NCBI GenBank assembly: GCA_021738725.1 | Contig: JAIPBE010000005.1 | Coordinates: forward strand, 10,174 to 74,173 | Length of the DNA: 64,000 bases | Reading direction: 5' to 3' | Source of the DNA: Saprospiraceae bacterium | GTDB taxonomy: Bacteria > Bacteroidota > Bacteroidia > Chitinophagales > Saprospiraceae | Part shown: piece by piece, positions 1 to 64,000 of the stretch | Numbering within the stretch: the first letter of the stretch is position 1 | Layout: each line of letters starts with the position of its first letter | Program-made: the position numbers and the translations under genes | The notes under the pieces: generated by a model | Database searches by the model: none | What the model saw: only the letters and a program-made list of their open reading frames with translations | What the model was told of the DNA's origin: nothing

Positions 1-2
1 CC

Positions 3-2189
3 TACACCACAGGAAGTGCCGTCATCCCTTGTACGGATCCATCCTATTCCATCGAGGTCATAGTGAACGATTGCAATTGTCCAAGTACAGCCATCAATCC
101 TCCAGCTGATTTGTGCAATGATAACGGGACACTGGATCTCAACACCTTGCTTGTTACCACAGAAGCGGGGGCATGGTCCATCAGTTCAACGCCACCGGGA
201 ACAAATCCGGGCACATTGGTCAATACTACGTTCCAATCAAATGGGAAGGATCCTGGGACCTACACCATCAGGTTTACCTTAGCCACGACACCCCCTGCTG
301 GTTGCCCTGCCTTTGGAGAACAACCATTGAATGTTATACCAGCCCCTTTCGCTACTCTACAACCTCAATTATCGATTTGCAACAGCAACTCCTCCGGCCA
401 GGATCCGACTACACTTAACCTGAGTGACTTTTACCTGACAGGAGACCAAACCGGAACATGGGTGGACCTGACCGGAAGTGGTGCAACCGGCACTCTTCCC
501 GTACTTGATTTTACCGGGGTCACACCTGGTCTGTATCCGTTCACCTACACCACTGGCAGTGCTGTAGCTCCTTGTACCAATCCGTCCTATACAGTGCAGG
601 TCCTGGTGAAAAATTGTCTCTGTCCTGATCTGGATGTCCTCTCGTTTTCAGCTCAATGTAACAGTACGACAAGCCTGGATCTCACCACCCTTATTCAGCA
701 GGCGGCTCCAGGTATTTGGTCGCTCAGTGGCATCCCAGGTGGTACCAACCCGGCAGTACTGAATGGTGCATCACTGGATCTTCAGGATCGTGACCCTGGA
801 AATTACATCCTGACCTACACGCTGCAACCGGCCCCTCCAGCCGGATGTCCGACAGATGTCATGAGCACTGTTCAACTCGCTGATCAACCCATTGCGGGGA
901 TGGCGACTGTTCCTGTCGGGTTCTGTGAGGGTACCAATACCATTGCCAACCTGTCAAATTTGCTGCTTGGTGCTGACCCGGGAGGACAATGGACCTTTGT
1001 AACCGGACCCTCCAACCCGGGAGCTGACTTTGATGCATCTCTTGGTATGGTCAGTACGCAAAACCTCCTGGCCGGGGCGTATTCATTTCAATATGCGATC
1101 ACGGCCCAAGCTCCTTGTCAAAATGTATCGACTACTGTAGGTGTTCAGATCCAGCCGAATCCAGTGGCTGATGCCGGAGTAGACCAGTCTATTGACTGTC
1201 TTCAACCTGTGGTTTCGATCGGGCCTGCAATCACTCCTTCACCCGGACAGATCATCTCCTGGTCCGGACCCGGATTGAATGGCAATTCCACCGCCAACCC
1301 ATCTGTCAATGCGCCTGGTACCTTTATTCTTACTGTGACCGATCCTACATCCGGCTGTTCTTCGACGGATCAGGTTCTGGTCACAGGGAGCAATGATCTG
1401 ATCGTTGCGATAAATGTTGAAGGCAAGGGCAACAGCTGCCCGGGTTCTGCCGATGGATATATCGAAGTGATCAATGTCCAGGGTGGCACAGCTCCTTATC
1501 AATACACTTTGAACGGTGGGACGACCAACAGTACAGGTATGTTTACGCCTGTGACGGGTGGCACCTATCAGGTAAATGTCACGGATGCTATTGGATGCAG
1601 CCGGGATACAACCCTTGTTTTGACTTCTGGATTTGGATTTACCCTTGACCTCGGCCCGGATCAGCAAGTGCTGGCAGGCGCCAACGTACTCATCCAGGCA
1701 TCGATCAATCCTGCCTCGACATCCCTGTTTGAACTGGATTGGAGTCCTGCGCCTCCGGATGGATGTACCACCTGTACAGGGTTCTCATTTTCAGCATCCC
1801 TGGATGTCACCTATTCCCTCGTCGCCACGGATGAAAATGGTTGTACTGCGAGCGATCAGGTACATATAGCCGTCACATTGCCCCGAAGGGTCTTTATTCC
1901 GACAGCATTCTCACCCAACGGAGATGGCCTCAACGACGTATTTTATGTTCAGGGAGGATCGGAAGTCTTGCGCGTGATCGGTCTGCAAATATTCGATCGC
2001 TGGGGGAATGCCGTATTCCGCAGTGATGACACGCCTGTAAACGATTATGAGTATGGTTGGGATGGAACTTTCCGAGGCCGATTTGTCGGACAGGAGGTGT
2101 ACGTCTATGCGGCCGAAGTGGAATTTATTGACGGGTCCACCAGACTGTACAAAGGAGATGTCCTGATCAGTGATTCTCTGGTCAGGTAA
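3..2189 (+). CDS. Giant cell-surface adhesin-like protein, C-terminal part (5-prime end lies upstream of the window). It has Cys-containing ~90-aa repeats, one SprB-type repeat and a T9SS type-B sorting domain.
   Basis: The frame is open from nt 3. YTTGSAVIPCTDPSYSIEVIVNDCNC at the window edge repeats the internal YTTGSAVAPCTNPSYTVQVLVKNCLC, so the GTG at 63 in the ORF track is internal. A GGTAPYQYTLNGG SprB-like motif is present, and the C-terminal sorting signature is listed separately. Confidence 0.85.
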   Translation, partial: YTTGSAVIPCTDPSYSIEVIVNDCNCPSTAINPPADLCNDNGTLDLNTLLVTTEAGAWSISSTPPGTNPGTLVNTTFQSNGKDPGTYTIRFTLATTPPAGCPAFGEQPLNVIPAPFATLQPQLSICNSNSSGQDPTTLNLSDFYLTGDQTGTWVDLTGSGATGTLPVLDFTGVTPGLYPFTYTTGSAVAPCTNPSYTVQVLVKNCLCPDLDVLSFSAQCNSTTSLDLTTLIQQAAPGIWSLSGIPGGTNPAVLNGASLDLQDRDPGNYILTYTLQPAPPAGCPTDVMSTVQLADQPIAGMATVPVGFCEGTNTIANLSNLLLGADPGGQWTFVTGPSNPGADFDASLGMVSTQNLLAGAYSFQYAITAQAPCQNVSTTVGVQIQPNPVADAGVDQSIDCLQPVVSIGPAITPSPGQIISWSGPGLNGNSTANPSVNAPGTFILTVTDPTSGCSSTDQVLVTGSNDLIVAINVEGKGNSCPGSADGYIEVINVQGGTAPYQYTLNGGTTNSTGMFTPVTGGTYQVNVTDAIGCSRDTTLVLTSGFGFTLDLGPDQQVLAGANVLIQASINPASTSLFELDWSPAPPDGCTTCTGFSFSASLDVTYSLVATDENGCTASDQVHIAVTLPRRVFIPTAFSPNGDGLNDVFYVQGGSEVLRVIGLQIFDRWGNAVFRSDDTPVNDYEYGWDGTFRGRFVGQEVYVYAAEVEFIDGSTRLYKGDVLISDSLVR
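1881..2186 (+). other. T9SS type-B C-terminal sorting domain (gliding-motility-associated C-terminal domain)
   Basis: PRRVFIPTAFSPNGDGLNDVFYVQG ... IFDRWGNAVF ... GWDGTFRG ... VYVYAAEV ... YKGDVLI is the remembered signature of the TIGR04131-type CTD. Confidence 0.75.
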
Positions 2190-2259
2190 GCTGACATGTG
2201 ATCATCATCACGAAGGACACCTTGAAAAGGGACATACCTTTGTTGAAATTCAACAACGG

Positions 2260-2685
2260 ATGTCCCTTTTCAAGTCTACCCTGATCCTGTTTGCACTGCT
2301 TTCAGCTGCCGGTTGTGCCCAGCAAACGACCACCACCCAGTCAAATCCTGCAGAGGTAGCTACAACCATTGCCCACGATATTGACGTGAATACCTTCTCC
2401 GGGATGATGGGATCAAAACCGGATCATATCCTCCTTGATGTCCGTTCGCCTGAAGAAACCGCGCAGGCAAAATTGCCCGGCGCGATGGAGATCGATTTCT
2501 ATCAGTCCGACTTCCTGGAGAAAGTCGATCAACTACCGAAAGACAAGCCTGTTTTTGTGTACTGTCGCTCTGGCAATCGGAGTGGGCAGGCGATGGACAA
2601 AATGAAGACCCTTGGTTTTGTAGAAGTATACAACCTCAGTGGTGGAATAACGGCCTGGCAGGCAGCCGGACTTCCAATCCAATAA
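2260..2685 (+). CDS. Rhodanese-like sulfurtransferase domain lipoprotein
   Basis: The active-site loop CRSGNRSG follows VFVYC. The signal/lipobox-like N-terminus is MSLFKSTLILFALLSAAGC. I prefer the ATG at 2260 over the track start at 2170, which overlaps the upstream gene. Confidence 0.8.
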   Translation: MSLFKSTLILFALLSAAGCAQQTTTTQSNPAEVATTIAHDIDVNTFSGMMGSKPDHILLDVRSPEETAQAKLPGAMEIDFYQSDFLEKVDQLPKDKPVFVYCRSGNRSGQAMDKMKTLGFVEVYNLSGGITAWQAAGLPIQ

Positions 2686-2691
2686 ATAAAA

Positions 2692-2718
2692 CCCCGTCCC
2701 GGTAAACCGGAGACGGGG
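2692..2718. terminator. Stem-loop between convergent genes. On the minus strand it is followed by a T-run, making it the intrinsic terminator for the lectin adhesin gene.
   Basis: CCCCGTCCCGG-TAAA-CCGGAGACGGGG forms an ~11-bp stem with one bulge. The minus-strand reading ends in ...GGGGTTTTATTT. Confidence 0.6.
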
Positions 2719-2728
2719 CCAAGGGGGG

Positions 2729-2752
2729 CCGACTCCATATGATCGGAGTCGG
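2729..2752. terminator. Second stem-loop in the same convergent intergenic region
   Basis: CCGACTCC-atatgatc-GGAGTCGG is a perfect 8-bp stem with an 8-nt loop. No adjacent T-run is present. Confidence 0.4.
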
Positions 2753-2774
2753 TTGCTGGTTTTGAGGGTTTCTC

Positions 2775-5700
2775 TTATTGAATGATCAATTTCAGTTGGA
2801 TCTGACTATTCCCTGTCCGCAGATCAAGGAGGTACATCCCGGCGGGTAACCCCGAAATATCAAGATCACACTGACTGGCTACCGGACTCGCCCAGGTCCA
2901 TGACTTGACTCGTTGACCCAATGGATTGAACAAGGATCCTTGTACCGTCTCCGTCCAGTCACCCTCCCAGGTCAGACTGACCCGTTCAGTAGCTGGATTA
3001 GGGAATAGTTTCAGGTCCTGCAACGGAAAGGCACCTTCCAGATCAGTGATCGTGCCCAACTGAACGAGCAGGTCTTCTACTTCGCCCTGCGCAAACAAAC
3101 CACATGATTCGGGTAAGGTTGGATCGCTCTGAATATTGGTGTATTTCACGCTGACGCGGATGAAGGATGGTCCGGCCACTGCAAAATCGGGGACGACGGC
3201 CACAAATGATCGAGGACCTTCACTCAATTCCTTGGCATCATAGATCATTTCACCATAATCCAGGAAATCACCATCCCGGTTCCAGTCAGCCCAGGCCCGG
3301 ATATACGCTGTGAGCGCTTCTCCAGAATATCCGGGGATGACATCAATCGTCACCTCATCATTCCAGGCCAATAGTGGTTCTGTTGCGACAGATCCACCCC
3401 AGCCACAGTTGTTTCCATTGTTGAACGGCTGACCTTGCAAGGATACTTCCTGCACCCATAAGCCTTCCGTACTCTCTCCCCTGCTCTCACAGCTTGAACC
3501 ACCGCTGAGCGGGATTATATGAATCGTGAATATGCAGAAACCAGAATTTCCGCATACATCATCTGCCCAATACTGGACTTCTGTTTCACCGGGATAGTAC
3601 GTATCACCGGGATAATGCGTGGCCGTCAATTCAAAGTCACTGCAGTTGTCGGTCACCTGAGGTTCATTCCAGAAAACAACCACCGGACACCATTCTTCGG
3701 TATAGACATATATATCCTGGGGACAGCTATCAAAAAGTGGAGCTTCCTCATCTCCGGTTTGGACCCACTGCACACAGGAAACCGTCTTACTGGTATCGTT
3801 CAATACCGTCAGCGTCCAGGTCCGGCCGATCTTGGCAGAACCAGGGCATCCAGATGAATCCATGATCCAATCGCTATAAGTCAGATCCAGCACGCCACAA
3901 TTGTCCGGACCTGTCAGAGTTGGCTCGCCTGCGACGGAGGGGTCTATCGGATCTCCAGGGCAGGCCTGGTACTTGCCAGGGCACTGCATCTCCGGCAATA
4001 CGCAACATTCTTCTATTGTCACGGTAAAGCTGCAGATCGCTTTGTTTCCACACTCATCGAGGACCGTATAGGTAACAGTGGTGACACCCTCCTGAAATAC
4101 ACTACCCGGAGAATGACTGGCCAGAATGGTCGCAGGACTGCAATTGTCCATGGCGCCTGGAGGATTCCAATCGACGATCGCCTCACAATCCTGATTAGGT
4201 TCTACCGTAATATTCGCCGGACACTCCCAGACCACCGGTGGTGTTTTATCCAACTGGGTGATCGATTGTGAAGCAGTAGAGACATTGCCACAGTCATCTT
4301 CTGCTGTCCAGGTCCGAATGGTCACCTTGCCCTCTTCACAAGCGACACCGTAGGTGGAATCCTGGTAGATCAGGGTCACTGACCCACAATTATCGGATGT
4401 CGCCGGGTTCCCGAAAGGCAAGGACGCTTTTGGACAGATGGTCACATCATCAGGGACATTGGAGATCACCGGAGGTAGTTTATCCTCCAGAACGATCCAT
4501 TGTATGCAAGTGGCAAACAGTCCTGGCTGGGCATCAAAATATGACTTCCAGGTCAGCTTGATGGTTTGATTCCAACAGTTACCCATGCTGATCACCTCAT
4601 CGTCAAAAGAGACCACGACATTCCCACAGGGGCCATCCGGAGTGGATGTGGTGGCAAATCCAGTGACCAGTGGTGAGGCTGATTCTTCCGGACATCCCAG
4701 GAAATCAGGGGGACAGATGATCGCGGGCGCTTTGCAACATGTCGTTACGGTCACCTTGAAAGAACATTGCGTTTTGTTACCACAAGCATCCACGAATGTA
4801 TAGGTGACGATGGTTGTTCCTTCATAAAATGTGCTGCCAGGTTGGTGCGTCACGGTTGTCGTGACACTCCCACAGTTGTCCATGGGGATGGGTGCCGCCC
4901 AACCGACCTTGACACTGCAATCCGGGCCAGGAGCCACCGTTACATCATTCGGACAATCCCAGATCGTCGGCGGCTCCTTGTCTTCCAGATAAATGTATTG
5001 GACACAAGTGCTGTAGAGCTGCGGGTTGATATCAAAAGATGCTTTCCAGATTCGTTTGATCACCTTATCCCAGCAATTCCCCTGGCTGAGGATCTGGTCC
5101 GACCAGGTGATCAAGACCTTGCCACAGGGGCCATCCGGTGTCCATGACATGGCCCAACCTGTTGTATTGGGGTCCATCGGCGTATCCGGACAGCCGTAAA
5201 AATCATCCGGACACTGGATCTCTGGTCCTTGATAACAACAATTCTTGACGGTCACGGAGAAACTGCATGTGGCCATCTGTCCGCATCCATCTGTCGCCTT
5301 GTAAGTAATTACAGTCGTACCGACCGGGAAGACACTGCCCGACGGAGGACCGGATAACTGAACGATGGATTCGCAGGGGATCTCCATGATAAACTCGCGT
5401 TTGGTATTCCCCAACTCATCCGACCAGAATCCGTCCGGATGGATGATTGTATAATCTTCATTGTAAAATCCTCCATTATCCGGTTGGCCCGGTATCCAAC
5501 GAGTGAAGGCTAAAGGGTCATTGTTGACCCAGGCGAACTGACCTTCCACCTGTTCATCCGTCAAACCGATCCAGGCAGTCGTGCCCATCAATTTGGAAGC
5601 CAGCCAACTGTTCTCCGCCTCCGAGTTGATGACTGCCAGATGTCCACCTTCGGAGAGAGCGAGTGCCTGACTGATACCCCATTCGTGTTTTTGTTGGGAA

Positions 5701-7274
5701 CAGTAATAGTGAGAGCCCTGGTATTCTCCCATATAGATATATCCGGAGATGGGATCACCGTCGGGGCAATCCTCACAACATGACCAGATCGTGGGGAAAT
5801 TCCAAGAATACGTTGCCCCGTTCTTGCCAGATTGACAATCCAGGGTGACATCATCCGGGCATTCGAGGGAAATTCCTCCGGATACAACCACATTGAAGCT
5901 GCAGTACGCGATGTTGCCACAATCATCGGTGATCTTGTATTTGATTTCTGTCGAACCCAGTGGGAAGATGGATCCCGGCGGCGGTCCTTTGATCTGTTCG
6001 ATGTGTAAACAGGGCACTTCGATGATACACTCTTTATAGGCCTGCATATCGATTGTTTTCCATTTTCCACCCGCCAAAAGGGTGACAACATCTTCATTTC
6101 CGGTGATATTTTCCGGTTGGCCTACAGCCCAATTGAAGTAACCTGTTGGTTGATTATTGGCCCAGACAAACTGTCCCTCAGAAGCCAGGTCATTCAACCC
6201 GATAAAAGCATCAGGCAATTGGAGTATACCTGCCAAATATTGGTTTTCTGCAGCGGTGCCGATACTGGCCAGATAGCCGCCATAGGAGGCGGCATAAGAC
6301 TGGCCGGTTGTCCATTGGAAGGGTGAATTCGTACAATAATAATGGGAGCCGTTGAATGAGCCCATATCAATGGTATTCGGCGGCACCGAACCACACTTTC
6401 CACAGACTGTACTGCCTGTAGGTAGCGCCCATGTGACCACCGCACCATTGATAACCGGCTGGCAGTTCACATGAATGTCATCCGGGCACTCCACTTCAAT
6501 ATTGGGCAGTACCGTAACTGAAAAGGAGCAAAGCACTTGATTGCCACACGGATCTGATACCTGATAGCTGATCAGGGTCGTGCCGATCGGAAAAAAGGAG
6601 CCACTCGGGAGGCCCGCCGTCTGGATAATCTGTACACAAGGCACTTCAGCAATAAAATGCATTTTCTTCAACACCTCCACATCCTGCCAGTATCCATTCG
6701 AAGACATGGCCACTGCATCCTGCTCTGATAGACCATTCCCATTATCAGGCTGTCCGATATACCAATTGGTATAGTTGACAGATTCTCCACTATGCCATTG
6801 ATAGTTGCCTTCCAGCGTCTGATCATGCAAGCCAATAAACGCTTGAATGCCCGGGATCTGCATGGCGATAAAGGCATTTTCTTCCGGACTGTTGATAGAC
6901 GCCAGATATCCACCTTGATTCGCAATGAACATCGCTGCTGAATTCCAATCTGTGATATTCAGGGATTGGAAGTAATGATGGCCATTGAATTCACCCAGAG
7001 ATACACAACCGGGCAGGTTGTCAATACACAACGGGCAATCGGACTTTACCTGGATCGAACCCCAGGAAACATAGGCTCCGTTCAATCCATTTGCGGCATA
7101 AACGCTGATCGGTGCAGGGCAATTGACTTCCAATCCACCCAAAACGGGGCGGGATTCAACTGAAATGTCTTCTGATGATGGAAAAAAATGGGCTGATGCC
7201 ACGTGTACCAGGCTGAACCATAGACTCAGACCAAGCACAAGCGCACGCCACCGGCGGTGTACCAGTGTTTGCAT
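2775..7274 (-). CDS. T9SS-sorted multidomain adhesin with 3 C-type lectin domains interleaved with HYR-like modules, 3 larger Cys-rich/HYR modules, a GEVED domain and a type-A CTD
   Basis: The start is taken at MQTLVHRRWRALVLGLSLWFSLVHVASA (signal peptide, ATG 7274-7272) rather than 7331. CTLD signatures WIGL/FIGL..GQPDN..ED..W.D..F.E.PC occur three times. HYR-like PPTIWDCPNDVTVAPGPDCSVKVGWAAPIPMDNCGSVTTTVTHQPGSTFYEGTTIVTYTFVDACGNKTQCSFKVTV is present. GEVED and the Por-tail are listed separately. Confidence 0.85.
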   Translation of the reverse strand: MQTLVHRRWRALVLGLSLWFSLVHVASAHFFPSSEDISVESRPVLGGLEVNCPAPISVYAANGLNGAYVSWGSIQVKSDCPLCIDNLPGCVSLGEFNGHHYFQSLNITDWNSAAMFIANQGGYLASINSPEENAFIAMQIPGIQAFIGLHDQTLEGNYQWHSGESVNYTNWYIGQPDNGNGLSEQDAVAMSSNGYWQDVEVLKKMHFIAEVPCVQIIQTAGLPSGSFFPIGTTLISYQVSDPCGNQVLCSFSVTVLPNIEVECPDDIHVNCQPVINGAVVTWALPTGSTVCGKCGSVPPNTIDMGSFNGSHYYCTNSPFQWTTGQSYAASYGGYLASIGTAAENQYLAGILQLPDAFIGLNDLASEGQFVWANNQPTGYFNWAVGQPENITGNEDVVTLLAGGKWKTIDMQAYKECIIEVPCLHIEQIKGPPPGSIFPLGSTEIKYKITDDCGNIAYCSFNVVVSGGISLECPDDVTLDCQSGKNGATYSWNFPTIWSCCEDCPDGDPISGYIYMGEYQGSHYYCSQQKHEWGISQALALSEGGHLAVINSEAENSWLASKLMGTTAWIGLTDEQVEGQFAWVNNDPLAFTRWIPGQPDNGGFYNEDYTIIHPDGFWSDELGNTKREFIMEIPCESIVQLSGPPSGSVFPVGTTVITYKATDGCGQMATCSFSVTVKNCCYQGPEIQCPDDFYGCPDTPMDPNTTGWAMSWTPDGPCGKVLITWSDQILSQGNCWDKVIKRIWKASFDINPQLYSTCVQYIYLEDKEPPTIWDCPNDVTVAPGPDCSVKVGWAAPIPMDNCGSVTTTVTHQPGSTFYEGTTIVTYTFVDACGNKTQCSFKVTVTTCCKAPAIICPPDFLGCPEESASPLVTGFATTSTPDGPCGNVVVSFDDEVISMGNCWNQTIKLTWKSYFDAQPGLFATCIQWIVLEDKLPPVISNVPDDVTICPKASLPFGNPATSDNCGSVTLIYQDSTYGVACEEGKVTIRTWTAEDDCGNVSTASQSITQLDKTPPVVWECPANITVEPNQDCEAIVDWNPPGAMDNCSPATILASHSPGSVFQEGVTTVTYTVLDECGNKAICSFTVTIEECCVLPEMQCPGKYQACPGDPIDPSVAGEPTLTGPDNCGVLDLTYSDWIMDSSGCPGSAKIGRTWTLTVLNDTSKTVSCVQWVQTGDEEAPLFDSCPQDIYVYTEEWCPVVVFWNEPQVTDNCSDFELTATHYPGDTYYPGETEVQYWADDVCGNSGFCIFTIHIIPLSGGSSCESRGESTEGLWVQEVSLQGQPFNNGNNCGWGGSVATEPLLAWNDEVTIDVIPGYSGEALTAYIRAWADWNRDGDFLDYGEMIYDAKELSEGPRSFVAVVPDFAVAGPSFIRVSVKYTNIQSDPTLPESCGLFAQGEVEDLLVQLGTITDLEGAFPLQDLKLFPNPATERVSLTWEGDWTETVQGSLFNPLGQRVKSWTWASPVASQCDLDISGLPAGMYLLDLRTGNSQIQLKLIIQ
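2778..3020 (-). other. T9SS type-A C-terminal sorting domain (Por secretion tail)
   Basis: LKLFPNPATERVSLTW ... GLPAGMYLLDLRTGNSQIQLKLIIQ at the extreme C-terminus. Confidence 0.75.
3069..3464 (-). other. GEVED domain
   Basis: The eponymous motif is FAQGEVEDLLVQ. Codons GGC GAA GTA GAA GAC were verified at 3086-3072. It is preceded by ..AWADWNRDGDF... The domain boundaries are approximate. Confidence 0.55.
5373..5735 (-). other. C-type lectin domain 3 (QPD motif)
   Basis: YQGSHYYCS...GGHLAVINSEAENSWL...AWIGLTDEQVEGQFAW...PGQPDNGGFYNEDY....GFWSDE....EFIMEIPC. Confidence 0.7.
6009..6368 (-). other. C-type lectin domain 2 (QPE variant)
   Basis: FNGSHYYCT...GGYLASIGTAAENQYL...AFIGLNDLASEGQFVW...GQPENITGNEDVV..GGKWKT....ECIIEVPC. 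Confidence 0.65.
6636..7010 (-). other. C-type lectin domain 1 (QPD motif)
   Basis: FNGHHYFQS..W..A...A...GGYLASINSPEENAFI...AFIGLHDQTLEGNYQW..G..V.YTNW..GQPDN....EQDAV.....GYWQDV.....HFIAEVPC. The QPD codons CAG CCT GAT were verified at 6752-6744. Confidence 0.7.
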
Positions 7275-7420
7275 TGTACAGGAAATTTTGGTAGTAAAAG
7301 AGTCAGTAAACCACATCGTCAAACAGGACAATGGGACATGGTTCTTAGAGGGGGGTGAATAAATCCGAAGATCTGTTCACATCAAAGTTAATTCAAATAT
7401 GATTATTCCAAAGCTTTTAG

Positions 7421-8107
7421 GTGAATTACTTACTTGCTGACTCCAAACGGATGTTCCTACCTTGTCTTCCGATGACCGCCTATTGTACGCATTTGCATTA
7501 TTGGCCAGCTTGTCAATGGCTGGCGCCACTGGCATCCGGTAAGACATTGATCCTGGAAGCACATGATCATTACCAGAAGAAAAGTGGTCGCAACAGGACA
7601 ACCATCCTCAGTTCATACGGGCCCACAAAGCTCTCCGTTCCACTCCTCAAGGGCAAACATCAACAGATGCCCTATCAGGATGTGCAGATTGCCTGGGATG
7701 CCCCCTGGAATCGAACCCACTGGCGAACGATCCGATCCTGCTATGGCCGAGCACCATTCTACGAACATTTTGAAGATGATCTGGCGGTGCTCTATGAGCG
7801 AAAGGACGTTTTCTTGTGGGATTGGAATCTCGCATTATTCCACTGGCTCTTGCATCAAATGCAACTACCGGAAGACTTCAACTTCACAGCCTCCTGGAAG
7901 ACAGTTCTGGATTCGGACACCTTGGATCTTCGTCAGATCGATATGGATAAGGTTACGGATCACATTCTTTCACAGACTCCCTATCCCCAGGTCTTTGCAG
8001 ATCGTCATGGATTCACACCGGGGTTGAGTGCCCTGGATTTGCTATTTTGCGCAGGTCCTCAGGCCCGGATGATCCTCCGGAAAATGAACCGGATCGAACC
8101 AGAATGA
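7421..8107 (+). CDS. WbqC-like family protein
   Basis: HDHYQKKSGRNRTTILSSYGPTKLSVPL and W..HWRTIRSCYGRAPFYEHFEDDL resemble the remembered WbqC family core (yqKqsyrNR...ltvP; ...aYg.sPfFe.y). The start is uncertain (GTG 7421 or ATG 7451) and the N-terminus is divergent. Confidence 0.6.
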   Translation: MNYLLADSKRMFLPCLPMTAYCTHLHYWPACQWLAPLASGKTLILEAHDHYQKKSGRNRTTILSSYGPTKLSVPLLKGKHQQMPYQDVQIAWDAPWNRTHWRTIRSCYGRAPFYEHFEDDLAVLYERKDVFLWDWNLALFHWLLHQMQLPEDFNFTASWKTVLDSDTLDLRQIDMDKVTDHILSQTPYPQVFADRHGFTPGLSALDLLFCAGPQARMILRKMNRIEPE

Positions 8108-9837
8108 CCGAACTCCTCGACCAACAGATCCACCAATGGCGTCAGCGATTACAATTGCTGATGACCAGCCTCGCTCATTTTATCGGACAAGGTGAAAATG
8201 AAGACCTCCAAAGGACGGTCCAGGACCTCATGCACCGATCTGCCGATCCATTCCTTTTTGTGATTGTAGGGGAAGTCAAAGCCGGGAAATCCAGTTTTAT
8301 CAATGCCCTCCTGGATACTGGAACCGAGATCTGCAAGGTCGCCCCTCAACCGATGACCGATTGCATTCAGCAGATCATTTATGGGGAGACGGAGGAACAA
8401 ACCCAGATCAATCCTTACCTCCGTATCGTCAAACAGCCGGTCGACATCCTGAAGGATTTTGCCATTGTGGATACGCCTGGCACGAATACTATCGTCCAAC
8501 ATCATCAGGAGATCACGGAGCGATTTATTCCCGCTTCTGATCTGATCGTCTTCGTTTTTGAGGCAAAAAATCCCTACCGGCAATCCAGCTGGGAATTCCT
8601 TTCGTTTATTCGGGACGATTGGCGGAAGAAGATTCTCTTTGTCCTCCAACAAAAAGATCTGTTGACAGATGAGGAATTACGCATCAACACTGCAGGTGTG
8701 CATCAACATGCCGTCGACCAGGGGATCGTAGACCCGGTGGTTTTCTCGGTCAGTGCACGAGATGAGATCAATGGACATAAAGACATCAGTGGTTTCGGAC
8801 CCTTGCGCGAACACATCCAGTCGACCGTTACCGGAGGAAAGGCACCATTGCTCAAAATGGAAAGCATCCTGCTGACTGCCGAGACCCTGCTTGACAAGAT
8901 GGATATGGGCATCGTCGACCGCAAGAATCAATGGGAAAGTGACAAAGCCTTTCGCATTCGGATCGGTGAGGCCCTGGATCAGCAAGGACTGCTTTCGCAA
9001 AATCAGGTACACACCCTGATCGATGCCATCACCCGCGACTTTCACCGGATCACCACCACATTCGGTGTTGAACTGTCAGAAGGCCTTTCCTTCCTGACTG
9101 TGATTAATAAAACGATTGCCGGAATTTTCTCTAAACAAGCCACATTGAAAGAATGGCTGCAGGATCTCATCCGACGGTTGGAACATGCCCTTCAGACCGA
9201 TCTGCGGATGAAGCTGGATCAACAGATCGTTGATGTGGCGGACAGGATCCAGCAAATGGCACGCGTCATTGAATATGAGATTCGAAACAGCCCGAACGAA
9301 CTATCTCTGGATCACGAGATCTTCAGTGACATCGCTGAACGGCGTGCCCAGGTATTACGGGAATTATTGGCCTCCTTCACATCCTTTCTTCAGCGTGGCG
9401 AGAATTTCATGCCGGATGATGTATTTGATGCTTCCAAAAACATGGCCCCGCAAGTGGCTGCAGGTAGCGGAATTGCAGTGATTGGTGTCGTCCTTGCTGC
9501 GGTGACCAAAGGAATGGTCTTTGATATTACCGGGGGTATTCTGACAGGACTGGGTGTCCTGTTTGCAGGGATCACCTTCGGCTTCCAACGTCGATCCATT
9601 TTGCGGAAGTACAAAAATGAAATGGCTCAAGGCGAATCCCAGCTGCATCAAGAGCTTGAGTCAAAACTGCTCAGTTATATCCAAACGATCCGCCAACGGA
9701 TCGAATCCAATTTTGATCGATTTGATCTGCATCTGCAAAGAGAGGAAAAAGATATCCTGCGGTTGGAAAATGACCTGAAACAAATCCGGAACAACCGACA
9801 GAATCTTCTCCTGGAATTACAGAATAGTCTGGTCTAA
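8104..9837 (+). CDS. Bacterial dynamin-like GTPase (dynamin family) with a C-terminal membrane-inserting hairpin
   Basis: The G1 P-loop GEVKAGKS is at 8269-8292, with G3 DTPG and G4-like QQKD. A hydrophobic hairpin (GSGIAVIGVVLAAVTKGMVFDITGGILTGLGVLFAGITFGF, nt ~9445-9585) is followed by a coiled coil. I prefer ATG 8104 (MTELLDQQ), which overlaps the WbqC stop as ATGA, over the track start at 8047. Confidence 0.8.
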   Translation: MTELLDQQIHQWRQRLQLLMTSLAHFIGQGENEDLQRTVQDLMHRSADPFLFVIVGEVKAGKSSFINALLDTGTEICKVAPQPMTDCIQQIIYGETEEQTQINPYLRIVKQPVDILKDFAIVDTPGTNTIVQHHQEITERFIPASDLIVFVFEAKNPYRQSSWEFLSFIRDDWRKKILFVLQQKDLLTDEELRINTAGVHQHAVDQGIVDPVVFSVSARDEINGHKDISGFGPLREHIQSTVTGGKAPLLKMESILLTAETLLDKMDMGIVDRKNQWESDKAFRIRIGEALDQQGLLSQNQVHTLIDAITRDFHRITTTFGVELSEGLSFLTVINKTIAGIFSKQATLKEWLQDLIRRLEHALQTDLRMKLDQQIVDVADRIQQMARVIEYEIRNSPNELSLDHEIFSDIAERRAQVLRELLASFTSFLQRGENFMPDDVFDASKNMAPQVAAGSGIAVIGVVLAAVTKGMVFDITGGILTGLGVLFAGITFGFQRRSILRKYKNEMAQGESQLHQELESKLLSYIQTIRQRIESNFDRFDLHLQREEKDILRLENDLKQIRNNRQNLLLELQNSLV

Positions 9838-9859
9838 ACCACTTCAAAAACGTTACAGA

Positions 9860-12010
9860 ATGCATCGCTTTTTCCTCTTTTTACTATTCAGTTTATCTAT
9901 TATGGTTGCATGTGAACAAGAGCAGGCCCCTGCCTCTTTCCCACCTATCCCGGTCGTATATCCAGGCACACCAACAGAGATGGTAGTGGATACGTATTTT
10001 TCGGTGGCTGTAAAAGATCCGTACCGTTGGTTGGAGGTGGATACCGCGGCGGCTGTCGAAGCCTGGGTGCGCTCCCAGAATGAAGTGACCTTTAACTATC
10101 TGGACCAGATCCCTTTCAGGACGGCCATCCGAGCCCGGTATGAGAAGCTTTTCAACTTTCCTAAGGTCTCAGCACCTCAAAAAGCAGGAGACTACTATTT
10201 CTTTTCAAAGAACGATGGACTTCAGAACCAGGCGATCATTTTCATCCAGAAGGGATTGGAAGGGAAACCTGAAATCTTCCTCGATCCCAATACGCTGTCG
10301 GATGATGGCACCACCGCTGTCGAAATGATCGGGTTCAGCCCGGACAACCGGTATGTGGCCATTTCCCGGTCGGATGCCGGATCCGATTGGAACCAGATCA
10401 GTGTGATCGAGATCGCGACCAAGCGAATGTTGCAAGACCGGTTAGATTGGGTCAAATTCAGTACTGCCGCCTGGACAACAGAAGGCTTCTATTACAGCCG
10501 CATGCCCGAACCCAAACCAGGGATGGAATTGTCACAAGCCAATCAATTCCACAGCGTGTATTATCATCAACTGGGCGACCCGCAGTCTGCTGACAAGCTG
10601 GTGTACAGGAATGAGAAGGCCCCACAAATGTATCATTGGACATCTATTACGGAGGACCTTCAGTACCTGATCATGTATGCAGCTACCGGCTCTGCCGGGT
10701 TTGAAACCTACTACATGGACTTGAAGAACAAGAATGGCAAATTCAAAGCGTTGTTTACTGGCTTTGATTATAAAAACACGATTATCGATCATGTGGATGG
10801 CCGGTTCTTGATCCACAGCAATCAAGATGCCCCGAACTACCGGTTGATCTCCGTTCAGCCAGACAAGAATACACCCGAGGACTGGATAGATGTCATTCCC
10901 CAAAAAGACGATCTGCTGGTCAGCGTCACCACCGGCGGTGGAAAACTGTTCGCGAATTACCTGAAAAATGCCACTACGCGTGTATTCAGATATGAGCCTG
11001 ATGGAAGTCAGGAACAGGAGATCCAAATGCCCGGCCTGGGATCGGCGGAAGGGTTTGCAGGCAAACGCGAGGATGACGTCCTGTTCTATACCTACACATC
11101 CTTTGTGGATCCGGGTTCGATCTTTCGATACAATGTGGAAGACGGAACCAGTGATATATTTTTTCGGACGGAGCTCGCTTTCAATCCAGAAGACTACGAG
11201 GAAGAGCAAGTCTTTTACAAGAGCAAGGATGGCACTTCTGTCTCCATGTTCCTCGTCCATAAAAAAGGCCTCGTCCTGGATGGCAACAACCCTTGTTACC
11301 TCTATGCATATGGCGGATTCAATGTTTCTATGTCACCTTACTTCAGTACATCTCGGATCCTGCTGCTCGAAAACGGAGGAATCTTCGCTATGCCTAATCT
11401 GAGAGGTGGCGGAGAATATGGAGAGGAATGGCATAAAGGTGGCATGCGGGAAAAGAAGCAAAATGTGTTCGATGACATGATTGCTGCAGCAGAATATCTC
11501 ATCGCAGAAGGCTATACCTCATCCAAAAAAATGGCCATTGCCGGAGGATCCAATGGCGGGCTACTGGTCGGCGCCTGTATCAATCAACGTCCCGATCTCT
11601 TTCAAGTCGCCTTTCCGGCTGTAGGTGTAATGGATATGTTACGATATCACAAATTCACTGTGGGATGGGGTTGGATACCAGAATATGGCAGTAGTGAAGA
11701 GGAGGAAATGTTTCCCATCCTCTATGCTTATTCACCTTATCACAATCTTGTAAAAGGGACGCATTATCCCGCTACACTCATCACTACCGCCGATCATGAT
11801 GACAGAGTTGTGCCAGCACATTCGTTCAAGTATGCAGCCATGCTACAGGCTTGCCAGCAGGGAGAAAGACCTGTCCTGATCCGTATTGAAACGAGTGCTG
11901 GTCATGGTGCTGGAAAACCCACATCCAAGATCATTGACGAACAGGCAGACCTCTGGTCATTCTTCTTCTACAACACCGCATCACCAGTGAAGTATCCGAT
12001 CGAAGACTAG
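9860..12010 (+). CDS. Prolyl oligopeptidase (S9A serine peptidase), lipoprotein-type signal
   Basis: The catalytic-Ser motif GGSNGGLL is present, with DHDDRV and SAGHGAGKP (Asp/His of the triad). The N-terminal beta-propeller region is of typical length. The signal is MHRFFLFLLFSLSIMVAC. Confidence 0.9.
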   Translation: MHRFFLFLLFSLSIMVACEQEQAPASFPPIPVVYPGTPTEMVVDTYFSVAVKDPYRWLEVDTAAAVEAWVRSQNEVTFNYLDQIPFRTAIRARYEKLFNFPKVSAPQKAGDYYFFSKNDGLQNQAIIFIQKGLEGKPEIFLDPNTLSDDGTTAVEMIGFSPDNRYVAISRSDAGSDWNQISVIEIATKRMLQDRLDWVKFSTAAWTTEGFYYSRMPEPKPGMELSQANQFHSVYYHQLGDPQSADKLVYRNEKAPQMYHWTSITEDLQYLIMYAATGSAGFETYYMDLKNKNGKFKALFTGFDYKNTIIDHVDGRFLIHSNQDAPNYRLISVQPDKNTPEDWIDVIPQKDDLLVSVTTGGGKLFANYLKNATTRVFRYEPDGSQEQEIQMPGLGSAEGFAGKREDDVLFYTYTSFVDPGSIFRYNVEDGTSDIFFRTELAFNPEDYEEEQVFYKSKDGTSVSMFLVHKKGLVLDGNNPCYLYAYGGFNVSMSPYFSTSRILLLENGGIFAMPNLRGGGEYGEEWHKGGMREKKQNVFDDMIAAAEYLIAEGYTSSKKMAIAGGSNGGLLVGACINQRPDLFQVAFPAVGVMDMLRYHKFTVGWGWIPEYGSSEEEEMFPILYAYSPYHNLVKGTHYPATLITTADHDDRVVPAHSFKYAAMLQACQQGERPVLIRIETSAGHGAGKPTSKIIDEQADLWSFFFYNTASPVKYPIED

Positions 12011-12030
12011 GAATTGTTACTTTGGAATAA

Positions 12031-12067
12031 GGCCCATGATCATCGATGTGATCATGGGCCTTTCGCT
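12031..12067. terminator. Bidirectional intrinsic terminator between convergent genes
   Basis: GGCCCATGATCA-tcgatg-TGATCATGGGCC is a perfect 12-bp stem. It is followed by TTTCGCTT on the plus strand and preceded by an A/T-rich stretch. Confidence 0.8.
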
Positions 12068-12076
12068 TGATTTCAC

Positions 12077-13147
12077 TTAAATCGCATAGACCAGTGCATT
12101 GATATGCATGCCTGCTCCAACAGAAGCAAAAAGAATAATATCACCCTCTGCCAGTGCATGATCCTCAAACTCACCGTGCAAGACCTGATGATATAAGGTA
12201 GGCACTGTGGCCACTGAGCTGTTTCCCAATTCGTGGATATTCATTGGGACAATTCCCGCTGGCACCTCCCGATATCCATAAAGGCGATAAAATCGTTTGA
12301 TGATCGCTTCGTCCATTTTTTCATTTGCCTGGTGGATAAAGATCTTCTTCAGGTCTTTGATGTCCTTTCCACTTTGGTCAAATGCTGCCTTCATGGCCAT
12401 TGGTACATGTTGCAGTGCAAACTCGTAGATCTTGCGGCCTTCCATTTTGATATATCGGATGCGTTCATCACTTTCCGGGAAGTTGGACGGTCCGAGATGC
12501 AGATAATAGGCTTCGTCCAGAGTATGGGTAACTGCTTTTTGGGCGAGGACACCCCGTTGAGCCGGCAGTTCTCTTCCTTCCAATATGGTGGCCCCTGCAC
12601 CATCCGAATAGATCATCGAATCCCGATCGTATGGATCCAGAACTCTGGAAAGCGTTTCCGCACCGATGATCAGGCCACGGACAGCTTCTCCACATCGGAT
12701 CATCAGATCAGCTTGAATAAACGCCTGGATCCAACCCGGACAACCGATCACCAGATCAAAAACCGTGCAGTTTGGATTGCGAATACCCAAACCCTGCTTC
12801 ACCCTGGCTGATAATGCTGGCAGGAAGTCGGTTTGGATGGTGCCTTTCTTCACGTCGCCAAAATTGGTGGCGACAATGATAAAGTCAAGAGATTCCGGAT
12901 CTACCTGACCGTTGTAAATGGCCTGTTGTGCCGCATCCAGGGCCAGATCGCTGGCCATCACGTCATCAGGAGCATACCTGCGTTCTCGTATACCCGTGAT
13001 GGCTTCAAATTTTTCTGTCACGACCTGTGATGGTTCGGCAAGAGCCGTTTGATTGCCATCGTAGAATTGATGTTGTGCAAAAGCACTGTTCTTTTTTGAT
13101 ATCCCTGGGATGGCAGCCCCAGTGGAATGAATCATGGTCCTCTTCAT
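12077..13147 (-). CDS. 3-oxoacyl-ACP synthase III (KAS III/FabH-like) family protein
   Basis: The active-site Cys context is VIGCPGW. HQANEKM and GNSSVATVP are the His/Asn triad motifs. The C-terminus ends in FASVGAGM. Confidence 0.8.
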   Translation of the reverse strand: MKRTMIHSTGAAIPGISKKNSAFAQHQFYDGNQTALAEPSQVVTEKFEAITGIRERRYAPDDVMASDLALDAAQQAIYNGQVDPESLDFIIVATNFGDVKKGTIQTDFLPALSARVKQGLGIRNPNCTVFDLVIGCPGWIQAFIQADLMIRCGEAVRGLIIGAETLSRVLDPYDRDSMIYSDGAGATILEGRELPAQRGVLAQKAVTHTLDEAYYLHLGPSNFPESDERIRYIKMEGRKIYEFALQHVPMAMKAAFDQSGKDIKDLKKIFIHQANEKMDEAIIKRFYRLYGYREVPAGIVPMNIHELGNSSVATVPTLYHQVLHGEFEDHALAEGDIILFASVGAGMHINALVYAI

Positions 13148-13329
13148 AACAAACTATTGTCGGAACATGAATCTACTGGAAATTGAATGACTATCCATAA
13201 GATATCCGTCTCTCCACTGCCTAACTTTCATCATTCCCGGGTATCACGACCCCAAACCGTGCTCTCAACATCCTGGGGATCAATGAAAAAGATCGCAATG
13301 AAAGGCTCAATTATATAAAATGTATGGTG

Positions 13330-13361
13330 TTCTTTACATAATGTAATTTATTCTTTACATA
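13330..13361. promoter_or_regulatory. Candidate operator: an 11-bp direct repeat TTCTTTACATA occurs twice, 21 bp apart. The first copy overlaps the inverted repeat TACAT-A-ATGTA.
   Basis: Copies lie at 13330-13340 and 13351-13361, 16-47 nt upstream of the membrane-protein/XRE-HTH gene pair. The 21-bp spacing equals two helical turns. Confidence 0.3.
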
Positions 13362-13376
13362 TTCGTTCTACAACAA

Positions 13377-13862
13377 ATGAATCTTATGCAAACCACTCCC
13401 CTATTTCCCCACACGTACCGGAAGATCGGATGGCTCCTCTTCTTGCCAGGATTAGCACTTGGGATTCCCTCTGTTTTCATGGAATGGACACCAGCTGCCT
13501 TCAATTGGCGAATACCGGCACTGGTTGCAGACCAGATCTTCAATTCAGACAGAACCTGGTTTGTCATGATCAAAAACAATCTGATAGATGAACTGGCTTC
13601 GCTCTTCATGATCATAGGTGCACTGCTGATCTGTTTTTCACGAGAGGTGCACGAAGATGAATACATCACCCAGATCAGATTGAACGCATTGGTTTGGTCT
13701 GTTTACATCAACTATGCCCTTTTGGCTGTAGCCATCCTCTTCATCTATGAAATGAACTTCTTCTATGTGATGATTTTCAATTTTTTCACGCTTCTTGTCA
13801 TCTTTTACATCCGATTTCGATGGTTGTTGGTGAAAAGTAAAAAACCTGCTGTCGATGCATAA
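13377..13862 (+). CDS. Small multi-pass membrane protein (about 4 TM helices) partnered with an XRE-type regulator. This fits the DUF2975-like context.
   Basis: Hydrophobic segments include [53 protein letters not shown] and [17 protein letters not shown]. It overlaps the downstream HTH gene by 8 nt. Confidence 0.55.
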
Positions 13863-14067
13863 TCAAGTCAGAGTCGAACGAGCGATGAGCAATATGACCC
13901 AGGAAGAACTGGCCATCAAGGTACAGGTGACCCGACAGACCATCCACGCACTTGAGACAGGAAAATATGTGCCCTCCACTGTACTTGCGTTGAAGATTGC
14001 CAATGTTTTTGATAAGCCATTGGATGCATTGTTTTCCCTGGAGCCTGACGATTGGAAGAATCACTGA
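13855..14067 (+). CDS. XRE-family helix-turn-helix transcriptional regulator (YozG-like, 70 aa)
   Basis: [48 protein letters not shown] is a canonical short HTH_XRE sequence. Confidence 0.85.
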
Positions 14068-14078
14068 AAATGGCTGCA

Positions 14079-14105
14079 GGCGTAACCTTTTTTATCTTTT
14101 ACGCC
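14079..14105 (+). terminator. Possible stem-loop after the HTH gene
   Basis: GGCGTAA-ccttttttatctt-TTACGCC is a 7-bp stem. The T-rich stretch is in the loop rather than trailing, so terminator function is uncertain. Confidence 0.3.
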
Positions 14106-14213
14106 ACTTCCATCAAGGACTCTTTCTTTACTTCAGTCACATTCCTTCCATCCGAGTCTCCATTCCAGGAATATCCTTCTAATTTCACATCTTCCAGTCG
14201 TCTTCAGACACTT

Positions 14214-14747
14214 ATGACCTCGAAACAACTTTTTGCATTCTTCACGTTATGCGGTTCCATCAGCATATTCTGGCTTCCTGGTTGCCAGTCTACGTATGGG
14301 CCAGATACAGATGCGATCATTCGGATCAATCAGCAAATGTGTACACAATTCCGTCAGGAACAGATCCAGGAATTGACCGACCTCTTCGCTGACAGTGTGA
14401 AATTGAGTCTGCCGGGTTCACCCATCCTGAAGAACAAGCAGGTGCTGCAAACCTACTGGACCCGATATCTCAACCCGATTGATCTGTCAATCCGACATGT
14501 CAAGTTCTTCGGCCAGGGTGACATAACAGACAGTTCAACTGACTTGCCAATGCCTTTGATGACAATTCTGTCCGGAATCAACTACAAGGATAAGGCTGAA
14601 TTACGATCTGTTATACAATGGACTGAATGGCAATTGGAATATGAAGCAGAGGATGGGGTCATTCGGTCTGAATCCCATCCCACCCTCCTGCAATGGACAG
14701 ATGATGATGAATCAGGATGGAGGATCACCTGGATGGGACAGATCTGA
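14214..14747 (+). CDS. Hypothetical lipoprotein, possibly with an NTF2-like (DUF4440/SnoaL-like) fold
   Basis: The signal/lipobox MTSKQLFAFFTLCGSISIFWLPGC starts at ATG 14214. The track ORF start at 14052 adds a non-signal-like extension. The fold guess rests only on size and the pattern ..DAIIRINQQM....D...L..LFADSV.., so it is weak. Confidence 0.5.
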   Translation: MTSKQLFAFFTLCGSISIFWLPGCQSTYGPDTDAIIRINQQMCTQFRQEQIQELTDLFADSVKLSLPGSPILKNKQVLQTYWTRYLNPIDLSIRHVKFFGQGDITDSSTDLPMPLMTILSGINYKDKAELRSVIQWTEWQLEYEAEDGVIRSESHPTLLQWTDDDESGWRITWMGQI

Positions 14748-14789
14748 TCATCCGGCACGCAAGGCCTATCTTTACCTAAATTCCATCAC

Positions 14790-16070
14790 GTGACACTTCC
14801 CCCATTGGCAGAACGTATGCGTCCTCGAACGCTGGACGAGTTCGCCGGCCAGCGACACCTGGTGGGACCTGAAGCCGTGCTCCGAAAAGCGATCCGATCC
14901 GACAATCTTCCATCGATGTTGTTCTGGGGACCTCCGGGGGTTGGTAAAACGACATTAGCCCGTCTGATCGCCCTTGAGACCGGCAGGCACTGCATCGCTT
15001 TGAGCGCCATCCAAAGTGGGGTCAAGGAGATTCGACAATGCCTGGAAGAAGCACAGCAACTGCAAGATGCGGGTGAATCCCCACCCATCCTTTTTATAGA
15101 TGAGATACACCGTTTCCACAAAGGGCAACAGGATGCCCTGCTGGGTGCCGTTGAAAAAGGCATTGTCATTCTCATTGGTGCAACTACTGAAAATCCATCC
15201 TTTGAAGTGAACAACGCCTTGCTTTCCAGATGCCAGGTCTACATTCTCGAACCTTTGGGGAAAGAGGATCTGCTGGGAATGATTCAACGTGTATTGAAGG
15301 AAGATGAACGGATCAGTCAATTGACCATCCAGATCAAGGAGGATGATGCGCTCCTTGGCATATCCGGTGGGGATGGCAGAAAACTTTACAATACCCTGGA
15401 GCTGGTGACCCAGGATGTACAGAAAGGTGATGTCCTGATCCTAACGGATGAACTGGTACTGGCAAAGGTGCAAAGCCGAATATCTCAGTTTGATAAAGGG
15501 GGTGAGTTACACTATGACATCATTTCCGCATTTATCAAATCGATACGGGGGAGCGATCCGAATGCTGCTGTGTATTACCTCGCTCGAATGATCCAGGGTG
15601 GACAGGACCCCCTTTTCATCGCCCGTCGTCTGATCATCCTGGCTGCTGAAGATATTGGACTGGCCAATCCGAATGCTTTATTGCTGGCCAATGCCGCATT
15701 CGATACCGCCCACAAGATCGGTTGGCCGGAAGCCCGGATCGTCCTTTCCGAGGTGACCATCTATCTGGCGTGCAGCCCTAAAAGCAATGCCGCCTATCAG
15801 GCAATCGAAAAGGCTATCCAAAGTGTTCGCAAGACCGGTGATCAACCCGTACCTTTACACTTACGCAATGCGGCCACCGGCTTGATGAAACAGATAGGGT
15901 ACGGAAAAGACTACCAGTATTCTCACGACTATCCGGGCCATTTTATCCCCCAGGATTATCTGCCGGAAAGCATTCGTTATGCGGTGTTCTATCAGCCCGC
16001 CAAGAACCCAGCTGAAGAGAAATATCGTCAATTTTTGACGGACAATTGGTCTGGCAAGTACAATTACTAA
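14790..16070 (+). CDS. rarA: Replication-associated recombination protein A (AAA+ ATPase MgsA/RarA)
   Basis: PLAERMRPRTLDEFAGQ.HL, Walker A GPPGVGKTT, Walker B LFIDEIHRF, and the C-terminal MgsA region YYLARM...GEDP.FIARRL. The start is a GTG at 14790. Confidence 0.9.
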   Translation: MTLPPLAERMRPRTLDEFAGQRHLVGPEAVLRKAIRSDNLPSMLFWGPPGVGKTTLARLIALETGRHCIALSAIQSGVKEIRQCLEEAQQLQDAGESPPILFIDEIHRFHKGQQDALLGAVEKGIVILIGATTENPSFEVNNALLSRCQVYILEPLGKEDLLGMIQRVLKEDERISQLTIQIKEDDALLGISGGDGRKLYNTLELVTQDVQKGDVLILTDELVLAKVQSRISQFDKGGELHYDIISAFIKSIRGSDPNAAVYYLARMIQGGQDPLFIARRLIILAAEDIGLANPNALLLANAAFDTAHKIGWPEARIVLSEVTIYLACSPKSNAAYQAIEKAIQSVRKTGDQPVPLHLRNAATGLMKQIGYGKDYQYSHDYPGHFIPQDYLPESIRYAVFYQPAKNPAEEKYRQFLTDNWSGKYNY

Positions 16071-16088
16071 TCAGGAAACAGTCGACAT

Positions 16089-17234
16089 ATGAGCACCCAT
16101 CTTTCTCATGATATGAACCTCATCCGGCAAAGCGCACGAGACTTTGCCGAAACCTATATTCGCCCACATGTCATGGAGTGGGATGAAGCACAACATTTTC
16201 CAATCGATCTGATGCACAACCTCGGTGAACACGGATTTCTAGGCGTGTTGGTCCCCGCAGAATATGATGGCTCCGGACTTGGATATCAGGAATATATCAC
16301 CATCATCGAAGAGATCACCAAGGTCTGTTCGTCCATCGGCCTTTCTGTCGCAGCCCATAATTCACTTTGCACCGGACATATCCTTCAATTTGGCAACGAA
16401 GCCCAAAAGAAAAAGTATTTACCCAAACTGGCCACAGGCAAATGGATCGGAGCATGGGGCCTCACGGAGCCCAATACAGGCAGTGATGCCGGGAGAATGC
16501 AATGTGTGGCTGAAAAAGACGGTGATCACTATATCCTGAATGGTACAAAATGCTGGATCACCCACGGCATCTCTGGCAATGTAGCGGTGGTCATCGCCCG
16601 TACTGGCGAATTGTTGGACAGCCAGGGGATGAGTGCCTTTATTATCGAACGGGATACACCTGGATTCAAAGCTGGAAAAAAGGAGAACAAATTGGGTATG
16701 CGTGCCTCTGAAACAGCCGAGCTCATTTTTGAAAACTGTCGCATCCACAAAGACCAGATGCTCGGCCAGGAAGGTGAGGGATTTGTCCAATCCATGAAGG
16801 TGCTGGATGGTGGGCGGATCTCCATCGCTGCATTATCACTAGGCATCGCAAAGGGATCCTATGAGGCCTCTTTGAAGTATGCGCAGGAACGGCATCAGTT
16901 TGGAAAACCCATCTCCAGCTTCCAGGGCATCAGTTTCAAACTGGCAGACATGGTGACCAAAACAGAAGCCGCCGAACTATTGGTCCGCAAAGCGGCTGAT
17001 TTGAAGAATCATCAGCAGCCTGTCACCAAGATCTCGGCAATGGCCAAGTATTATGCATCTGAAATTGCCGTTCAGGTCGCAACAGATGCCATTCAGATCT
17101 ATGGAGGGTATGGATACACCAAGGATTTCCCCGTAGAGAAATTTTTCCGAGACTCCAAACTGTGCACCATAGGTGAAGGCACCAGTGAGATCCAGAAACT
17201 CGTCATCAGCAGAGAGGTATTGAAGGGGAACTGA
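16089..17234 (+). CDS. Acyl-CoA dehydrogenase (short/medium-chain type)
   Basis: GLTEPNTGSDA, KCWITHG, QIYGGYGYTKDFPVEKFFRD and TIGEGTSEIQ are classic ACAD motifs. Confidence 0.9.
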   Translation: MSTHLSHDMNLIRQSARDFAETYIRPHVMEWDEAQHFPIDLMHNLGEHGFLGVLVPAEYDGSGLGYQEYITIIEEITKVCSSIGLSVAAHNSLCTGHILQFGNEAQKKKYLPKLATGKWIGAWGLTEPNTGSDAGRMQCVAEKDGDHYILNGTKCWITHGISGNVAVVIARTGELLDSQGMSAFIIERDTPGFKAGKKENKLGMRASETAELIFENCRIHKDQMLGQEGEGFVQSMKVLDGGRISIAALSLGIAKGSYEASLKYAQERHQFGKPISSFQGISFKLADMVTKTEAAELLVRKAADLKNHQQPVTKISAMAKYYASEIAVQVATDAIQIYGGYGYTKDFPVEKFFRDSKLCTIGEGTSEIQKLVISREVLKGN

Positions 17235-17278
17235 TCCGGTCACTTTCCGACCGAACCCTTATTTTGTCCGGAAAAACG

Positions 17279-19690
17279 ATGCTTAAAATCTGGATTTCTG
17301 GCATAGTCTTGCTCCTGAGTGGTGTTGTGTTTGCCCAGACCGAAGAAAAAGTCGATTCAAGTACGGAGAAATCAACCGAAAAACCACGGTTTAAGCAGTA
17401 CGACAAAGTCATAACTGCAGAAGCTGTGAGCTCAGCGGGCCTCCTTTCTGTCCACCAGATACGGGACAAGGTCTATTTTGAATTGCCTATTGATCTCCTG
17501 GAAGACGAACTTCTTATCGTGAGTCGAATATCCGGATTCGTCAAGGGACTGAATTTTGGAGGTGCCGGTATGAAATCCAGGCCGCAACAGGTCATTCGGT
17601 TCCAGCGTCATTACGATCAAATCCTCCTGCGTTCCGTTTCCTATAATAGTGTTGCCAGCGAGGAAGATCCAGTCTACAGATCTGTACGAAATAATAACTT
17701 CGAACCCGTCATCTCCAGTTTTGATATTGCATGTTTCAACAGTGACAGCACCGCCCTGGTCATTGACGTGACCAGCTTTTTCACCAAGGATGTCCCGATG
17801 ATCGGAGCCCTTTCAGAAGAGCAACGAAAAGAATTCCAGATCAGCAGCCTGGATAGCAAGAGAAGCTTTGTTTCCTCTGCAAAAGCTTTTCCCGAAAATG
17901 TAGAAATTCGTCATGTCCTCACGTATGCGGGAAAGAAACTGCCAGACAACTTGCTGACCGGCACTCTATCCATCGAGATGAACCAGTCCATCATCCGATT
18001 GCCTCATCAAAAGTGGCCGGCACGATATTTTGACAAACGAGTGGCCTACTTCAGCCTGCAACAAGCTGATTACGGTGTCAATGAGCAACGGGCAGCGAAA
18101 CGCCAGTACATCACCCGGTGGCGTCTGGAACCTTCCGACCCGGAGGCCTATTTCCGTGGTGAACTGGTGGAACCCCTCAAGCCGATCATCTACTATGTTG
18201 ATCCTGCTACGCCAACCAAATGGGTCCCCTATCTGATGGCTGGTATCAACGACTGGCAAAAAGCATTTGAAGCTGCCGGATTTAAAAATGCGATTCAGGG
18301 CAGGGAAGCACCCGTAGATGATCCGGATTGGAGCCCGGAGGATGTTCGATATTCTGTGATCCGCTATATCACCACCGACATTCAGAATGCGCAGGGGCCC
18401 CATGTTCATGACCCCCGGACCGGGGAGATCCTGGAAAGTGACATCCTCTGGTATCACAATGTCATGAATCTGTTGCGCAACTGGTATTATATCCAGACAG
18501 CTGCCGTCAACCCAGAGGCTCAATCTCCACAGTATTCAGATGAGATCATGGGGCAATTGATTCGTTTTGTGGCCTCACATGAAGTGGGTCACACCCTGGG
18601 CCTTCCGCATAACATGGGGGCAAGCAGTGCTTATCCGGTGGATTCCCTTCGCAGCCCGACATTTACTTGCGCCATGGGAACAGCCCCTTCTATCATGGAC
18701 TATGCACGGTACAACTATATCGCTCAACCCGAGGATAGCGGTGTTTGCCTTTCCCCCCAGATCGGGCCCTATGATCTTTGGTCGATCGAATATGGCTACC
18801 GATTGATACCAAAGGTATCGACACCAGACGATGAACGTCCGATATTACGCCAATGGATCAAAGCCCATGCAAACGATCCAGTATATCGGTTTGGTCGACA
18901 AACAGGGGATCCGTATGATCCTTCTGCGCAGACTGAAGACCTGGGAGATGATGCCATGAAGGCATCTCTGTATGGCATTGCCAACTTGAAACGGATCAGG
19001 ACCAATTTGATGACCTGGGGTAATCGTCCAGGGGAAGACTATTCCGATCTCGATGAGCTTTACGACCAGGTCTTTGTCCAGATGGGACGTTACGTTCGCC
19101 ATGTGGCCACACAGATCGGTGGAGTGTATGAATATTCAAAAAACAACGACCAAGCTGGTGCCGTCTTTACACCCGTGTCCTATGCGCATCAGGAGAAAGC
19201 CATGAAATTTCTCCACCAGGAGGTCTTTCAGACACCCTATTGGATGATCGACACATTGATCCTGAGACGAATAGAGATCACAGGTGTACATGATCGAATC
19301 CTCCGTCTACAGAAATCTGCATTGTCCATTCTCCTGAAGGAGTCTCGCCTGGAGCGATTGCAGACCAATCCCATCATTTCCGAAGGGCCTACCTACGATA
19401 TGGACGCACTGTTCCAATCATTGACAAACGGGCTATTCTCAGAATGGAATTCCGGAAAACAACCGGACAACTTTCGGCGAAATCTGCAACGGGAATACGT
19501 CCTTCAGCTGGGTGAAATCATCAAGCGGAAAAGCCAGAAAACCGATGCTTCGGCGCAAGCCAGACATCAATTAATCCAGATCCGCCAGTTGGCTCAAAGA
19601 ACAGCCAAACGAGGCAAAGGTATCGACAAAGCTCATGCCCAAGATTTGATCGCTCATGGCAATAAACTGCTGAAAGGGGACAGTGATTAA
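17279..19690 (+). CDS. Secreted zinc-dependent metalloprotease (met-zincin, DUF5117/DUF5118-type family)
   Basis: The zinc site is HEVGHTLGLPHN. The signal peptide is MLKIWISGIVLLLSGVVFAQ. I prefer ATG 17279 to the TTG at 17264 in the track. Confidence 0.8.
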   Translation: MLKIWISGIVLLLSGVVFAQTEEKVDSSTEKSTEKPRFKQYDKVITAEAVSSAGLLSVHQIRDKVYFELPIDLLEDELLIVSRISGFVKGLNFGGAGMKSRPQQVIRFQRHYDQILLRSVSYNSVASEEDPVYRSVRNNNFEPVISSFDIACFNSDSTALVIDVTSFFTKDVPMIGALSEEQRKEFQISSLDSKRSFVSSAKAFPENVEIRHVLTYAGKKLPDNLLTGTLSIEMNQSIIRLPHQKWPARYFDKRVAYFSLQQADYGVNEQRAAKRQYITRWRLEPSDPEAYFRGELVEPLKPIIYYVDPATPTKWVPYLMAGINDWQKAFEAAGFKNAIQGREAPVDDPDWSPEDVRYSVIRYITTDIQNAQGPHVHDPRTGEILESDILWYHNVMNLLRNWYYIQTAAVNPEAQSPQYSDEIMGQLIRFVASHEVGHTLGLPHNMGASSAYPVDSLRSPTFTCAMGTAPSIMDYARYNYIAQPEDSGVCLSPQIGPYDLWSIEYGYRLIPKVSTPDDERPILRQWIKAHANDPVYRFGRQTGDPYDPSAQTEDLGDDAMKASLYGIANLKRIRTNLMTWGNRPGEDYSDLDELYDQVFVQMGRYVRHVATQIGGVYEYSKNNDQAGAVFTPVSYAHQEKAMKFLHQEVFQTPYWMIDTLILRRIEITGVHDRILRLQKSALSILLKESRLERLQTNPIISEGPTYDMDALFQSLTNGLFSEWNSGKQPDNFRRNLQREYVLQLGEIIKRKSQKTDASAQARHQLIQIRQLAQRTAKRGKGIDKAHAQDLIAHGNKLLKGDSD

Positions 19691-20895
19691 AGCAGGTTAA
19701 TCAAAAACTGAAGTGGCAAAAGTTTGATCAAACCATCCTGGTCTTCAACGATGATCTCATCAAAATAGATAGACGTTTTGGAGGGCACCTGATTCATTCG
19801 GCTGATCCATTGGTCCGGGTATCGGCCATCGATAATGACCTGTTCGATCTCTCCTTTCACAGGTACCATGCTCACTTTGGCCTGATGGATGGGCAAGACG
19901 GTGTCATCAAACTGCATAGTCATTGGCGCATCCAGATGCCCATAAAACTCATTGGGTTTAACGAATTTACCCGTATACGTCCCTTCAAGTGTTCCCCAAT
20001 GAAGAGTCCACTTCATATTTTGATCGACGATCAGATCCTGACGATCATATGGATCCAACATCTTTTGTACCAGGGTATCACACCGGGATACCTGGGACGG
20101 GGGGACAATCAGGTCGTTATCTGAAATATAGCGATTCAATGACCGGAAGGCCGGTATGCGGCGCTGACCATATTTTGATGGATCACTGTATATCCCACGC
20201 ACCTTCATATTGGTAGAATCGCTGGGATCATAACGCAAGAACTGTTTGTTTCCTTTAATATTGACAATTTGCCACGAAGAAATATCATCCGAACCTCCTT
20301 TGATATAGGGGATAGAAAACCGGGCAGAAAACTCTTCCCAGGGGTTTTCGATCTTGACCGTCAGACTATTAATGACCACACCGGAGCTGCGTTCAGAATA
20401 ATTCGAAAAAGTAAAGTAGTCGCCCTCGACCATATGTTCCAGAAGGTATCCCTGTGTCTCCAACGTAAACATGTGTGCCCGTTGATCTGCAAATGAATCG
20501 ACGGCTACGTGGTTGCTACCCATGGGGTTAGGGATACGGATCGGGAATCGACCTGTTGTATCGGAAGTTTGGACGCTTTGATTTTCACTGCTGACGATCG
20601 CTCGAATATCCAGCCCTCTGATCCAAAATAGCTTCCCATTTGCATAAAACTGAATGGGAGACTGCAGCAATTCCGGAAGTTGCTCTTTTTTGATGGTGAT
20701 CTCACCTCTGAAATAGTAGGGCGCCGCCCACATTTCAAGGGGCTCAAAAACATCTCCCCACCCAAAAGATAAAGCCATTTCCTTTGTCGCATAGCCAGAA
20801 TTTTCTGGTTTTCCTTGCGACCATCCGGACACTATGCTACCACCGACCAACAGGATAACGAATACAGGATACAGCCGTTTCAGATTCTTGTACAT
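19687..20895 (-). CDS. Hypothetical secreted protein (402 aa), last gene of the six-gene operon
   Basis: The signal peptide is MYKNLKRLYPVFVILLVGGSIVSGWSQ. I recognise no family motif. It lies 6 nt downstream of the ABC ATPase gene. Confidence 0.6.
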   Translation of the reverse strand: MYKNLKRLYPVFVILLVGGSIVSGWSQGKPENSGYATKEMALSFGWGDVFEPLEMWAAPYYFRGEITIKKEQLPELLQSPIQFYANGKLFWIRGLDIRAIVSSENQSVQTSDTTGRFPIRIPNPMGSNHVAVDSFADQRAHMFTLETQGYLLEHMVEGDYFTFSNYSERSSGVVINSLTVKIENPWEEFSARFSIPYIKGGSDDISSWQIVNIKGNKQFLRYDPSDSTNMKVRGIYSDPSKYGQRRIPAFRSLNRYISDNDLIVPPSQVSRCDTLVQKMLDPYDRQDLIVDQNMKWTLHWGTLEGTYTGKFVKPNEFYGHLDAPMTMQFDDTVLPIHQAKVSMVPVKGEIEQVIIDGRYPDQWISRMNQVPSKTSIYFDEIIVEDQDGLIKLLPLQFLINLL

Positions 20896-20901
20896 ATTAG
20901 A

Positions 20902-21732
20902 TTATTTCATATCAGCTACCTTCACCATCAGATCTTCAATATGGTAGACCATTTCAATGAAATGCTTGTCACGCTTGATCTCTTTATTCCGGTAGAGGGG
21001 CAGATCGATTTGAATGTGTTCTACGAACGTTGAAGGAGGAGCTTTCATTATGTAAATCTCATCCCCCAGATAGACAGCTTCAGCTATATCATGGGTCACA
21101 AAGATGACCGTTGGATGGATCTCATTCCAAATTTTACCTAACAATTCCTGCATTTGCAAACGCGTATGAATATCCAAGGCCCCGAAGGGTTCATCCATCA
21201 AGATGATAGAGGCATTTGCCAGAAGGCTTCGGCCGATCGCTACACGCTGCAATTGGCCGCCCGAAAGGGTCGGATACTGGGCGAATTTGTATTCGTGGCC
21301 GCTCAATCCAACCAGATGGATCATCTCCATAGCCTTCTCTTCCCGTTCTTTTTTGGGCATGCCGGCATACTGCAGAGGCAGCGCAACATTTTCGAGGACA
21401 TTCATCCATGGCAAGGAAGAATATTGCTGAAAAACCATGCTGGCCCGGTTGTCGGGCCCCACAGGTTTGCCTTGCAAGAGGACTTCCCCACTGGTCGGCG
21501 ATTGCAATCCGGCGATATATCGTAGCAATGTCGATTTTCCACAACCAGACATCCCCAGGATGACGACAAACTGCCCCTGGGCTGGTTTATCCTCTACAAG
21601 CAGGTCAAGTCCGCGGATGATCTCTGTTCTACCATTGTCATAGCTCTGACAGACATTGCGCAAGCTGACAATATTGTTTTGTTGTGGATTGTCATGGATG
21701 GGTATTGCCATAGCGTGTTCAGTTGGATCCAC
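20902..21732 (-). CDS. ABC transporter ATP-binding protein, NitT/TauT (nitrate/sulfonate/taurine/bicarbonate) family-like
   Basis: Walker A GMSGCGKSTLL, Q-loop QQYSLLP-like (FQQYSSLPW), signature LSGGQLQRVAIGRSL, Walker B ILMDEPFGALD and H-loop FVTHD. An alternative start is MAIPIH at 21711. Confidence 0.85.
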   Translation of the reverse strand: MDPTEHAMAIPIHDNPQQNNIVSLRNVCQSYDNGRTEIIRGLDLLVEDKPAQGQFVVILGMSGCGKSTLLRYIAGLQSPTSGEVLLQGKPVGPDNRASMVFQQYSSLPWMNVLENVALPLQYAGMPKKEREEKAMEMIHLVGLSGHEYKFAQYPTLSGGQLQRVAIGRSLLANASIILMDEPFGALDIHTRLQMQELLGKIWNEIHPTVIFVTHDIAEAVYLGDEIYIMKAPPSTFVEHIQIDLPLYRNKEIKRDKHFIEMVYHIEDLMVKVADMK

Positions 21733-22807
21733 GATTCAGCGTAGGAAGGTGGAGAGCTGATTGTCGGCCCGACCACCATTGATAGACCCGGAAACCGATA
21801 TATGAAATGAAAAGGAGATGAACGGCCCAAATGGTATCACCAAACAAGTTCGCCAGGACGCGACCCTGAAAAAACAATTGAGTCCACTCATTGACTGCAA
21901 GAAAAGCATACACCCCCACCAGGATCCACAGCCCGACCTGCCCTAAAAACTGAAGGATCATCTGGCCCGAACTGGTATTTGGTTTGCCTTGACTCTCGCT
22001 GGCGCGTAAGGCAAATGCCTTGAATGGGAAAAGGGACCGGTCCGCTCTTGAAAAGAGTCGGTCCTGAATGACCCCGATCAAAATAATTAGAAACAACAGA
22101 GCAAAGACCTTGTCCATTCGCCCCTGTCGTTGTCCCACTCGCCAGATCAATGCGCCAATGCCGCCCTGACTGCTGTCAATATTTTCAGCAACAATGATAT
22201 AGGTCCATGAGATCGCGGTCAGTACCCGGATATCGTCGGATAGTCTCGATAATACAGAAGGGATATATACCGTACGGATGGTTTGCCAGGCGTTCGCCCC
22301 CAACGTATATACCGTCTTCAGATATACATCCTCCACTTCATCAATCCGCTGAATAACCACCGGAAGCAAGTAGATCATAATACCAAAGGCCAGAAAATGG
22401 ACCTTCATATCTGTGCCGACACCAAACCAGACAATAAACAATCCGGTGACTGCCGTAAGGGGGATGTATCGAATCGATTCGACCTGGCGCTGAAACCCAC
22501 CGCGAAAGAATGGGATCAATCCGATCAGAAACCCCAGGGGGATGGAAATGAGAATGGCTTCCAGGTAACCAGCCAAATTGATCCCCAATGAATGAAAGGT
22601 GTTTTTCACGATTTCATTGTCCCGATAAAGGTCACCAAAAGAGGTCAGCACACGAAGTGGATGCGGCAAAATGGCGCTGCTCACTACTGGAGATTTTCCC
22701 ATTGTGAGCATTGTCCAACCCGCCAAGACCACTATAACCCCTCCTATTCCAAGCAGAATAGTCAGACTGCTATTAAGTGTGCCGCGTAACTTGAAAAGGG
22801 ACATCAT
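21719..22807 (-). CDS. ABC transporter permease (NitT/TauT-type BPD_transp_1) with a ~100-aa C-terminal extension
   Basis: It has multiple TM helices and an EAA-like loop region, TVYTLGANAWQTIRTVYIPSVLSRL. Extra hydrophobic helices follow residue ~260 (MILQFLGQVGLWILVGVYAFLAV, TIWAVHLLFISYIGF). Confidence 0.8.
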   Translation of the reverse strand: MMSLFKLRGTLNSSLTILLGIGGVIVVLAGWTMLTMGKSPVVSSAILPHPLRVLTSFGDLYRDNEIVKNTFHSLGINLAGYLEAILISIPLGFLIGLIPFFRGGFQRQVESIRYIPLTAVTGLFIVWFGVGTDMKVHFLAFGIMIYLLPVVIQRIDEVEDVYLKTVYTLGANAWQTIRTVYIPSVLSRLSDDIRVLTAISWTYIIVAENIDSSQGGIGALIWRVGQRQGRMDKVFALLFLIILIGVIQDRLFSRADRSLFPFKAFALRASESQGKPNTSSGQMILQFLGQVGLWILVGVYAFLAVNEWTQLFFQGRVLANLFGDTIWAVHLLFISYIGFRVYQWWSGRQSALHLPTLNRGSN

Positions 22808-22811
22808 CCGG

Positions 22812-24392
22812 TCAGGAACCGATCAGTTGAAAATCAGTTCTTCTGTTTTTCGCTTTACAGTCTTCAGATTGATTGTTCTCGCAACCGGCGATGGGTTTAT
22901 CCGGACCGTTCCCCACAATGACAAATCGATTCTTGTCCATATTATAGGTCTCCTGCAAGTATTTGGCTACAGCGTTCGCCCGCTTTTTGGATAGATCCAT
23001 ATTCATACTCCGGCTTCCCACATTATCTGTATTGCCTTCAATGCGAATGCGCAGCGCGGCAAACGACCTGGCCACTTCGGCAAACTGCAGGTCGATAATG
23101 GTCTTGGCATTCTCCGTCAAGGTGAATTTTCCAGATTCAAAATTAATGCTGACTGGTTTGTTTGCCAGTGCCGGCTTGGCCTTTTCGGCCTCTGTAGGAG
23201 CGGTAAATTTCGGAGCAGATTCTGATTCAAATCCGGGGCCACTCAATGCGCGGTCGGCAGCCTGAACGGCACCTGTATTGATCACATTCCTCCAGGGTGG
23301 AGCAATTTTCTCAGCCTGGCCCAAATCGAAAAATGTACGGGCCATCTTGTCATAAAGATCTGCACCCTTGACCCCCTGGAATTGCGGATTCAGGCCAAAG
23401 AAGTCTTTGTTATCCCCGTGGGAACTCCAGCGAACAACAGACATCGCACCCATTGCATCCTCAGGAGGAAAGTCGAGGAAGGAAGCCAGACGAGCTGCTG
23501 CCACTTCCTGTTTCGCCGGGTCATTGTGCAATTCAGCGACTGCCTTCATCCAACCTTCATAGAAGGCATTGATCTTTTTCCGATTATTTCGGATATAACT
23601 CTCCTTGGCAAAAAAGATATCTGCGATGATATTCGATTGTTCCTTCGTACTGACCAAAACCTTGGAACCGGCCACTTCGCGGATCGCCTCAATATCAAAG
23701 GGACTCCAAACGACGGCTGCATCTACATCCGGCGCCTTGAACATTTGGGAGGCTACGACTGGATCCTGGGCCGCAGCAATGGTCACATCTGTATATTTCA
23801 GACCAGCCGCTTCCAAAGCGGAGATCAATAAGGTCTGGGAGGGAGCCGGCTCCGTTACCGCGATCCGCTTTCCTTTCAGATCATTGATTGAATTAATACC
23901 CCTTTTGGCGATAATGACATCTCCTCCGCGAGACCAGTCAACCTGCATAAAGACCTGTGGCTTATACTGTTGAATGTCATCAGGAAATGTGTACAATGGG
24001 AAGGCATCTGCCGTTTGGACAAGGACATCATATTCATCCGCGATCCAGGCATTGAGGGCACTTTGAAGGTCATCGTTTTTGACAAATCTGACCTTTAAAC
24101 CATAATCCTTGTAAAATCTAGAATCCTCATTGGGTTCTGCACCATTGTTAAAATATAATCCTGGCGCATATCCGCCCCAGGTGACCAGCTGAATGGTCAA
24201 CACATCGTCCTCATCAGCACCATTGGTTGAATTGTCACCGAACGTACCTCCTGAGGAGGTTTGTTCAGCTTGTGATTTTAACGATCGGCCCCATTCCGTT
24301 TGATTCAACAGATAGTTGCCGAGATAAACCAGGCCACCGACGATCACCAGGGTGATCAGCAGTTTTGAGAAAGTGGTCAAACGTCTAGCCAT
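22812..24392 (-). CDS. Membrane-anchored periplasmic substrate-binding protein (NMT1/SsuA-like) fused to a C-terminal OmpA-like peptidoglycan-binding domain
   Basis: The N-terminal TM is FSKLLITLVIVGGLVYLGNYLL. The SBP-like core spans residues ~64-385 (TWGGYAPGLY..., GKRIAVTEPAPSQTLLISALEAAGL). The OmpA-like domain lies at nt 22812-23159: INFESGKFTL....IEGNTDNVGSRSMNMDLSKKRANAVAKYL......FVIVGNGPDKPI.....NRRTDF. Confidence 0.8.
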   Translation of the reverse strand: MARRLTTFSKLLITLVIVGGLVYLGNYLLNQTEWGRSLKSQAEQTSSGGTFGDNSTNGADEDDVLTIQLVTWGGYAPGLYFNNGAEPNEDSRFYKDYGLKVRFVKNDDLQSALNAWIADEYDVLVQTADAFPLYTFPDDIQQYKPQVFMQVDWSRGGDVIIAKRGINSINDLKGKRIAVTEPAPSQTLLISALEAAGLKYTDVTIAAAQDPVVASQMFKAPDVDAAVVWSPFDIEAIREVAGSKVLVSTKEQSNIIADIFFAKESYIRNNRKKINAFYEGWMKAVAELHNDPAKQEVAAARLASFLDFPPEDAMGAMSVVRWSSHGDNKDFFGLNPQFQGVKGADLYDKMARTFFDLGQAEKIAPPWRNVINTGAVQAADRALSGPGFESESAPKFTAPTEAEKAKPALANKPVSINFESGKFTLTENAKTIIDLQFAEVARSFAALRIRIEGNTDNVGSRSMNMDLSKKRANAVAKYLQETYNMDKNRFVIVGNGPDKPIAGCENNQSEDCKAKNRRTDFQLIGS

Positions 24393-24416
24393 AGCGCAAA
24401 CAGATGTTTCAGGTTA

Positions 24417-25451
24417 TCAGGATTCAAAAAAATTATCATATTGATTACCACGAGATTCGGAGCGTGCTTCAGGTCGGGCAATAGGTGCATCCAGGTCAAG
24501 TACATCCTTTTCGTTAGAAGCCTTGAGCAACAGGGTTTCCTTTTCACTGCCCAGGATCATGGATACACCTTCCTTCTCCCATTTTTCCAGCATGGCCAGG
24601 CCTTCTTCCTCAAACACACCATTCTGCAGATCGACACTGTCCATAAAATTGGAAGACATCTCCATGAAACGCTCCATCTCCCCTACCTTTTGGGATACAT
24701 CATCAGCGATCGCTTCCAGAGCCATGTCAAACATATACCGCTGGTCGTTATTTCCACTAATGATATTCATTGCCGATTTCATCGCCGAGTGGCTGGCACG
24801 AATGGCCTTACGTTCCTGCTCTTTAACCTGTACCTGGTCCTGGATATCCTCCAGCAGGATCTCTGAATTCTCGTACATCTTCGTGAGCACTCGATACAGG
24901 ATCTCCATCTTTCGATAGAGGTCCTCCAGTTTCATATTGGACTCCTTCAATCGGCCGGCTTTCCTGGATTTGAGGACAACCATGGAGGTTTTGTTGGTTT
25001 CCTTGGCCCGGCTGGCCATTTGCAGGTTGGTCTGGATATCCCGCTGGTTATTCAGGATCAGCTCTTTCAACTTGTGCATCTGCCCGCGCAACTTGGTGAT
25101 CTGCTTGTTCATCTCGCCCAGATTGTCCTTCAGGTCCTCGACATAAGACTTCAGGATCCCGATCGGATCGATCTGCACAAAAATACCCGTCACCCAACGC
25201 ATCACACTCTTGTACATGTACCAGATCAGATTGCGCATCTTGGGGTCTACTACCATATAAATGACGGCAGCCAGTACCATCAGCAGTATCCCCAGGTAGA
25301 GGACATTCTGGGTCATGGCAATAATGGCAGGGAGATAGGTGAACAACAGATAACCACCTCCTAATAAGAGTCCACCGATAAAAAGGGCTCCGGTGACCCC
25401 CTCAGGGCGCTTCCAGAATGATTTTGGCTTAAACGCATCTGAATTAGTCAT
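24417..25451 (-). CDS. Membrane-anchored PspA/IM30-like (ESCRT-III superfamily-like) coiled-coil protein
   Basis: It has two N-terminal TM helices (GALFIGGLLLGGGYLLFTYLPAII and VLYLGILLMVLAAVIYMVV). These are followed by IDPIGILKSYVEDLKDNLGEMNKQITKLRGQMHKLKE..., which parallels the PspA start (..EDP.k.l...i.dme..l.e.r..........). The helical heptad pattern continues to the C-terminus. The call was made by eye, not by HMM. Confidence 0.55.
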   Translation of the reverse strand: MTNSDAFKPKSFWKRPEGVTGALFIGGLLLGGGYLLFTYLPAIIAMTQNVLYLGILLMVLAAVIYMVVDPKMRNLIWYMYKSVMRWVTGIFVQIDPIGILKSYVEDLKDNLGEMNKQITKLRGQMHKLKELILNNQRDIQTNLQMASRAKETNKTSMVVLKSRKAGRLKESNMKLEDLYRKMEILYRVLTKMYENSEILLEDIQDQVQVKEQERKAIRASHSAMKSAMNIISGNNDQRYMFDMALEAIADDVSQKVGEMERFMEMSSNFMDSVDLQNGVFEEEGLAMLEKWEKEGVSMILGSEKETLLLKASNEKDVLDLDAPIARPEARSESRGNQYDNFFES

Positions 25452-25460
25452 AGATCAGGC

Positions 25461-26132
25461 TTATTTAAGGTATTGTTCCATTTTCGAAATGTCGGAGTTG
25501 ATCTCCTCGACCAAAAAAGTGTGGGTCCTGGTGAATTGATCCTGGGTCACGACCATTTTCTGGTGGACCTCATCCAATTCAGCCTTCAATTGCTCTGCCT
25601 CCTTCCGATGGGTGTTGATCGATGCCATTAATGACTCGATCTCCTGTTGATGCTTCAGAATTGTCTCATCCAACCATGACAGACGTTCCTGCCGTACGTT
25701 GATCTGAGTCTTCTCCTGGTTGGCCAGGGCTTCGGAAAATTTCTTTTGTTCCTTATTCAGAATATCCAGGTAGACAGTGGCTGTCCGCGTCAATTCTGAA
25801 GGAGTCACATTCATGGTTTGGGCCATGGCGAAGGCCGACTTGAATCGTGTTGCTTCATCCATATTCATCCTCCCCAAGGACTTGAGGGCCTGCCGAAATT
25901 CCAGATAGTCAAAGCCTTCCAGGTTCTGTTCCTCCATGGCATTCAACAGGGTATCCAGAAATCGCTGATCCAATTTTCCTTTTGGGGTGGAAAGGGTCGA
26001 TTCTCTTGGCACATTGACCGGTTTGGACGGGGTGTCTGCAGGAGCAGTTGGCTCCATATTTTCGGGCTCAACTTGCGGATCCGTTGAGTTCTCTTCAATG
26101 AAGAGTGATTTCAAATTCTTAATAAATCCCAT
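25461..26132 (-). CDS. Hypothetical coiled-coil protein with an amphipathic N-terminal helix and a Pro-rich linker. It is the first gene of the six-gene operon.
   Basis: The start is taken at MGFIKNLKSLFIEE (ATG 26132). The track start at 26174 adds 14 poorly fitting residues and would leave no room for the -7 box. The linker is PQVEPENMEPTAPADTPSKPVNVP. The C-terminal half is heptad-rich (QERLSWLDETILKHQQEIESLMASINTHRKEAEQLKAELDEVHQKM). Confidence 0.6.
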   Translation of the reverse strand: MGFIKNLKSLFIEENSTDPQVEPENMEPTAPADTPSKPVNVPRESTLSTPKGKLDQRFLDTLLNAMEEQNLEGFDYLEFRQALKSLGRMNMDEATRFKSAFAMAQTMNVTPSELTRTATVYLDILNKEQKKFSEALANQEKTQINVRQERLSWLDETILKHQQEIESLMASINTHRKEAEQLKAELDEVHQKMVVTQDQFTRTHTFLVEEINSDISKMEQYLK

Positions 26133-26171
26133 ATCCAATGCGAATGTAAGTTCAGTGCAAACGAACCTCAA

Positions 26172-26179
26172 CAAATGTA
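26172..26179 (-). promoter_or_regulatory. Bacteroidota sigma-A -7 box (TAnnTTTG) for the six-gene operon
   Basis: The minus strand reads TACATTTG, about 40 nt upstream of ATG 26132. A TTTG lies 23 nt further upstream (26206-26203) as a possible -33 element. Confidence 0.5.
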
Positions 26180-26276
26180 GACAAACGCTTGCAGAAATCG
26201 GTCAAACACACGGATTCCAGCTCCCTGAGGTAAACAACAACTTCGTTCTTCAACGGAGTTCGATTAACTTTACCGA

Positions 26277-27548
26277 ATGGAAGGACACTCTAAAATCCAT
26301 GTCAGTTCGGAGATCGGCACGCTCAAACGAGTGATGGTCCATCGACCAGACGCCGGCATTGCGCGCATCAGCCCCAAACGTGCCTCTGAACTTCTGTTTG
26401 ACGACATTGTCCACCTGCCGCAAATGCAGGAGGAACACGACATTTTTACAGCAGTTCTGGAGGCTTTTCTTGGCAAGGAAAATGTCCTGGAAAGTCACCA
26501 ACTCCTGCTCGAATCACTCCAGCACGATCGGGATACTCGTGATGAGGTCATCCGTATGATTATTGATTATGAGGAGCTGCCAAAGAGCTACGTGCAAATG
26601 CTCAGCGATCTTCCCGATGAAGAACTGGCCAAGACCCTGATCACAGGATACCTGGCCAGTGACGATCATATCCTGCTGGACCCTATTCCCAATTTCATTT
26701 TCACACGCGACCTGGCTGTGGTCATCAACGACCATGTAGTGATCACCAAGGCCTCCAAGATGGCACGGTTCAGAGAGAATTTCCTGACACGGTTTATCTG
26801 CTGGTCGCATCCCATATTTCGAAATCTGCGGGAGGCTGGCAAAATCATCAATCTCAATCATGCGGATGAGTTCCCCCCTTCCAAAAAGGGAGAGAGTGTA
26901 TCCATGGAGGGCGGAGATATGATGATCATCAACCGTGATTATCTGCTTATAGGGTGCAGTGAACGGACAACTGCGCATGCCATCCATCTCTTGAAAGAGA
27001 CACTTTTTGCCAAGAATGTCGTGCAGCATGTCGTGCAAATCAATATCCCGCAGGATCGATCCTACATGCACATCGACACCATCTTCACCCAGATCTCACA
27101 ACACCATATCACTGCATATAAACCTATCGTCATGGATGGATTAGCCTCCAATGTGCAGGTATTTTCAAGCAAGGGTGATTATCGGGAATATGGCAGCGTA
27201 CAGGAATTCTTCCACAATGAAATCGACAGTGAAATGGAATTCATTGCCAGTGGCAATGGACAAAGTCCCTATCAGGAACGGGAACAATGGACGGACGGCT
27301 GCAACCTGGTCACACTAAAACCGGGCGTGGCCCTGACCTATGATCGCAATCCCGAAACCGAAAAAGCATTTGAAGCAAAAGGGTATCGAATCTTGCATGC
27401 ACATGATTTTCTAAAAGCATATAAAGCCGGTACGCTGGATCCAGAAACGATCGAAAACACCATCATCACTCTGCCCTCCAATGAATTGTCCAGAGCAAGA
27501 GGTGGGTCACATTGCATGACCTGTCCACTGGAGCGGGCACCAATCTGA
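26277..27548 (+). CDS. arcA: Arginine deiminase (guanidino-group modifying enzyme superfamily)
   Basis: The N-terminal VSSEIGTLKRVMVHRPD matches the ADI start motif (SEIG.Lk.V.lHrP). The C-terminal catalytic Cys context is GGSHCMTCPLER. The 423-aa length is appropriate. Confidence 0.7.
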   Translation: MEGHSKIHVSSEIGTLKRVMVHRPDAGIARISPKRASELLFDDIVHLPQMQEEHDIFTAVLEAFLGKENVLESHQLLLESLQHDRDTRDEVIRMIIDYEELPKSYVQMLSDLPDEELAKTLITGYLASDDHILLDPIPNFIFTRDLAVVINDHVVITKASKMARFRENFLTRFICWSHPIFRNLREAGKIINLNHADEFPPSKKGESVSMEGGDMMIINRDYLLIGCSERTTAHAIHLLKETLFAKNVVQHVVQINIPQDRSYMHIDTIFTQISQHHITAYKPIVMDGLASNVQVFSSKGDYREYGSVQEFFHNEIDSEMEFIASGNGQSPYQEREQWTDGCNLVTLKPGVALTYDRNPETEKAFEAKGYRILHAHDFLKAYKAGTLDPETIENTIITLPSNELSRARGGSHCMTCPLERAPI

Positions 27549-27552
27549 CCCT

Positions 27553-27960
27553 ATGTTTACGCATGAGGCCCGAATTCGGGTTCGATATAGTGAGACCGAC
27601 CAGATGGGAGTCGTGTATTATGGCCACTATGCACAGTATTTTGAGGTAGGACGCACCGAGGCCATCCGAGCGATGGGACTGACCTATCGAGAATTGGAGG
27701 AAGCGGGAATCCTCATGCCGGTCATCGAATTAATAGTCCGCTATATTCGCCCTGCACGATATGATGACCTGTTGGTCATCCGTACGACCATCCGGGAATT
27801 ACCGGGTAAAAGCATTACATTTTTCTCAGAACTGTATAATGAACAAGAAAAACATCTGACGTCAGGCAATGTGACCCTGGCATTTGTCCGAAAATCATCA
27901 GGCAGGCCATGTGCCCCACCTGCCGCATTACTTGACCGATTAGGCCCCTTCTTTGTATGA
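27553..27960 (+). CDS. Acyl-CoA thioesterase, YbgC/4HBT hot-dog family
   Basis: RVRYSETDQMGVVYYGHYAQYFEVGRTEAIR is the canonical 4HBT N-terminal motif. Confidence 0.85.
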   Translation: MFTHEARIRVRYSETDQMGVVYYGHYAQYFEVGRTEAIRAMGLTYRELEEAGILMPVIELIVRYIRPARYDDLLVIRTTIRELPGKSITFFSELYNEQEKHLTSGNVTLAFVRKSSGRPCAPPAALLDRLGPFFV

Positions 27961-28955
27961 ATTTTTTCACGCGCATGATTTCTCTGTTTCGATCCTGGAT
28001 CAAACCGATCTGGGCCCTGTGGAGCACATGGTTGCGTGACAATAGTCTACCCGGGTTTAACGGTGTTTCGATCTGGAACGTCGGTGAATTTCTGATCCAT
28101 GAGGTACGCAAGGATGATCCTTTTATGCGCGCCAATGCAGTGGCTTTTTCCTTTTTTCTGTCTCTCTTTCCAGCCATTATCACCTTGTTCACCTTGCTTC
28201 CCTATCTCCCCATCTATGAACTCTTCAGTGTCACCCTCCAGGATACTGTTCGGGGTATCATGCCGGGTACTGCAGGGGATTGGCTGGTGAGCTTTCTGAA
28301 TGATATTGCAACCCGAGAACGCCGGGGGCTGTTGTCATTCAGCACACTGCTGGCACTTTATTTTTCTACAAGTGGCACGGCGACATTGATGTATTCCTTT
28401 GAGAAGGATATGCCACAGATATTTAAAAACCGGAATCCAATTATGAAACGTTGGATTGCCTTATGGCTTACGGTCATCTTAGCGGTACTCGTCGTCGTGT
28501 CAATCGGTCTGGTGATCGCCGGACACCTCGTGGTTGGATTTCTCACCCAGAATGTGCATGCAGACTGGGTCACCACCGTCAGCTTTGAGATGCTCCGCTG
28601 GATTCTGGTCATTTCCCTGTTTTACAGCAGTATTTCTCTTCTTTATCGTTATGGAGCCCCGACGAAAACGCGTTTTCATTTTTTCAGCACAGGTGCCACG
28701 GTAGCCACCATTCTGGCACTCCTCTCCTCTATCCTTTTCTCCATGTATATCAATGCTTTCGGCACTTACAACAAGTTGTACGGCTCCATTGGAACCATTA
28801 TCGCCATGATGCTGTGGCTGCAGATCAATGCCTTTGTTATTATCTCCGGATATGAATTGAATACCGCCATCCTGTTTCATCGGATCACGCGAAAAGATAT
28901 TCATCCACCGGTGGCGCCTGATAGTCCGGAAGATGATCCTTCGCTCCATCGATAG
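27957..28955 (+). CDS. YihY/BrkB family membrane protein
   Basis: RANAVAFSFFLSLFPAIITLF and YGSIGTIIAMMLWLQINAFVIISGYELN match the family. Its ATG overlaps the thioesterase stop as ATGA. Confidence 0.8.
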   Translation: MNFFTRMISLFRSWIKPIWALWSTWLRDNSLPGFNGVSIWNVGEFLIHEVRKDDPFMRANAVAFSFFLSLFPAIITLFTLLPYLPIYELFSVTLQDTVRGIMPGTAGDWLVSFLNDIATRERRGLLSFSTLLALYFSTSGTATLMYSFEKDMPQIFKNRNPIMKRWIALWLTVILAVLVVVSIGLVIAGHLVVGFLTQNVHADWVTTVSFEMLRWILVISLFYSSISLLYRYGAPTKTRFHFFSTGATVATILALLSSILFSMYINAFGTYNKLYGSIGTIIAMMLWLQINAFVIISGYELNTAILFHRITRKDIHPPVAPDSPEDDPSLHR

Positions 28956-29497
28956 GTATCCAGATCAAAGCCGGCAAGATCCAGGACCCGGTCCACAACG
29001 GTGCGCGCCATGTCTTCCACCGTTTTCGCCCCACCATAAAAAGACGGCGATGCTGGTGCAATGATCCCACCTGCTTCTGTCACCTGCACCATATTGCGTA
29101 GATGGATCAAACTCAGAGGTGTCTCCCTGGGCACCAGGATCAACCGCCGACGTTCCTTGAGGATCACATCAGCCGCACGGGTCATCAGATCATCGCTCAC
29201 CCCGGAAGCGATCCGCCCCAGAGTCCCCATCGAACAGGGACAAACGATCATCGTGTCATACCGGGCCGAGCCCGATGCAAATGGGGCGTAAAAATCAGAC
29301 TTTTCGTAAAAGTCAAACGGGTATTGGTCAGGAGAAAACGCACCCAGTTCCAACTCCCAATTAATCAGCGCATTCTTGCTCAGAACGACCCCGACCTGGC
29401 TCCACTGTCCCTTGAGAAGAGCCATTTGCTCAAATAGGACTTTGGTGTAAATACTGCCGCTGGAACCTGCGACACCGATGACGATCTTTCTATTCAT
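28901..29497 (-). CDS. ubiX: Flavin prenyltransferase UbiX
   Basis: IVIGVAGSSGSIY, MIVCPCSMGTLGRIASGVSDDLMTRAADVILKERRRLILVPRETPLS. Confidence 0.9.
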   Translation of the reverse strand: MNRKIVIGVAGSSGSIYTKVLFEQMALLKGQWSQVGVVLSKNALINWELELGAFSPDQYPFDFYEKSDFYAPFASGSARYDTMIVCPCSMGTLGRIASGVSDDLMTRAADVILKERRRLILVPRETPLSLIHLRNMVQVTEAGGIIAPASPSFYGGAKTVEDMARTVVDRVLDLAGFDLDTYRWSEGSSSGLSGATGG

Positions 29498-29601
29498 ATC
29501 GGCGAAGTATGGTGAACACTGGAAACATGTCCGGAGAAAAAAGAGTTTTGATGACCAAACATCAGGAAGATACTACTCTCCATGTCAAATCCATGGAACG
29601 G

Positions 29602-30915
29602 CTATCGTGCTGGCAATACTTCCGCCACGACAAAGATGCTCCCGCACACCAGGATGAGATCAGCTGGTTTCGCTGCATCTCGGGCGGCTTTCAGTCCACC
29701 TTTCACTGTTGTATACGATTTGCCTGAGTGCCCAGTGTGTGCAGCCTCCTGCTCGATCAACAAGGCTTCCATGGCGCGGGGTACCTGGGCCTGCACAAAA
29801 TAATACCTGGCGGAGGTTGGCAATATTGGCCAGATCCTGGACAGGTCCTTATCCTTGACTGTCCCAAATACGATATGCAATTCATCATATGTGTACACGT
29901 CCAGGCCGGAAAATAATGCCTTCAAGCCAGCTTCATTATGAGCACTGTCACAGAGCACTCTGGGATGTTGGCGAATCGTCTGCCATCGACCAATAAAACG
30001 AGTGGATGGTCGAACATCTCTCAATACGTGGATGATGGCCGGGTCGTTTGGCTCCAACCATCCCTGTTGTTGTAAGACTCGGACAGACTCCAGATAGGTC
30101 ACTATATTTCGGGGCTGGTAGGGGCCTTCCAGGTCCGTCTCGATCTGGTGCAAGGCTCCGGATACCCGCTCATTGATCAGTACCTGTTGTCCTCCTTCCT
30201 GAGGTGATCTGGAGATCACCTGAAAGGCCCGACTGGCAAAGGTCAGAGGCGCCTGTTGTAGAGCCGCCATCTCGATAAACGTGACGGCTGTATCGGGGTG
30301 TTCTTCGCCGATCACCACCGGGACATGCGGTTTGATGATACCGGCTTTTTCGGCCGCGATCTCTGGGAGAGTTTCCCCCAGAAATTCCATATGATCATAC
30401 CCGATATTGGTGATCACGGACATGATCGGCAACAGCACATTGGTCGAATCGAGGCGCCCCCCCATTCCTGTCTCGATCACGGCAAAATCGACTTTAACCT
30501 GAGAGAAATACCAGAAAGCCATGGCAACGGTCACCTCAAAAAAAGAGGGTTGGATCTTTTCAATCAAGGATCGATGGTCTCGCATAAACGCGATGACATA
30601 TCGGGGTGGGATCAATTTGCGTCCCACTTTGATCCGCTCTCTGAAGTCGCGATAATGCGGAGAGGTGTATAGGCCAGTCCGATATCCATTCTTCAGAAGC
30701 AGCGCCCCGATCATATGAGTCAGGCTGCCCTTGCCGTTGGTGCCGGCAATGTGGATACTCTTGAAGTCACGCTCCGGGTTCCCCAGGGCGGACAACAGTG
30801 CTCTGGTATTGCCCAGGTCCTTCTTGAAGGCTACTGCCCCAACTCGTTGGAACATCGGTAACATGGCAAACATGTCTTCCAGTGTTTGCTGATATTCCTG
30901 TTGCCAATTCTGCAT
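29602..30915 (-). CDS. folC: Bifunctional folylpolyglutamate synthase/dihydrofolate synthase
   Basis: The P-loop is HIAGTNGKGS. TSPHY, IETGMGGRLDSTNV and DSAHN are Mur-ligase family motifs. Confidence 0.9.
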   Translation of the reverse strand: MQNWQQEYQQTLEDMFAMLPMFQRVGAVAFKKDLGNTRALLSALGNPERDFKSIHIAGTNGKGSLTHMIGALLLKNGYRTGLYTSPHYRDFRERIKVGRKLIPPRYVIAFMRDHRSLIEKIQPSFFEVTVAMAFWYFSQVKVDFAVIETGMGGRLDSTNVLLPIMSVITNIGYDHMEFLGETLPEIAAEKAGIIKPHVPVVIGEEHPDTAVTFIEMAALQQAPLTFASRAFQVISRSPQEGGQQVLINERVSGALHQIETDLEGPYQPRNIVTYLESVRVLQQQGWLEPNDPAIIHVLRDVRPSTRFIGRWQTIRQHPRVLCDSAHNEAGLKALFSGLDVYTYDELHIVFGTVKDKDLSRIWPILPTSARYYFVQAQVPRAMEALLIEQEAAHTGHSGKSYTTVKGGLKAARDAAKPADLILVCGSIFVVAEVLPAR

Positions 30916-30947
30916 AAACCGAAAAGGGAAATTCCTGCAGGGAGGAA

Positions 30948-31823
30948 TTACTTGACCTTAAAGTCGTAGGTGATCGTCCCGCATTGCTCATCGAGGTTCG
31001 ATTGGGAGAACAGATATCGGTAGGCATTCTGTTTTGCCAGCGTCACCAGACGGCTGTCGGATGTAGTAGACCCCCTCTGTGTATAATCCGCTTTGGTGAC
31101 ATTGCCCATCCGGTCCACACAGACATAAATCACCACACGCCCCGTTTTTTGGGAACTGTCGCTGATCTCCGGGGCTCGTTTTACCCCGCGATTGGTGAGT
31201 CCATCGCCAACCACGCCAGATCCTTTGCTGATTCCTTCCAATTTGGTCGCATCCGGATCACCATCCGGCACACCCTGATTGCCCGGGGTGCCTTTGTCTC
31301 CTTTGCCGGAGCCTCCGAAAAAGTCGCCATATTGCTTGCGGGCTTTGTCGTATTCAGCTTTCTTCTGGGCTGCGGCTTCTGCTGCCGCTTTTTTTCGCGC
31401 AGCATCTTCCTCCGCTTTACGGCGGGCAGCATCTTCAGCTGCTGCCTTGGCGTCCTCCTGCTCTTTCTGCTTTCTGATCCTGATCTCCGAATCATCAACC
31501 GTCATGATCTTCTTCTCCACGGGTTTGGGTGGTGCTACTTCTTCCTTGACCGGCTCGGGGACATCTTCCGGCTGTGACTCTTCTACTGGCGTCTCTACAT
31601 ATTCTTCCTGCTGTACATCCGGACGATCATCGCCCTGCCCCTGATTGATCTCTCCAAAACTGATGAGCACACCTTCCTGACCTGGAGGTGGGTCCTGATA
31701 GGACATCAAAGGCAAAAGTGCCAACAGAATGATGAGCGCATGGATGGTGATGCTGATCAACAGGCCTTTGCGGCGTTCCTTTTCTTCATCCTGGGTGATC
31801 TGTAATGTGTTCATATCAGTCAT
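30948..31823 (-). CDS. tonB: TonB-like energy transducer (N-terminal TM, Pro/Glu-rich and Lys/Ala/Glu-rich spacers, C-terminal TonB-type domain)
   Basis: The TM is GLLISITIHALIILLALLPL. The spacer is VETPVEESQPEDVPEPVKEEVAPPKPVEKK. The C-terminal motif is GRVVIYVCVDRMGNV...CGTITYDFKV. It sits directly downstream of exbB-exbD-exbD. Confidence 0.7.
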   Translation of the reverse strand: MTDMNTLQITQDEEKERRKGLLISITIHALIILLALLPLMSYQDPPPGQEGVLISFGEINQGQGDDRPDVQQEEYVETPVEESQPEDVPEPVKEEVAPPKPVEKKIMTVDDSEIRIRKQKEQEDAKAAAEDAARRKAEEDAARKKAAAEAAAQKKAEYDKARKQYGDFFGGSGKGDKGTPGNQGVPDGDPDATKLEGISKGSGVVGDGLTNRGVKRAPEISDSSQKTGRVVIYVCVDRMGNVTKADYTQRGSTTSDSRLVTLAKQNAYRYLFSQSNLDEQCGTITYDFKVK

Positions 31824-31882
31824 GTAACGGAAGAAGTGATGCGTTTGGTTTCCTCGGGTCGAGGACTTAACAGGTTATTGAC

Positions 31883-32281
31883 TCATTCTGCGGTGGCGAG
31901 AATGGCATTTGCGTCATATTTCAGGGCCAGGTCCATCACCACCACTACATTTTCTACGGGTGCCTGATCATGAGGAGATAGCAGGACAGAGAACCCCTTT
32001 CCCTTTCGCCGGGACAACGACGCAAACTCGCGATCCAGACCGGAGGCATCCACTCGTCGACCGTCCATGAAGTAATGACCATCCGAGCCAATGGTGACAT
32101 CGGGCAGGGCATCATCACTGGTACTTCGGGAGGTGGACTTGCCGGGCAACTTCAGATTCAAGGCATTGGGAGCCACCAGGTTGGAGGTCAACATAAAGAA
32201 GATCAACAACAGGAATATGATGTCTGTCATGGAGGACATACTGAACTCTGAAATGGTCCTGCTTTTCCGCTTGAGTGGCAT
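31883..32281 (-). CDS. exbD: Biopolymer transport protein ExbD/TolR
   Basis: MTDIIFLLLIFFMLTS is the TM with the conserved Asp. It is 132 aa long, and the call also rests on its position. Confidence 0.85.
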   Translation of the reverse strand: MPLKRKSRTISEFSMSSMTDIIFLLLIFFMLTSNLVAPNALNLKLPGKSTSRSTSDDALPDVTIGSDGHYFMDGRRVDASGLDREFASLSRRKGKGFSVLLSPHDQAPVENVVVVMDLALKYDANAILATAE

Positions 32282-32295
32282 AGAGGCGATTTGGA

Positions 32296-32694
32296 TTAGG
32301 AACGAGGCTGAGTGGCCAGGATCGCTTTCATTTTCAATTCGTTGGCAACGCCAAGCACTTTCATCACATGGGTAAAGGGAACGCCAACCTCTGCAATGAT
32401 TGTGATCGTGGCATTCTCCTGGTTTCCCATGCGTGTGATGACCTGGCGAATCTCCGGTTTGAGTGCAGCGGACGGGATATCCTTTCCATTCACAGAAAAG
32501 GTTCCATTCTGCTGGATCGATACACTTAACGAACTCGGAGCAACCGTTTTATTATCCGACTGTGGCAGCTGCAGCTTCTTCACATTGACAAATGTGGCTG
32601 TCAACATGAAGAACACCAGCAGTAAGAAGATGATATCCGTCAGCGAGGACATACTGAATTCGGCGATCGCCTTACTGCGTTTTTTCATAGCCAT
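32296..32694 (-). CDS. exbD: Biopolymer transport protein ExbD/TolR (second copy)
   Basis: LTDIIFLLLVFFMLTATF; 132 aa. Confidence 0.85.
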   Translation of the reverse strand: MAMKKRSKAIAEFSMSSLTDIIFLLLVFFMLTATFVNVKKLQLPQSDNKTVAPSSLSVSIQQNGTFSVNGKDIPSAALKPEIRQVITRMGNQENATITIIAEVGVPFTHVMKVLGVANELKMKAILATQPRS

Positions 32695-32701
32695 GAGCAG
32701 A

Positions 32702-33385
32702 TCAGGATGGCTCCTGCAATAGGTCCATGAATTCGGTAGTCGACCGCTCCATCTTGAAGATCACCTTCTCCACATTGGCGACCAAAAGGTTGTAGCCGAT
32801 CAGGGAGAAAAGACCGACCACCAGACCAAATGCAGTGGTGATCAAGGCCTGGTAGATACCACCCGCCAATACTTCGGGAGTCACATTCTGCTCAGCCGCC
32901 ATTTTGTAGAAGGCGATGATCATACCTGTGACGGTACCCAGGAATCCCAACATGGGGGCAGCACCGGCGATGCTCGCGAGAGTGGACAGATTCTTCTCCA
33001 GTTTGAAGATCTCCAGGTTGCCGACGTTCTCGATAGCGGCATCAATATCCCGGAGGGGTTTTCCGATCCGCATGAGTCCTTTTTCAACCATTCGGCTGAT
33101 CGGTGAATCAGTGCCGGCACAAAGGGATTGCGCCGCTTTGATATTTCCAGATTGGACACTGAGGCGAATGTTGTTCATGAAGTTCTCATCAATCTTCCCG
33201 GATTTGGCAATACTGAAGTATCGCTCGATAAAGATGGATACGGCAATGAATGACATGATCACTTGAAGGGCGACGATCACGACGCCGATAGGACCTCCGG
33301 AAAAGAGAATATCCGCAAAACTTTGTGATTTGGTCTCCGTTTGCTCCAGCTCGGCCTGGAGAAGGAAGAAAAGAGGGTGCATCAT
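32702..33385 (-). CDS. exbB: MotA/TolQ/ExbB proton-channel protein
   Basis: LASIAGAAPMLGFLGTVTGMIIAF ... ALITTAFGLVVG is the canonical ExbB TM2-TM3 region. Confidence 0.9.
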   Translation of the reverse strand: MMHPLFFLLQAELEQTETKSQSFADILFSGGPIGVVIVALQVIMSFIAVSIFIERYFSIAKSGKIDENFMNNIRLSVQSGNIKAAQSLCAGTDSPISRMVEKGLMRIGKPLRDIDAAIENVGNLEIFKLEKNLSTLASIAGAAPMLGFLGTVTGMIIAFYKMAAEQNVTPEVLAGGIYQALITTAFGLVVGLFSLIGYNLLVANVEKVIFKMERSTTEFMDLLQEPS

Positions 33386-33504
33386 AGGAAAGACGATTTG
33401 GAATCTTTGAACGAATTCAGACGCTGCAAATTATAAACACATTAAGGATTTTTAAGCATCTTGAGGATAACTTCTGGATTCCTGCATTATTCAACACGAA
33501 TCCG

Positions 33505-33512
33505 TAGATTTG
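33505..33512 (+). promoter_or_regulatory. Bacteroidota -7 box (TAnnTTTG) upstream of the beta-oxidation operon
   Basis: TAGATTTG lies 32 nt upstream of ATG 33544. I found no convincing -33 TTG. Confidence 0.45.
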
Positions 33513-33516
33513 TCAC

Positions 33517-33530
33517 AGCGAATATTCGCT
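33517..33530. promoter_or_regulatory. Perfect 14-bp palindrome AGCGAATATTCGCT, a candidate operator
   Basis: The sequence is self-complementary. It lies between the -7 box (33505-33512) and the start codon (33544) of the 3-hydroxyacyl-CoA dehydrogenase/thiolase operon. Confidence 0.45.
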
Positions 33531-33543
33531 TAAAGAGAAGACG

Positions 33544-35934
33544 ATGAGAAGAATCCAACATGTAGCCGTTCTGGGCGCCGGGGTAATGGGTGCCGGGATC
33601 GCCTGTCACCTTGCAAATGCTGGTTTTCAGGTACTCCTCCTGGACATCGTGACCCCTGGTCTGGCCGAAGACAAACAATCCAATCCAGATGCCCGTAATC
33701 AGCTGGTGAATCGCGCCCTGGCCCAATCCATCAAGAGCAAACCGGCTCCACTTTATCAAAAAGAATATGCGAACAGGATTCAGACCGGGAATCTCACAGA
33801 TGACCTTCATCGGGTGAAAGATTGTGATTGGATCGTAGAAGTGGTTGTCGAACGGCTGGATATCAAACAACAACTCTTTGCACAGGTGGAGGAGCACCGT
33901 CGCCCGGGCACCCTGGTGACCAGCAATACGTCAGGCATCCCCATTCACCTGATGACGGAAGGACGCAGTGAAGACTTCAAGCGACATTTTTGCGGCACTC
34001 ACTTTTTCAATCCCCCGCGCTACCTGCGCCTGCTCGAAATCATTCCGACACCAGACACCGCTCCTGAAGTCACCCAATTCTTCCTGGATTTCGGCGCTAA
34101 CTATCTTGGCAAAAAGACCGTCCTGGCCAAAGACACGCCTGCATTTATCGCCAACAGAATCGGGGTGTATGCCATGGCCCGGATCTATCAATTGACCGAG
34201 GAATTGGGGCTACCCATCGATGTGGTGGACAAGTTGACAGGACCTGCTCTCGGTCGACCTAAAACGGGCACCTTCCGGCTTGGCGACCTGGTCGGCCACG
34301 ATACCGCCGCACACGTCATTGAAGGCATCCGCCAGAACTGTCCAACGGACGAACAAGCTGCGACTTTCCAGATACCGGCCTACCTGAAATTTCTGTTGGA
34401 CAACAAATTCCTCGGCAACAAGACCGGCCAGGGTTTTTACAAAAAAGTGGATGAGAAGGATGAGAAAGGGAGATCGGTCTACCACATACTCAACCTGAAA
34501 ACCCTCGCATATCAGCTGCCCGAAAAAGTCACGTTCCCCAGTCTGGAGGCAGGCAAACAGATCGATGATCTTGGTCGTCGGGTCAATATGTTTTTCGAAC
34601 ATTCGGATGATGGGGCAAAATTGATCCAGAAATCGCTGCTCGGCCTCTTTGCCTATGCCTCCAACCGGATCCCGGAGATCGCCGATGAACCCTATCGCAT
34701 CGACGATGCCTTGAAAGCGGGTTTTGCCTGGGAGGCAGGACCCTTCGAGTTGTGGGACATGATCGGTCTGGAAACTGGCATCAAACGAGCGGAAGCGGCA
34801 GGCGAGACCATTCCCGCCTGGGTGCAGGATATGGTCCAGAAAGGGCATTCCACATTCTATACCATTCAGAATGGACGACGATACAGTTACCAGCCTTCAT
34901 CCGGTACCTACATCGAGATTCCCGGCCAATCCAGCACTATTCAACTGGATTACTTGCGCCATCAGGCACCTGTCTACCAGAACGATGAGGTGGTTCTGCA
35001 CGACATCGGAGAAGGGGTGCTTTGCCTGGAATTCAGGAGCAAGATGAATGCCATAGGCGAAGGTATCCTCCGCGGATTACAGGAGTCCATCCAGATCGCG
35101 GAAGAAGGCGAATGGAAAGGCCTGGTGATCGGCAACCATGCGCAGAACTTCACAGTCGGTGCCAATCTCATGATGATCGCCATGATGGCCTATCAACAGG
35201 AGTGGGATGAACTGAATATGGCGATCAACCTGTTTCAGCAGACCACCATGCGGTGTCGTTATTCCAATATCCCTGTAGTAGCTGCCACCCAGGGATATGT
35301 ATTCGGTGGAGGGTGTGAAGCCATCATGCATTGCGATGGCGTGGTCGCAGCTGCAGAAAGCTATATCGGCCTGGTGGAAGTCGGTGTCGGGTTGATCCCT
35401 GGAGGCGGAGGCACGAAGGAATTTGCTGTTCGGATCTCAGACTCCTTCAGAGAGGGCGATGTACAGGTGAATACCCTGATCGATCATTTCAAAACCATCG
35501 CCACTGCTGCTGTATCCACTTCCGCATATGAGGCCTACGGACTTGGATATCTGCAACCGGAAAAAGACCAGGTAGTACTCAACCTCGAACAACACATATT
35601 TGAAGCACGGGCCCGGGTACTGGCATTGGCTGAGCATTATGTTCAACCCATCCAGCGGGATGATGTCACCGTCCTCGGCCGCGGAGGTCTGGCCGCACTG
35701 TACGCAGCCGCCAATGAATTGAAACTGGGCAAATGGGCCTCTGAACATGACATCAAGATTGCCCGAAAGGTAGCCTGGGTACTCTGTGGAGGTGATCTGA
35801 CGGGGTCGCAAAATGTCTCCGAACAATATCTGCTGGATGTAGAACGGGAGGCCTTCATGAGTTTGTGTGGAGAACAAAAGACTTTAGAGCGTGTCCAGCA
35901 CATGTTACAAACCGGTAAGCCATTGCGCAATTGA
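33544..35934 (+). CDS. Multifunctional fatty-acid oxidation protein (N-terminal 3-hydroxyacyl-CoA dehydrogenase plus C-terminal enoyl-CoA hydratase/crotonase, FadN-type order)
   Basis: The NAD fold is VAVLGAGVMGAGIA. HFFNPP is the 3HCDH motif. The C-terminal crotonase-like region is VVAATQGYVFGGGCE. Confidence 0.85.
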   Translation: MRRIQHVAVLGAGVMGAGIACHLANAGFQVLLLDIVTPGLAEDKQSNPDARNQLVNRALAQSIKSKPAPLYQKEYANRIQTGNLTDDLHRVKDCDWIVEVVVERLDIKQQLFAQVEEHRRPGTLVTSNTSGIPIHLMTEGRSEDFKRHFCGTHFFNPPRYLRLLEIIPTPDTAPEVTQFFLDFGANYLGKKTVLAKDTPAFIANRIGVYAMARIYQLTEELGLPIDVVDKLTGPALGRPKTGTFRLGDLVGHDTAAHVIEGIRQNCPTDEQAATFQIPAYLKFLLDNKFLGNKTGQGFYKKVDEKDEKGRSVYHILNLKTLAYQLPEKVTFPSLEAGKQIDDLGRRVNMFFEHSDDGAKLIQKSLLGLFAYASNRIPEIADEPYRIDDALKAGFAWEAGPFELWDMIGLETGIKRAEAAGETIPAWVQDMVQKGHSTFYTIQNGRRYSYQPSSGTYIEIPGQSSTIQLDYLRHQAPVYQNDEVVLHDIGEGVLCLEFRSKMNAIGEGILRGLQESIQIAEEGEWKGLVIGNHAQNFTVGANLMMIAMMAYQQEWDELNMAINLFQQTTMRCRYSNIPVVAATQGYVFGGGCEAIMHCDGVVAAAESYIGLVEVGVGLIPGGGGTKEFAVRISDSFREGDVQVNTLIDHFKTIATAAVSTSAYEAYGLGYLQPEKDQVVLNLEQHIFEARARVLALAEHYVQPIQRDDVTVLGRGGLAALYAAANELKLGKWASEHDIKIARKVAWVLCGGDLTGSQNVSEQYLLDVEREAFMSLCGEQKTLERVQHMLQTGKPLRN

Positions 35935-35967
35935 TCGTTGATCATCACAGCCAAATCGAATCCAATC

Positions 35968-37140
35968 ATGGAAGCATATATCGTTAAAGCCTTTCGCTCA
36001 CCTGTTGGCAAGGCCAAAAAGGGATCCTTTCAACATTTCCGTTCAGATGACCTCGCTGCTGTGGTGATTCGTCACATCATGGCGAATACCCCCGGTCTGG
36101 AACCTGCGCACATCGATGATGTTCTGGTGGGGTGCGCCAATCCTGAAGGAGAACAGGGGCTGCAGATCGGTCGACAGATCGCCTTGTTAGCCCTCAACAA
36201 AGACGTGCCTGGAATGACCATCAACCGGTACTGTGCTTCGGGTCTGGAGACCATTTCCATTGCCGTCGCCAAGATCCGGGCCGGGCTGGGCTCCTGCTAC
36301 ATTGCCGGCGGAACAGAGAGTATGAGCATGATCCCGATGACGGGATACAAACTCGCACCTAACTACCAATTTGCAAGCAAGACGCCCGACTATCTTGCCA
36401 GTATGGGCATGACTGCGGAGGCTGTTGCGAAGAAATACGAGATCAATCGGGAAGATTGTGATGCATTTGCACTTCGATCACATACCCTGGCTGCAGCCGC
36501 GCAGGACAATGGCTGGTTTGACGATGAGATCGTTCCTATCGAGGTTCCACAAGTCTGGGTAGAAAACGGGAAACGAAAAGAACAACAAATAACCGTCACG
36601 GCCGATGAAGGTGTACGAAGGGAAACCACATTGGAAGCATTGGCCAAATTGCGGCCCGCATTCGCTCAGGGGGGAATCGCCACCGCTGGAAATTCCAGTC
36701 AGACATCCGACGGTGCCAGTTTTGTCCTGGTCATGAGTGAAGATCTGGTTAAACAGTTAAACCTGACGCCCATTGCTCGATTGGCTGCATGTGCTGTGGC
36801 TGGTGTGGACCCGCTCTATATGGGGATCGGTCCGTGTGCTGCCATCCCCAAGGCACTCCAGCAGGCAGGTCTGACCCTCCAGGATATCGATCTGACGGAA
36901 CTGAATGAGGCTTTTGCCACCCAGGCATTAGCGGTGATCCGACAGACCGGTTTGGATCCGGATACGGTGAATGTGAATGGCGGTGCGATCGCCCTGGGGC
37001 ATCCGTTGGGTTGCACGGGAGCCAAGTTGTCGACCCAGATATTCAATGAATTACGTCGGAGAGGCAAGAAATATGGTTTGGTGACCGCCTGTGTCGGGGG
37101 TGGTCAGGGCATCGCCGGGATCTACGAACGTTTGTCTTAG
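35968..37140 (+). CDS. Acetyl-CoA C-acyltransferase (thiolase)
   Basis: The acyl-enzyme Cys is in [27 protein letters not shown] and CVGGGQG are thiolase signatures. I prefer ATG 35968 ([15 protein letters not shown]) to the TTG at 35938. Confidence 0.9.
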
Positions 37141-37185
37141 AACAACCGGACCGGGTCCCTTTTTCGTCTTCTATTTCGAACAGGA

Positions 37186-38391
37186 TCACTCGAGACCTCT
37201 GCGCTTCATTTCCTTGTGGATCAGGTCCAGTTCACGGGACATCTCACCTGTTACGGAAGCATTCTCCTGAGCACGGCGCAACAAGTAGGGGATCACCTCC
37301 TCTACCCTTCCATAAGGGACATACTTGGCGACGTTGTATCCACAATCCGCCAGATTGAAGGTCAGATGATCACTCATTCCGTACAACTGCGAGAAATTGA
37401 GATGGGGATGATTGCGGTCTATTCGCAACTCATCGATCCATTTAGCCATCAGCATGCAGCTCTCCGCATTGTGGGTGGCATTGCACGATGCGATGGTATC
37501 ATTATGCTCGACCAGATAGCGCAAAGCTTCATTATACCCTTTATCTGTGGACGCTTTGTCTGGATAGATCGGAGAGGGATAGCCCATCTCTCTGGCCCGG
37601 ACACGTTCCTTTTCCATATAGGCTCCCCGGACGATCTTCGATCCAAAGATCCACCCTTCCGAACGAGCAGCATCAGCCGTCTGGATCATATAATCCAGGC
37701 GATCATGCCGATATAACTGGAAGGTATTATACACCACTGCACGTTCCTTGTTGAATCGACGCATCATAGCGTTGACCATGTCATCAATGGGTGCTTGGAC
37801 CCAACTCTCTTCCGCATCAAAAAAGACAGAAACCCCTTTTTCGTAAGCACTGAGAGAGATCGATTCGACCCGTTTGATCACCGCTTTATAGGCCTCCTCT
37901 TCTGCCCTTGATAATTCATCTCCTCTGGCCACCTTTTCCAGCAACGGGTTGCTAGCCAGTCCGGAAATCTTTGTGCTGACGACTGGCACAAATTCATTTC
38001 CGGAAGCAAATTCGATCGCCCGTAGATTCTCACGCAGCGTCGCATTAAAATCTACTTCTGACTCTTTGGCTTCTACGCCATAGTCCAGGATAGTCTGGGT
38101 CTTGTAGTGGGCCAGTTTTTCAATGGTGGGCAGGCTTTTCAACAGGCTTGCCCCTCCGACGAACTGACGAAAGAGGGTGGCTTTGACAATACTGCGAGCA
38201 AATGGAATATTCCATTGGACGGCCCACCTGCCTATGGTAGAACCGGTTTGAACCAGCCACGGTTTGTTCATCAGTGTAAACAGCCAGCTCATTTGCTTGA
38301 GCTCTTTGTCAGAGAGGTAGGAAAAAGCGATCTCAGTGTTTCTGAAATCAGGTAGTGCTGACTGCATGGTTGCTGTAGATTCTTGCATCAT
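37186..38391 (-). CDS. Proline dehydrogenase (stand-alone PRODH family)
   Basis: LDYGVE, VSVFFDAEESWVQ and QLYGMSDHLTFNL are the core TIM-barrel PRODH motifs. The start at 38391 gives an ATGA overlap with the aroE stop. The in-frame ATG at 38412 (track) is an alternative. Confidence 0.8.
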   Translation of the reverse strand: MMQESTATMQSALPDFRNTEIAFSYLSDKELKQMSWLFTLMNKPWLVQTGSTIGRWAVQWNIPFARSIVKATLFRQFVGGASLLKSLPTIEKLAHYKTQTILDYGVEAKESEVDFNATLRENLRAIEFASGNEFVPVVSTKISGLASNPLLEKVARGDELSRAEEEAYKAVIKRVESISLSAYEKGVSVFFDAEESWVQAPIDDMVNAMMRRFNKERAVVYNTFQLYRHDRLDYMIQTADAARSEGWIFGSKIVRGAYMEKERVRAREMGYPSPIYPDKASTDKGYNEALRYLVEHNDTIASCNATHNAESCMLMAKWIDELRIDRNHPHLNFSQLYGMSDHLTFNLADCGYNVAKYVPYGRVEEVIPYLLRRAQENASVTGEMSRELDLIHKEMKRRGLE

Positions 38392-39131
38392 TTCCGGGTC
38401 CAAATTTGCCATGATTTCTCTGCCTGAAGATACAACATTTCCAATCCATTTTTGGTCCTGGCGCCGGCCATTCTACCCATTTCGAGGAACATGGTTTCTT
38501 CAGGTGTATAGATCAGATCGTAGAGAAAATGACTGCTATTCAATTGCTCATATGGGATGGCGGGGCAATCGTGCACCTCAGGAAACATACCCAACGGGGT
38601 GGTATTGATGATCAACTGATAGGTTTCTATCCCCGTGGATTGCAGATCTGCATAGGTCATCGTATTCCTTGCTTTGGAACGAGATACCACTGTGAATGAA
38701 CGGCCTGTTTCCCGCAAAACATCCTGCACGGCCTGTGATGCGCCCCCATTTCCCAGGATCAGTGCTTTTCCTGTCGGCTCTGGTCCAACGAATTGCTCCA
38801 GCGACTCCTTGAAGGCGGGGGCATCCGTATTGTAACCGTGTAATTTTCCTTCATCATTGATCAGCACAGTGTTGACTGCACCAATTCGAAGGGCCTGTGG
38901 AGCGATCCAGTCCAGATAGGGCAATATGCTTTGCTTGTGGGGGATGGTCACATTGACACCAAGCAAATTCTCTTGACTGGCCAACCATCCGGGTAAAGCA
39001 GAAATATCTGGAAGGCGCATGAGGTCATAGCTCCAATCCAAAAGTCCCTCCCGTTGGAATTTCTCCTGGAACCAACCTGGGGAAAAAGATTGGGACAAGG
39101 GGTATCCGATCAAACCAAGAGCCGTTCTCAT
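38388..39131 (-). CDS. aroE: Shikimate dehydrogenase
   Basis: LIGYPLSQSFSP, GVNVTIPHK, ILGNGGASQAV and INTTPLGM. Confidence 0.9.
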   Translation of the reverse strand: MRTALGLIGYPLSQSFSPGWFQEKFQREGLLDWSYDLMRLPDISALPGWLASQENLLGVNVTIPHKQSILPYLDWIAPQALRIGAVNTVLINDEGKLHGYNTDAPAFKESLEQFVGPEPTGKALILGNGGASQAVQDVLRETGRSFTVVSRSKARNTMTYADLQSTGIETYQLIINTTPLGMFPEVHDCPAIPYEQLNSSHFLYDLIYTPEETMFLEMGRMAGARTKNGLEMLYLQAEKSWQIWTRK

Positions 39132-40075
39132 TGGTCCGGGTCAAGCGCTTTTTCAGGCGACTGGCTATCCATCAACCACACCAGGCCAAACCCGAGCAGG
39201 ACGCAGATCCCAACGGTCAGCAATTGTGGTTCTCCTGGAAAGTCGGAAGGCAAAACGCTTTTTTCCAAAAATGGAACCTCTATCCCATGGCTGTTCGTCC
39301 GGGTCGAGATCACCACCTTCCAGGGCCAGAGTCGGTTCAGCGAACCAACCATAAATCCAGTCAGTATGGCCAGCGCCAGATTGTGAAAGTGGTGAAATAT
39401 CCAGGTTAAAATGCGTGAAAACCCGGCCAATCCGATCAGGCATCCAACCGCAAATACACCCACCACGAGTGCATGTTCCATAGAAAATGTCTCCAGTAAG
39501 CCTTTGACATGTCCGATCACCACAGTATACATTCCCATCAGCAGGAGTAGAAAACTTCCGGATATACCGGGTAGTAGCATGGCTGATATGGCGATCATAC
39601 CACAGATCAGTACAAACCACAAGGCTTCCGTTCCTGTCGCAGGGCTAGCAATGGTGATCCAGTATGCGAGTAAAGAGGCGAGGACTAGCCCGACACCATC
39701 TCGCCAGGTCCATTGGTCCATTTGCCGGGAAATCCAGATCGCTGACGCCAGGATCAGACCAAAGAAAAATGACCAGATGGCCTGTGGGTGATGATCGATC
39801 AACCAGGTAATCCCGAAAATACCGATCACAATACCGACAGCCATTCCGCTCAGCAGGGACAGCAGAAACCACCCATGAATGGCTAACCAAACCCCATTGA
39901 ACCCCTCACGCCTGAACACTCCGATCAGGGAGGGGTGAAATGATTTGATCGCATCCAGTAGCCGCTCATATATGCCTGTGATGAACGCGATCGTCCCACC
40001 AGAAACGCCGGGTACGACCTCAGCCATTCCCATAGCCATTCCCCGGATGGCAATTTGATACCAGTTTAGTTTCAT
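39128..40075 (-). CDS. DUF368 family polytopic membrane protein. This family was recently linked to undecaprenyl-phosphate recycling (PopT-type).
   Basis: GMAEVVPGVSGGTIAFITGIYERLL and a second half-repeat LLPGISGSFLLLLMGMY form the characteristic duplicated DUF368 motif. Confidence 0.75.
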   Translation of the reverse strand: MKLNWYQIAIRGMAMGMAEVVPGVSGGTIAFITGIYERLLDAIKSFHPSLIGVFRREGFNGVWLAIHGWFLLSLLSGMAVGIVIGIFGITWLIDHHPQAIWSFFFGLILASAIWISRQMDQWTWRDGVGLVLASLLAYWITIASPATGTEALWFVLICGMIAISAMLLPGISGSFLLLLMGMYTVVIGHVKGLLETFSMEHALVVGVFAVGCLIGLAGFSRILTWIFHHFHNLALAILTGFMVGSLNRLWPWKVVISTRTNSHGIEVPFLEKSVLPSDFPGEPQLLTVGICVLLGFGLVWLMDSQSPEKALDPDQ

Positions 40076-40109
40076 TATCTCAAAGGTACTTTTCGCTGAT
40101 CAATCACTA

Positions 40110-41297
40110 TCAATTATCATGTGGTCTTCCCAGGGGTTGTGCGGTAGCTGGAGGATCAGATGTTGATTCATCATCATCCGTTGTCGGCACGATCGCATCC
40201 TTCCACAGGTCAGGTTGGCCTGCGTCGACCCAGGCTGTATACCAGGCACTCCCGATAGCCACAATCGCTTCCCTGAATCGTTTCTCCACCATGCCATCCA
40301 TTGCATCCTGGTATTCTTTTGCATACTGGAGGCAATAGGTCAACACATTATAGGTATTCCGATCTTCGAAACACATGATACGATCGCTGGAGAGCCCTTC
40401 TCGGATAGAGCGCTCAAGAGACAAGACATCCTCTACATATGCGTGACTTTCCCGGACCATTCGCCAGGCCTCGGCTGAATAGTTGGATACATAACTGGCG
40501 GGACCTGTGACAAGATCCCAATCAGCCGAAAATAATTCCGGTATCCGACTTTCCCAAAAACCGTGAATGCCCTGCTGCCCGGTCAGCTGACCATTGTAAT
40601 TCGCAGTGGTGTGTAGTGGTACATGAGCATCTGCAATATAATGTCCGATGTCAGCAGACAAACGAAGAATCAGGGGTATATCACGTCGTAAAAAGGCATT
40701 TGTCAATCTGTGCTGCATCATGGGTAGCCAATAGGGTAAGATGCCATGGATCGAAAATTCATCCAAAAAGATCAACCGGGTATAAGACAGGGTTTGCCCA
40801 CAAGTATCCATCATACGGGCTGGCTCAGGGGGGATGAACATCCATACTTCATCATATGGCTCTTCACTCTGGAGCGCTTGAAAATGGTGGAGTACCTCAG
40901 AAGAAGAAAAAGGACAACTGTTGGTATCGCGCTGGTAAAGATCGGTTCCTGGACCTGATCGAACCAGTCGTATAGAATCTCCTTTCGGTGTGATAGCTAC
41001 AACCGCCAGAAAGTCCATGATCTCTGCCTGGAGATTGGTTCCCAATTCTCCGCCCTTGCGCTCTTCCAGAATATCCAGATCGATATAATGTCGTTTGTAT
41101 TCCTGGGGAATGGCGTAGCGGCGTTTGTCCGGATCAACCCCGTGTTCCTCCAGATATGGCGCGTGCCGTTTGTAGAATTGATTCAATGGCGCTGGTATGG
41201 TATACACCGCTTGTCGATTGATCATCCGATGACCAAAAAAGCCCCATTCCGGAGTAGGAATGAACCAATAAAACGTCAGAAACAACCAGACGACCAT
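40110..41297 (-). CDS. Zinc-dependent phospholipase C / S1-P1 nuclease superfamily protein
   Basis: The N-terminal motif WGFFGHRMINRQAV immediately follows the signal/anchor. DPDKRRY, RHYIDLD and ADAHVPLHTTANYNG are metal-ligand motifs of this superfamily. Substrate specificity is not inferable from the sequence. Confidence 0.65.
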   Translation of the reverse strand: MVVWLFLTFYWFIPTPEWGFFGHRMINRQAVYTIPAPLNQFYKRHAPYLEEHGVDPDKRRYAIPQEYKRHYIDLDILEERKGGELGTNLQAEIMDFLAVVAITPKGDSIRLVRSGPGTDLYQRDTNSCPFSSSEVLHHFQALQSEEPYDEVWMFIPPEPARMMDTCGQTLSYTRLIFLDEFSIHGILPYWLPMMQHRLTNAFLRRDIPLILRLSADIGHYIADAHVPLHTTANYNGQLTGQQGIHGFWESRIPELFSADWDLVTGPASYVSNYSAEAWRMVRESHAYVEDVLSLERSIREGLSSDRIMCFEDRNTYNVLTYCLQYAKEYQDAMDGMVEKRFREAIVAIGSAWYTAWVDAGQPDLWKDAIVPTTDDDESTSDPPATAQPLGRPHDN

Positions 41298-41306
41298 CCC
41301 CTCAAG

Positions 41307-42317
41307 TTACTTGAAAAACATGTCATAGCTCCAGAATATCTTGGAAAACGGTTGGTGTTGTACCATCATGAAATCACCCCAGTTGGAGTTGACATGATAC
41401 CGTTCCACCTGCAGCGTACGTCCCAAATTATCCAGTAAGATGGCCCCGTTACGATCATGTGGCACGATACTATGCAGGGTGGTTACACGTTCGACACTAT
41501 CCCTGGTAGTGACATAAATGACACAAAAGGGTAAGGTTTGGGAAATAGAATCCCGCTCGGGATTTTGATTGTCAAATCCTTCGATCCGAAGATCCTTCAA
41601 CCGATCCAGCAAACTGGCGGGCCGGTCCGGATCGAGTTCCCTCTTAATCCTCGGTGTCAGATCATAAAATGGACGGACGGTAAGTTTTTGGTCCCCTTGT
41701 CGCTCAATCATGAAGGACTTTTCCCTGAACCTGGGGTATTCGATCCCGAAGGAAATGATATCCTCCGCATTCATTGGAAAAAGACTGTGATCTCGCCAAT
41801 CTTCTTCATCCATGAAGAAACGGGCAGAGACAGACCCGTGAAAATATTTCATGGTGATGACAAAAGGCTGATCAGACCCTTCCATCATGCAATACGTGCC
41901 CGTACCTTCCGGTGCCACACCGCCGATATAATATGTTTTCAAGGGATTTCCCTGGAGGTCGCTGACCATTACCCGCCGGCCATGTGCGCCCAGACTTTTG
42001 ATGATATTGGGCATCATGCTGGCTGGAGGGATATATTTCACTTCCAGCTGACTGACAGTTTCCAACATTTCTTCCATTACGCGAGGTTCTACCCGGTATC
42101 GATCATTGACGTACCATGTACCCGCCTTTCGGTCCAGATGCAAGGTGTTTCCATCGCGATCAACCACTTGAATATACCCGATCATGGTCGTATCGGGTAC
42201 CGCAAATGAACCTTCATAATCAGAAAGTGTCGTCGGTTTGTTGTACACTTTTGACATCCAGATGGCAGCACCAATCAGACCAGCCAGTACGAGAAAAAGG
42301 ATGATATTTCGTTTCAT
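41307..42317 (-). CDS. N-terminally anchored protein downstream of gldG, a DUF4340-like accessory of GldG-type ABC systems (call based mainly on synteny)
   Basis: The TM anchor is MKRNIILFLVLAGLIGAAIWMS. I prefer ATG 42317 to the TTG at 42329. Proteins of this size and position after gldG-like genes are typically DUF4340. I verified no sequence motif. Confidence 0.45.
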   Translation of the reverse strand: MKRNIILFLVLAGLIGAAIWMSKVYNKPTTLSDYEGSFAVPDTTMIGYIQVVDRDGNTLHLDRKAGTWYVNDRYRVEPRVMEEMLETVSQLEVKYIPPASMMPNIIKSLGAHGRRVMVSDLQGNPLKTYYIGGVAPEGTGTYCMMEGSDQPFVITMKYFHGSVSARFFMDEEDWRDHSLFPMNAEDIISFGIEYPRFREKSFMIERQGDQKLTVRPFYDLTPRIKRELDPDRPASLLDRLKDLRIEGFDNQNPERDSISQTLPFCVIYVTTRDSVERVTTLHSIVPHDRNGAILLDNLGRTLQVERYHVNSNWGDFMMVQHQPFSKIFWSYDMFFK

Positions 42318-42325
42318 AGCAATGT

Positions 42326-44035
42326 TCAATTATGGGCGTATCGGCGTCTTCTCCAGAAATGGAATCCGACGCCAAAGAGCAGCAGCAGCAGCAGGGGTAA
42401 CCCAAGGTTCAAAACCTGCCAATAGGTCTTTTCCTGGGTCACTTTCACCTTATCCAGAAGACGCAGGCGCACATCTCTGGATCTGGCTTCGATCAGCCCT
42501 CTTTGATCCAGCAGATACTCGATCATGTTCAGTGCAAAATCCTTGTTGGCGTATTGCCGGCGTTCATAAACATTATAACCGAGGGCTTTGGCCTCATTGG
42601 TTTCTGGATTATACGGGTTGCGAATGATGTCACCATCCGCGACAACGATCACTCCTGTGGGTTCGCTGACCGACTTGAAGGCCTCCCCCCTCGCTTTGAG
42701 GGAGTCCAGAAAAAACTGGGGTACCCTGTTTTCGTAATTGGAAGGAAATTGCCCTTCCAGCAAGATTGCCAGTGGTTGTGGCCCCTTGTTGAATTTGGCC
42801 GGATCCGGTTCGTACCGAAGAATGTCAAAACCGATCTGAACGGGTGGGTATTGCAGACGGGAGTATTCAGAAGAGGTCATCAGAATGGTCTTCTGAACAG
42901 GAGTCTTGGTCTGAATGGTATCCAAACTGGCGGGAAAGTTAAAATTGACCCGGTTGAGGTTTTTCACCATCGGATGGTCTAGATCTGGCTGGACAGCCGG
43001 ATGATAAAACCAGGGTAAAAGATCGTATTGGGGATTATTTCCCATCCTGCCTACTTCGATAGGGATACGGCTGCATTCGAGGTCCAATACCAGGTTTTTC
43101 TCGACACGAACACCATATTTATACAACAGGTCATCCAGATTCAGATTATATTCCATGGGCATAAATTCCCGGGATGCCCGCATACTATCCAATGAAATAT
43201 TGAGTGGGTCGATGAGGAATATGGCCTTTCCTCCTTTCATGATATACTGATCGATCTTGAACTTGTCGGGTTCACTGAAAGCGCCTCTCGGCCTGGCCAC
43301 AATCAAGAGGTCTACCTCCGGATGAATGCGGAATACACTATCCAGAGTGAGGTAGGTAAAGCTGTAATAGGGGCGCAGTTCTCTGCGCAGGTCGGCTGTT
43401 TGTTCGGGGATCAGCTCTCCGTGACCGCGAATAAAGACGATGTTCGGCTTTTCGGGATGGATCAGACGAAAGAGTGCACTGGACAGTTTGTATTCAAGGA
43501 GGGAAATACTGTTGTTCAGGATGACTTCCGGTGGCAATCCGGGCATTTCAGCTTCCAGCAAATTGACAGGAACACTTCTTCCGCCATACGATATGACGGC
43601 ATACGGAAAGATCAGTTTCTCTGTTGTTTCTCCATTTTCCTTGATGCGCAGGTTGGTGGGATTCAAGCCCTGCTTGGCAAATTCCTCCCGCAGGGCATTG
43701 ATCTGCTCTTTTGACCCGGTGTTCGGATCGGTGAATGTGTAATCCAGTAAACCGGATTCTCCTCGAAAATCATCGAGCATCTCCCGAGTCGCCCGTTGCA
43801 ATCTCTTGAAACCGGCAGGAAAGGCGCCCCCCAGGAGGACGTCGACGTACACGGGGCCATCCACCTCATCCAGCAGGGTGCGTGTCGAAGAGGTAAGCGT
43901 ATATCGGTTGTCTTCGGTGAGATCGAATGACATTGGAAAATACGCCGCTACCACATTCACGGCAACCAGGATACCGAGATAGAGAAAAAGGGAAATATTG
44001 CCCTGCAATTGAGCTTTGATTCTGGACGTTATCAT
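42326..44035 (-). CDS. gldG: Gliding-motility-associated ABC transporter auxiliary/substrate-binding component GldG
   Basis: It is 569 aa with N- and C-terminal TM anchors (ISLFLYLGILVAVNVVAAYF; LNLGLPLLLLLLFGVGF). It has an ATGA overlap with gldF. The architecture matches GldG/ABC_transp_aux. Confidence 0.7.
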   Translation of the reverse strand: MITSRIKAQLQGNISLFLYLGILVAVNVVAAYFPMSFDLTEDNRYTLTSSTRTLLDEVDGPVYVDVLLGGAFPAGFKRLQRATREMLDDFRGESGLLDYTFTDPNTGSKEQINALREEFAKQGLNPTNLRIKENGETTEKLIFPYAVISYGGRSVPVNLLEAEMPGLPPEVILNNSISLLEYKLSSALFRLIHPEKPNIVFIRGHGELIPEQTADLRRELRPYYSFTYLTLDSVFRIHPEVDLLIVARPRGAFSEPDKFKIDQYIMKGGKAIFLIDPLNISLDSMRASREFMPMEYNLNLDDLLYKYGVRVEKNLVLDLECSRIPIEVGRMGNNPQYDLLPWFYHPAVQPDLDHPMVKNLNRVNFNFPASLDTIQTKTPVQKTILMTSSEYSRLQYPPVQIGFDILRYEPDPAKFNKGPQPLAILLEGQFPSNYENRVPQFFLDSLKARGEAFKSVSEPTGVIVVADGDIIRNPYNPETNEAKALGYNVYERRQYANKDFALNMIEYLLDQRGLIEARSRDVRLRLLDKVKVTQEKTYWQVLNLGLPLLLLLLFGVGFHFWRRRRYAHN

Positions 44036-44766
44036 GCTCCTTTTTTCTGTTGAATGGCCCTTGCTGTAATCAGCAGAAAGGCCAGAATAACGGATAGAAA
44101 ATAAATGATATCCCGGCTGTCAATCACCCCGCGGCTGGCCGAGGCATAATGATATTCGATGCCCCACTGCTGGATCACATCATCAACTTTACCAACGAAG
44201 ACAGGGATCCGACTGATGTATGAAAAGCCCCAATAAACCATAAAGCACAAGAGGATCCCGAGGAGGAATGCGACAATCTGATTACTTGTCAGGGCCGATG
44301 TGCAAATGCCGATGGTGACAAATACCGCAGCCAGAAGGATCAAGCCCAAAAAGGAACCCAGACTTGCTCCGTAATCGAGGTTGCCGACCGGTGACCCCAA
44401 TTGGATCATAGAGTAGGCATAGATCAATGTCGGCAACAAAGCAATCATGACGAGCACCAACGAGGCCAGGTATTTTCCACCAATGATTTGCGTGGTCGTT
44501 ACAGGGCGGGTGACGACCAGTTCAAACGTGCCTGTTTGCCATTCTTCTGCAAATGCCCGCATGGTCACTGCCGGGATCAGAAACAGGAAAATGATAGGCG
44601 CCAGTTCGAACATTGGGTCCAGGGTGGCATACCCATATTCGAGGACGCTCGTATCCGGAAATACCCAGACCAGCAATCCCAAAAGAAGCAGGAACACTCC
44701 GATCGCAATGTATCCGATCAGGGAAGAAAAGAAAGCCTTGATCTCTTTGAAAAAGATGACAGTCAT
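44032..44766 (-). CDS. gldF: Gliding-motility-associated ABC transporter permease GldF (ABC-2 type)
   Basis: MTVIFFKEIKAFFSSLIGYIAIGVFLLLLGLLVWVF resembles the GldF N-terminus. It has six hydrophobic helices. I prefer ATG 44766 over 44790. Confidence 0.7.
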   Translation of the reverse strand: MTVIFFKEIKAFFSSLIGYIAIGVFLLLLGLLVWVFPDTSVLEYGYATLDPMFELAPIIFLFLIPAVTMRAFAEEWQTGTFELVVTRPVTTTQIIGGKYLASLVLVMIALLPTLIYAYSMIQLGSPVGNLDYGASLGSFLGLILLAAVFVTIGICTSALTSNQIVAFLLGILLCFMVYWGFSYISRIPVFVGKVDDVIQQWGIEYHYASASRGVIDSRDIIYFLSVILAFLLITARAIQQKKGA

Positions 44767-44767
44767 A

Positions 44768-45394
44768 TCAATCTTGTTTTGTCGGGGCATCCCGTTCGGC
44801 GAAGATCCGGTTATAGGTTCGAATGCCTTTGATCAAATCACTTTCCCGCATATTCGACCGCTCATCGGAACCCGTCCAGTCGGCATAGTTCGCTGTGGTC
44901 AGGAGCTCGTGTTCATTCGTCTTCGGATTCCACATCATCAATTGCTCGGTGGACGTCCTACGTTTTACTGAGGTTTCAATAAAAGGATGTCCATTCACGG
45001 GATTGTAAGCTCGTATAGGTATTTGGATGGGGTACTGTCGTTGGATCCGGTAGACACAAATAGCACCACATTCCAACAGGGGTGCATAGTACAGGACAGA
45101 AGAATCTGTTCGCACCGGATCGAGCAGATAACAGGATCCTTCCAAACAGATGACCAACGGACGAACCAGCGTTCCTGAATCTCTCAAGTGAAACGTCCCG
45201 CGGAGATACTGATCTTCTTCACCGATATACCATTCTCCTTCTGCATCTTCCCAGGAGATCTCGGGTTGTTGGTATGCCAGAGATCGGGGCTGGAGATAAA
45301 ATCCTTCCGGTGGTATGATTCCGGATCGGGATTGTGCTGGAAGGAGGGCCAAGCCAATCCAGAAGCAAACAAGTAAGAGGAAGTAGTCTTTCAC
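44768..45394 (-). CDS. Hypothetical secreted protein inserted between gldA and gldF
   Basis: The signal peptide is MKDYFLLLVCFWIGLALLPAQS. Its GTG start overlaps the gldA stop (TAGTG). Its stop is 1 nt from the gldF ATG. I recognise no family. Confidence 0.6.
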   Translation of the reverse strand: MKDYFLLLVCFWIGLALLPAQSRSGIIPPEGFYLQPRSLAYQQPEISWEDAEGEWYIGEEDQYLRGTFHLRDSGTLVRPLVICLEGSCYLLDPVRTDSSVLYYAPLLECGAICVYRIQRQYPIQIPIRAYNPVNGHPFIETSVKRRTSTEQLMMWNPKTNEHELLTTANYADWTGSDERSNMRESDLIKGIRTYNRIFAERDAPTKQD

Positions 45395-46308
45395 TATTGG
45401 TCCTTTGTAAGTTCCTGGAAAACATCTTCTACCCCACGGGGTTCCACATGTAATTCAGTCAGGGTCCAACCCTGGGCGGCAGCGACCTTGAATATTTCTG
45501 CATTGACTCCATCATCTCCCTGGATATCCAGGTGAAATAACTTGCCCCCTTCTCTTCGATCGACACGCTGAACCCCTTTGATGGCGGAAAACGCCTTCCC
45601 ATCCACGGCTTCACGGCTTCTGACTACCACCCTGCTCGATCCAGACAATTGTTGTTGCAATTCAGCGACAGGCCCATCAGCTACCAGGCGTCCCTTATGG
45701 ATGATCAGCATCCGATCGCATAAGGCAGCTACTTCCTGCATAATATGCGTCGAAAAGAGAATGGTCTTATTTTTTCCCAATTCACGGATCAAATTTCTGA
45801 TGTCGATCAACTGATTGGGATCCAATCCGGAGGTGGGTTCATCCAGTAATAGTACGGCCGGATCGTGCATCAGCGCTTGCGCAAGCCCTACACGCTGACG
45901 GTAGCCTTTGGACAACTGTCCGATCTTTTTGTGACTCTCCTGCCCCAGGCCTACCATATCGATCATTTCTGAAACCCGTTTCCTCGGTTTGTCGATCTGG
46001 TAGAAACCGGCCACCCATTCGAGGTATTCCCGAATGTACATATCCGTATACAAGGGATTGTTCTCAGGCAGGTATCCAATCTGACGACGAGCATTCAACC
46101 CGTCTTCCACTACGTCATACCCAGCCACTGTCGCCCTTCCACCATCCGGTTGCAAATAGCCTGTCAGCATCTTCATGGTCGTGGACTTTCCAGCACCATT
46201 CGGACCGAGAAATCCGAGGATCTGACCATCTTCGGCACGAAAGGAAATGGCATCTACTGCCCGTTGGCTTCCGAATGTTTTTGTCAGTTGTTCGACCAGA
46301 ACGGCCAT
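45394..46308 (-). CDS. gldA: Gliding-motility-associated ABC transporter ATP-binding protein GldA
   Basis: Walker A GPNGAGKSTT, signature LSKGYRQRVGLAQAL and Walker B LLLDEPTSGLD. It is 304 aa and sits upstream of gldF/gldG. Confidence 0.75.
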   Translation of the reverse strand: MAVLVEQLTKTFGSQRAVDAISFRAEDGQILGFLGPNGAGKSTTMKMLTGYLQPDGGRATVAGYDVVEDGLNARRQIGYLPENNPLYTDMYIREYLEWVAGFYQIDKPRKRVSEMIDMVGLGQESHKKIGQLSKGYRQRVGLAQALMHDPAVLLLDEPTSGLDPNQLIDIRNLIRELGKNKTILFSTHIMQEVAALCDRMLIIHKGRLVADGPVAELQQQLSGSSRVVVRSREAVDGKAFSAIKGVQRVDRREGGKLFHLDIQGDDGVNAEIFKVAAAQGWTLTELHVEPRGVEDVFQELTKDQ

Positions 46309-46535
46309 AGATCCATGATTTTAAAATAAACCAGGCAATACTCGTTCATGTTCAGAACCATGGGTAGAGCACCTGGTAGATGATGGAGAGATTCCGGCAC
46401 AAAAGTACATTTCAGAGGATTGCCAACGGGAAGAATTGAAAAGAATGTCGGCGAATCACCACAACCCAAGCAAACTTGAATCTTTTCTGCAGCTCCAGCG
46501 TTGAACGGAGAAGCCAGATCCGGGAGTTAAAATGA

Positions 46536-46571
46536 CCAGCGGCCACCGATTTGTCATCGCTGGCCGCTGGT
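46536..46571 (-). terminator. Stem-loop terminator downstream of the kbp-like gene
   Basis: ACCAGCGGCCA-14 nt-TGGCCGCTGGT is a perfect 11-bp stem 20 nt after the stop at 46592. It is followed on the minus strand by CATTTTAA. Confidence 0.6.
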
Positions 46572-46591
46572 TTATGTTGATTCGGAATAAA

Positions 46592-47089
46592 TCAGTCGTT
46601 CAACGCCGGAATACGAAGTACCTGGCCTGGATAGATGAGGTTCGGGTCCTTCAACATCGGCTTATTCGCCTCAAAAATGACCGGATATTTCATTGCATTC
46701 CCATAATATTCCTTTGCGATCTTGGACAAGGTGTCCCCTTTTTTTACTTCGTAAAATTGTGCCTCCGGTTCGGGATTGACGACGGAGATGCGGTCGTCGA
46801 CCGTCGCGATCCCATCCACATTGCCGATGGCCAGAACAACACGTTCACGATCTGCCTGTGAGTCGGTCTGACCGTATACGATTACGGCATCATCGTTGAC
46901 CTCCATTTCCAGATTCTGAATGGGCAGGTTCAGAGATTCAATGACTCCTCGTAGAGCCATGGATTTCAATTTATTAGCCTGCGTGATCCGATCTGTTGAG
47001 CTGGTCTCCTTTGGCGCTGCAGAGGCGGCTTTGGTCTCTTTACCGAATAATTTGGTACCGGCATGCTTCAAAAAAGAGAATAGTCCCAT
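46592..47089 (-). CDS. kbp: BON-LysM protein, ortholog-like to the E. coli potassium-binding protein Kbp (YgaU)
   Basis: [17 protein letters not shown] corresponds to E. coli [30 protein letters not shown] is the BON region. The LysM region [49 protein letters not shown] is nearly identical to the Kbp C-terminus. The start is taken at ATG 47089, not 47170. Confidence 0.85.
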   Translation of the reverse strand: [165 protein letters not shown]

Positions 47090-47243
47090 AACACATTGCG
47101 ATTTGATGAATTGAATCAGTGAGCGAGCTAAGTTATCAAAAAATGGATGAGGTTGGTCCGATTTATGCAACCCATTGCAAGCTGAATCGTAAACCCTTCA
47201 GACTGCGAACAATAATGGGTGCACATTGTACACATAAATCCCG

Positions 47244-47251
47244 TATATTTG
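47244..47251 (+). promoter_or_regulatory. Bacteroidota -7 box (TAnnTTTG) upstream of secDF
   Basis: TATATTTG lies 40 nt upstream of ATG 47292. Confidence 0.5.
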
Positions 47252-47291
47252 CGCAGTTTTTACAGACATATTAGACAAATTACAATCTGAC

Positions 47292-50200
47292 ATGCAAGGT
47301 AAAGGAATCGTCAAGTTTTTTCTGGTTCTCTTCACAGTTATCGTAGCCATACAGTTTCTGTATATGCTGCCAACAATGAGAGTTGAATCGGACGCCGATG
47401 CTTATGCTCAAAGGGTTGCGGATGCAACAGGAGGAGCTGATACAGAAACGGTCCTCAAGGAGGCCCGCACGGCTTATTTAGATTCAATGTCCGGAGAAAC
47501 GATCGTCTCCATCCCATTGATCAGTGACTTCACTTATGAGGATCTCAAGAGTCGCCAATTGGCACTTGGACTTGATCTGAAAGGTGGCATGAGCGTCATC
47601 CTCCAGGTGGACCTGAAGGATTTCATCAAGTCACTGGCCAACAACAGTGAAGATATCGAATTCAATCAAGCCCTTGACAACGCGTCAAAGCGTTTCAATA
47701 CGGCCCAAACGGATTACGTCACGCTCTTTGGTGAAGAATTCCAGAAGGTAGCCAATGGGAAAAAACTTTCCAATATTTTCATTTTGAACGAGTCCTTTCG
47801 TGATGAGATCAACTTTGAAACACCGGATGGTGAGATCATCCGGATGATCCGTGAAAAAGCCAATGAAACGGTCAAACTGACATACAAGCGTCTGAAAGAC
47901 CGTATCGACAAGACTGGCGTCGTTCAACCCAATGTATCATTGGATGAAAACCGCGACCTGATCATTGTCGAACTGCCAGGATTCGACAACCCCGAACGGG
48001 CGCGCAATCTTTTGCAAGCGACGGCCAAGCTGGAGTTCTATGACGTGTATCGTGTCATGGACAGTGGCATCATGCAAGCCTTGATCGAAGCGGATAAAAA
48101 ACTCCAGAAAGCGGAGACAACGGATACCTCCCTGGTGGCCGACGTCATCGAAATGGATACGACGTATAATTATGTCTATGATTCGACCGGGCAGATCGTT
48201 GACTCTACTATGAACATTGTTGAGGCCGGTAAAAATGGTATAGAAGGAGGCGGGCCATTGATGAGCAATATGACCCTGAACCTATCCTCCGGAGAGGGTC
48301 TCAGCTTCTCACCTGCTGTCATGGGAACAGCTGCACGCAACAAGAAAAAACTGATTGATCAATACCTGAGTCGCTCGGATATCAAAGCACTCTTCCCGCG
48401 TGATCTGGAATTCCGCTGGGCATATAAGGCCTCCCGGGATTACACCACTGGTGCTGAAACTGACCAATATAATCTATATGCCATTCGCAAAAAGCGTGGC
48501 TCGAATGAAGCACCTCTGGAAGGCGATCGCATTACCAATGCTTCTGCCAATCCAGATGCCACTTCCGGCAATGTCGTGGTCAGCCTGGCCATGGATACAC
48601 GTGGTGCCCGCATCTGGGCAGATATGACCACCAAAGCAGCTCAGGATAACAATCGTGAGATTGCCATCCTACTGGATGATGAAGTCGTTTCAGCACCTAG
48701 TGTTCGTCAGCCGATCACAGGTGGCGACAGTCAAATCTCTGGCGACTTTACCATGGCCGAAGCCACTGACCTTGCGAACATCCTCCAGGTGGGTAAACTT
48801 CCCGCACGAACACAGATCATCCAGGAGTCTCTGGTAGGCCCCTCTTTGGGTCAGGACAATATCAATCGAAGTTTGACCTCTGTTGGTTTGGCTTTCGCCC
48901 TGCTCCTCATCTTCATGGTTCTTTATTATGTAGGAGGTGGATTTATTTCGATCATTGCCCTTTTTGCCAACCTGTTTTTTGTGATCGGAGCACTGGCTTC
49001 CTATGGTACGGTACTGACGTTGCCAGGAATTGCTGGTTTGGTATTAACCATGGGTATGGCTGTTGACGCCAACGTGATTATCTATGAACGGATTCGAGAA
49101 GAACTCCGGCATGGCAAGACTCTGGGCATGGCCATCAAAGACGGTTTTCAACAATCGTACAGTGCCATCATTGACGCCAACGTCACCACCATTCTGACCG
49201 CCCTGGTCCTCTCCTATTTTGGATTGGGACCGATCAAAGGATTTGCAGTGGTCTTGATCGTCGGTATCCTATTCACGCTCTTTACAGCTGTCTTACTGAC
49301 ACGATTGATGGTCGAATATTGGGTCGGGAAAGACAGAAACCTGTCTTTTGCATCCAGTTGGTCCAAGAATATCATGACCAACGTCAACATCAATTGGATC
49401 GGACTGCGGAAATATGGTTACATGATATCCAGTGCACTGATCCTGGCGGGAACGGTATCGTTCTTCACCCGAGGATTTGAGTTGGGTGTAGACCTGAAGG
49501 GGGGATACTCTTACAACATCCAGTTTGCTGAAGGCGTAGATGTCACCACAGATGCATTGCGAAAAGAATTCAGCAATCAGTTTGGCGGCAGCCCGGTGGT
49601 GAAAGCTGTCGATACACGAAACACCTTTAATGTCACGACCAGTTATCTGGTAGATGATAATGCTGAAGATGCAGCATCTCGTGTCATGGACAAGCTTTAT
49701 GATGGTGTGAATGTCATCAGTGGAGGCAGCCTCGACAAAGAAGCATTCAAATCGACATCTGGTAATGGGACGCATATTACTTCATCCAGTAAGGTGGGAC
49801 CTACCATTGCCGAGGACATCAAAGACAGTTCCCTGTATTCTGCCTTGTTCGCCTTGTTGCTGATCTTCCTCTATCTGTTCATCCGATTCAACAAATGGCA
49901 GTTCAGTTTGGGTGCGGTGATGGCTCTGTTACATGACGTACTGGCCACCTTGAGTATATTCACACTCTTCCACGGCATTCTGCCCTTCTCGATGGAGGTG
50001 GACCAGGCATTTGTGGCAGCCATCCTGACTGTGATCGGTTATTCGGTCAACGACACTGTTATCGTGTTTGACCGGATCCGGGAATTCCTGGGAACCTATA
50101 CAGGTAAATCCAAGGAAGAGGTGTTCAATCTGGCCATCAACAACACCTTGAGCAGGACCGTTATTACCTCTGGCACCACCCTCCTGGTGGTAATGGCCCT

Positions 50201-50387
50201 GTTCCTGTTCGGAGGTGCATCTATCAAAGGCTTTGCCTTTGCGCTGATCTTCGGAATACTCTTTGGTACGTATTCTTCAGTCTTTATTGCTTCTGCGCTC
50301 GTCGTCGATCTGACCAAGGAACGTGAATTCAAAGGAAAGGAGAAGAAGAAAAAGGGATTCAGTCGCGCAGCTGATGCCGTGAAATAG
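47292..50387 (+). CDS. secDF: Protein translocase subunit SecDF (fused SecD-SecF)
   Basis: It is 1031 aa. The SecD region reads LGLDLKGG and LGPSLGQDNI, followed by a 6-TM block. The SecF region reads LGVDLKGG, followed by a second 6-TM block. The fused form is typical of Bacteroidota. Confidence 0.95.
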   Translation: MQGKGIVKFFLVLFTVIVAIQFLYMLPTMRVESDADAYAQRVADATGGADTETVLKEARTAYLDSMSGETIVSIPLISDFTYEDLKSRQLALGLDLKGGMSVILQVDLKDFIKSLANNSEDIEFNQALDNASKRFNTAQTDYVTLFGEEFQKVANGKKLSNIFILNESFRDEINFETPDGEIIRMIREKANETVKLTYKRLKDRIDKTGVVQPNVSLDENRDLIIVELPGFDNPERARNLLQATAKLEFYDVYRVMDSGIMQALIEADKKLQKAETTDTSLVADVIEMDTTYNYVYDSTGQIVDSTMNIVEAGKNGIEGGGPLMSNMTLNLSSGEGLSFSPAVMGTAARNKKKLIDQYLSRSDIKALFPRDLEFRWAYKASRDYTTGAETDQYNLYAIRKKRGSNEAPLEGDRITNASANPDATSGNVVVSLAMDTRGARIWADMTTKAAQDNNREIAILLDDEVVSAPSVRQPITGGDSQISGDFTMAEATDLANILQVGKLPARTQIIQESLVGPSLGQDNINRSLTSVGLAFALLLIFMVLYYVGGGFISIIALFANLFFVIGALASYGTVLTLPGIAGLVLTMGMAVDANVIIYERIREELRHGKTLGMAIKDGFQQSYSAIIDANVTTILTALVLSYFGLGPIKGFAVVLIVGILFTLFTAVLLTRLMVEYWVGKDRNLSFASSWSKNIMTNVNINWIGLRKYGYMISSALILAGTVSFFTRGFELGVDLKGGYSYNIQFAEGVDVTTDALRKEFSNQFGGSPVVKAVDTRNTFNVTTSYLVDDNAEDAASRVMDKLYDGVNVISGGSLDKEAFKSTSGNGTHITSSSKVGPTIAEDIKDSSLYSALFALLLIFLYLFIRFNKWQFSLGAVMALLHDVLATLSIFTLFHGILPFSMEVDQAFVAAILTVIGYSVNDTVIVFDRIREFLGTYTGKSKEEVFNLAINNTLSRTVITSGTTLLVVMALFLFGGASIKGFAFALIFGILFGTYSSVFIASALVVDLTKEREFKGKEKKKKGFSRAADAVK

Positions 50388-50452
50388 ATACACCAAACCG
50401 GCTGGCACGGCTTTTGCTTTTTGCTACATGGTTTTGGTTAAAGATTTGATTG

Positions 50453-50486
50453 AAAGGAGTCGTTACAACAACGGCTCCTTTTTTTA
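50453..50486 (+). terminator. Rho-independent terminator after secDF
   Basis: AAAGGAGTCG-ttacaacaa-CGGCTCCTTTTTTTA forms a 7-bp stem (one G-U pair) plus a T-run. Confidence 0.75.
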
Positions 50487-50552
50487 TGTTTTAGCCATGT
50501 CTGTACATTCGACCCTCTGTACATAGTGGAGAAATCGCCTATCTTTCCCATC

Positions 50553-52547
50553 ATGGTGACCATTAGATCTCTATCCAGGATCATGCTGATCCTTTTTTGC
50601 CTGGCCGGAATGGATTCCTGTTCCTATACCATCAAAGTTCGTGACGGTGATACAGCGTACGAACGAAAGCAATATGCCAAGGCAATCCCCTACTTTACTA
50701 AAGACTATTCCCGGGAAAAATCAAGGGTGCAACGCGGTCGGATCGCATTGAAACTGGGTACAACCTACCAACGTCTCAATGACCCGGCATCAGCATTGCA
50801 ATGGTACCGTATTGCCTGGGACAATCAGGCCGGGATCGAGGCATTGAAGGGATATGCATACACCTTGAAAATGTTGGAGCGCTATCCGGAAGCCAGTGAA
50901 GCTTTTGTCCAACTGGGTGAAGAAATAGGTAGCACCTATGAATATCGACGGGAAATCGAAGCCTGCCGCCTCGCCGGTATATGGCTCGCCGATACAGCCA
51001 ATCGACCCTATACGGTTATGGGTTCCAACCTGAACAGCCGATATGGCGATTATGCCCTGGTACCGACGCGTAATCATGCTTTGTTCTTTACCTCAGAACG
51101 CCCTTCTCCTCAGTCGGAGGATGTATATGTCTGGACGGGAAAACCTTATGCGGATATTCTGATCGCAGATGAAGGCAGGAATGCATTCCCCGACAACTTT
51201 CTAGAAAAGATCAACACCAAAGCACATGAATCGAATCTTGTCATGACCCAGGACCTCAACACCCTGTTTTTTACCCGATGTGGTGGTTTTGACAAATCAG
51301 AAGATCAGTATTGCCGGATCATGACCAGCAATCGGACCGACGATGGGTGGACGGATCCGATCCCATTGCCGTTTTGTTCCGGTAATGTCAATTTTGGACA
51401 TGCCATTCCATTCAACAATGGCCAATCCCTTCTATTCGCCAGTGATGATCCCTTTAGTTTCGGAGGATTCGATCTCTATCAAAGTACACGTACCTCTGAC
51501 GGTTGGAGTGAACCGGCTATTCTCCCTCCCAACATCAATACCCAGGGAGATGAAATGTATCCGTATCTGGATGCCGATACCCTCTATTTCGCCTCCGACT
51601 ATCACCCCGGGATGGGTGGTCTGGATATTTTCAGCACCACGCGGCTCGGACCACGATCCTGGTCTTCACCTGTGAATATGAAAGCACCGATAAACTCAGG
51701 AGCAGACGATTTCGGATTGGTATGGGTGGGACATTCAGAAACCGAACAGGCGCTTCGTACTGGTTACTTATCCAGCAGCCGGCCTGGTGGCCAGGGAGGC
51801 GATGACATTTACCTGGTCAAAGAGAGAGTGGTAGAAAAGCCGGCACCACCAACTGTAGAAGAGGTGAAAGACTATACCTGGCAACTGGATCTGCATTCCC
51901 TCGCTAAAATATACACCATCCCGGAGGACCCGAACAGTCCTGTACTTGGACGGCGATATCTGGATGGTGCTCAGGTTTCGATCAGTGGTGGAATGGATAC
52001 CACATTCACAAGTCCCAAAGACGGCCCGGCGATCCTGACGGTCAGCCCTGGAAAGCAGTATACCATCCGTGTTTCGGCGACTGGATACCTTAAATCGGAG
52101 AAGATCTTTTCTACTGAAGATCTTATGCCGGACCCCAATAACCCGCATCAGGTGATTGCCCTGGAGGTCGTGCTCGATCAAAAATTTGTTGATCGGGAGA
52201 TCGTCCTGGAGAACATTTATTACGATTTTGACCGCTGGGATATTCGATCAGATGCGCAACCGGCTTTACTGCGGCTGGCATCTGTGCTCCAGACAAATCC
52301 GGATATCCTCATCGAATTAGCTTCGCATACTGATTGTCGAGGTGGCACCCTCTACAACCAGGAACTCTCCCAAAGGAGGGCACAATCTGCTGTTGACTTT
52401 CTGATCAGCAGAGGGATCGATCCCAACAGATTACGTGCGCGGGGTTATGGCGAAAGCAAGCCTTCTGCCGACTGTGCATGTTCTCGATGTACAGAAGACG
52501 AGCATCAGGAAAATCGTCGAACGACATTCCGGATCCTCCAGGATTAA
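50553..52547 (+). CDS. OmpA-family lipoprotein with N-terminal TPR-like and TolB-like (PD40) repeats
   Basis: The C-terminal OmpA domain is IYYDFDRWDIRSDAQPALLRLA...ELASHTDCRGGTLYNQELSQRRAQSAVDFL...RGYGESKP. PD40-like motifs are DEMYPYLDADTLYFASD and SLLFASD. The lipoprotein-type signal is MVTIRSLSRIMLILFCLAGMDSC. Confidence 0.85.
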   Translation: MVTIRSLSRIMLILFCLAGMDSCSYTIKVRDGDTAYERKQYAKAIPYFTKDYSREKSRVQRGRIALKLGTTYQRLNDPASALQWYRIAWDNQAGIEALKGYAYTLKMLERYPEASEAFVQLGEEIGSTYEYRREIEACRLAGIWLADTANRPYTVMGSNLNSRYGDYALVPTRNHALFFTSERPSPQSEDVYVWTGKPYADILIADEGRNAFPDNFLEKINTKAHESNLVMTQDLNTLFFTRCGGFDKSEDQYCRIMTSNRTDDGWTDPIPLPFCSGNVNFGHAIPFNNGQSLLFASDDPFSFGGFDLYQSTRTSDGWSEPAILPPNINTQGDEMYPYLDADTLYFASDYHPGMGGLDIFSTTRLGPRSWSSPVNMKAPINSGADDFGLVWVGHSETEQALRTGYLSSSRPGGQGGDDIYLVKERVVEKPAPPTVEEVKDYTWQLDLHSLAKIYTIPEDPNSPVLGRRYLDGAQVSISGGMDTTFTSPKDGPAILTVSPGKQYTIRVSATGYLKSEKIFSTEDLMPDPNNPHQVIALEVVLDQKFVDREIVLENIYYDFDRWDIRSDAQPALLRLASVLQTNPDILIELASHTDCRGGTLYNQELSQRRAQSAVDFLISRGIDPNRLRARGYGESKPSADCACSRCTEDEHQENRRTTFRILQD

Positions 52548-52560
52548 CATCCTGGATACA

Positions 52561-55500
52561 TCAGTGGATCACCAACCGGCCAGTAGCCATTCGCCCTCCC
52601 TCATCCCGGCCGATGAGGAGATACAATCCCGGTGTCATCTGCCCTACCTCCAGACGAATGGGCACCAGGATGTCATTCCATTCAGTCATCGCCTGCCCCA
52701 AGGCATCCAGCAACTGCAGGTGCCAGCGTGCTGGTGAATGTGGCCCATCTGGCAGGTCCAGAACAATATAGGCTCTTGCTGGATTGGGTATGATCGAGAA
52801 TACAGATCTCCGGGTGACGTCTGCGGCATCTATCGACGTCATCACTTCGACCTTGACGCACCCTGTATCCACACAATTGTATTGATCTGTCACCTGAACG
52901 CAATATGTATTGGGTGCCAGGCTATAAGCAGTATCTGTCACCTGGCTCATCGCATTGACATCCCATTGGATCGAATAAGGAGGCGTTCCACCCTGGGGTA
53001 CCACGACAGCCTGGCCATTCGATTTGCCGGGATCAGCCGGTATACTGAAGAGATCGCCGATCCATAGGACAGGATGCCCGACATCAATGCCAGATTCAAT
53101 CAGGGAGCAACCTTCCTTATCCGTGATCGTAACACTGTAGGTGCCAGTGGGCACATTAACCAGATCCAGCGTCGTATCGCCGGTACTCCACAAATATGAA
53201 TAGGGCGGAGTCCCCCCTCCGGTATTTGTATATATCTTGGAAAAAGGATCGCATTCATCCACGGAAGTCGGGATCATCACAAGGGTACTTCCCCCAGGTA
53301 CGACCAGACAGGTATCCCGAATACATTTATATTGATCCTGAATCGTGACACAATAGGTACCGGGTGCCAATCCATTCCGAAATTTCTCTGTCGATCCATC
53401 ACTCCACAGATATTGATAATCCTGCACCCCTCCTTTCATTTTGATATCAATCGAACCTGTCTCTGCACTCGAACAATCATCCGGCTGGATCGAAACATTC
53501 TGGTATGTGAACAGAGAAGGCGGCCCCAGGATGGTGATCTGCTGGGACAGAGTCTTGGAACAACCATGTTTATCAACAACGATGGCCGTGTAGTTTCCGG
53601 GCTTTAGATTCTTAGGGCTTTGCACCGAGGAATAAGACACTGAATCTCGGAACCAGAATGTCTTGTACGGAGTCACCCCGCCATTTACATACAGGGTGAT
53701 CGCCCCATCCTTGGCACCAAAACAGGTTTCATTCTTGATCAATGAAGGGGGGATGGTCAGATCCAGAGGATCGGGTTCTTCGATGGAGACAGGTCCATAG
53801 ACCAGTACGCACCCTCTGTTGTCCGTTAAAGTAACAGAATAGTTGCCCGCTCCCAAACCATGAACGCCATCAATGGGAACATTGAGGTCCTTTTCCTGCC
53901 CGCTGCTCCAATTGTATTGATAAGGAGATTCACCTCCGAAAACCTGAACCGTGATGGATCCATTCTGATCGCCAAAGCAGACCGGATCATCTTTCTGTAT
54001 CAATTGCACCTGGTAGTTCTGGCCGTTATTGCTGACAGCGATCCCGGACAGGCTTGCCTGACATTGGTTAGCATCTGTGACTGTTACGGAATAGAAACCC
54101 GGAGGAACGTTTTGCGGGTCCTGGATCATCAGCCCGTTCTGCCATTTGTACATAAATGGTCCATGCCCCGTCACCGCGATGTCAATATCCCCTGATGAAG
54201 TCAGGCCACACTCCGCGTACTGGATCCCGAGAAGGCTCACCTCTAATGGGCTTTTTTGTTGTAGAACCAAACCGGACAATGAATTGGTACAACCCAACAG
54301 ATCCGAAACTGTCACTGCATAATTCCCCGAAGGGAGATTGACCAGTGGATTGGTTTGACCTCCGGAAGTCCAATTGTATGCATAATTGCCGCTTCCTCCA
54401 GTCACCGCTATAGAGACACTTCCATCCAATAGAAAATCACAAGTCGGATCATGAAGGTCAACCACCTCCATCAGCAAGGGATCAGACACTGGGAGTATGG
54501 TATCCCCCAGGACGATCGAACAGCCATGTTGATCGGTCACAGTGACCTGATAGGTTCCGGCCTTCAATCCAGTGACCGTCGATTGCCCTGTGCCAAAAGA
54601 CCACTGGTAAGCATAAGGTTGCACACCTCCGACGACCTGCACGCCCAGTTGTCCATCTGCTGATCCTTTGCAGGTTTCAGGCACGGCGAGTGTCCAGCTC
54701 CCTGACAGGGCTGCCTCTTCAGAAATCGACAGGTTGCCAATGGAAAAAGTACAGTTCTTTTGATCGGTGATGGAGACTGCATATGTGCCTGGAGAAAGTT
54801 GGGATCTATCCTTACTGGTTGCATTGTCAGACCATAAAAAATGGTAGGGCGTTGTTCCACCCGTCACAAGCAATTGAATGCTTCCATTCTGCTGTCCCTG
54901 GCATCCGACATTCTGTATATTGTACGTGGCAAGAAGTGGAAGCGGTTGTGTGACCACAAATGAATCCGATCGAATGGAGCAGCCACTCTGATCCGTGATG
55001 GTCACCCTGTAAACACCTGCCCCCACTCCATTGAGATGTTGGTTTTGTGAGCCTGTATTCCACAGATAGGTGTATGGCATCACACCTCCATTGACGGCCA
55101 GATCCACAGAACCGGACTGCTCACCAAAACAGTGGGCCGGTTGTACCTGTCCACCTACGACCAATGGGTTTGCTGCATTCACGATCAGGCTCTGAAGGAC
55201 GATACTGCATCCACCTCCAGTGATTGTCACCTGGTAGTTCCCGGGCGACAGCGAAAAGACATCCTTCGTGGTAGGCCCATGACTCCAGGCATAAGAAGAC
55301 ACAAGACCGCTGACATTCAACAGAATGGACCCATCTTGTTGATCCTTGCATGATTCACTCTGGATGGAAATAGAATTTACTGTTGGACCAGGTCCATTAA
55401 CCACGATGGGTGCCGGGGACGCCGTGCAGCCGGTGCCCGGATGGGTCAGCGTCAACGAGTAACTGCCCTGTTTCAAACCCGGGATGGTAAAACTTCCGGA

Positions 55501-58359
55501 TTGATTCAAAGCCGAGCCTGAAACCGGACCCGACCATGCATAATGGTATGAGCCGGCTGCCTGGGGACTAACCGTAATACTTCCATTTGATCCCCCACAA
55601 GAGGTCACATCCGTGCTTCCGATGCTCAGAGAAGGTATACCTGCCAGGGTGATCACGGATATCCCATCCGAACTCTGGCATCCTCTGGCATCCGATACAC
55701 TCACCTGATAGGATTGAGAACCTGGTATATTTCCAGCGATCACAGGAGAATAGAACTGGTTAAAACCTGTGGACCAGATAAAATTGAAGGGTCCCAACCC
55801 GCCGCCGGATATTTGTGCCTGCAACAAACCGGACTCCCCGGCACAGAGCGAAAGTGGATCTGGATTGACGATATTGACATTCGGTTTTGACCAAACCTGA
55901 ATCGGGATTGCCAATTCGTCTCGACAACCGAAATCAGTTTGTGCCAGGATAAAATAGGTGGTCGATACCAGCGGCGAAATCCTGGTATTAAACAGTTGAT
56001 TGTTTGGCCCGGCAGGTGACCCGGTGTGATATGTCCAGGAGGCAGCGCTCAGGCTGAGATCTGAAACAGGCAAGTCCTTCAGGTCCAGAGTATCTCCTGC
56101 ACAAAGTCCACCCATCGGACCGGCAATGAGGTTGGGTTGATCCGTAACAGAAACCTGAACTGCTTTCCGATTACTGGCACAGGGAAACAGGAGGCTGCTA
56201 TCCGCCAAATAGTAGGTTGTGGTCTGAGATAGTGGGGGTGTAACGAAGCTAGAACCCACATGGATCGCATTGCCCCCAACAGGCAAGTCATACCAATAGA
56301 TCTGTCCAAAGGGTGGTGATTTGACCTCCAATGTTGCACTCAATCCGCGGCACAGAAGCACATTGTCAATAGAGGGCAACGGTGCCTGTGAATCATCATT
56401 CATCCCATTGCAATTTTCATCAATCTGATTGCAGGTGATCTCCATGCCATTCGGATGAATGGATAGATTCATATCATTGCAATCCAGCGCGTTTTGGGAA
56501 TATCCAGCAGGTATAACAGAGGAGCATGTGAAAAATGGTGTGCCGGGGTCGCCAAATCCATCCCCGTCAGCATCCCGATAGTAGACCACATCGGGCTGCC
56601 CGAGAGGGATCAACCCATAAAATGTCAGATCATCAAGGGCCATTTGGCTTGTCCTGGAAGGGCCGCTCACCCCTCTCAACCGCAATTGAATAGTATCGCC
56701 ACTGAACGCACTCAGATCGAGGTAGATCTTGTGCCACTGACTGCCCTGGTTTCCCGATGTTTCCCAAATTGGCACCCAGGTAACCCCTCCGTCTCGTGTC
56801 GCTTCTGCATGGAGGCTCCCCATGGTCTGCCCCCACATATGATAATAGAAGGACATATGGCAGGATTCGCCTGGCGGGTCATTGACGATCAGGCATCCTG
56901 ATTGCAGGATGGCTTGTGCTCCTTTCTGGCAGTCTGTGTTGAGCGTTTCCAGATAGAGATAGTTGCCAGACCCGCTCACATCTGCAAAGGGTCCGGTTTG
57001 CAACTCAACAGTGGCCGGACCTTGACGCACCAACCAATCAAAGTCATCTCCAGACTGGCGGTTATCCCAAAAACTGTTGAGTGGATAGTCAATGCCACAT
57101 ATACAGTTCCCACCGCAGGGTTGCATCGCATCAAAAGTCTCCTTCAGGGTGATGGGTTGGCTGATGTCACAATCCGTCGTAAACGACAACGGGCAACTGT
57201 TCGCCGAACTGGCGCCACCCGGACAAACAGACCGGATATAGACATCGTAAGCAGTGGAGGCCGCCAGTCCGGTAAGAAAAAGATTTCCAGCCCCCTGACA
57301 TGTTTGTGTCACAATAGTGCCTTGCCCAGCAGATAGTCCGCTTCCTGGCTGAAAGCCGGGGGGGCAATATTCCACAACGACTTGATTACAGTCACCAGAG
57401 AAAGACCAATATAAGTCGGCTGTGGTAGGCGTCAACTGGCCCAGGAGCAAATCGAAGGGCGGCGGACAGTTAAGATTGGCAAATTGGATCCTCAAATAAC
57501 GGAGTGACCCGGTATCTGCTTTCGCATCATCACAGATTCGGAGTTGCCAGATCCCTGCAGGGTCCGATCCATCATTAAAGCCATTCAGATGTTCATCAGG
57601 TTTGAACGTCCCAATAAAGTTGGATGCGTGTTCGATTGGATTCAGTGCCTGGCAATCAGTAGATGAAAACCGGCAGAGCTGGGTGCAGGTCGGATCCGCA
57701 GGATTGCCCAGATGATCTCTGGACTGTCCATGTTCCTCAAACAGTTTGACTTGTTGCCCGGATGGGGAGACCAGGGCAATATGCAGATCTGCCAGAAACG
57801 TATGCCGGATGATCAGATCAACAGAAGACACGGCGATATCCTCGCCCAACATGGTGCCGGCCTGGTTGTCCACTTCGATGGAAAAAACATTCTCAACCGG
57901 ACAGTTGTCGTCATTGATGGTGAAATACATCCCACATTCGCTGGGGTTGGGGCTGGCTGTGGTAAATGTAAATGGGAAAAAGGTCCATCCGCTTTTTTCT
58001 GCCCCGGCGTTGCAGATCGCCCGAATGCGGACCCGATAGGTGGTTGCTGGGTTCAAATTGGCCAACAGAAACGGATTGCTCTGTGCAACATGGGTCGGCG
58101 TTCCAAAAAATGGTTGATTACCGGATCTGACCTCCAGCTCCCAGGTATTGGTCCCATTTTGATCAAGCCAGGACAGGGTCACTTCATTCGTCTGAATATT
58201 GGATACTGCTATATTTCCCGGGCTATAACAAACCACGCCCCTCCCCTCCTCCGGCTGGGCCTGGACAGGATGAATCACGAAAATTGCCCATCCCACGAGG
58301 AGAAGCACCGATAAAGGAAGCTTGGCAGCGCCGAAACGGCGAAGAGGGGTAATTGGCAT
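52561..58359 (-). CDS. 1932-aa T9SS-sorted surface protein with FN3, proprotein-convertase P-domain, FN3, MAM domain, a putative metal-binding (MopE-like) motif, 13 SprB-type repeats and a type-A CTD
   Basis: The signal peptide is MPITPLRRFGAAKLPLSVLLLVGWAIFVIHPVQA. Domain motifs are listed in the sub-features. Confidence 0.9.
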   Translation of the reverse strand: MPITPLRRFGAAKLPLSVLLLVGWAIFVIHPVQAQPEEGRGVVCYSPGNIAVSNIQTNEVTLSWLDQNGTNTWELEVRSGNQPFFGTPTHVAQSNPFLLANLNPATTYRVRIRAICNAGAEKSGWTFFPFTFTTASPNPSECGMYFTINDDNCPVENVFSIEVDNQAGTMLGEDIAVSSVDLIIRHTFLADLHIALVSPSGQQVKLFEEHGQSRDHLGNPADPTCTQLCRFSSTDCQALNPIEHASNFIGTFKPDEHLNGFNDGSDPAGIWQLRICDDAKADTGSLRYLRIQFANLNCPPPFDLLLGQLTPTTADLYWSFSGDCNQVVVEYCPPGFQPGSGLSAGQGTIVTQTCQGAGNLFLTGLAASTAYDVYIRSVCPGGASSANSCPLSFTTDCDISQPITLKETFDAMQPCGGNCICGIDYPLNSFWDNRQSGDDFDWLVRQGPATVELQTGPFADVSGSGNYLYLETLNTDCQKGAQAILQSGCLIVNDPPGESCHMSFYYHMWGQTMGSLHAEATRDGGVTWVPIWETSGNQGSQWHKIYLDLSAFSGDTIQLRLRGVSGPSRTSQMALDDLTFYGLIPLGQPDVVYYRDADGDGFGDPGTPFFTCSSVIPAGYSQNALDCNDMNLSIHPNGMEITCNQIDENCNGMNDDSQAPLPSIDNVLLCRGLSATLEVKSPPFGQIYWYDLPVGGNAIHVGSSFVTPPLSQTTTYYLADSSLLFPCASNRKAVQVSVTDQPNLIAGPMGGLCAGDTLDLKDLPVSDLSLSAASWTYHTGSPAGPNNQLFNTRISPLVSTTYFILAQTDFGCRDELAIPIQVWSKPNVNIVNPDPLSLCAGESGLLQAQISGGGLGPFNFIWSTGFNQFYSPVIAGNIPGSQSYQVSVSDARGCQSSDGISVITLAGIPSLSIGSTDVTSCGGSNGSITVSPQAAGSYHYAWSGPVSGSALNQSGSFTIPGLKQGSYSLTLTHPGTGCTASPAPIVVNGPGPTVNSISIQSESCKDQQDGSILLNVSGLVSSYAWSHGPTTKDVFSLSPGNYQVTITGGGCSIVLQSLIVNAANPLVVGGQVQPAHCFGEQSGSVDLAVNGGVMPYTYLWNTGSQNQHLNGVGAGVYRVTITDQSGCSIRSDSFVVTQPLPLLATYNIQNVGCQGQQNGSIQLLVTGGTTPYHFLWSDNATSKDRSQLSPGTYAVSITDQKNCTFSIGNLSISEEAALSGSWTLAVPETCKGSADGQLGVQVVGGVQPYAYQWSFGTGQSTVTGLKAGTYQVTVTDQHGCSIVLGDTILPVSDPLLMEVVDLHDPTCDFLLDGSVSIAVTGGSGNYAYNWTSGGQTNPLVNLPSGNYAVTVSDLLGCTNSLSGLVLQQKSPLEVSLLGIQYAECGLTSSGDIDIAVTGHGPFMYKWQNGLMIQDPQNVPPGFYSVTVTDANQCQASLSGIAVSNNGQNYQVQLIQKDDPVCFGDQNGSITVQVFGGESPYQYNWSSGQEKDLNVPIDGVHGLGAGNYSVTLTDNRGCVLVYGPVSIEEPDPLDLTIPPSLIKNETCFGAKDGAITLYVNGGVTPYKTFWFRDSVSYSSVQSPKNLKPGNYTAIVVDKHGCSKTLSQQITILGPPSLFTYQNVSIQPDDCSSAETGSIDIKMKGGVQDYQYLWSDGSTEKFRNGLAPGTYCVTIQDQYKCIRDTCLVVPGGSTLVMIPTSVDECDPFSKIYTNTGGGTPPYSYLWSTGDTTLDLVNVPTGTYSVTITDKEGCSLIESGIDVGHPVLWIGDLFSIPADPGKSNGQAVVVPQGGTPPYSIQWDVNAMSQVTDTAYSLAPNTYCVQVTDQYNCVDTGCVKVEVMTSIDAADVTRRSVFSIIPNPARAYIVLDLPDGPHSPARWHLQLLDALGQAMTEWNDILVPIRLEVGQMTPGLYLLIGRDEGGRMATGRLVIH
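52564..52806 (-). other. T9SS type-A C-terminal sorting domain
   Basis: FSIIPNPARAYIVLDL ... MTPGLYLLIGRDEGGRMATGRLVIH. Confidence 0.75.
52845..55850 (-). repeat. Array of 13 tandem SprB-type repeats (~75-80 aa, ~230 bp each, divergent at the DNA level)
   Basis: The recurrent unit is C.G..DG.I.V.V.GG..PY.Y.WS.G......L..L..G.Y.VTVTD..GC. Examples are GGVMPYTYLWN, GGTTPYHFLWS, GGVQPYAYQWS, GGESPYQYNWS and GGGTPPYSYLWS. The array coordinates are approximate. Confidence 0.8.
56614..57147 (-). other. MAM domain-like module
   Basis: FD....C......W.N.QSGDDFDWLVRQGPA....TGP..D.SGSGNYLYLE........A.L.S.C.......C.MSFYYHMWG..MGSL......DGG.TW..IW..SGNQG..W.........SGDTIQLR..G..G....S.MALDD. The boundaries are approximate. 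Confidence 0.6.
57472..57912 (-). other. Proprotein convertase P-domain-like module
   Basis: DNCPVENVFSIEV....I.SVDLIIRHTFLADLHIALVSPSGQQVKLFE....GIWQLRICDDAKADTGSL..LRIQF is the typical P-domain pattern. The boundaries are approximate. Confidence 0.55.
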
Positions 58360-58410
58360 GGATGTCGGAAGGAAACATTAAAAATACGACCTTCCAGGGT
58401 AAACTGAAAG

Positions 58411-61275
58411 TCAACCGGCCACGATGTTGATCATTCTCCCTGGAACAACAATCATCTTTCGAATGGTCAGGCCATCGATCCACTTTCCAATCTCCGGCAT
58501 GGCTAACGCAAGCTCTTCCAATCTCCTTTGATCTGTGTCGGTGGGGACTGTCATTTCCGCCCTGCGTTTACCATTCACACTCACGGGATAGGTGACTTCA
58601 TCCGCGACCAAATAGGCTTCGATCACTTCAGGGTAGTCTGCATGATGAACAGAACTCTCCTTTCCTAACAAATGCCACAGCTCCTCAGAAATATGGGGTG
58701 CAAATGGTGCCAGTAATCGCACCAGCGGCTCCAGAATTTCCTGATGATGACAATCCAGACGCTTCAATTCATTGACGCAGATCATGAAATGGCTTACACA
58801 GGTGTTGATGGAAAAACGATTAATATCGTCTCGGACTCGCTGAATGGTTTGATGCAGAATGCGTAGACTATCCCTGTCAGGCTCTCCAGTCTGTTGAACC
58901 AACCATTGGTCCTGGTGCGAAAACAGGGTCCAAAAGCGCTTTAGAAACTTGGAGACGCCATCAATCCCTTTGGTGTCCCAGGGCTTGCTTTGCTCAATGG
59001 GCCCCAGAAACATTTCATACATCCGGAAGCAATCCGCACCATAGACTTTCACCACATCATCCGGGTTGATGACGTTGTATTTAGACTTACTCATTTTTCC
59101 CACCTCAGAGTGGGTGTACAAATGGGGGCTGTTTTCGGCGCCTTTGGGAGTGAACACACCATTCTCATAAGTCCCTTTAGCGCATTCGAAAATGGCATCT
59201 CGATATTCCGGCCGCCAATCGATAAAGTGTTTGATGCTCTCCAGATCCAGATAGGAACTGTCCGTACCATATTCCTTGATATAGTCGATCAAGACCGGGA
59301 TCTGAATGTACTTCTGGACATCATCGGCCTCGGCCAGGCCGGCACAACGAAATAGATGTTTCCCGTTGACTTTTTCCTTCAACAGATAGATCGACTCAAT
59401 GACCCCCTGGATCATGCCCTGGTTGATCAACTTCCGGAATGGCTCATTTGTCGGCAAATATCCAAGGTCGAACAAGAATTTATGCCAGAATCTGGAGTAC
59501 ATCAAATGCCCAACAGCATGCTCTGTACCGCCGATATACAGGTCTACATCCTGCCAGTACTCCAGCGCTTCCCGAGAGACAAATGCTTCAGGATTATCTG
59601 CGTCCATGTACCGCAGGAAATACCAGCTGGAACCGGCATAACCTGGCATGGTATCCGTTTCACGCCTGGCACCATCCGCCAGCTCGACCCAATCCCGGGC
59701 TCGAGCCAGAGGTGAATGCCCATCTGCCGTCGGTTTGAAATTATCCAGTGGCGGCAGGGTCACAGGTAACTCCTCCTCCTGAACAGGATGAGGGATCCCG
59801 TCTTTGTCAAAAATGATGGGAAACGGTTCACCCCAATATCGCTGGCGGGAAAACAGAGCATCTCGCAGCCTGTAATTGATCTTGCGCTCTCCAATGGCCT
59901 TCTCTTGCAGCTTGTCGATCACCAATTGAATCGCGTCGGACACCAGGAGGCCATTTAAAAAGTCGGAATGGATCATCCGGCCGACCTTGTCTTCACGTTT
60001 GGCATCAGGCCATTCAGCCCGATCAATTATGTCAATGACAGGCAATCCCGCCATCTCAGCAAAGGCCAGATCCCGGTCATCATCTGCTGGCACTGCCATG
60101 ATCGCCCCGGAACCATAATCCTTCAGAACATATTCTGCTGTCCAAATGGGAATCTGTTCTCCAGAGAAGGGATGCATCACATAAGAACCGGTAAAAACCC
60201 CGGTCATCTGCTTGACCTCAGACATTCGGTCACGTTCACTTCTGGAGTTGACATACTGCAGATATGCTTCCACCTTCTCTTTCTGGTCCGGCGTGGTCAA
60301 CTCGGGCAACAGGTCATGCTCCGGTGCAACGACCATAAATGTGACACCAAATATGGTATCCGGACGCGTGGTAAAGACCTCCAGGGAATGATTCGAATCG
60401 GATATGGAAAAGAAGATCCGGGCTCCTTCAGAACGACCGATCCAATTGCGTTGCATGGCTTTCAGGGCATCGGACCAATTCAGTTCCTCCATGTCATGGA
60501 GCAACCGCTCTGCGTAAGCGGTGATCCGTAATGACCACTGTAACATCGGTCGACGTTCCACCGGGAATCCGCCTCGTTCGGACAGCCCGTCTTTGACTTC
60601 ATCATTGGCCAGAACTGTCCCGAGAGCCTCACACCAGTTCACAAAACTGACTCGTCGATAGGCCAGGCGGTAATTCATCAACACCTCTTCCTGACGGATG
60701 TTTGACATCGTCCTCCACTCTTCTGCTGTGAATTGCATCTCCTCACCGAAGCTTGCCGTCAGGTTGTTCGTCCCGTTTTGTTGAAAATGCCCCGCGAGTT
60801 CCTGAATGGGCCTCGCTTTCTGAAGTTTCTGGTCATACCAATGCAAAAAAAGCTGGATGAAGATCCATTGAGTCCACTTGTAGTAATCCGGCTCTGAAGT
60901 ATTTACCTCCCGTGACCAGTCGTAGTTAAATCCAAGATTTCGCAATTGCTCCCGATACCGGGCGATATTGTCTCTGGTCGAGTCGGATGGGTGTACTCCC
61001 GTTTGGATGGCATACTGTTCTGCTGGTAACCCAAAAGCATCAAACCCCATAGGATGGAGGACATTATAGCCCTCCATTCGCTTGAATCGGGCAAAGATAT
61101 CAGAAGCGATATAGCCTAATGGATGACCGACATGGAGACCGGCCCCCGACGGATACGGAAACATATCCAACACATAATATTTGGGACGACCTGGTACCAG
61201 ATCTACCTTGTAGGTGCCTTGTTCGGCCCACCAAGATTGCCACTTGGCCTCCAATTCCTGTATCCGATATTCCAT
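58411..61275 (-). CDS. leuS: Leucine--tRNA ligase
   Basis: W.E...YK....P.KYYVLDMFPYPSGAGLHVGHPLGY is the HIGH region, and KMSKSKYN is the KMSKS loop. It is 954 aa long. Confidence 0.97.
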   Translation of the reverse strand: MEYRIQELEAKWQSWWAEQGTYKVDLVPGRPKYYVLDMFPYPSGAGLHVGHPLGYIASDIFARFKRMEGYNVLHPMGFDAFGLPAEQYAIQTGVHPSDSTRDNIARYREQLRNLGFNYDWSREVNTSEPDYYKWTQWIFIQLFLHWYDQKLQKARPIQELAGHFQQNGTNNLTASFGEEMQFTAEEWRTMSNIRQEEVLMNYRLAYRRVSFVNWCEALGTVLANDEVKDGLSERGGFPVERRPMLQWSLRITAYAERLLHDMEELNWSDALKAMQRNWIGRSEGARIFFSISDSNHSLEVFTTRPDTIFGVTFMVVAPEHDLLPELTTPDQKEKVEAYLQYVNSRSERDRMSEVKQMTGVFTGSYVMHPFSGEQIPIWTAEYVLKDYGSGAIMAVPADDDRDLAFAEMAGLPVIDIIDRAEWPDAKREDKVGRMIHSDFLNGLLVSDAIQLVIDKLQEKAIGERKINYRLRDALFSRQRYWGEPFPIIFDKDGIPHPVQEEELPVTLPPLDNFKPTADGHSPLARARDWVELADGARRETDTMPGYAGSSWYFLRYMDADNPEAFVSREALEYWQDVDLYIGGTEHAVGHLMYSRFWHKFLFDLGYLPTNEPFRKLINQGMIQGVIESIYLLKEKVNGKHLFRCAGLAEADDVQKYIQIPVLIDYIKEYGTDSSYLDLESIKHFIDWRPEYRDAIFECAKGTYENGVFTPKGAENSPHLYTHSEVGKMSKSKYNVINPDDVVKVYGADCFRMYEMFLGPIEQSKPWDTKGIDGVSKFLKRFWTLFSHQDQWLVQQTGEPDRDSLRILHQTIQRVRDDINRFSINTCVSHFMICVNELKRLDCHHQEILEPLVRLLAPFAPHISEELWHLLGKESSVHHADYPEVIEAYLVADEVTYPVSVNGKRRAEMTVPTDTDQRRLEELALAMPEIGKWIDGLTIRKMIVVPGRMINIVAG

Positions 61276-61359
61276 GACGAAGTCGATTCATTCGATTGAG
61301 GGGGCAAAGATACGAAAGTGCCTCCCCATGCACACTCCGGAAACGGTTTCCGTATCCAG

Positions 61360-61965
61360 TTATAGTGAAGCACGAATACAGGCGGAAATCCCTGACAAAG
61401 CATCGACCAGCAAGTTTCCCCTGTAATGCATGAGAACACCCGGTCCCGGAGCTGCTTCCAGGATCAGATCTGTGATCGGCAGGTCGGATGTAAACTCAAG
61501 TGTATAGATCCGCCAGGTCTGATGATCGATCAAAGGGGACCTGGCAAGGGCAATCCCTTTCCTATTGACGTCAGACAATCCTTTGACCTGTAAAGAGAGG
61601 GGCAGTCCAAACCCTGCATAATCTGCATCCCGTGCTAAAGCGATGGTGAAATAGTAGCACTTGCCAGCTTCCAGTGGAGTTTGTAAGTGTTGTAGAACGG
61701 CCTCTCGTGTACCGTCCTCCCGATTGATCAAGCCGAGGTATGTATTCCCCTGAATGGGACGCAGGTCTACAGACCATTGACCAGGTTGAATATCCGGCGT
61801 GGATCCATTTCCCCAGGGTCTCCAGTCCGGCATAGAGAAAGTGGTGCTAAAACTGGCCTCAAAGCCGCTGTTGCTGATCAGTCCCTTCCTCTGGCCAAAC
61901 AGGGCCACCAGGCTGACACACCAGATGGCCAGGATAAGACAGACAATACACGACACGTGCTTCAT
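61360..61965 (-). CDS. Hypothetical secreted protein (201 aa), possibly a beta-sandwich
   Basis: The signal peptide is MKHVSCIVCLILAIWCVSLVALFGQ. An NSGFE...W..WG motif resembles the N-terminal jelly-roll modules of some Bacteroidota envelope proteins, but this is a weak match. Confidence 0.55.
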   Translation of the reverse strand: MKHVSCIVCLILAIWCVSLVALFGQRKGLISNSGFEASFSTTFSMPDWRPWGNGSTPDIQPGQWSVDLRPIQGNTYLGLINREDGTREAVLQHLQTPLEAGKCYYFTIALARDADYAGFGLPLSLQVKGLSDVNRKGIALARSPLIDHQTWRIYTLEFTSDLPITDLILEAAPGPGVLMHYRGNLLVDALSGISACIRASL

Positions 61966-62031
61966 AATTGTGAAGATACATTGTTGCCGTACAAGAGAGG
62001 GCGGGGCGCTCCAGGAGGAGCAGAAGATGTG

Positions 62032-62039
62032 TACTTTTG
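62032..62039 (+). promoter_or_regulatory. TAnnTTTG -7 box abutting the ftsX start codon
   Basis: TACTTTTG ends 3 nt before ATG 62043. If functional, it would give a leaderless or near-leaderless ftsX mRNA. Confidence 0.3.
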
Positions 62040-62042
62040 GGT

Positions 62043-62909
62043 ATGAAATCGAGACGAGGCAACCGGTCCCGGCAAATCTATCTGATGATCACCCTTCTGG
62101 TCACCCTGTTCTTTGCTGGCACAGCAGCCTATTGTCTGATTTGGGCCAAACAGGCCGGCGATTCAGCAAGAGAATCCATTTTATATCTGGTAGAATGCAA
62201 AACGGATGTTTCCCCTTCGACCATCCTGGCCTACAAAGATCAATTAACGGCATCGGGCTGGATACGTTCTGTCCATTATATCTCCCCGGATCGGGCTGCT
62301 TTGCTCCTGGCAGAGGACGATCTCAATCTGGAACTTGGCGACCCGGATCAAGCTCTTCCTTCTTTGCCTGCCATGTTATCTGTCTACTTCCGGAAGGAAG
62401 CCTTTGATACTCCCGGGATCCTCGATAGCCTCTCGGCGAACATCCGGCAAAATGAGATCGTGGCCGGGATGTATGCACAGCCGGATCTGGCGGATATGTT
62501 GCAATCCAACTTAAAACAGATTGGGCAGGTACTGCTCGGGATGGCCATCGCTGTTTTGTTCCTCTGTGGTTTTCTGATGAACAGCTTGTTTAAATTGTCA
62601 CTGTATGCTGATCGCCGCGAGATCAAGACCATGCAATTGGTGGGGGCCAGTCCGTTCACAGTGCATCGTCCCTATATGGTCAGACATCTCGGACTAGCGG
62701 TAATTGCCGGAATTGTGGTCACGGGTATGCTGATCACCCTGCACAGCTACATTACAGACCTGGCGCCCTGGGAAATGCCCATCGAAACAATTCATATGTT
62801 CCTCATCCTGGGCGCAGGTCTACTGGGTCTAGCCATCATCTTGACCTTTATCGTTACCTACAGGGTAGTGAATAAGTATATCTTCGCAGATATTGAAACG
62901 CTGTTTTGA
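62043..62909 (+). CDS. ftsX: Cell-division ABC-transporter-like permease FtsX
   Basis: The order is N-terminal TM, a periplasmic domain, then IKTMQLVGASPFTVHRPYM and three C-terminal TMs. The ~290 aa length is as in Bacteroidota FtsX. I prefer ATG 62043 to the TTG at 62037. Confidence 0.75.
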   Translation: MKSRRGNRSRQIYLMITLLVTLFFAGTAAYCLIWAKQAGDSARESILYLVECKTDVSPSTILAYKDQLTASGWIRSVHYISPDRAALLLAEDDLNLELGDPDQALPSLPAMLSVYFRKEAFDTPGILDSLSANIRQNEIVAGMYAQPDLADMLQSNLKQIGQVLLGMAIAVLFLCGFLMNSLFKLSLYADRREIKTMQLVGASPFTVHRPYMVRHLGLAVIAGIVVTGMLITLHSYITDLAPWEMPIETIHMFLILGAGLLGLAIILTFIVTYRVVNKYIFADIETLF

Positions 62910-62911
62910 GC

Positions 62912-63232
62912 ATGAGCGCGAATACTCCACCTAAAAAGAAAGTTGTCGTCACCGGCAAAAAATCCCCTCCAACAGCGGCCAGCCGTGCCCGTCGATCCGA
63001 ATCGTCCGGTACAGATGAGCCTTTGCTGTATGGCCGTACGCATTACATGATCATGGGTGCGGGCATCCTGCTGATTGCCCTTGGGTTTATGTTGATGGCG
63101 GGCGGCAATATGCCCGATCCAGAGGTTTGGGATGAATCCATCATCTATTCTGGTCGACGGATCATCCTGGCTCCAATTGTCATCCTTGCGGGTCTTGGCC
63201 TGGAGATCTATGCGATCTTCAAGCGATCATGA
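62912..63232 (+). CDS. DUF3098 small membrane protein (conserved partner downstream of ftsX in Bacteroidota)
   Basis: YMIMGAGILLIALGFMLMAGG...DPEVWDESIIYSGRRIILAPIVILAGLGLEIYAIF. I prefer ATG 62912 to the TTG at 62906. Confidence 0.7.
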   Translation: MSANTPPKKKVVVTGKKSPPTAASRARRSESSGTDEPLLYGRTHYMIMGAGILLIALGFMLMAGGNMPDPEVWDESIIYSGRRIILAPIVILAGLGLEIYAIFKRS

Positions 63233-64000
63233 ACCAAGACCTACCCGATTCCCTCTCTTCTGATCATCTGGATCCGAAACGTATCGTTTCGCGTTCTTCA
63301 ATGGAACATATGCATCCGGAAATGGCTCGGGAAGGCCTCCTTTTTCTGGTTGACAAACCTTCAGGTTGGACCTCGTTTGATGTGGTCAACAAATGCCGTT
63401 GGCTTCTGCGCAAACGACTGGGATTAAAAAAGTTCAAGGTGGGCCATGCCGGCACTCTGGATCCAATGGCCACGGGCCTCCTCCTGATTTGTGCCGGACC
63501 CTACACCAAGCGCTTGCAGGACTTGCAGGGAATGGACAAGGTCTATTCGGGCGCCGTCACTCTGGGAGCTGTCACAGCCAGTTATGATGCGGATAGCCGG
63601 GAAGAAGATCCCCGGCCATGGGACCATATTGAAGATCAGGAGATTCAAAGAGCCATCCAGACACTGACAGGTGAGATCCTCCAGCAACCTCCTGCATATT
63701 CAGCTTTGAAAGTCGATGGTCAAAGGGCCTACGCCCTGGCTCGCAAAGGCCAGGAGGTCATATTGGCTGCCCGACCAGTGACCGTCCATTCCTTTGACCT
63801 GATCAGTCGAGAAGGCGCTATGATCACTTTTCGTGTCCACTGTTCAAAAGGTACATATATCCGTAGCCTGGCCCATGATCTAGGACAAATACTCGGATGT
63901 GGCGCCTATCTTTCTGCTCTGCAACGGGACGCAATCGGACCGTACACCTTACCTTCTGCTTTACATATTTCGGATATGGCGCGGTGGACAGGTGATCCCA
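63229..64000 (+). CDS. truB: tRNA pseudouridine(55) synthase TruB, 3-prime end beyond the window. It is not in the supplied ORF track because no stop is reached.
   Basis: My own translation from ATG 63229 is open to nt 64000. It reads ...LFLVDKPSGWTSFDVV...KVGHAGTLDPMATGLLLICAG...YSGAVTLGA.T.SYD...QQPPAYSALKVDGQRAY.LAR.G......RPVTVH.....CSKGTYIRSLAHDLG. The catalytic Asp is in GTLDP. The ATG overlaps the DUF3098 stop as ATGA. Confidence 0.9.
   Translation, partial: MNQDLPDSLSSDHLDPKRIVSRSSMEHMHPEMAREGLLFLVDKPSGWTSFDVVNKCRWLLRKRLGLKKFKVGHAGTLDPMATGLLLICAGPYTKRLQDLQGMDKVYSGAVTLGAVTASYDADSREEDPRPWDHIEDQEIQRAIQTLTGEILQQPPAYSALKVDGQRAYALARKGQEVILAARPVTVHSFDLISREGAMITFRVHCSKGTYIRSLAHDLGQILGCGAYLSALQRDAIGPYTLPSALHISDMARWTGDP

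Follow-up and report, generated by a model that had tools for sequence, protein, structure and literature searches.

The adhesive region of RTX adhesins is marked by Ig-like 'split domains' that project ligand-binding domains, and there is experimental proof of one such module, which binds fucose (PMC12077191, PMC10865825). In Aeromonas hydrophila AhLap, Vibrio cholerae FrhA and Marinomonas primoryensis MpIBP the interruption of an Ig-like stalk domain lets an entire ligand-binding domain, its termini adjacent, project laterally from a long stalk of repeats; the inserts include sugar-binding, Ca2+-dependent modules (PMC12077191, PMC10865825). Among proteins secreted by the type IX secretion system (T9SS), Flavobacterium johnsoniae RemA is a lectin adhesin that moves on the cell surface (Shrivastava et al. 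2012, cited in PMC11205867); it has a lectin domain on a repeat stalk and mediates polysaccharide-dependent adhesion or aggregation in Bacteroidota. The Aureispira GhpA 'grappling hook', a Saprospiraceae T9SS substrate, combines disulfide-rich Ig-like repeats with a role in cell-cell contact (10.1101/2024.01.29.577165).

We analyzed a 64,000-nucleotide stretch of DNA (the window) from an uncultured Saprospiraceae bacterium, one gene of which probably encodes a fibrillar lectin adhesin of the cell surface, T9SS-exported and multivalent, with a ligand and function that we predict below. As in the RTX adhesins, a domain with a predicted ligand-binding role emerges from an interrupted Ig-like stalk domain (found by in-silico excision, in an AF2 model and with hhalign). 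The RTX adhesins use a type I system (T1SS), RTX repeats and an N-terminal retention domain, whereas this protein has the T9SS and a type-A C-terminal domain (CTD); searches with Pfam and NCBIfam returned no T1SS signal, RTX nonapeptide repeats or N-terminal retention domain. Its host domain is HYR, its insert is a canonical C-type lectin domain (CTLD), three such units stand in direct tandem, and there is no sequence relationship to the RTX proteins. Judged from its sequence, the adhesin would work like the RTX split-domain adhesins but is not a member of that group. RemA, an SprB-like motility adhesin, has a lectin domain of the SUEL/rhamnose-binding type; the present protein differs from it in its CTLDs, its type-A CTD and the lack of an adjoining PorP/SprF-like gene. 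The likeness to GhpA was considered at the level of the Ig-like fold; GhpA is larger (5,898 aa) and heptameric, is accompanied by PorP/PorE-like partners and contains no lectin domain (10.1101/2024.01.29.577165).

Gene, domain layout and export

The gene occupies a single open frame on the minus strand (open reading frame 2775..7331). Translation from the ATG at 7274, a start supported by the length of close homologs (1,493-1,503 aa), gives a 1,499-aa product with the N-terminus MQTLVHRRWRALVLGLSLWFSLVHVASA, followed by HFF; read by eye, this N-terminus has a typical n-h-c region with ASA before the H. The gene is intact, and its product has the sequence features of a secreted protein that would reside on the cell surface. 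All Pfam hits exceed the curated cut-offs and comprise six HYR stretches (PF02494; E 8e-71), three Lectin_C stretches (PF00059; E 2e-37; per-domain scores in Table 1, against a gathering threshold of 22.6 bits), one GEVED domain and one type-A T9SS sorting domain, in agreement with the four identities proposed in an earlier reading of the sequence alone (hereafter, the sequence-only reading). The GEVED motif letters lie at aa 1397-1401; this region also aligns to the C-terminal part of a T9SS/Leptospira M4 peptidase model (NCBIfam), and a sequence search found no relatives of it in the PDB.

Table 1. Features of the adhesin gene, in window coordinates
Feature	Position	Strand	Evidence
Whole CDS, 1,499 aa + stop	2775..7274	minus	Full-length homologs, 69-85% identity, 100% coverage
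Putative Sec signal peptide, aa 1-28 (…VHVASA, then H)	7191..7274	minus	By eye from sequence
Nested unit 1, aa 46-256: HYR N-half, CTLD1 (aa 90-213; QPD … WQD), HYR C-half	6507..7139	minus	Lectin_C 50.9 bits
Nested unit 2, aa 257-465: HYR N-half, CTLD2 (aa 293-422; QPE … WKT, degenerate Ca site 2), HYR C-half	5880..6506	minus	Lectin_C 41.1 bits
Nested unit 3, aa 466-677: HYR N-half, CTLD3 (aa 502-634; QPD … E … WSD), HYR C-half	5244..5879	minus	Lectin_C 47.3 bits; AF2, Foldseek, hhalign
Stalk module 1, aa 678-845: six-Cys Ig-like domain without Pfam family, complete HYR4	4740..5243	minus	Profiles; AF2 pLDDT 95.7; Foldseek
Stalk module 2, aa 846-1089: six-Cys domain, extra HYR_4C-like domain (aa 936-1013), HYR5	4008..4739	minus	Profiles
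Stalk module 3, aa 1090-1256: six-Cys domain, HYR6	3507..4007	minus	Profiles
GEVED-containing domain, aa 1257-1405	3060..3506	minus	PF20009 46.2 bits vs 24.4, aa 1324-1402
T9SS type-A C-terminal sorting domain, aa 1423-1499	2778..3008	minus	PF18962 (Por_Secre_tail) 35.1 bits vs 27, aa 1423-1498; TIGR04183 32.3 vs 23

The three larger modules that follow the lectin-bearing units measure 168, 244 and 167 aa. The sequence-only reading had counted three Cys-rich modules of 165-230 aa ending in HYR; the count stands, the sizes agree in part (167-244 aa), and by nature the modules are paired Ig-like stalk domains, with the middle one set apart from its neighbors, to which it had been likened, by an extra HYR_4C-like domain. 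The Cys pattern quoted for them holds across 33 aligned modules (invariant: C2, C10, C17, G28, C39, D48, C56, R63, W65, C79, Q81, D87 and P91). The stalk module model is an Ig-like sandwich, and its best Foldseek matches are tandem Ig/cadherin-like adhesin stalks such as SraP and Rib. That the 90-aa Cys-rich modules are divergent HYR domains was considered and rejected (no profile-profile similarity, with an hhalign probability of 1.5%, and single copies without a Pfam match); an HMM built from them matches the HYR_4C-like module weakly, at 13 bits. We treat them as an undescribed Ig-like stalk domain.

The T9SS components SprA, PorU and GldM are encoded in the same genome, with profile scores of 2,299, 1,154 and 286 bits that exceed the cut-offs; the proposed link to type IX secretion is upheld both for the type-A CTD and for a T9SS-proficient background. 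In Porphyromonas, PorU cuts the CTD off type-A cargo and joins the new C-terminus to the outer surface. [quoted passage not shown] The neighboring genes (rhodanese, WbqC, dynamin-like GTPase and prolyl oligopeptidase) are unrelated, lie on other transcription units and are syntenic in close relatives only; for these reasons we dropped any reading of function from gene context.

Lectin domains nested in split HYR domains

The three-fold repeat of the lectin-bearing unit is real. Each unit had been described as a short HYR-like segment, a CTLD and an HYR-like module; the pieces are as described, but the flanks are two halves of one split HYR domain, a nesting that the earlier description missed. 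Profiles and the structural model concur that each unit is a single HYR domain opened by a complete CTLD. Removal of the CTLD in silico extends the HYR match from profile positions 42-81 to 8-81 and raises it from about 38 to about 52 bits; by unit, the match goes from 45-81 to 23-81 (43 bits) in unit 1, from 46-81 to 8-81 (38.5 to 51.2 bits) in unit 2, and from 38.9 to 52.0 bits in unit 3. The three intact HYR copies cover positions 2-81 of the profile. A CTLD-excised profile of 157 units aligns to the uninterrupted HYR profile over 73 of 76 columns (hhalign probability 99.8%, E 1.2e-29), and the match of the intact-unit profile is limited to the C-half. The AF2 model of unit 3 (pLDDT 92.2, pTM 0.74) runs from four strands through an alpha/beta CTLD to four further strands; from its confidence values and the profiles, we infer that the two HYR halves pack together. 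Among the 120 listed homologs, about 65 carry whole nested units, in one to three copies. A 3,210-aa paralog from the same genome, considered as a case of other inserts in HYR, was rejected: its half-length matches are divergent N-halves with normal spacing.

Profile searches did not move the lectin-like regions to another fold; Pfam classifies them as Lectin_C, and vertebrate carbohydrate-recognition domains (CRDs) head the Foldseek matches. In the unit 3 model, the lectin part has the predicted double-loop alpha/beta fold with adjacent termini and resembles the CRDs of macrophage galactose lectin (MGL), CD23, SRCL, ASGR, mincle and langerin (TM 0.85-0.88 on target; rmsd of the predicted model about 2-2.5 Å to MGL, CD23, SRCL and ASGR). 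With these vertebrate CRDs and those of the mannose-receptor family, the CTLDs share the Pfam family, the fold (23-32% identity) and the WIGL, E-N, Ca-site-1 and QPD-type motifs (the last as QPE in CTLD2); single-domain phmmer comparisons with single vertebrate CRDs in the PDB gave E values of 1e-15 to 1e-12. They differ in that the four canonical CTLD cysteines (C1-C4 and C2-C3 disulfides) are absent at all four positions in an alignment with fish mannose-receptor CTLDs, with other conserved Cys at the insert entry, in beta1 and at the insert exit. A clamp disulfide between C38 and C169 (unit numbering) is proposed. They differ further in having Q for E at site 2 and a degenerate WND, and in being nested in another domain, whereas vertebrate CRDs stand in series or on a coiled-coil neck.

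Each of the three CTLDs has the full set of Ca-site-1 residues (D, E, N, D). At Ca site 2, where the 157 units of the family have the consensus QPN … Q/E-D … WND and carry glutamine in place of the usual glutamate ligands, CTLD1 has QPD/Q(E)/WQD, CTLD2 QPE/E/WKT and CTLD3 QPD/E/WSD (first motif at aa 175-177, 386-388 and 597-599, respectively); the WND consensus is thus degenerate in all three, CTLD1 and CTLD3 keep most of the ligands, and CTLD2 has lost two. Because QPD is not followed by a stacking Trp, galactose-type specificity should not be assumed. Between orthologs, no domain diverges more than the distal CTLD1 (59% identity to the homolog P0005, against 84-91% for the stalk HYR domains).

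Predicted role and alternatives

We propose that the stalk consists of ten beta-sandwich domains (three split HYR, three six-Cys Ig-like, three intact HYR and one HYR_4C-like), with the GEVED domain next. At each of the three distal HYR domains, the chain would exit the fold just past the conserved 'DNC' cysteine, form a whole CTLD and re-enter to complete the sandwich. A CTLD has neighboring N- and C-termini, with its Ca2+/sugar site at the opposite pole, so that each lectin would be held sideways off the stalk with its binding site outward. Three such heads would permit multivalent, probably Ca2+-dependent, low-affinity binding of glycans, with polysaccharides or glycoproteins of other cells, filaments or the floc matrix as likely targets. 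A glycan-binding surface adhesin, as the sequence-only reading had it, remains the best interpretation that we can offer.

The same heads might instead bind the producer's own glycans (LPS, capsule or O-glycosylated surface proteins) and serve in building or cross-linking a layer or sheath, in self-aggregation or in filament bundling and not in attachment to foreign surfaces. In most relatives two nested units directly adjoin the GEVED domain and CTD, nearest the outer membrane and not at the tip, a position that fits own-glycan binding as well as foreign-glycan binding. RemA, itself a T9SS lectin adhesin, drives cell-cell aggregation through polysaccharide binding (PMC11205867), and O-glycosylation is common on Bacteroidota surface proteins (discussed in 10.1101/2024.01.29.577165). 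We nevertheless consider this unlikely for the present protein, since its lectin units, like those of its closest relatives, stand at the distal N-terminal end, and the fastest evolution, in the most distal CTLD, suits variable foreign ligands better.

Many animal CTLDs use the fold for protein, mineral or other non-carbohydrate ligands. The degenerate WND in all three domains, the glutamines that replace glutamate ligands across the family and the missing canonical disulfides could all be taken to mean that the same is true here, or at least that CTLD2, with its QPE … WKT, is purely structural. The intact Ca site 1 in every copy, the conservation of the site-2 pattern QPN/D … D … WND over the family and the restriction of the best structural matches to sugar-binding CRDs argue otherwise, and we regard a non-sugar role as rather doubtful. 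Least probable, and in our view quite improbable, is a nutritional protein, released or surface-held, that captures polysaccharide or glycoprotein substrates for hydrolases and is no attachment organelle. Hydrolases and carbohydrate-binding proteins are frequent among T9SS cargos (PMC11205867), and the GEVED and CTD tail is common to T9SS metallopeptidase models; against this, a catalytic domain is missing from the protein, the gene has no operon partner of the SusC/D, glycoside hydrolase or peptidase kind, and long Ig-like stalks are characteristic of adhesins.

If the adhesin reading holds, the split-domain design principle applies to adhesins secreted by the type IX as well as the type I system, and a simple rule (seek split stalk domains) would locate the ligand-binding parts in thousands of unannotated giant T9SS surface proteins of Bacteroidota. 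The compact, well-predicted unit of about 210 aa is also suited to testing what bacterial canonical CTLDs bind. Saprospiraceae attach to filaments and flocs, and adhesins of this kind may for that reason shape floc and biofilm structure.

Family, distribution and origin of the lectin domain

Entries named 'HYR domain-containing protein' or 'lectin-like protein' from MAGs of Saprospiraceae and Lewinellaceae (among them P0005, P0026, P0039 and P0040) share the combination of Lectin_C, HYR, GEVED and Por_Secre_tail and the nested unit, with P0005 at 69% identity to this protein over its full length, and hundreds of MAG proteins show this architecture. In most members the order is three to ten stalk modules and then two nested units, whereas this protein and its nearest relatives have three nested units at the N-terminus. 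The protein belongs to a large and common family of the Saprospiraceae group, of which no member appears to have been studied; our literature search on CTLD/HYR T9SS proteins returned nothing relevant and no experimental datum on any family member.

The sequence-only reading held both the lectin and the HYR modules to be uncommon in bacteria. This is so for Lectin_C at the level of the phylum, where 13 of 300 sampled genomes apart from the present one have it (about 4%), but not within the same bacterial family, where it occurs in 57 of 150 sampled genera; nor is it so for HYR, which is found in at least five other large open reading frames of this genome alone. Both are ordinary building blocks of this bacterial family, and the protein is no striking case of eukaryote-to-bacterium mimicry. 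As to ancient transfer or convergence, convergence with the vertebrate CTLDs is ruled out by the significant similarity and the common WIGL, E-N and Ca-site motifs noted above. A CTLD tree (125 columns), in which the metazoan rows are four CTLDs of one fish protein, leaves the deep nodes unresolved and places these four as one long-branched clade with weak support; the tree settles neither the direction nor the age of any transfer, so no donor can be named.

More speculatively, and with little confidence, we suggest that the HYR-split CTLD unit is an independently evolved T9SS counterpart of the RTX split-domain device, that its cysteine-free CTLDs with their largely uncharged QPN/Q/WND site recognize glycans by a distinct chemistry (for example, weaker or different metal dependence), and that the Saprospiraceae CTLD radiation is an old bacterial lineage and not a recent animal import, which, if true, would bear on where canonical CTLDs arose. 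The names of the MAGs that contain the closest relatives suggest activated sludge.

Domain composition and nesting of the lectin domains

The gene lies in one open frame, in which the ATG at 7274 begins a 1,499-residue lectin protein, a start supported by the length of full-length homologs (1,493-1,503 aa). Its GC content is like that of its flanks. Read from the sequence, the N-terminus is a putative Sec signal peptide of typical form (MQTLVHRRWRALVLGLSLWFSLVHVASA, followed by H). Together with Pfam matches above curated cut-offs (Table) and an NCBIfam match of the protein tail to the type-A sorting domain of the type IX secretion system (T9SS; 32 bits versus a cut-off of 23), the open frame shows that the sequence-only reading described the protein correctly (signal peptide, HYR, Lectin_C, GEVED and Por-type C-terminal sorting domain [CTD]), and its observation on this gene is confirmed; its interpretation is supported in part.

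Table. Coordinates of the features described (nt, window positions; aa, residues of the 1,499-aa protein; L027 is a separate locus of the same genome)
Feature	Position (strand)	Match or site
Open frame	nt 2775-7331 (-)	
Lectin gene	nt 2775-7274 (-)	
HYR		6 stretches, E 8e-71 (Pfam)
Lectin_C		3 stretches, E 2e-37 (Pfam)
Nested unit 1 (lectin domain CTLD1)	aa 46-256	site 2: QPD/Q(E)/WQD
Nested unit 2 (CTLD2)	aa 257-465	site 2: QPE/E/WKT
Nested unit 3 (CTLD3)	aa 466-677	site 2: QPD/E/WSD
Stalk modules ("larger Cys-rich modules", n = 3)	aa 678-845, 846-1089, 1090-1256	
GEVED+CTD tail	aa 1257-1499 (nt 2778-3506)	
GEVED	aa 1324-1402	46 bits (Pfam)
Por_Secre_tail	aa 1423-1498	35 bits (Pfam)
Giant CHU_C protein, C-terminal 728 aa	nt 3-2189 (+)	
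Rhodanese gene	nt 2170-2685	
Own-genome paralog (G000:C59)	L027:1166-10798 (-)	

Scanned singly, each of the three N-terminal units gave a Lectin_C match and an HYR match restricted to profile positions 42-81. When the lectin segment was cut out in silico, the flanks joined and the HYR profile rescored, the HYR match lengthened to positions 8-81; its score climbed to about 52 bits in units 2 and 3 (about 38 before excision) and to 43 bits in unit 1 (36 before). A lectin-excised profile of 157 units (drawn from the 1,499-aa protein and its homologs) aligned with an uninterrupted-HYR profile over 73 of 76 columns (probability 99.8%, E 1.2e-29), versus the C-terminal 45 columns only for the unexcised profile; the chain leaves the HYR domain directly past the conserved "DNC" cysteine. 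These profile comparisons show the lectin domains to be nested inside HYR domains in all three N-terminal units.

The AlphaFold2 model of unit 3 (pLDDT 92.2, pTM 0.74; input alignment of 37 units) runs from four strands through an alpha/beta domain with two helices to four further strands. Foldseek matched its central part to the carbohydrate-recognition domains of human macrophage galactose lectin, CD23, SRCL, ASGR, mincle and langerin (TM 0.85-0.88 on target, identity 23-32%). The profile results, taken with the high model confidence in the short strands on either side, indicate that the two HYR halves probably pack together.

Each stalk module opens with a six-cysteine domain of about 90 aa, which matched no Pfam family and had no similarity to HYR in profile comparison, and closes with an HYR domain that is complete; the middle module holds an additional HYR_4C-like domain. 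The residue pattern proposed for these modules from sequence holds, agreeing with the columns that are invariant in an alignment of 33 modules. The AlphaFold2 model of stalk module 1 (pLDDT 95.7) comprises two beta-sandwich domains, with closest PDB matches among tandem Ig/cadherin-like stalks of adhesins (SraP and Rib, for example), cadherins and a chitinase. A PDB search by sequence found no solved relative of the GEVED region, a domain defined elsewhere as a partner or stalk domain in fibrillar adhesins (PMC10952558). Because the GEVED+CTD tail aligns with the C-terminal ends of two NCBIfam peptidase models (T9SS-dependent M36 and Leptospira-type M4 thermolysin), it looks like a generic, reusable pre-CTD cassette.

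Lectin sites and origin

All three C-type lectin domains (CTLDs) retain equivalents of Ca2+ site 1 (the D of WIGLxD, the E of xEG, the N following QPx and the D of E/Q-D). At site 2 the consensus over the 157 units is QPN … Q/E-D … WND (Q in 130, N in 124, WN in 100 and D in 137), and in its QPN … Q-D … WND form glutamine replaces the glutamate of animal CTLDs. None of the four canonical CTLD cysteines is present; conserved cysteines lie instead at the insert entry, in beta1 and at the insert exit. Judged by these residues, CTLD1 and CTLD3 could plausibly bind sugar in a Ca2+-dependent way, which is doubtful for CTLD2; a galactose specificity read from QPD would not be secure, as the domains lack the stacking tryptophan.

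The sequence-only reading had asked whether "eukaryote-like" modules reflect ancient transfer or convergence. Convergence is dismissed, because sequence, motifs and fold all mark the CTLDs as homologs of those in animals; the CTLD tree (125 columns, with four metazoan rows, all from one fish protein) names no donor. The label itself overstates the case, since HYR and Lectin_C are both ordinary components of surface proteins in this bacterial family. Lectin_C occurs in 57 of 150 genera sampled from the family, in 13 of 300 genomes across the phylum and in none of 14 control genomes.

A split-domain adhesin model and its alternatives

The glycan-binding adhesin that was also proposed remains the best-supported interpretation. 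The T9SS would deliver the protein, its C-terminus would anchor it to the cell, and about ten Ig-like domains would form a rod whose distal three each hold one lectin head out sideways, the three heads allowing multivalent glycan binding. The source genome, which belongs to an uncultured Saprospiraceae bacterium, measures 4.18 Mb and is about 98% complete, encodes SprA, PorU and GldM, each above cut-off. That the lectin domains bind the cell's own glycans is unlikely; non-sugar ligands are given slightly less weight, and nutrient capture is very improbable.

For the favored rod with lectin heads, RTX adhesins are the documented counterpart: their ligand-binding domains are recognized by budding from "split domains" with an Ig-like fold, and experiment has demonstrated one such module that binds fucose (PMC12077191; PMC10865825). 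RemA of F. johnsoniae shows that T9SS lectin adhesins exist (PMC11205867), and in Aureispira GhpA, Saprospiraceae use an Ig-repeat T9SS cargo in cell-cell contact (10.1101/2024.01.29.577165). A literature search found no study of any member of the present lectin/HYR family. On this reading the protein would be a fibrillar lectin adhesin whose split-domain display takes a T9SS/HYR/CTLD form.

Relatives and genomic setting

Searching 5.8 billion proteins yielded 334 homologs. The Lectin_C, HYR, GEVED and CTD architecture recurs in dozens of them, from Saprospiraceae and Lewinellaceae MAGs, annotated at best as "HYR domain-containing" or "lectin-like" proteins; about 65 of the 120 homologs listed contain full nested units, and one such unit is also present in a Flavobacteriales MAG. 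Domain order is permuted: most (homologs P0008-P0050) have three to ten six-Cys + HYR modules, then two nested units, GEVED and CTD, and the 1,499-aa protein, P0002-P0007 and P0051 start with three nested units at their N-terminal, distal end, so that the lectins would lie close to the cell in most relatives and far from it in this protein. In the CTLD tree, strong support joins each of the three CTLDs to the CTLD at the corresponding position in orthologs, so the triplication is old.

Other homologs combine the parts differently. In five from Saprospiraceae (P0089, P0094, P0101, P0107, P0111), HYR and Kazal-type inhibitor domains accompany CTLDs that are not nested, and these CTLDs form one well-supported clade shared with a few nested ones; P0068, P0078, P0084, P0088 and P0103 have CotH, a lamin-tail domain, an HYR array, one nested CTLD unit, GEVED and CTD. 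The closest relatives (loci L001-L006) come from MAGs with isolate names EsbW, HK-STAS and Ww120, names that suggest activated-sludge wastewater plants as their habitat.

The lectin gene is the only Lectin_C carrier in its genome, and HYR occurs in at least five further large ORFs. Besides many divergent HYR-like repeats and a type-A CTD, the 3,210-aa paralog contains an SprB repeat and a stretch resembling dockerin; domain insertions into its HYR repeats were rejected, the half-length matches being divergent N-halves. Gene neighbors gave no functional clue: the divergent ones encode WbqC, a dynamin-like GTPase and a prolyl oligopeptidase, and synteny is confined to close relatives. On the convergent side are the rhodanese gene and, beyond it, the C-terminal part of a giant protein, which bears an SprB repeat and a T9SS sorting domain of the CHU_C (type-B) class.
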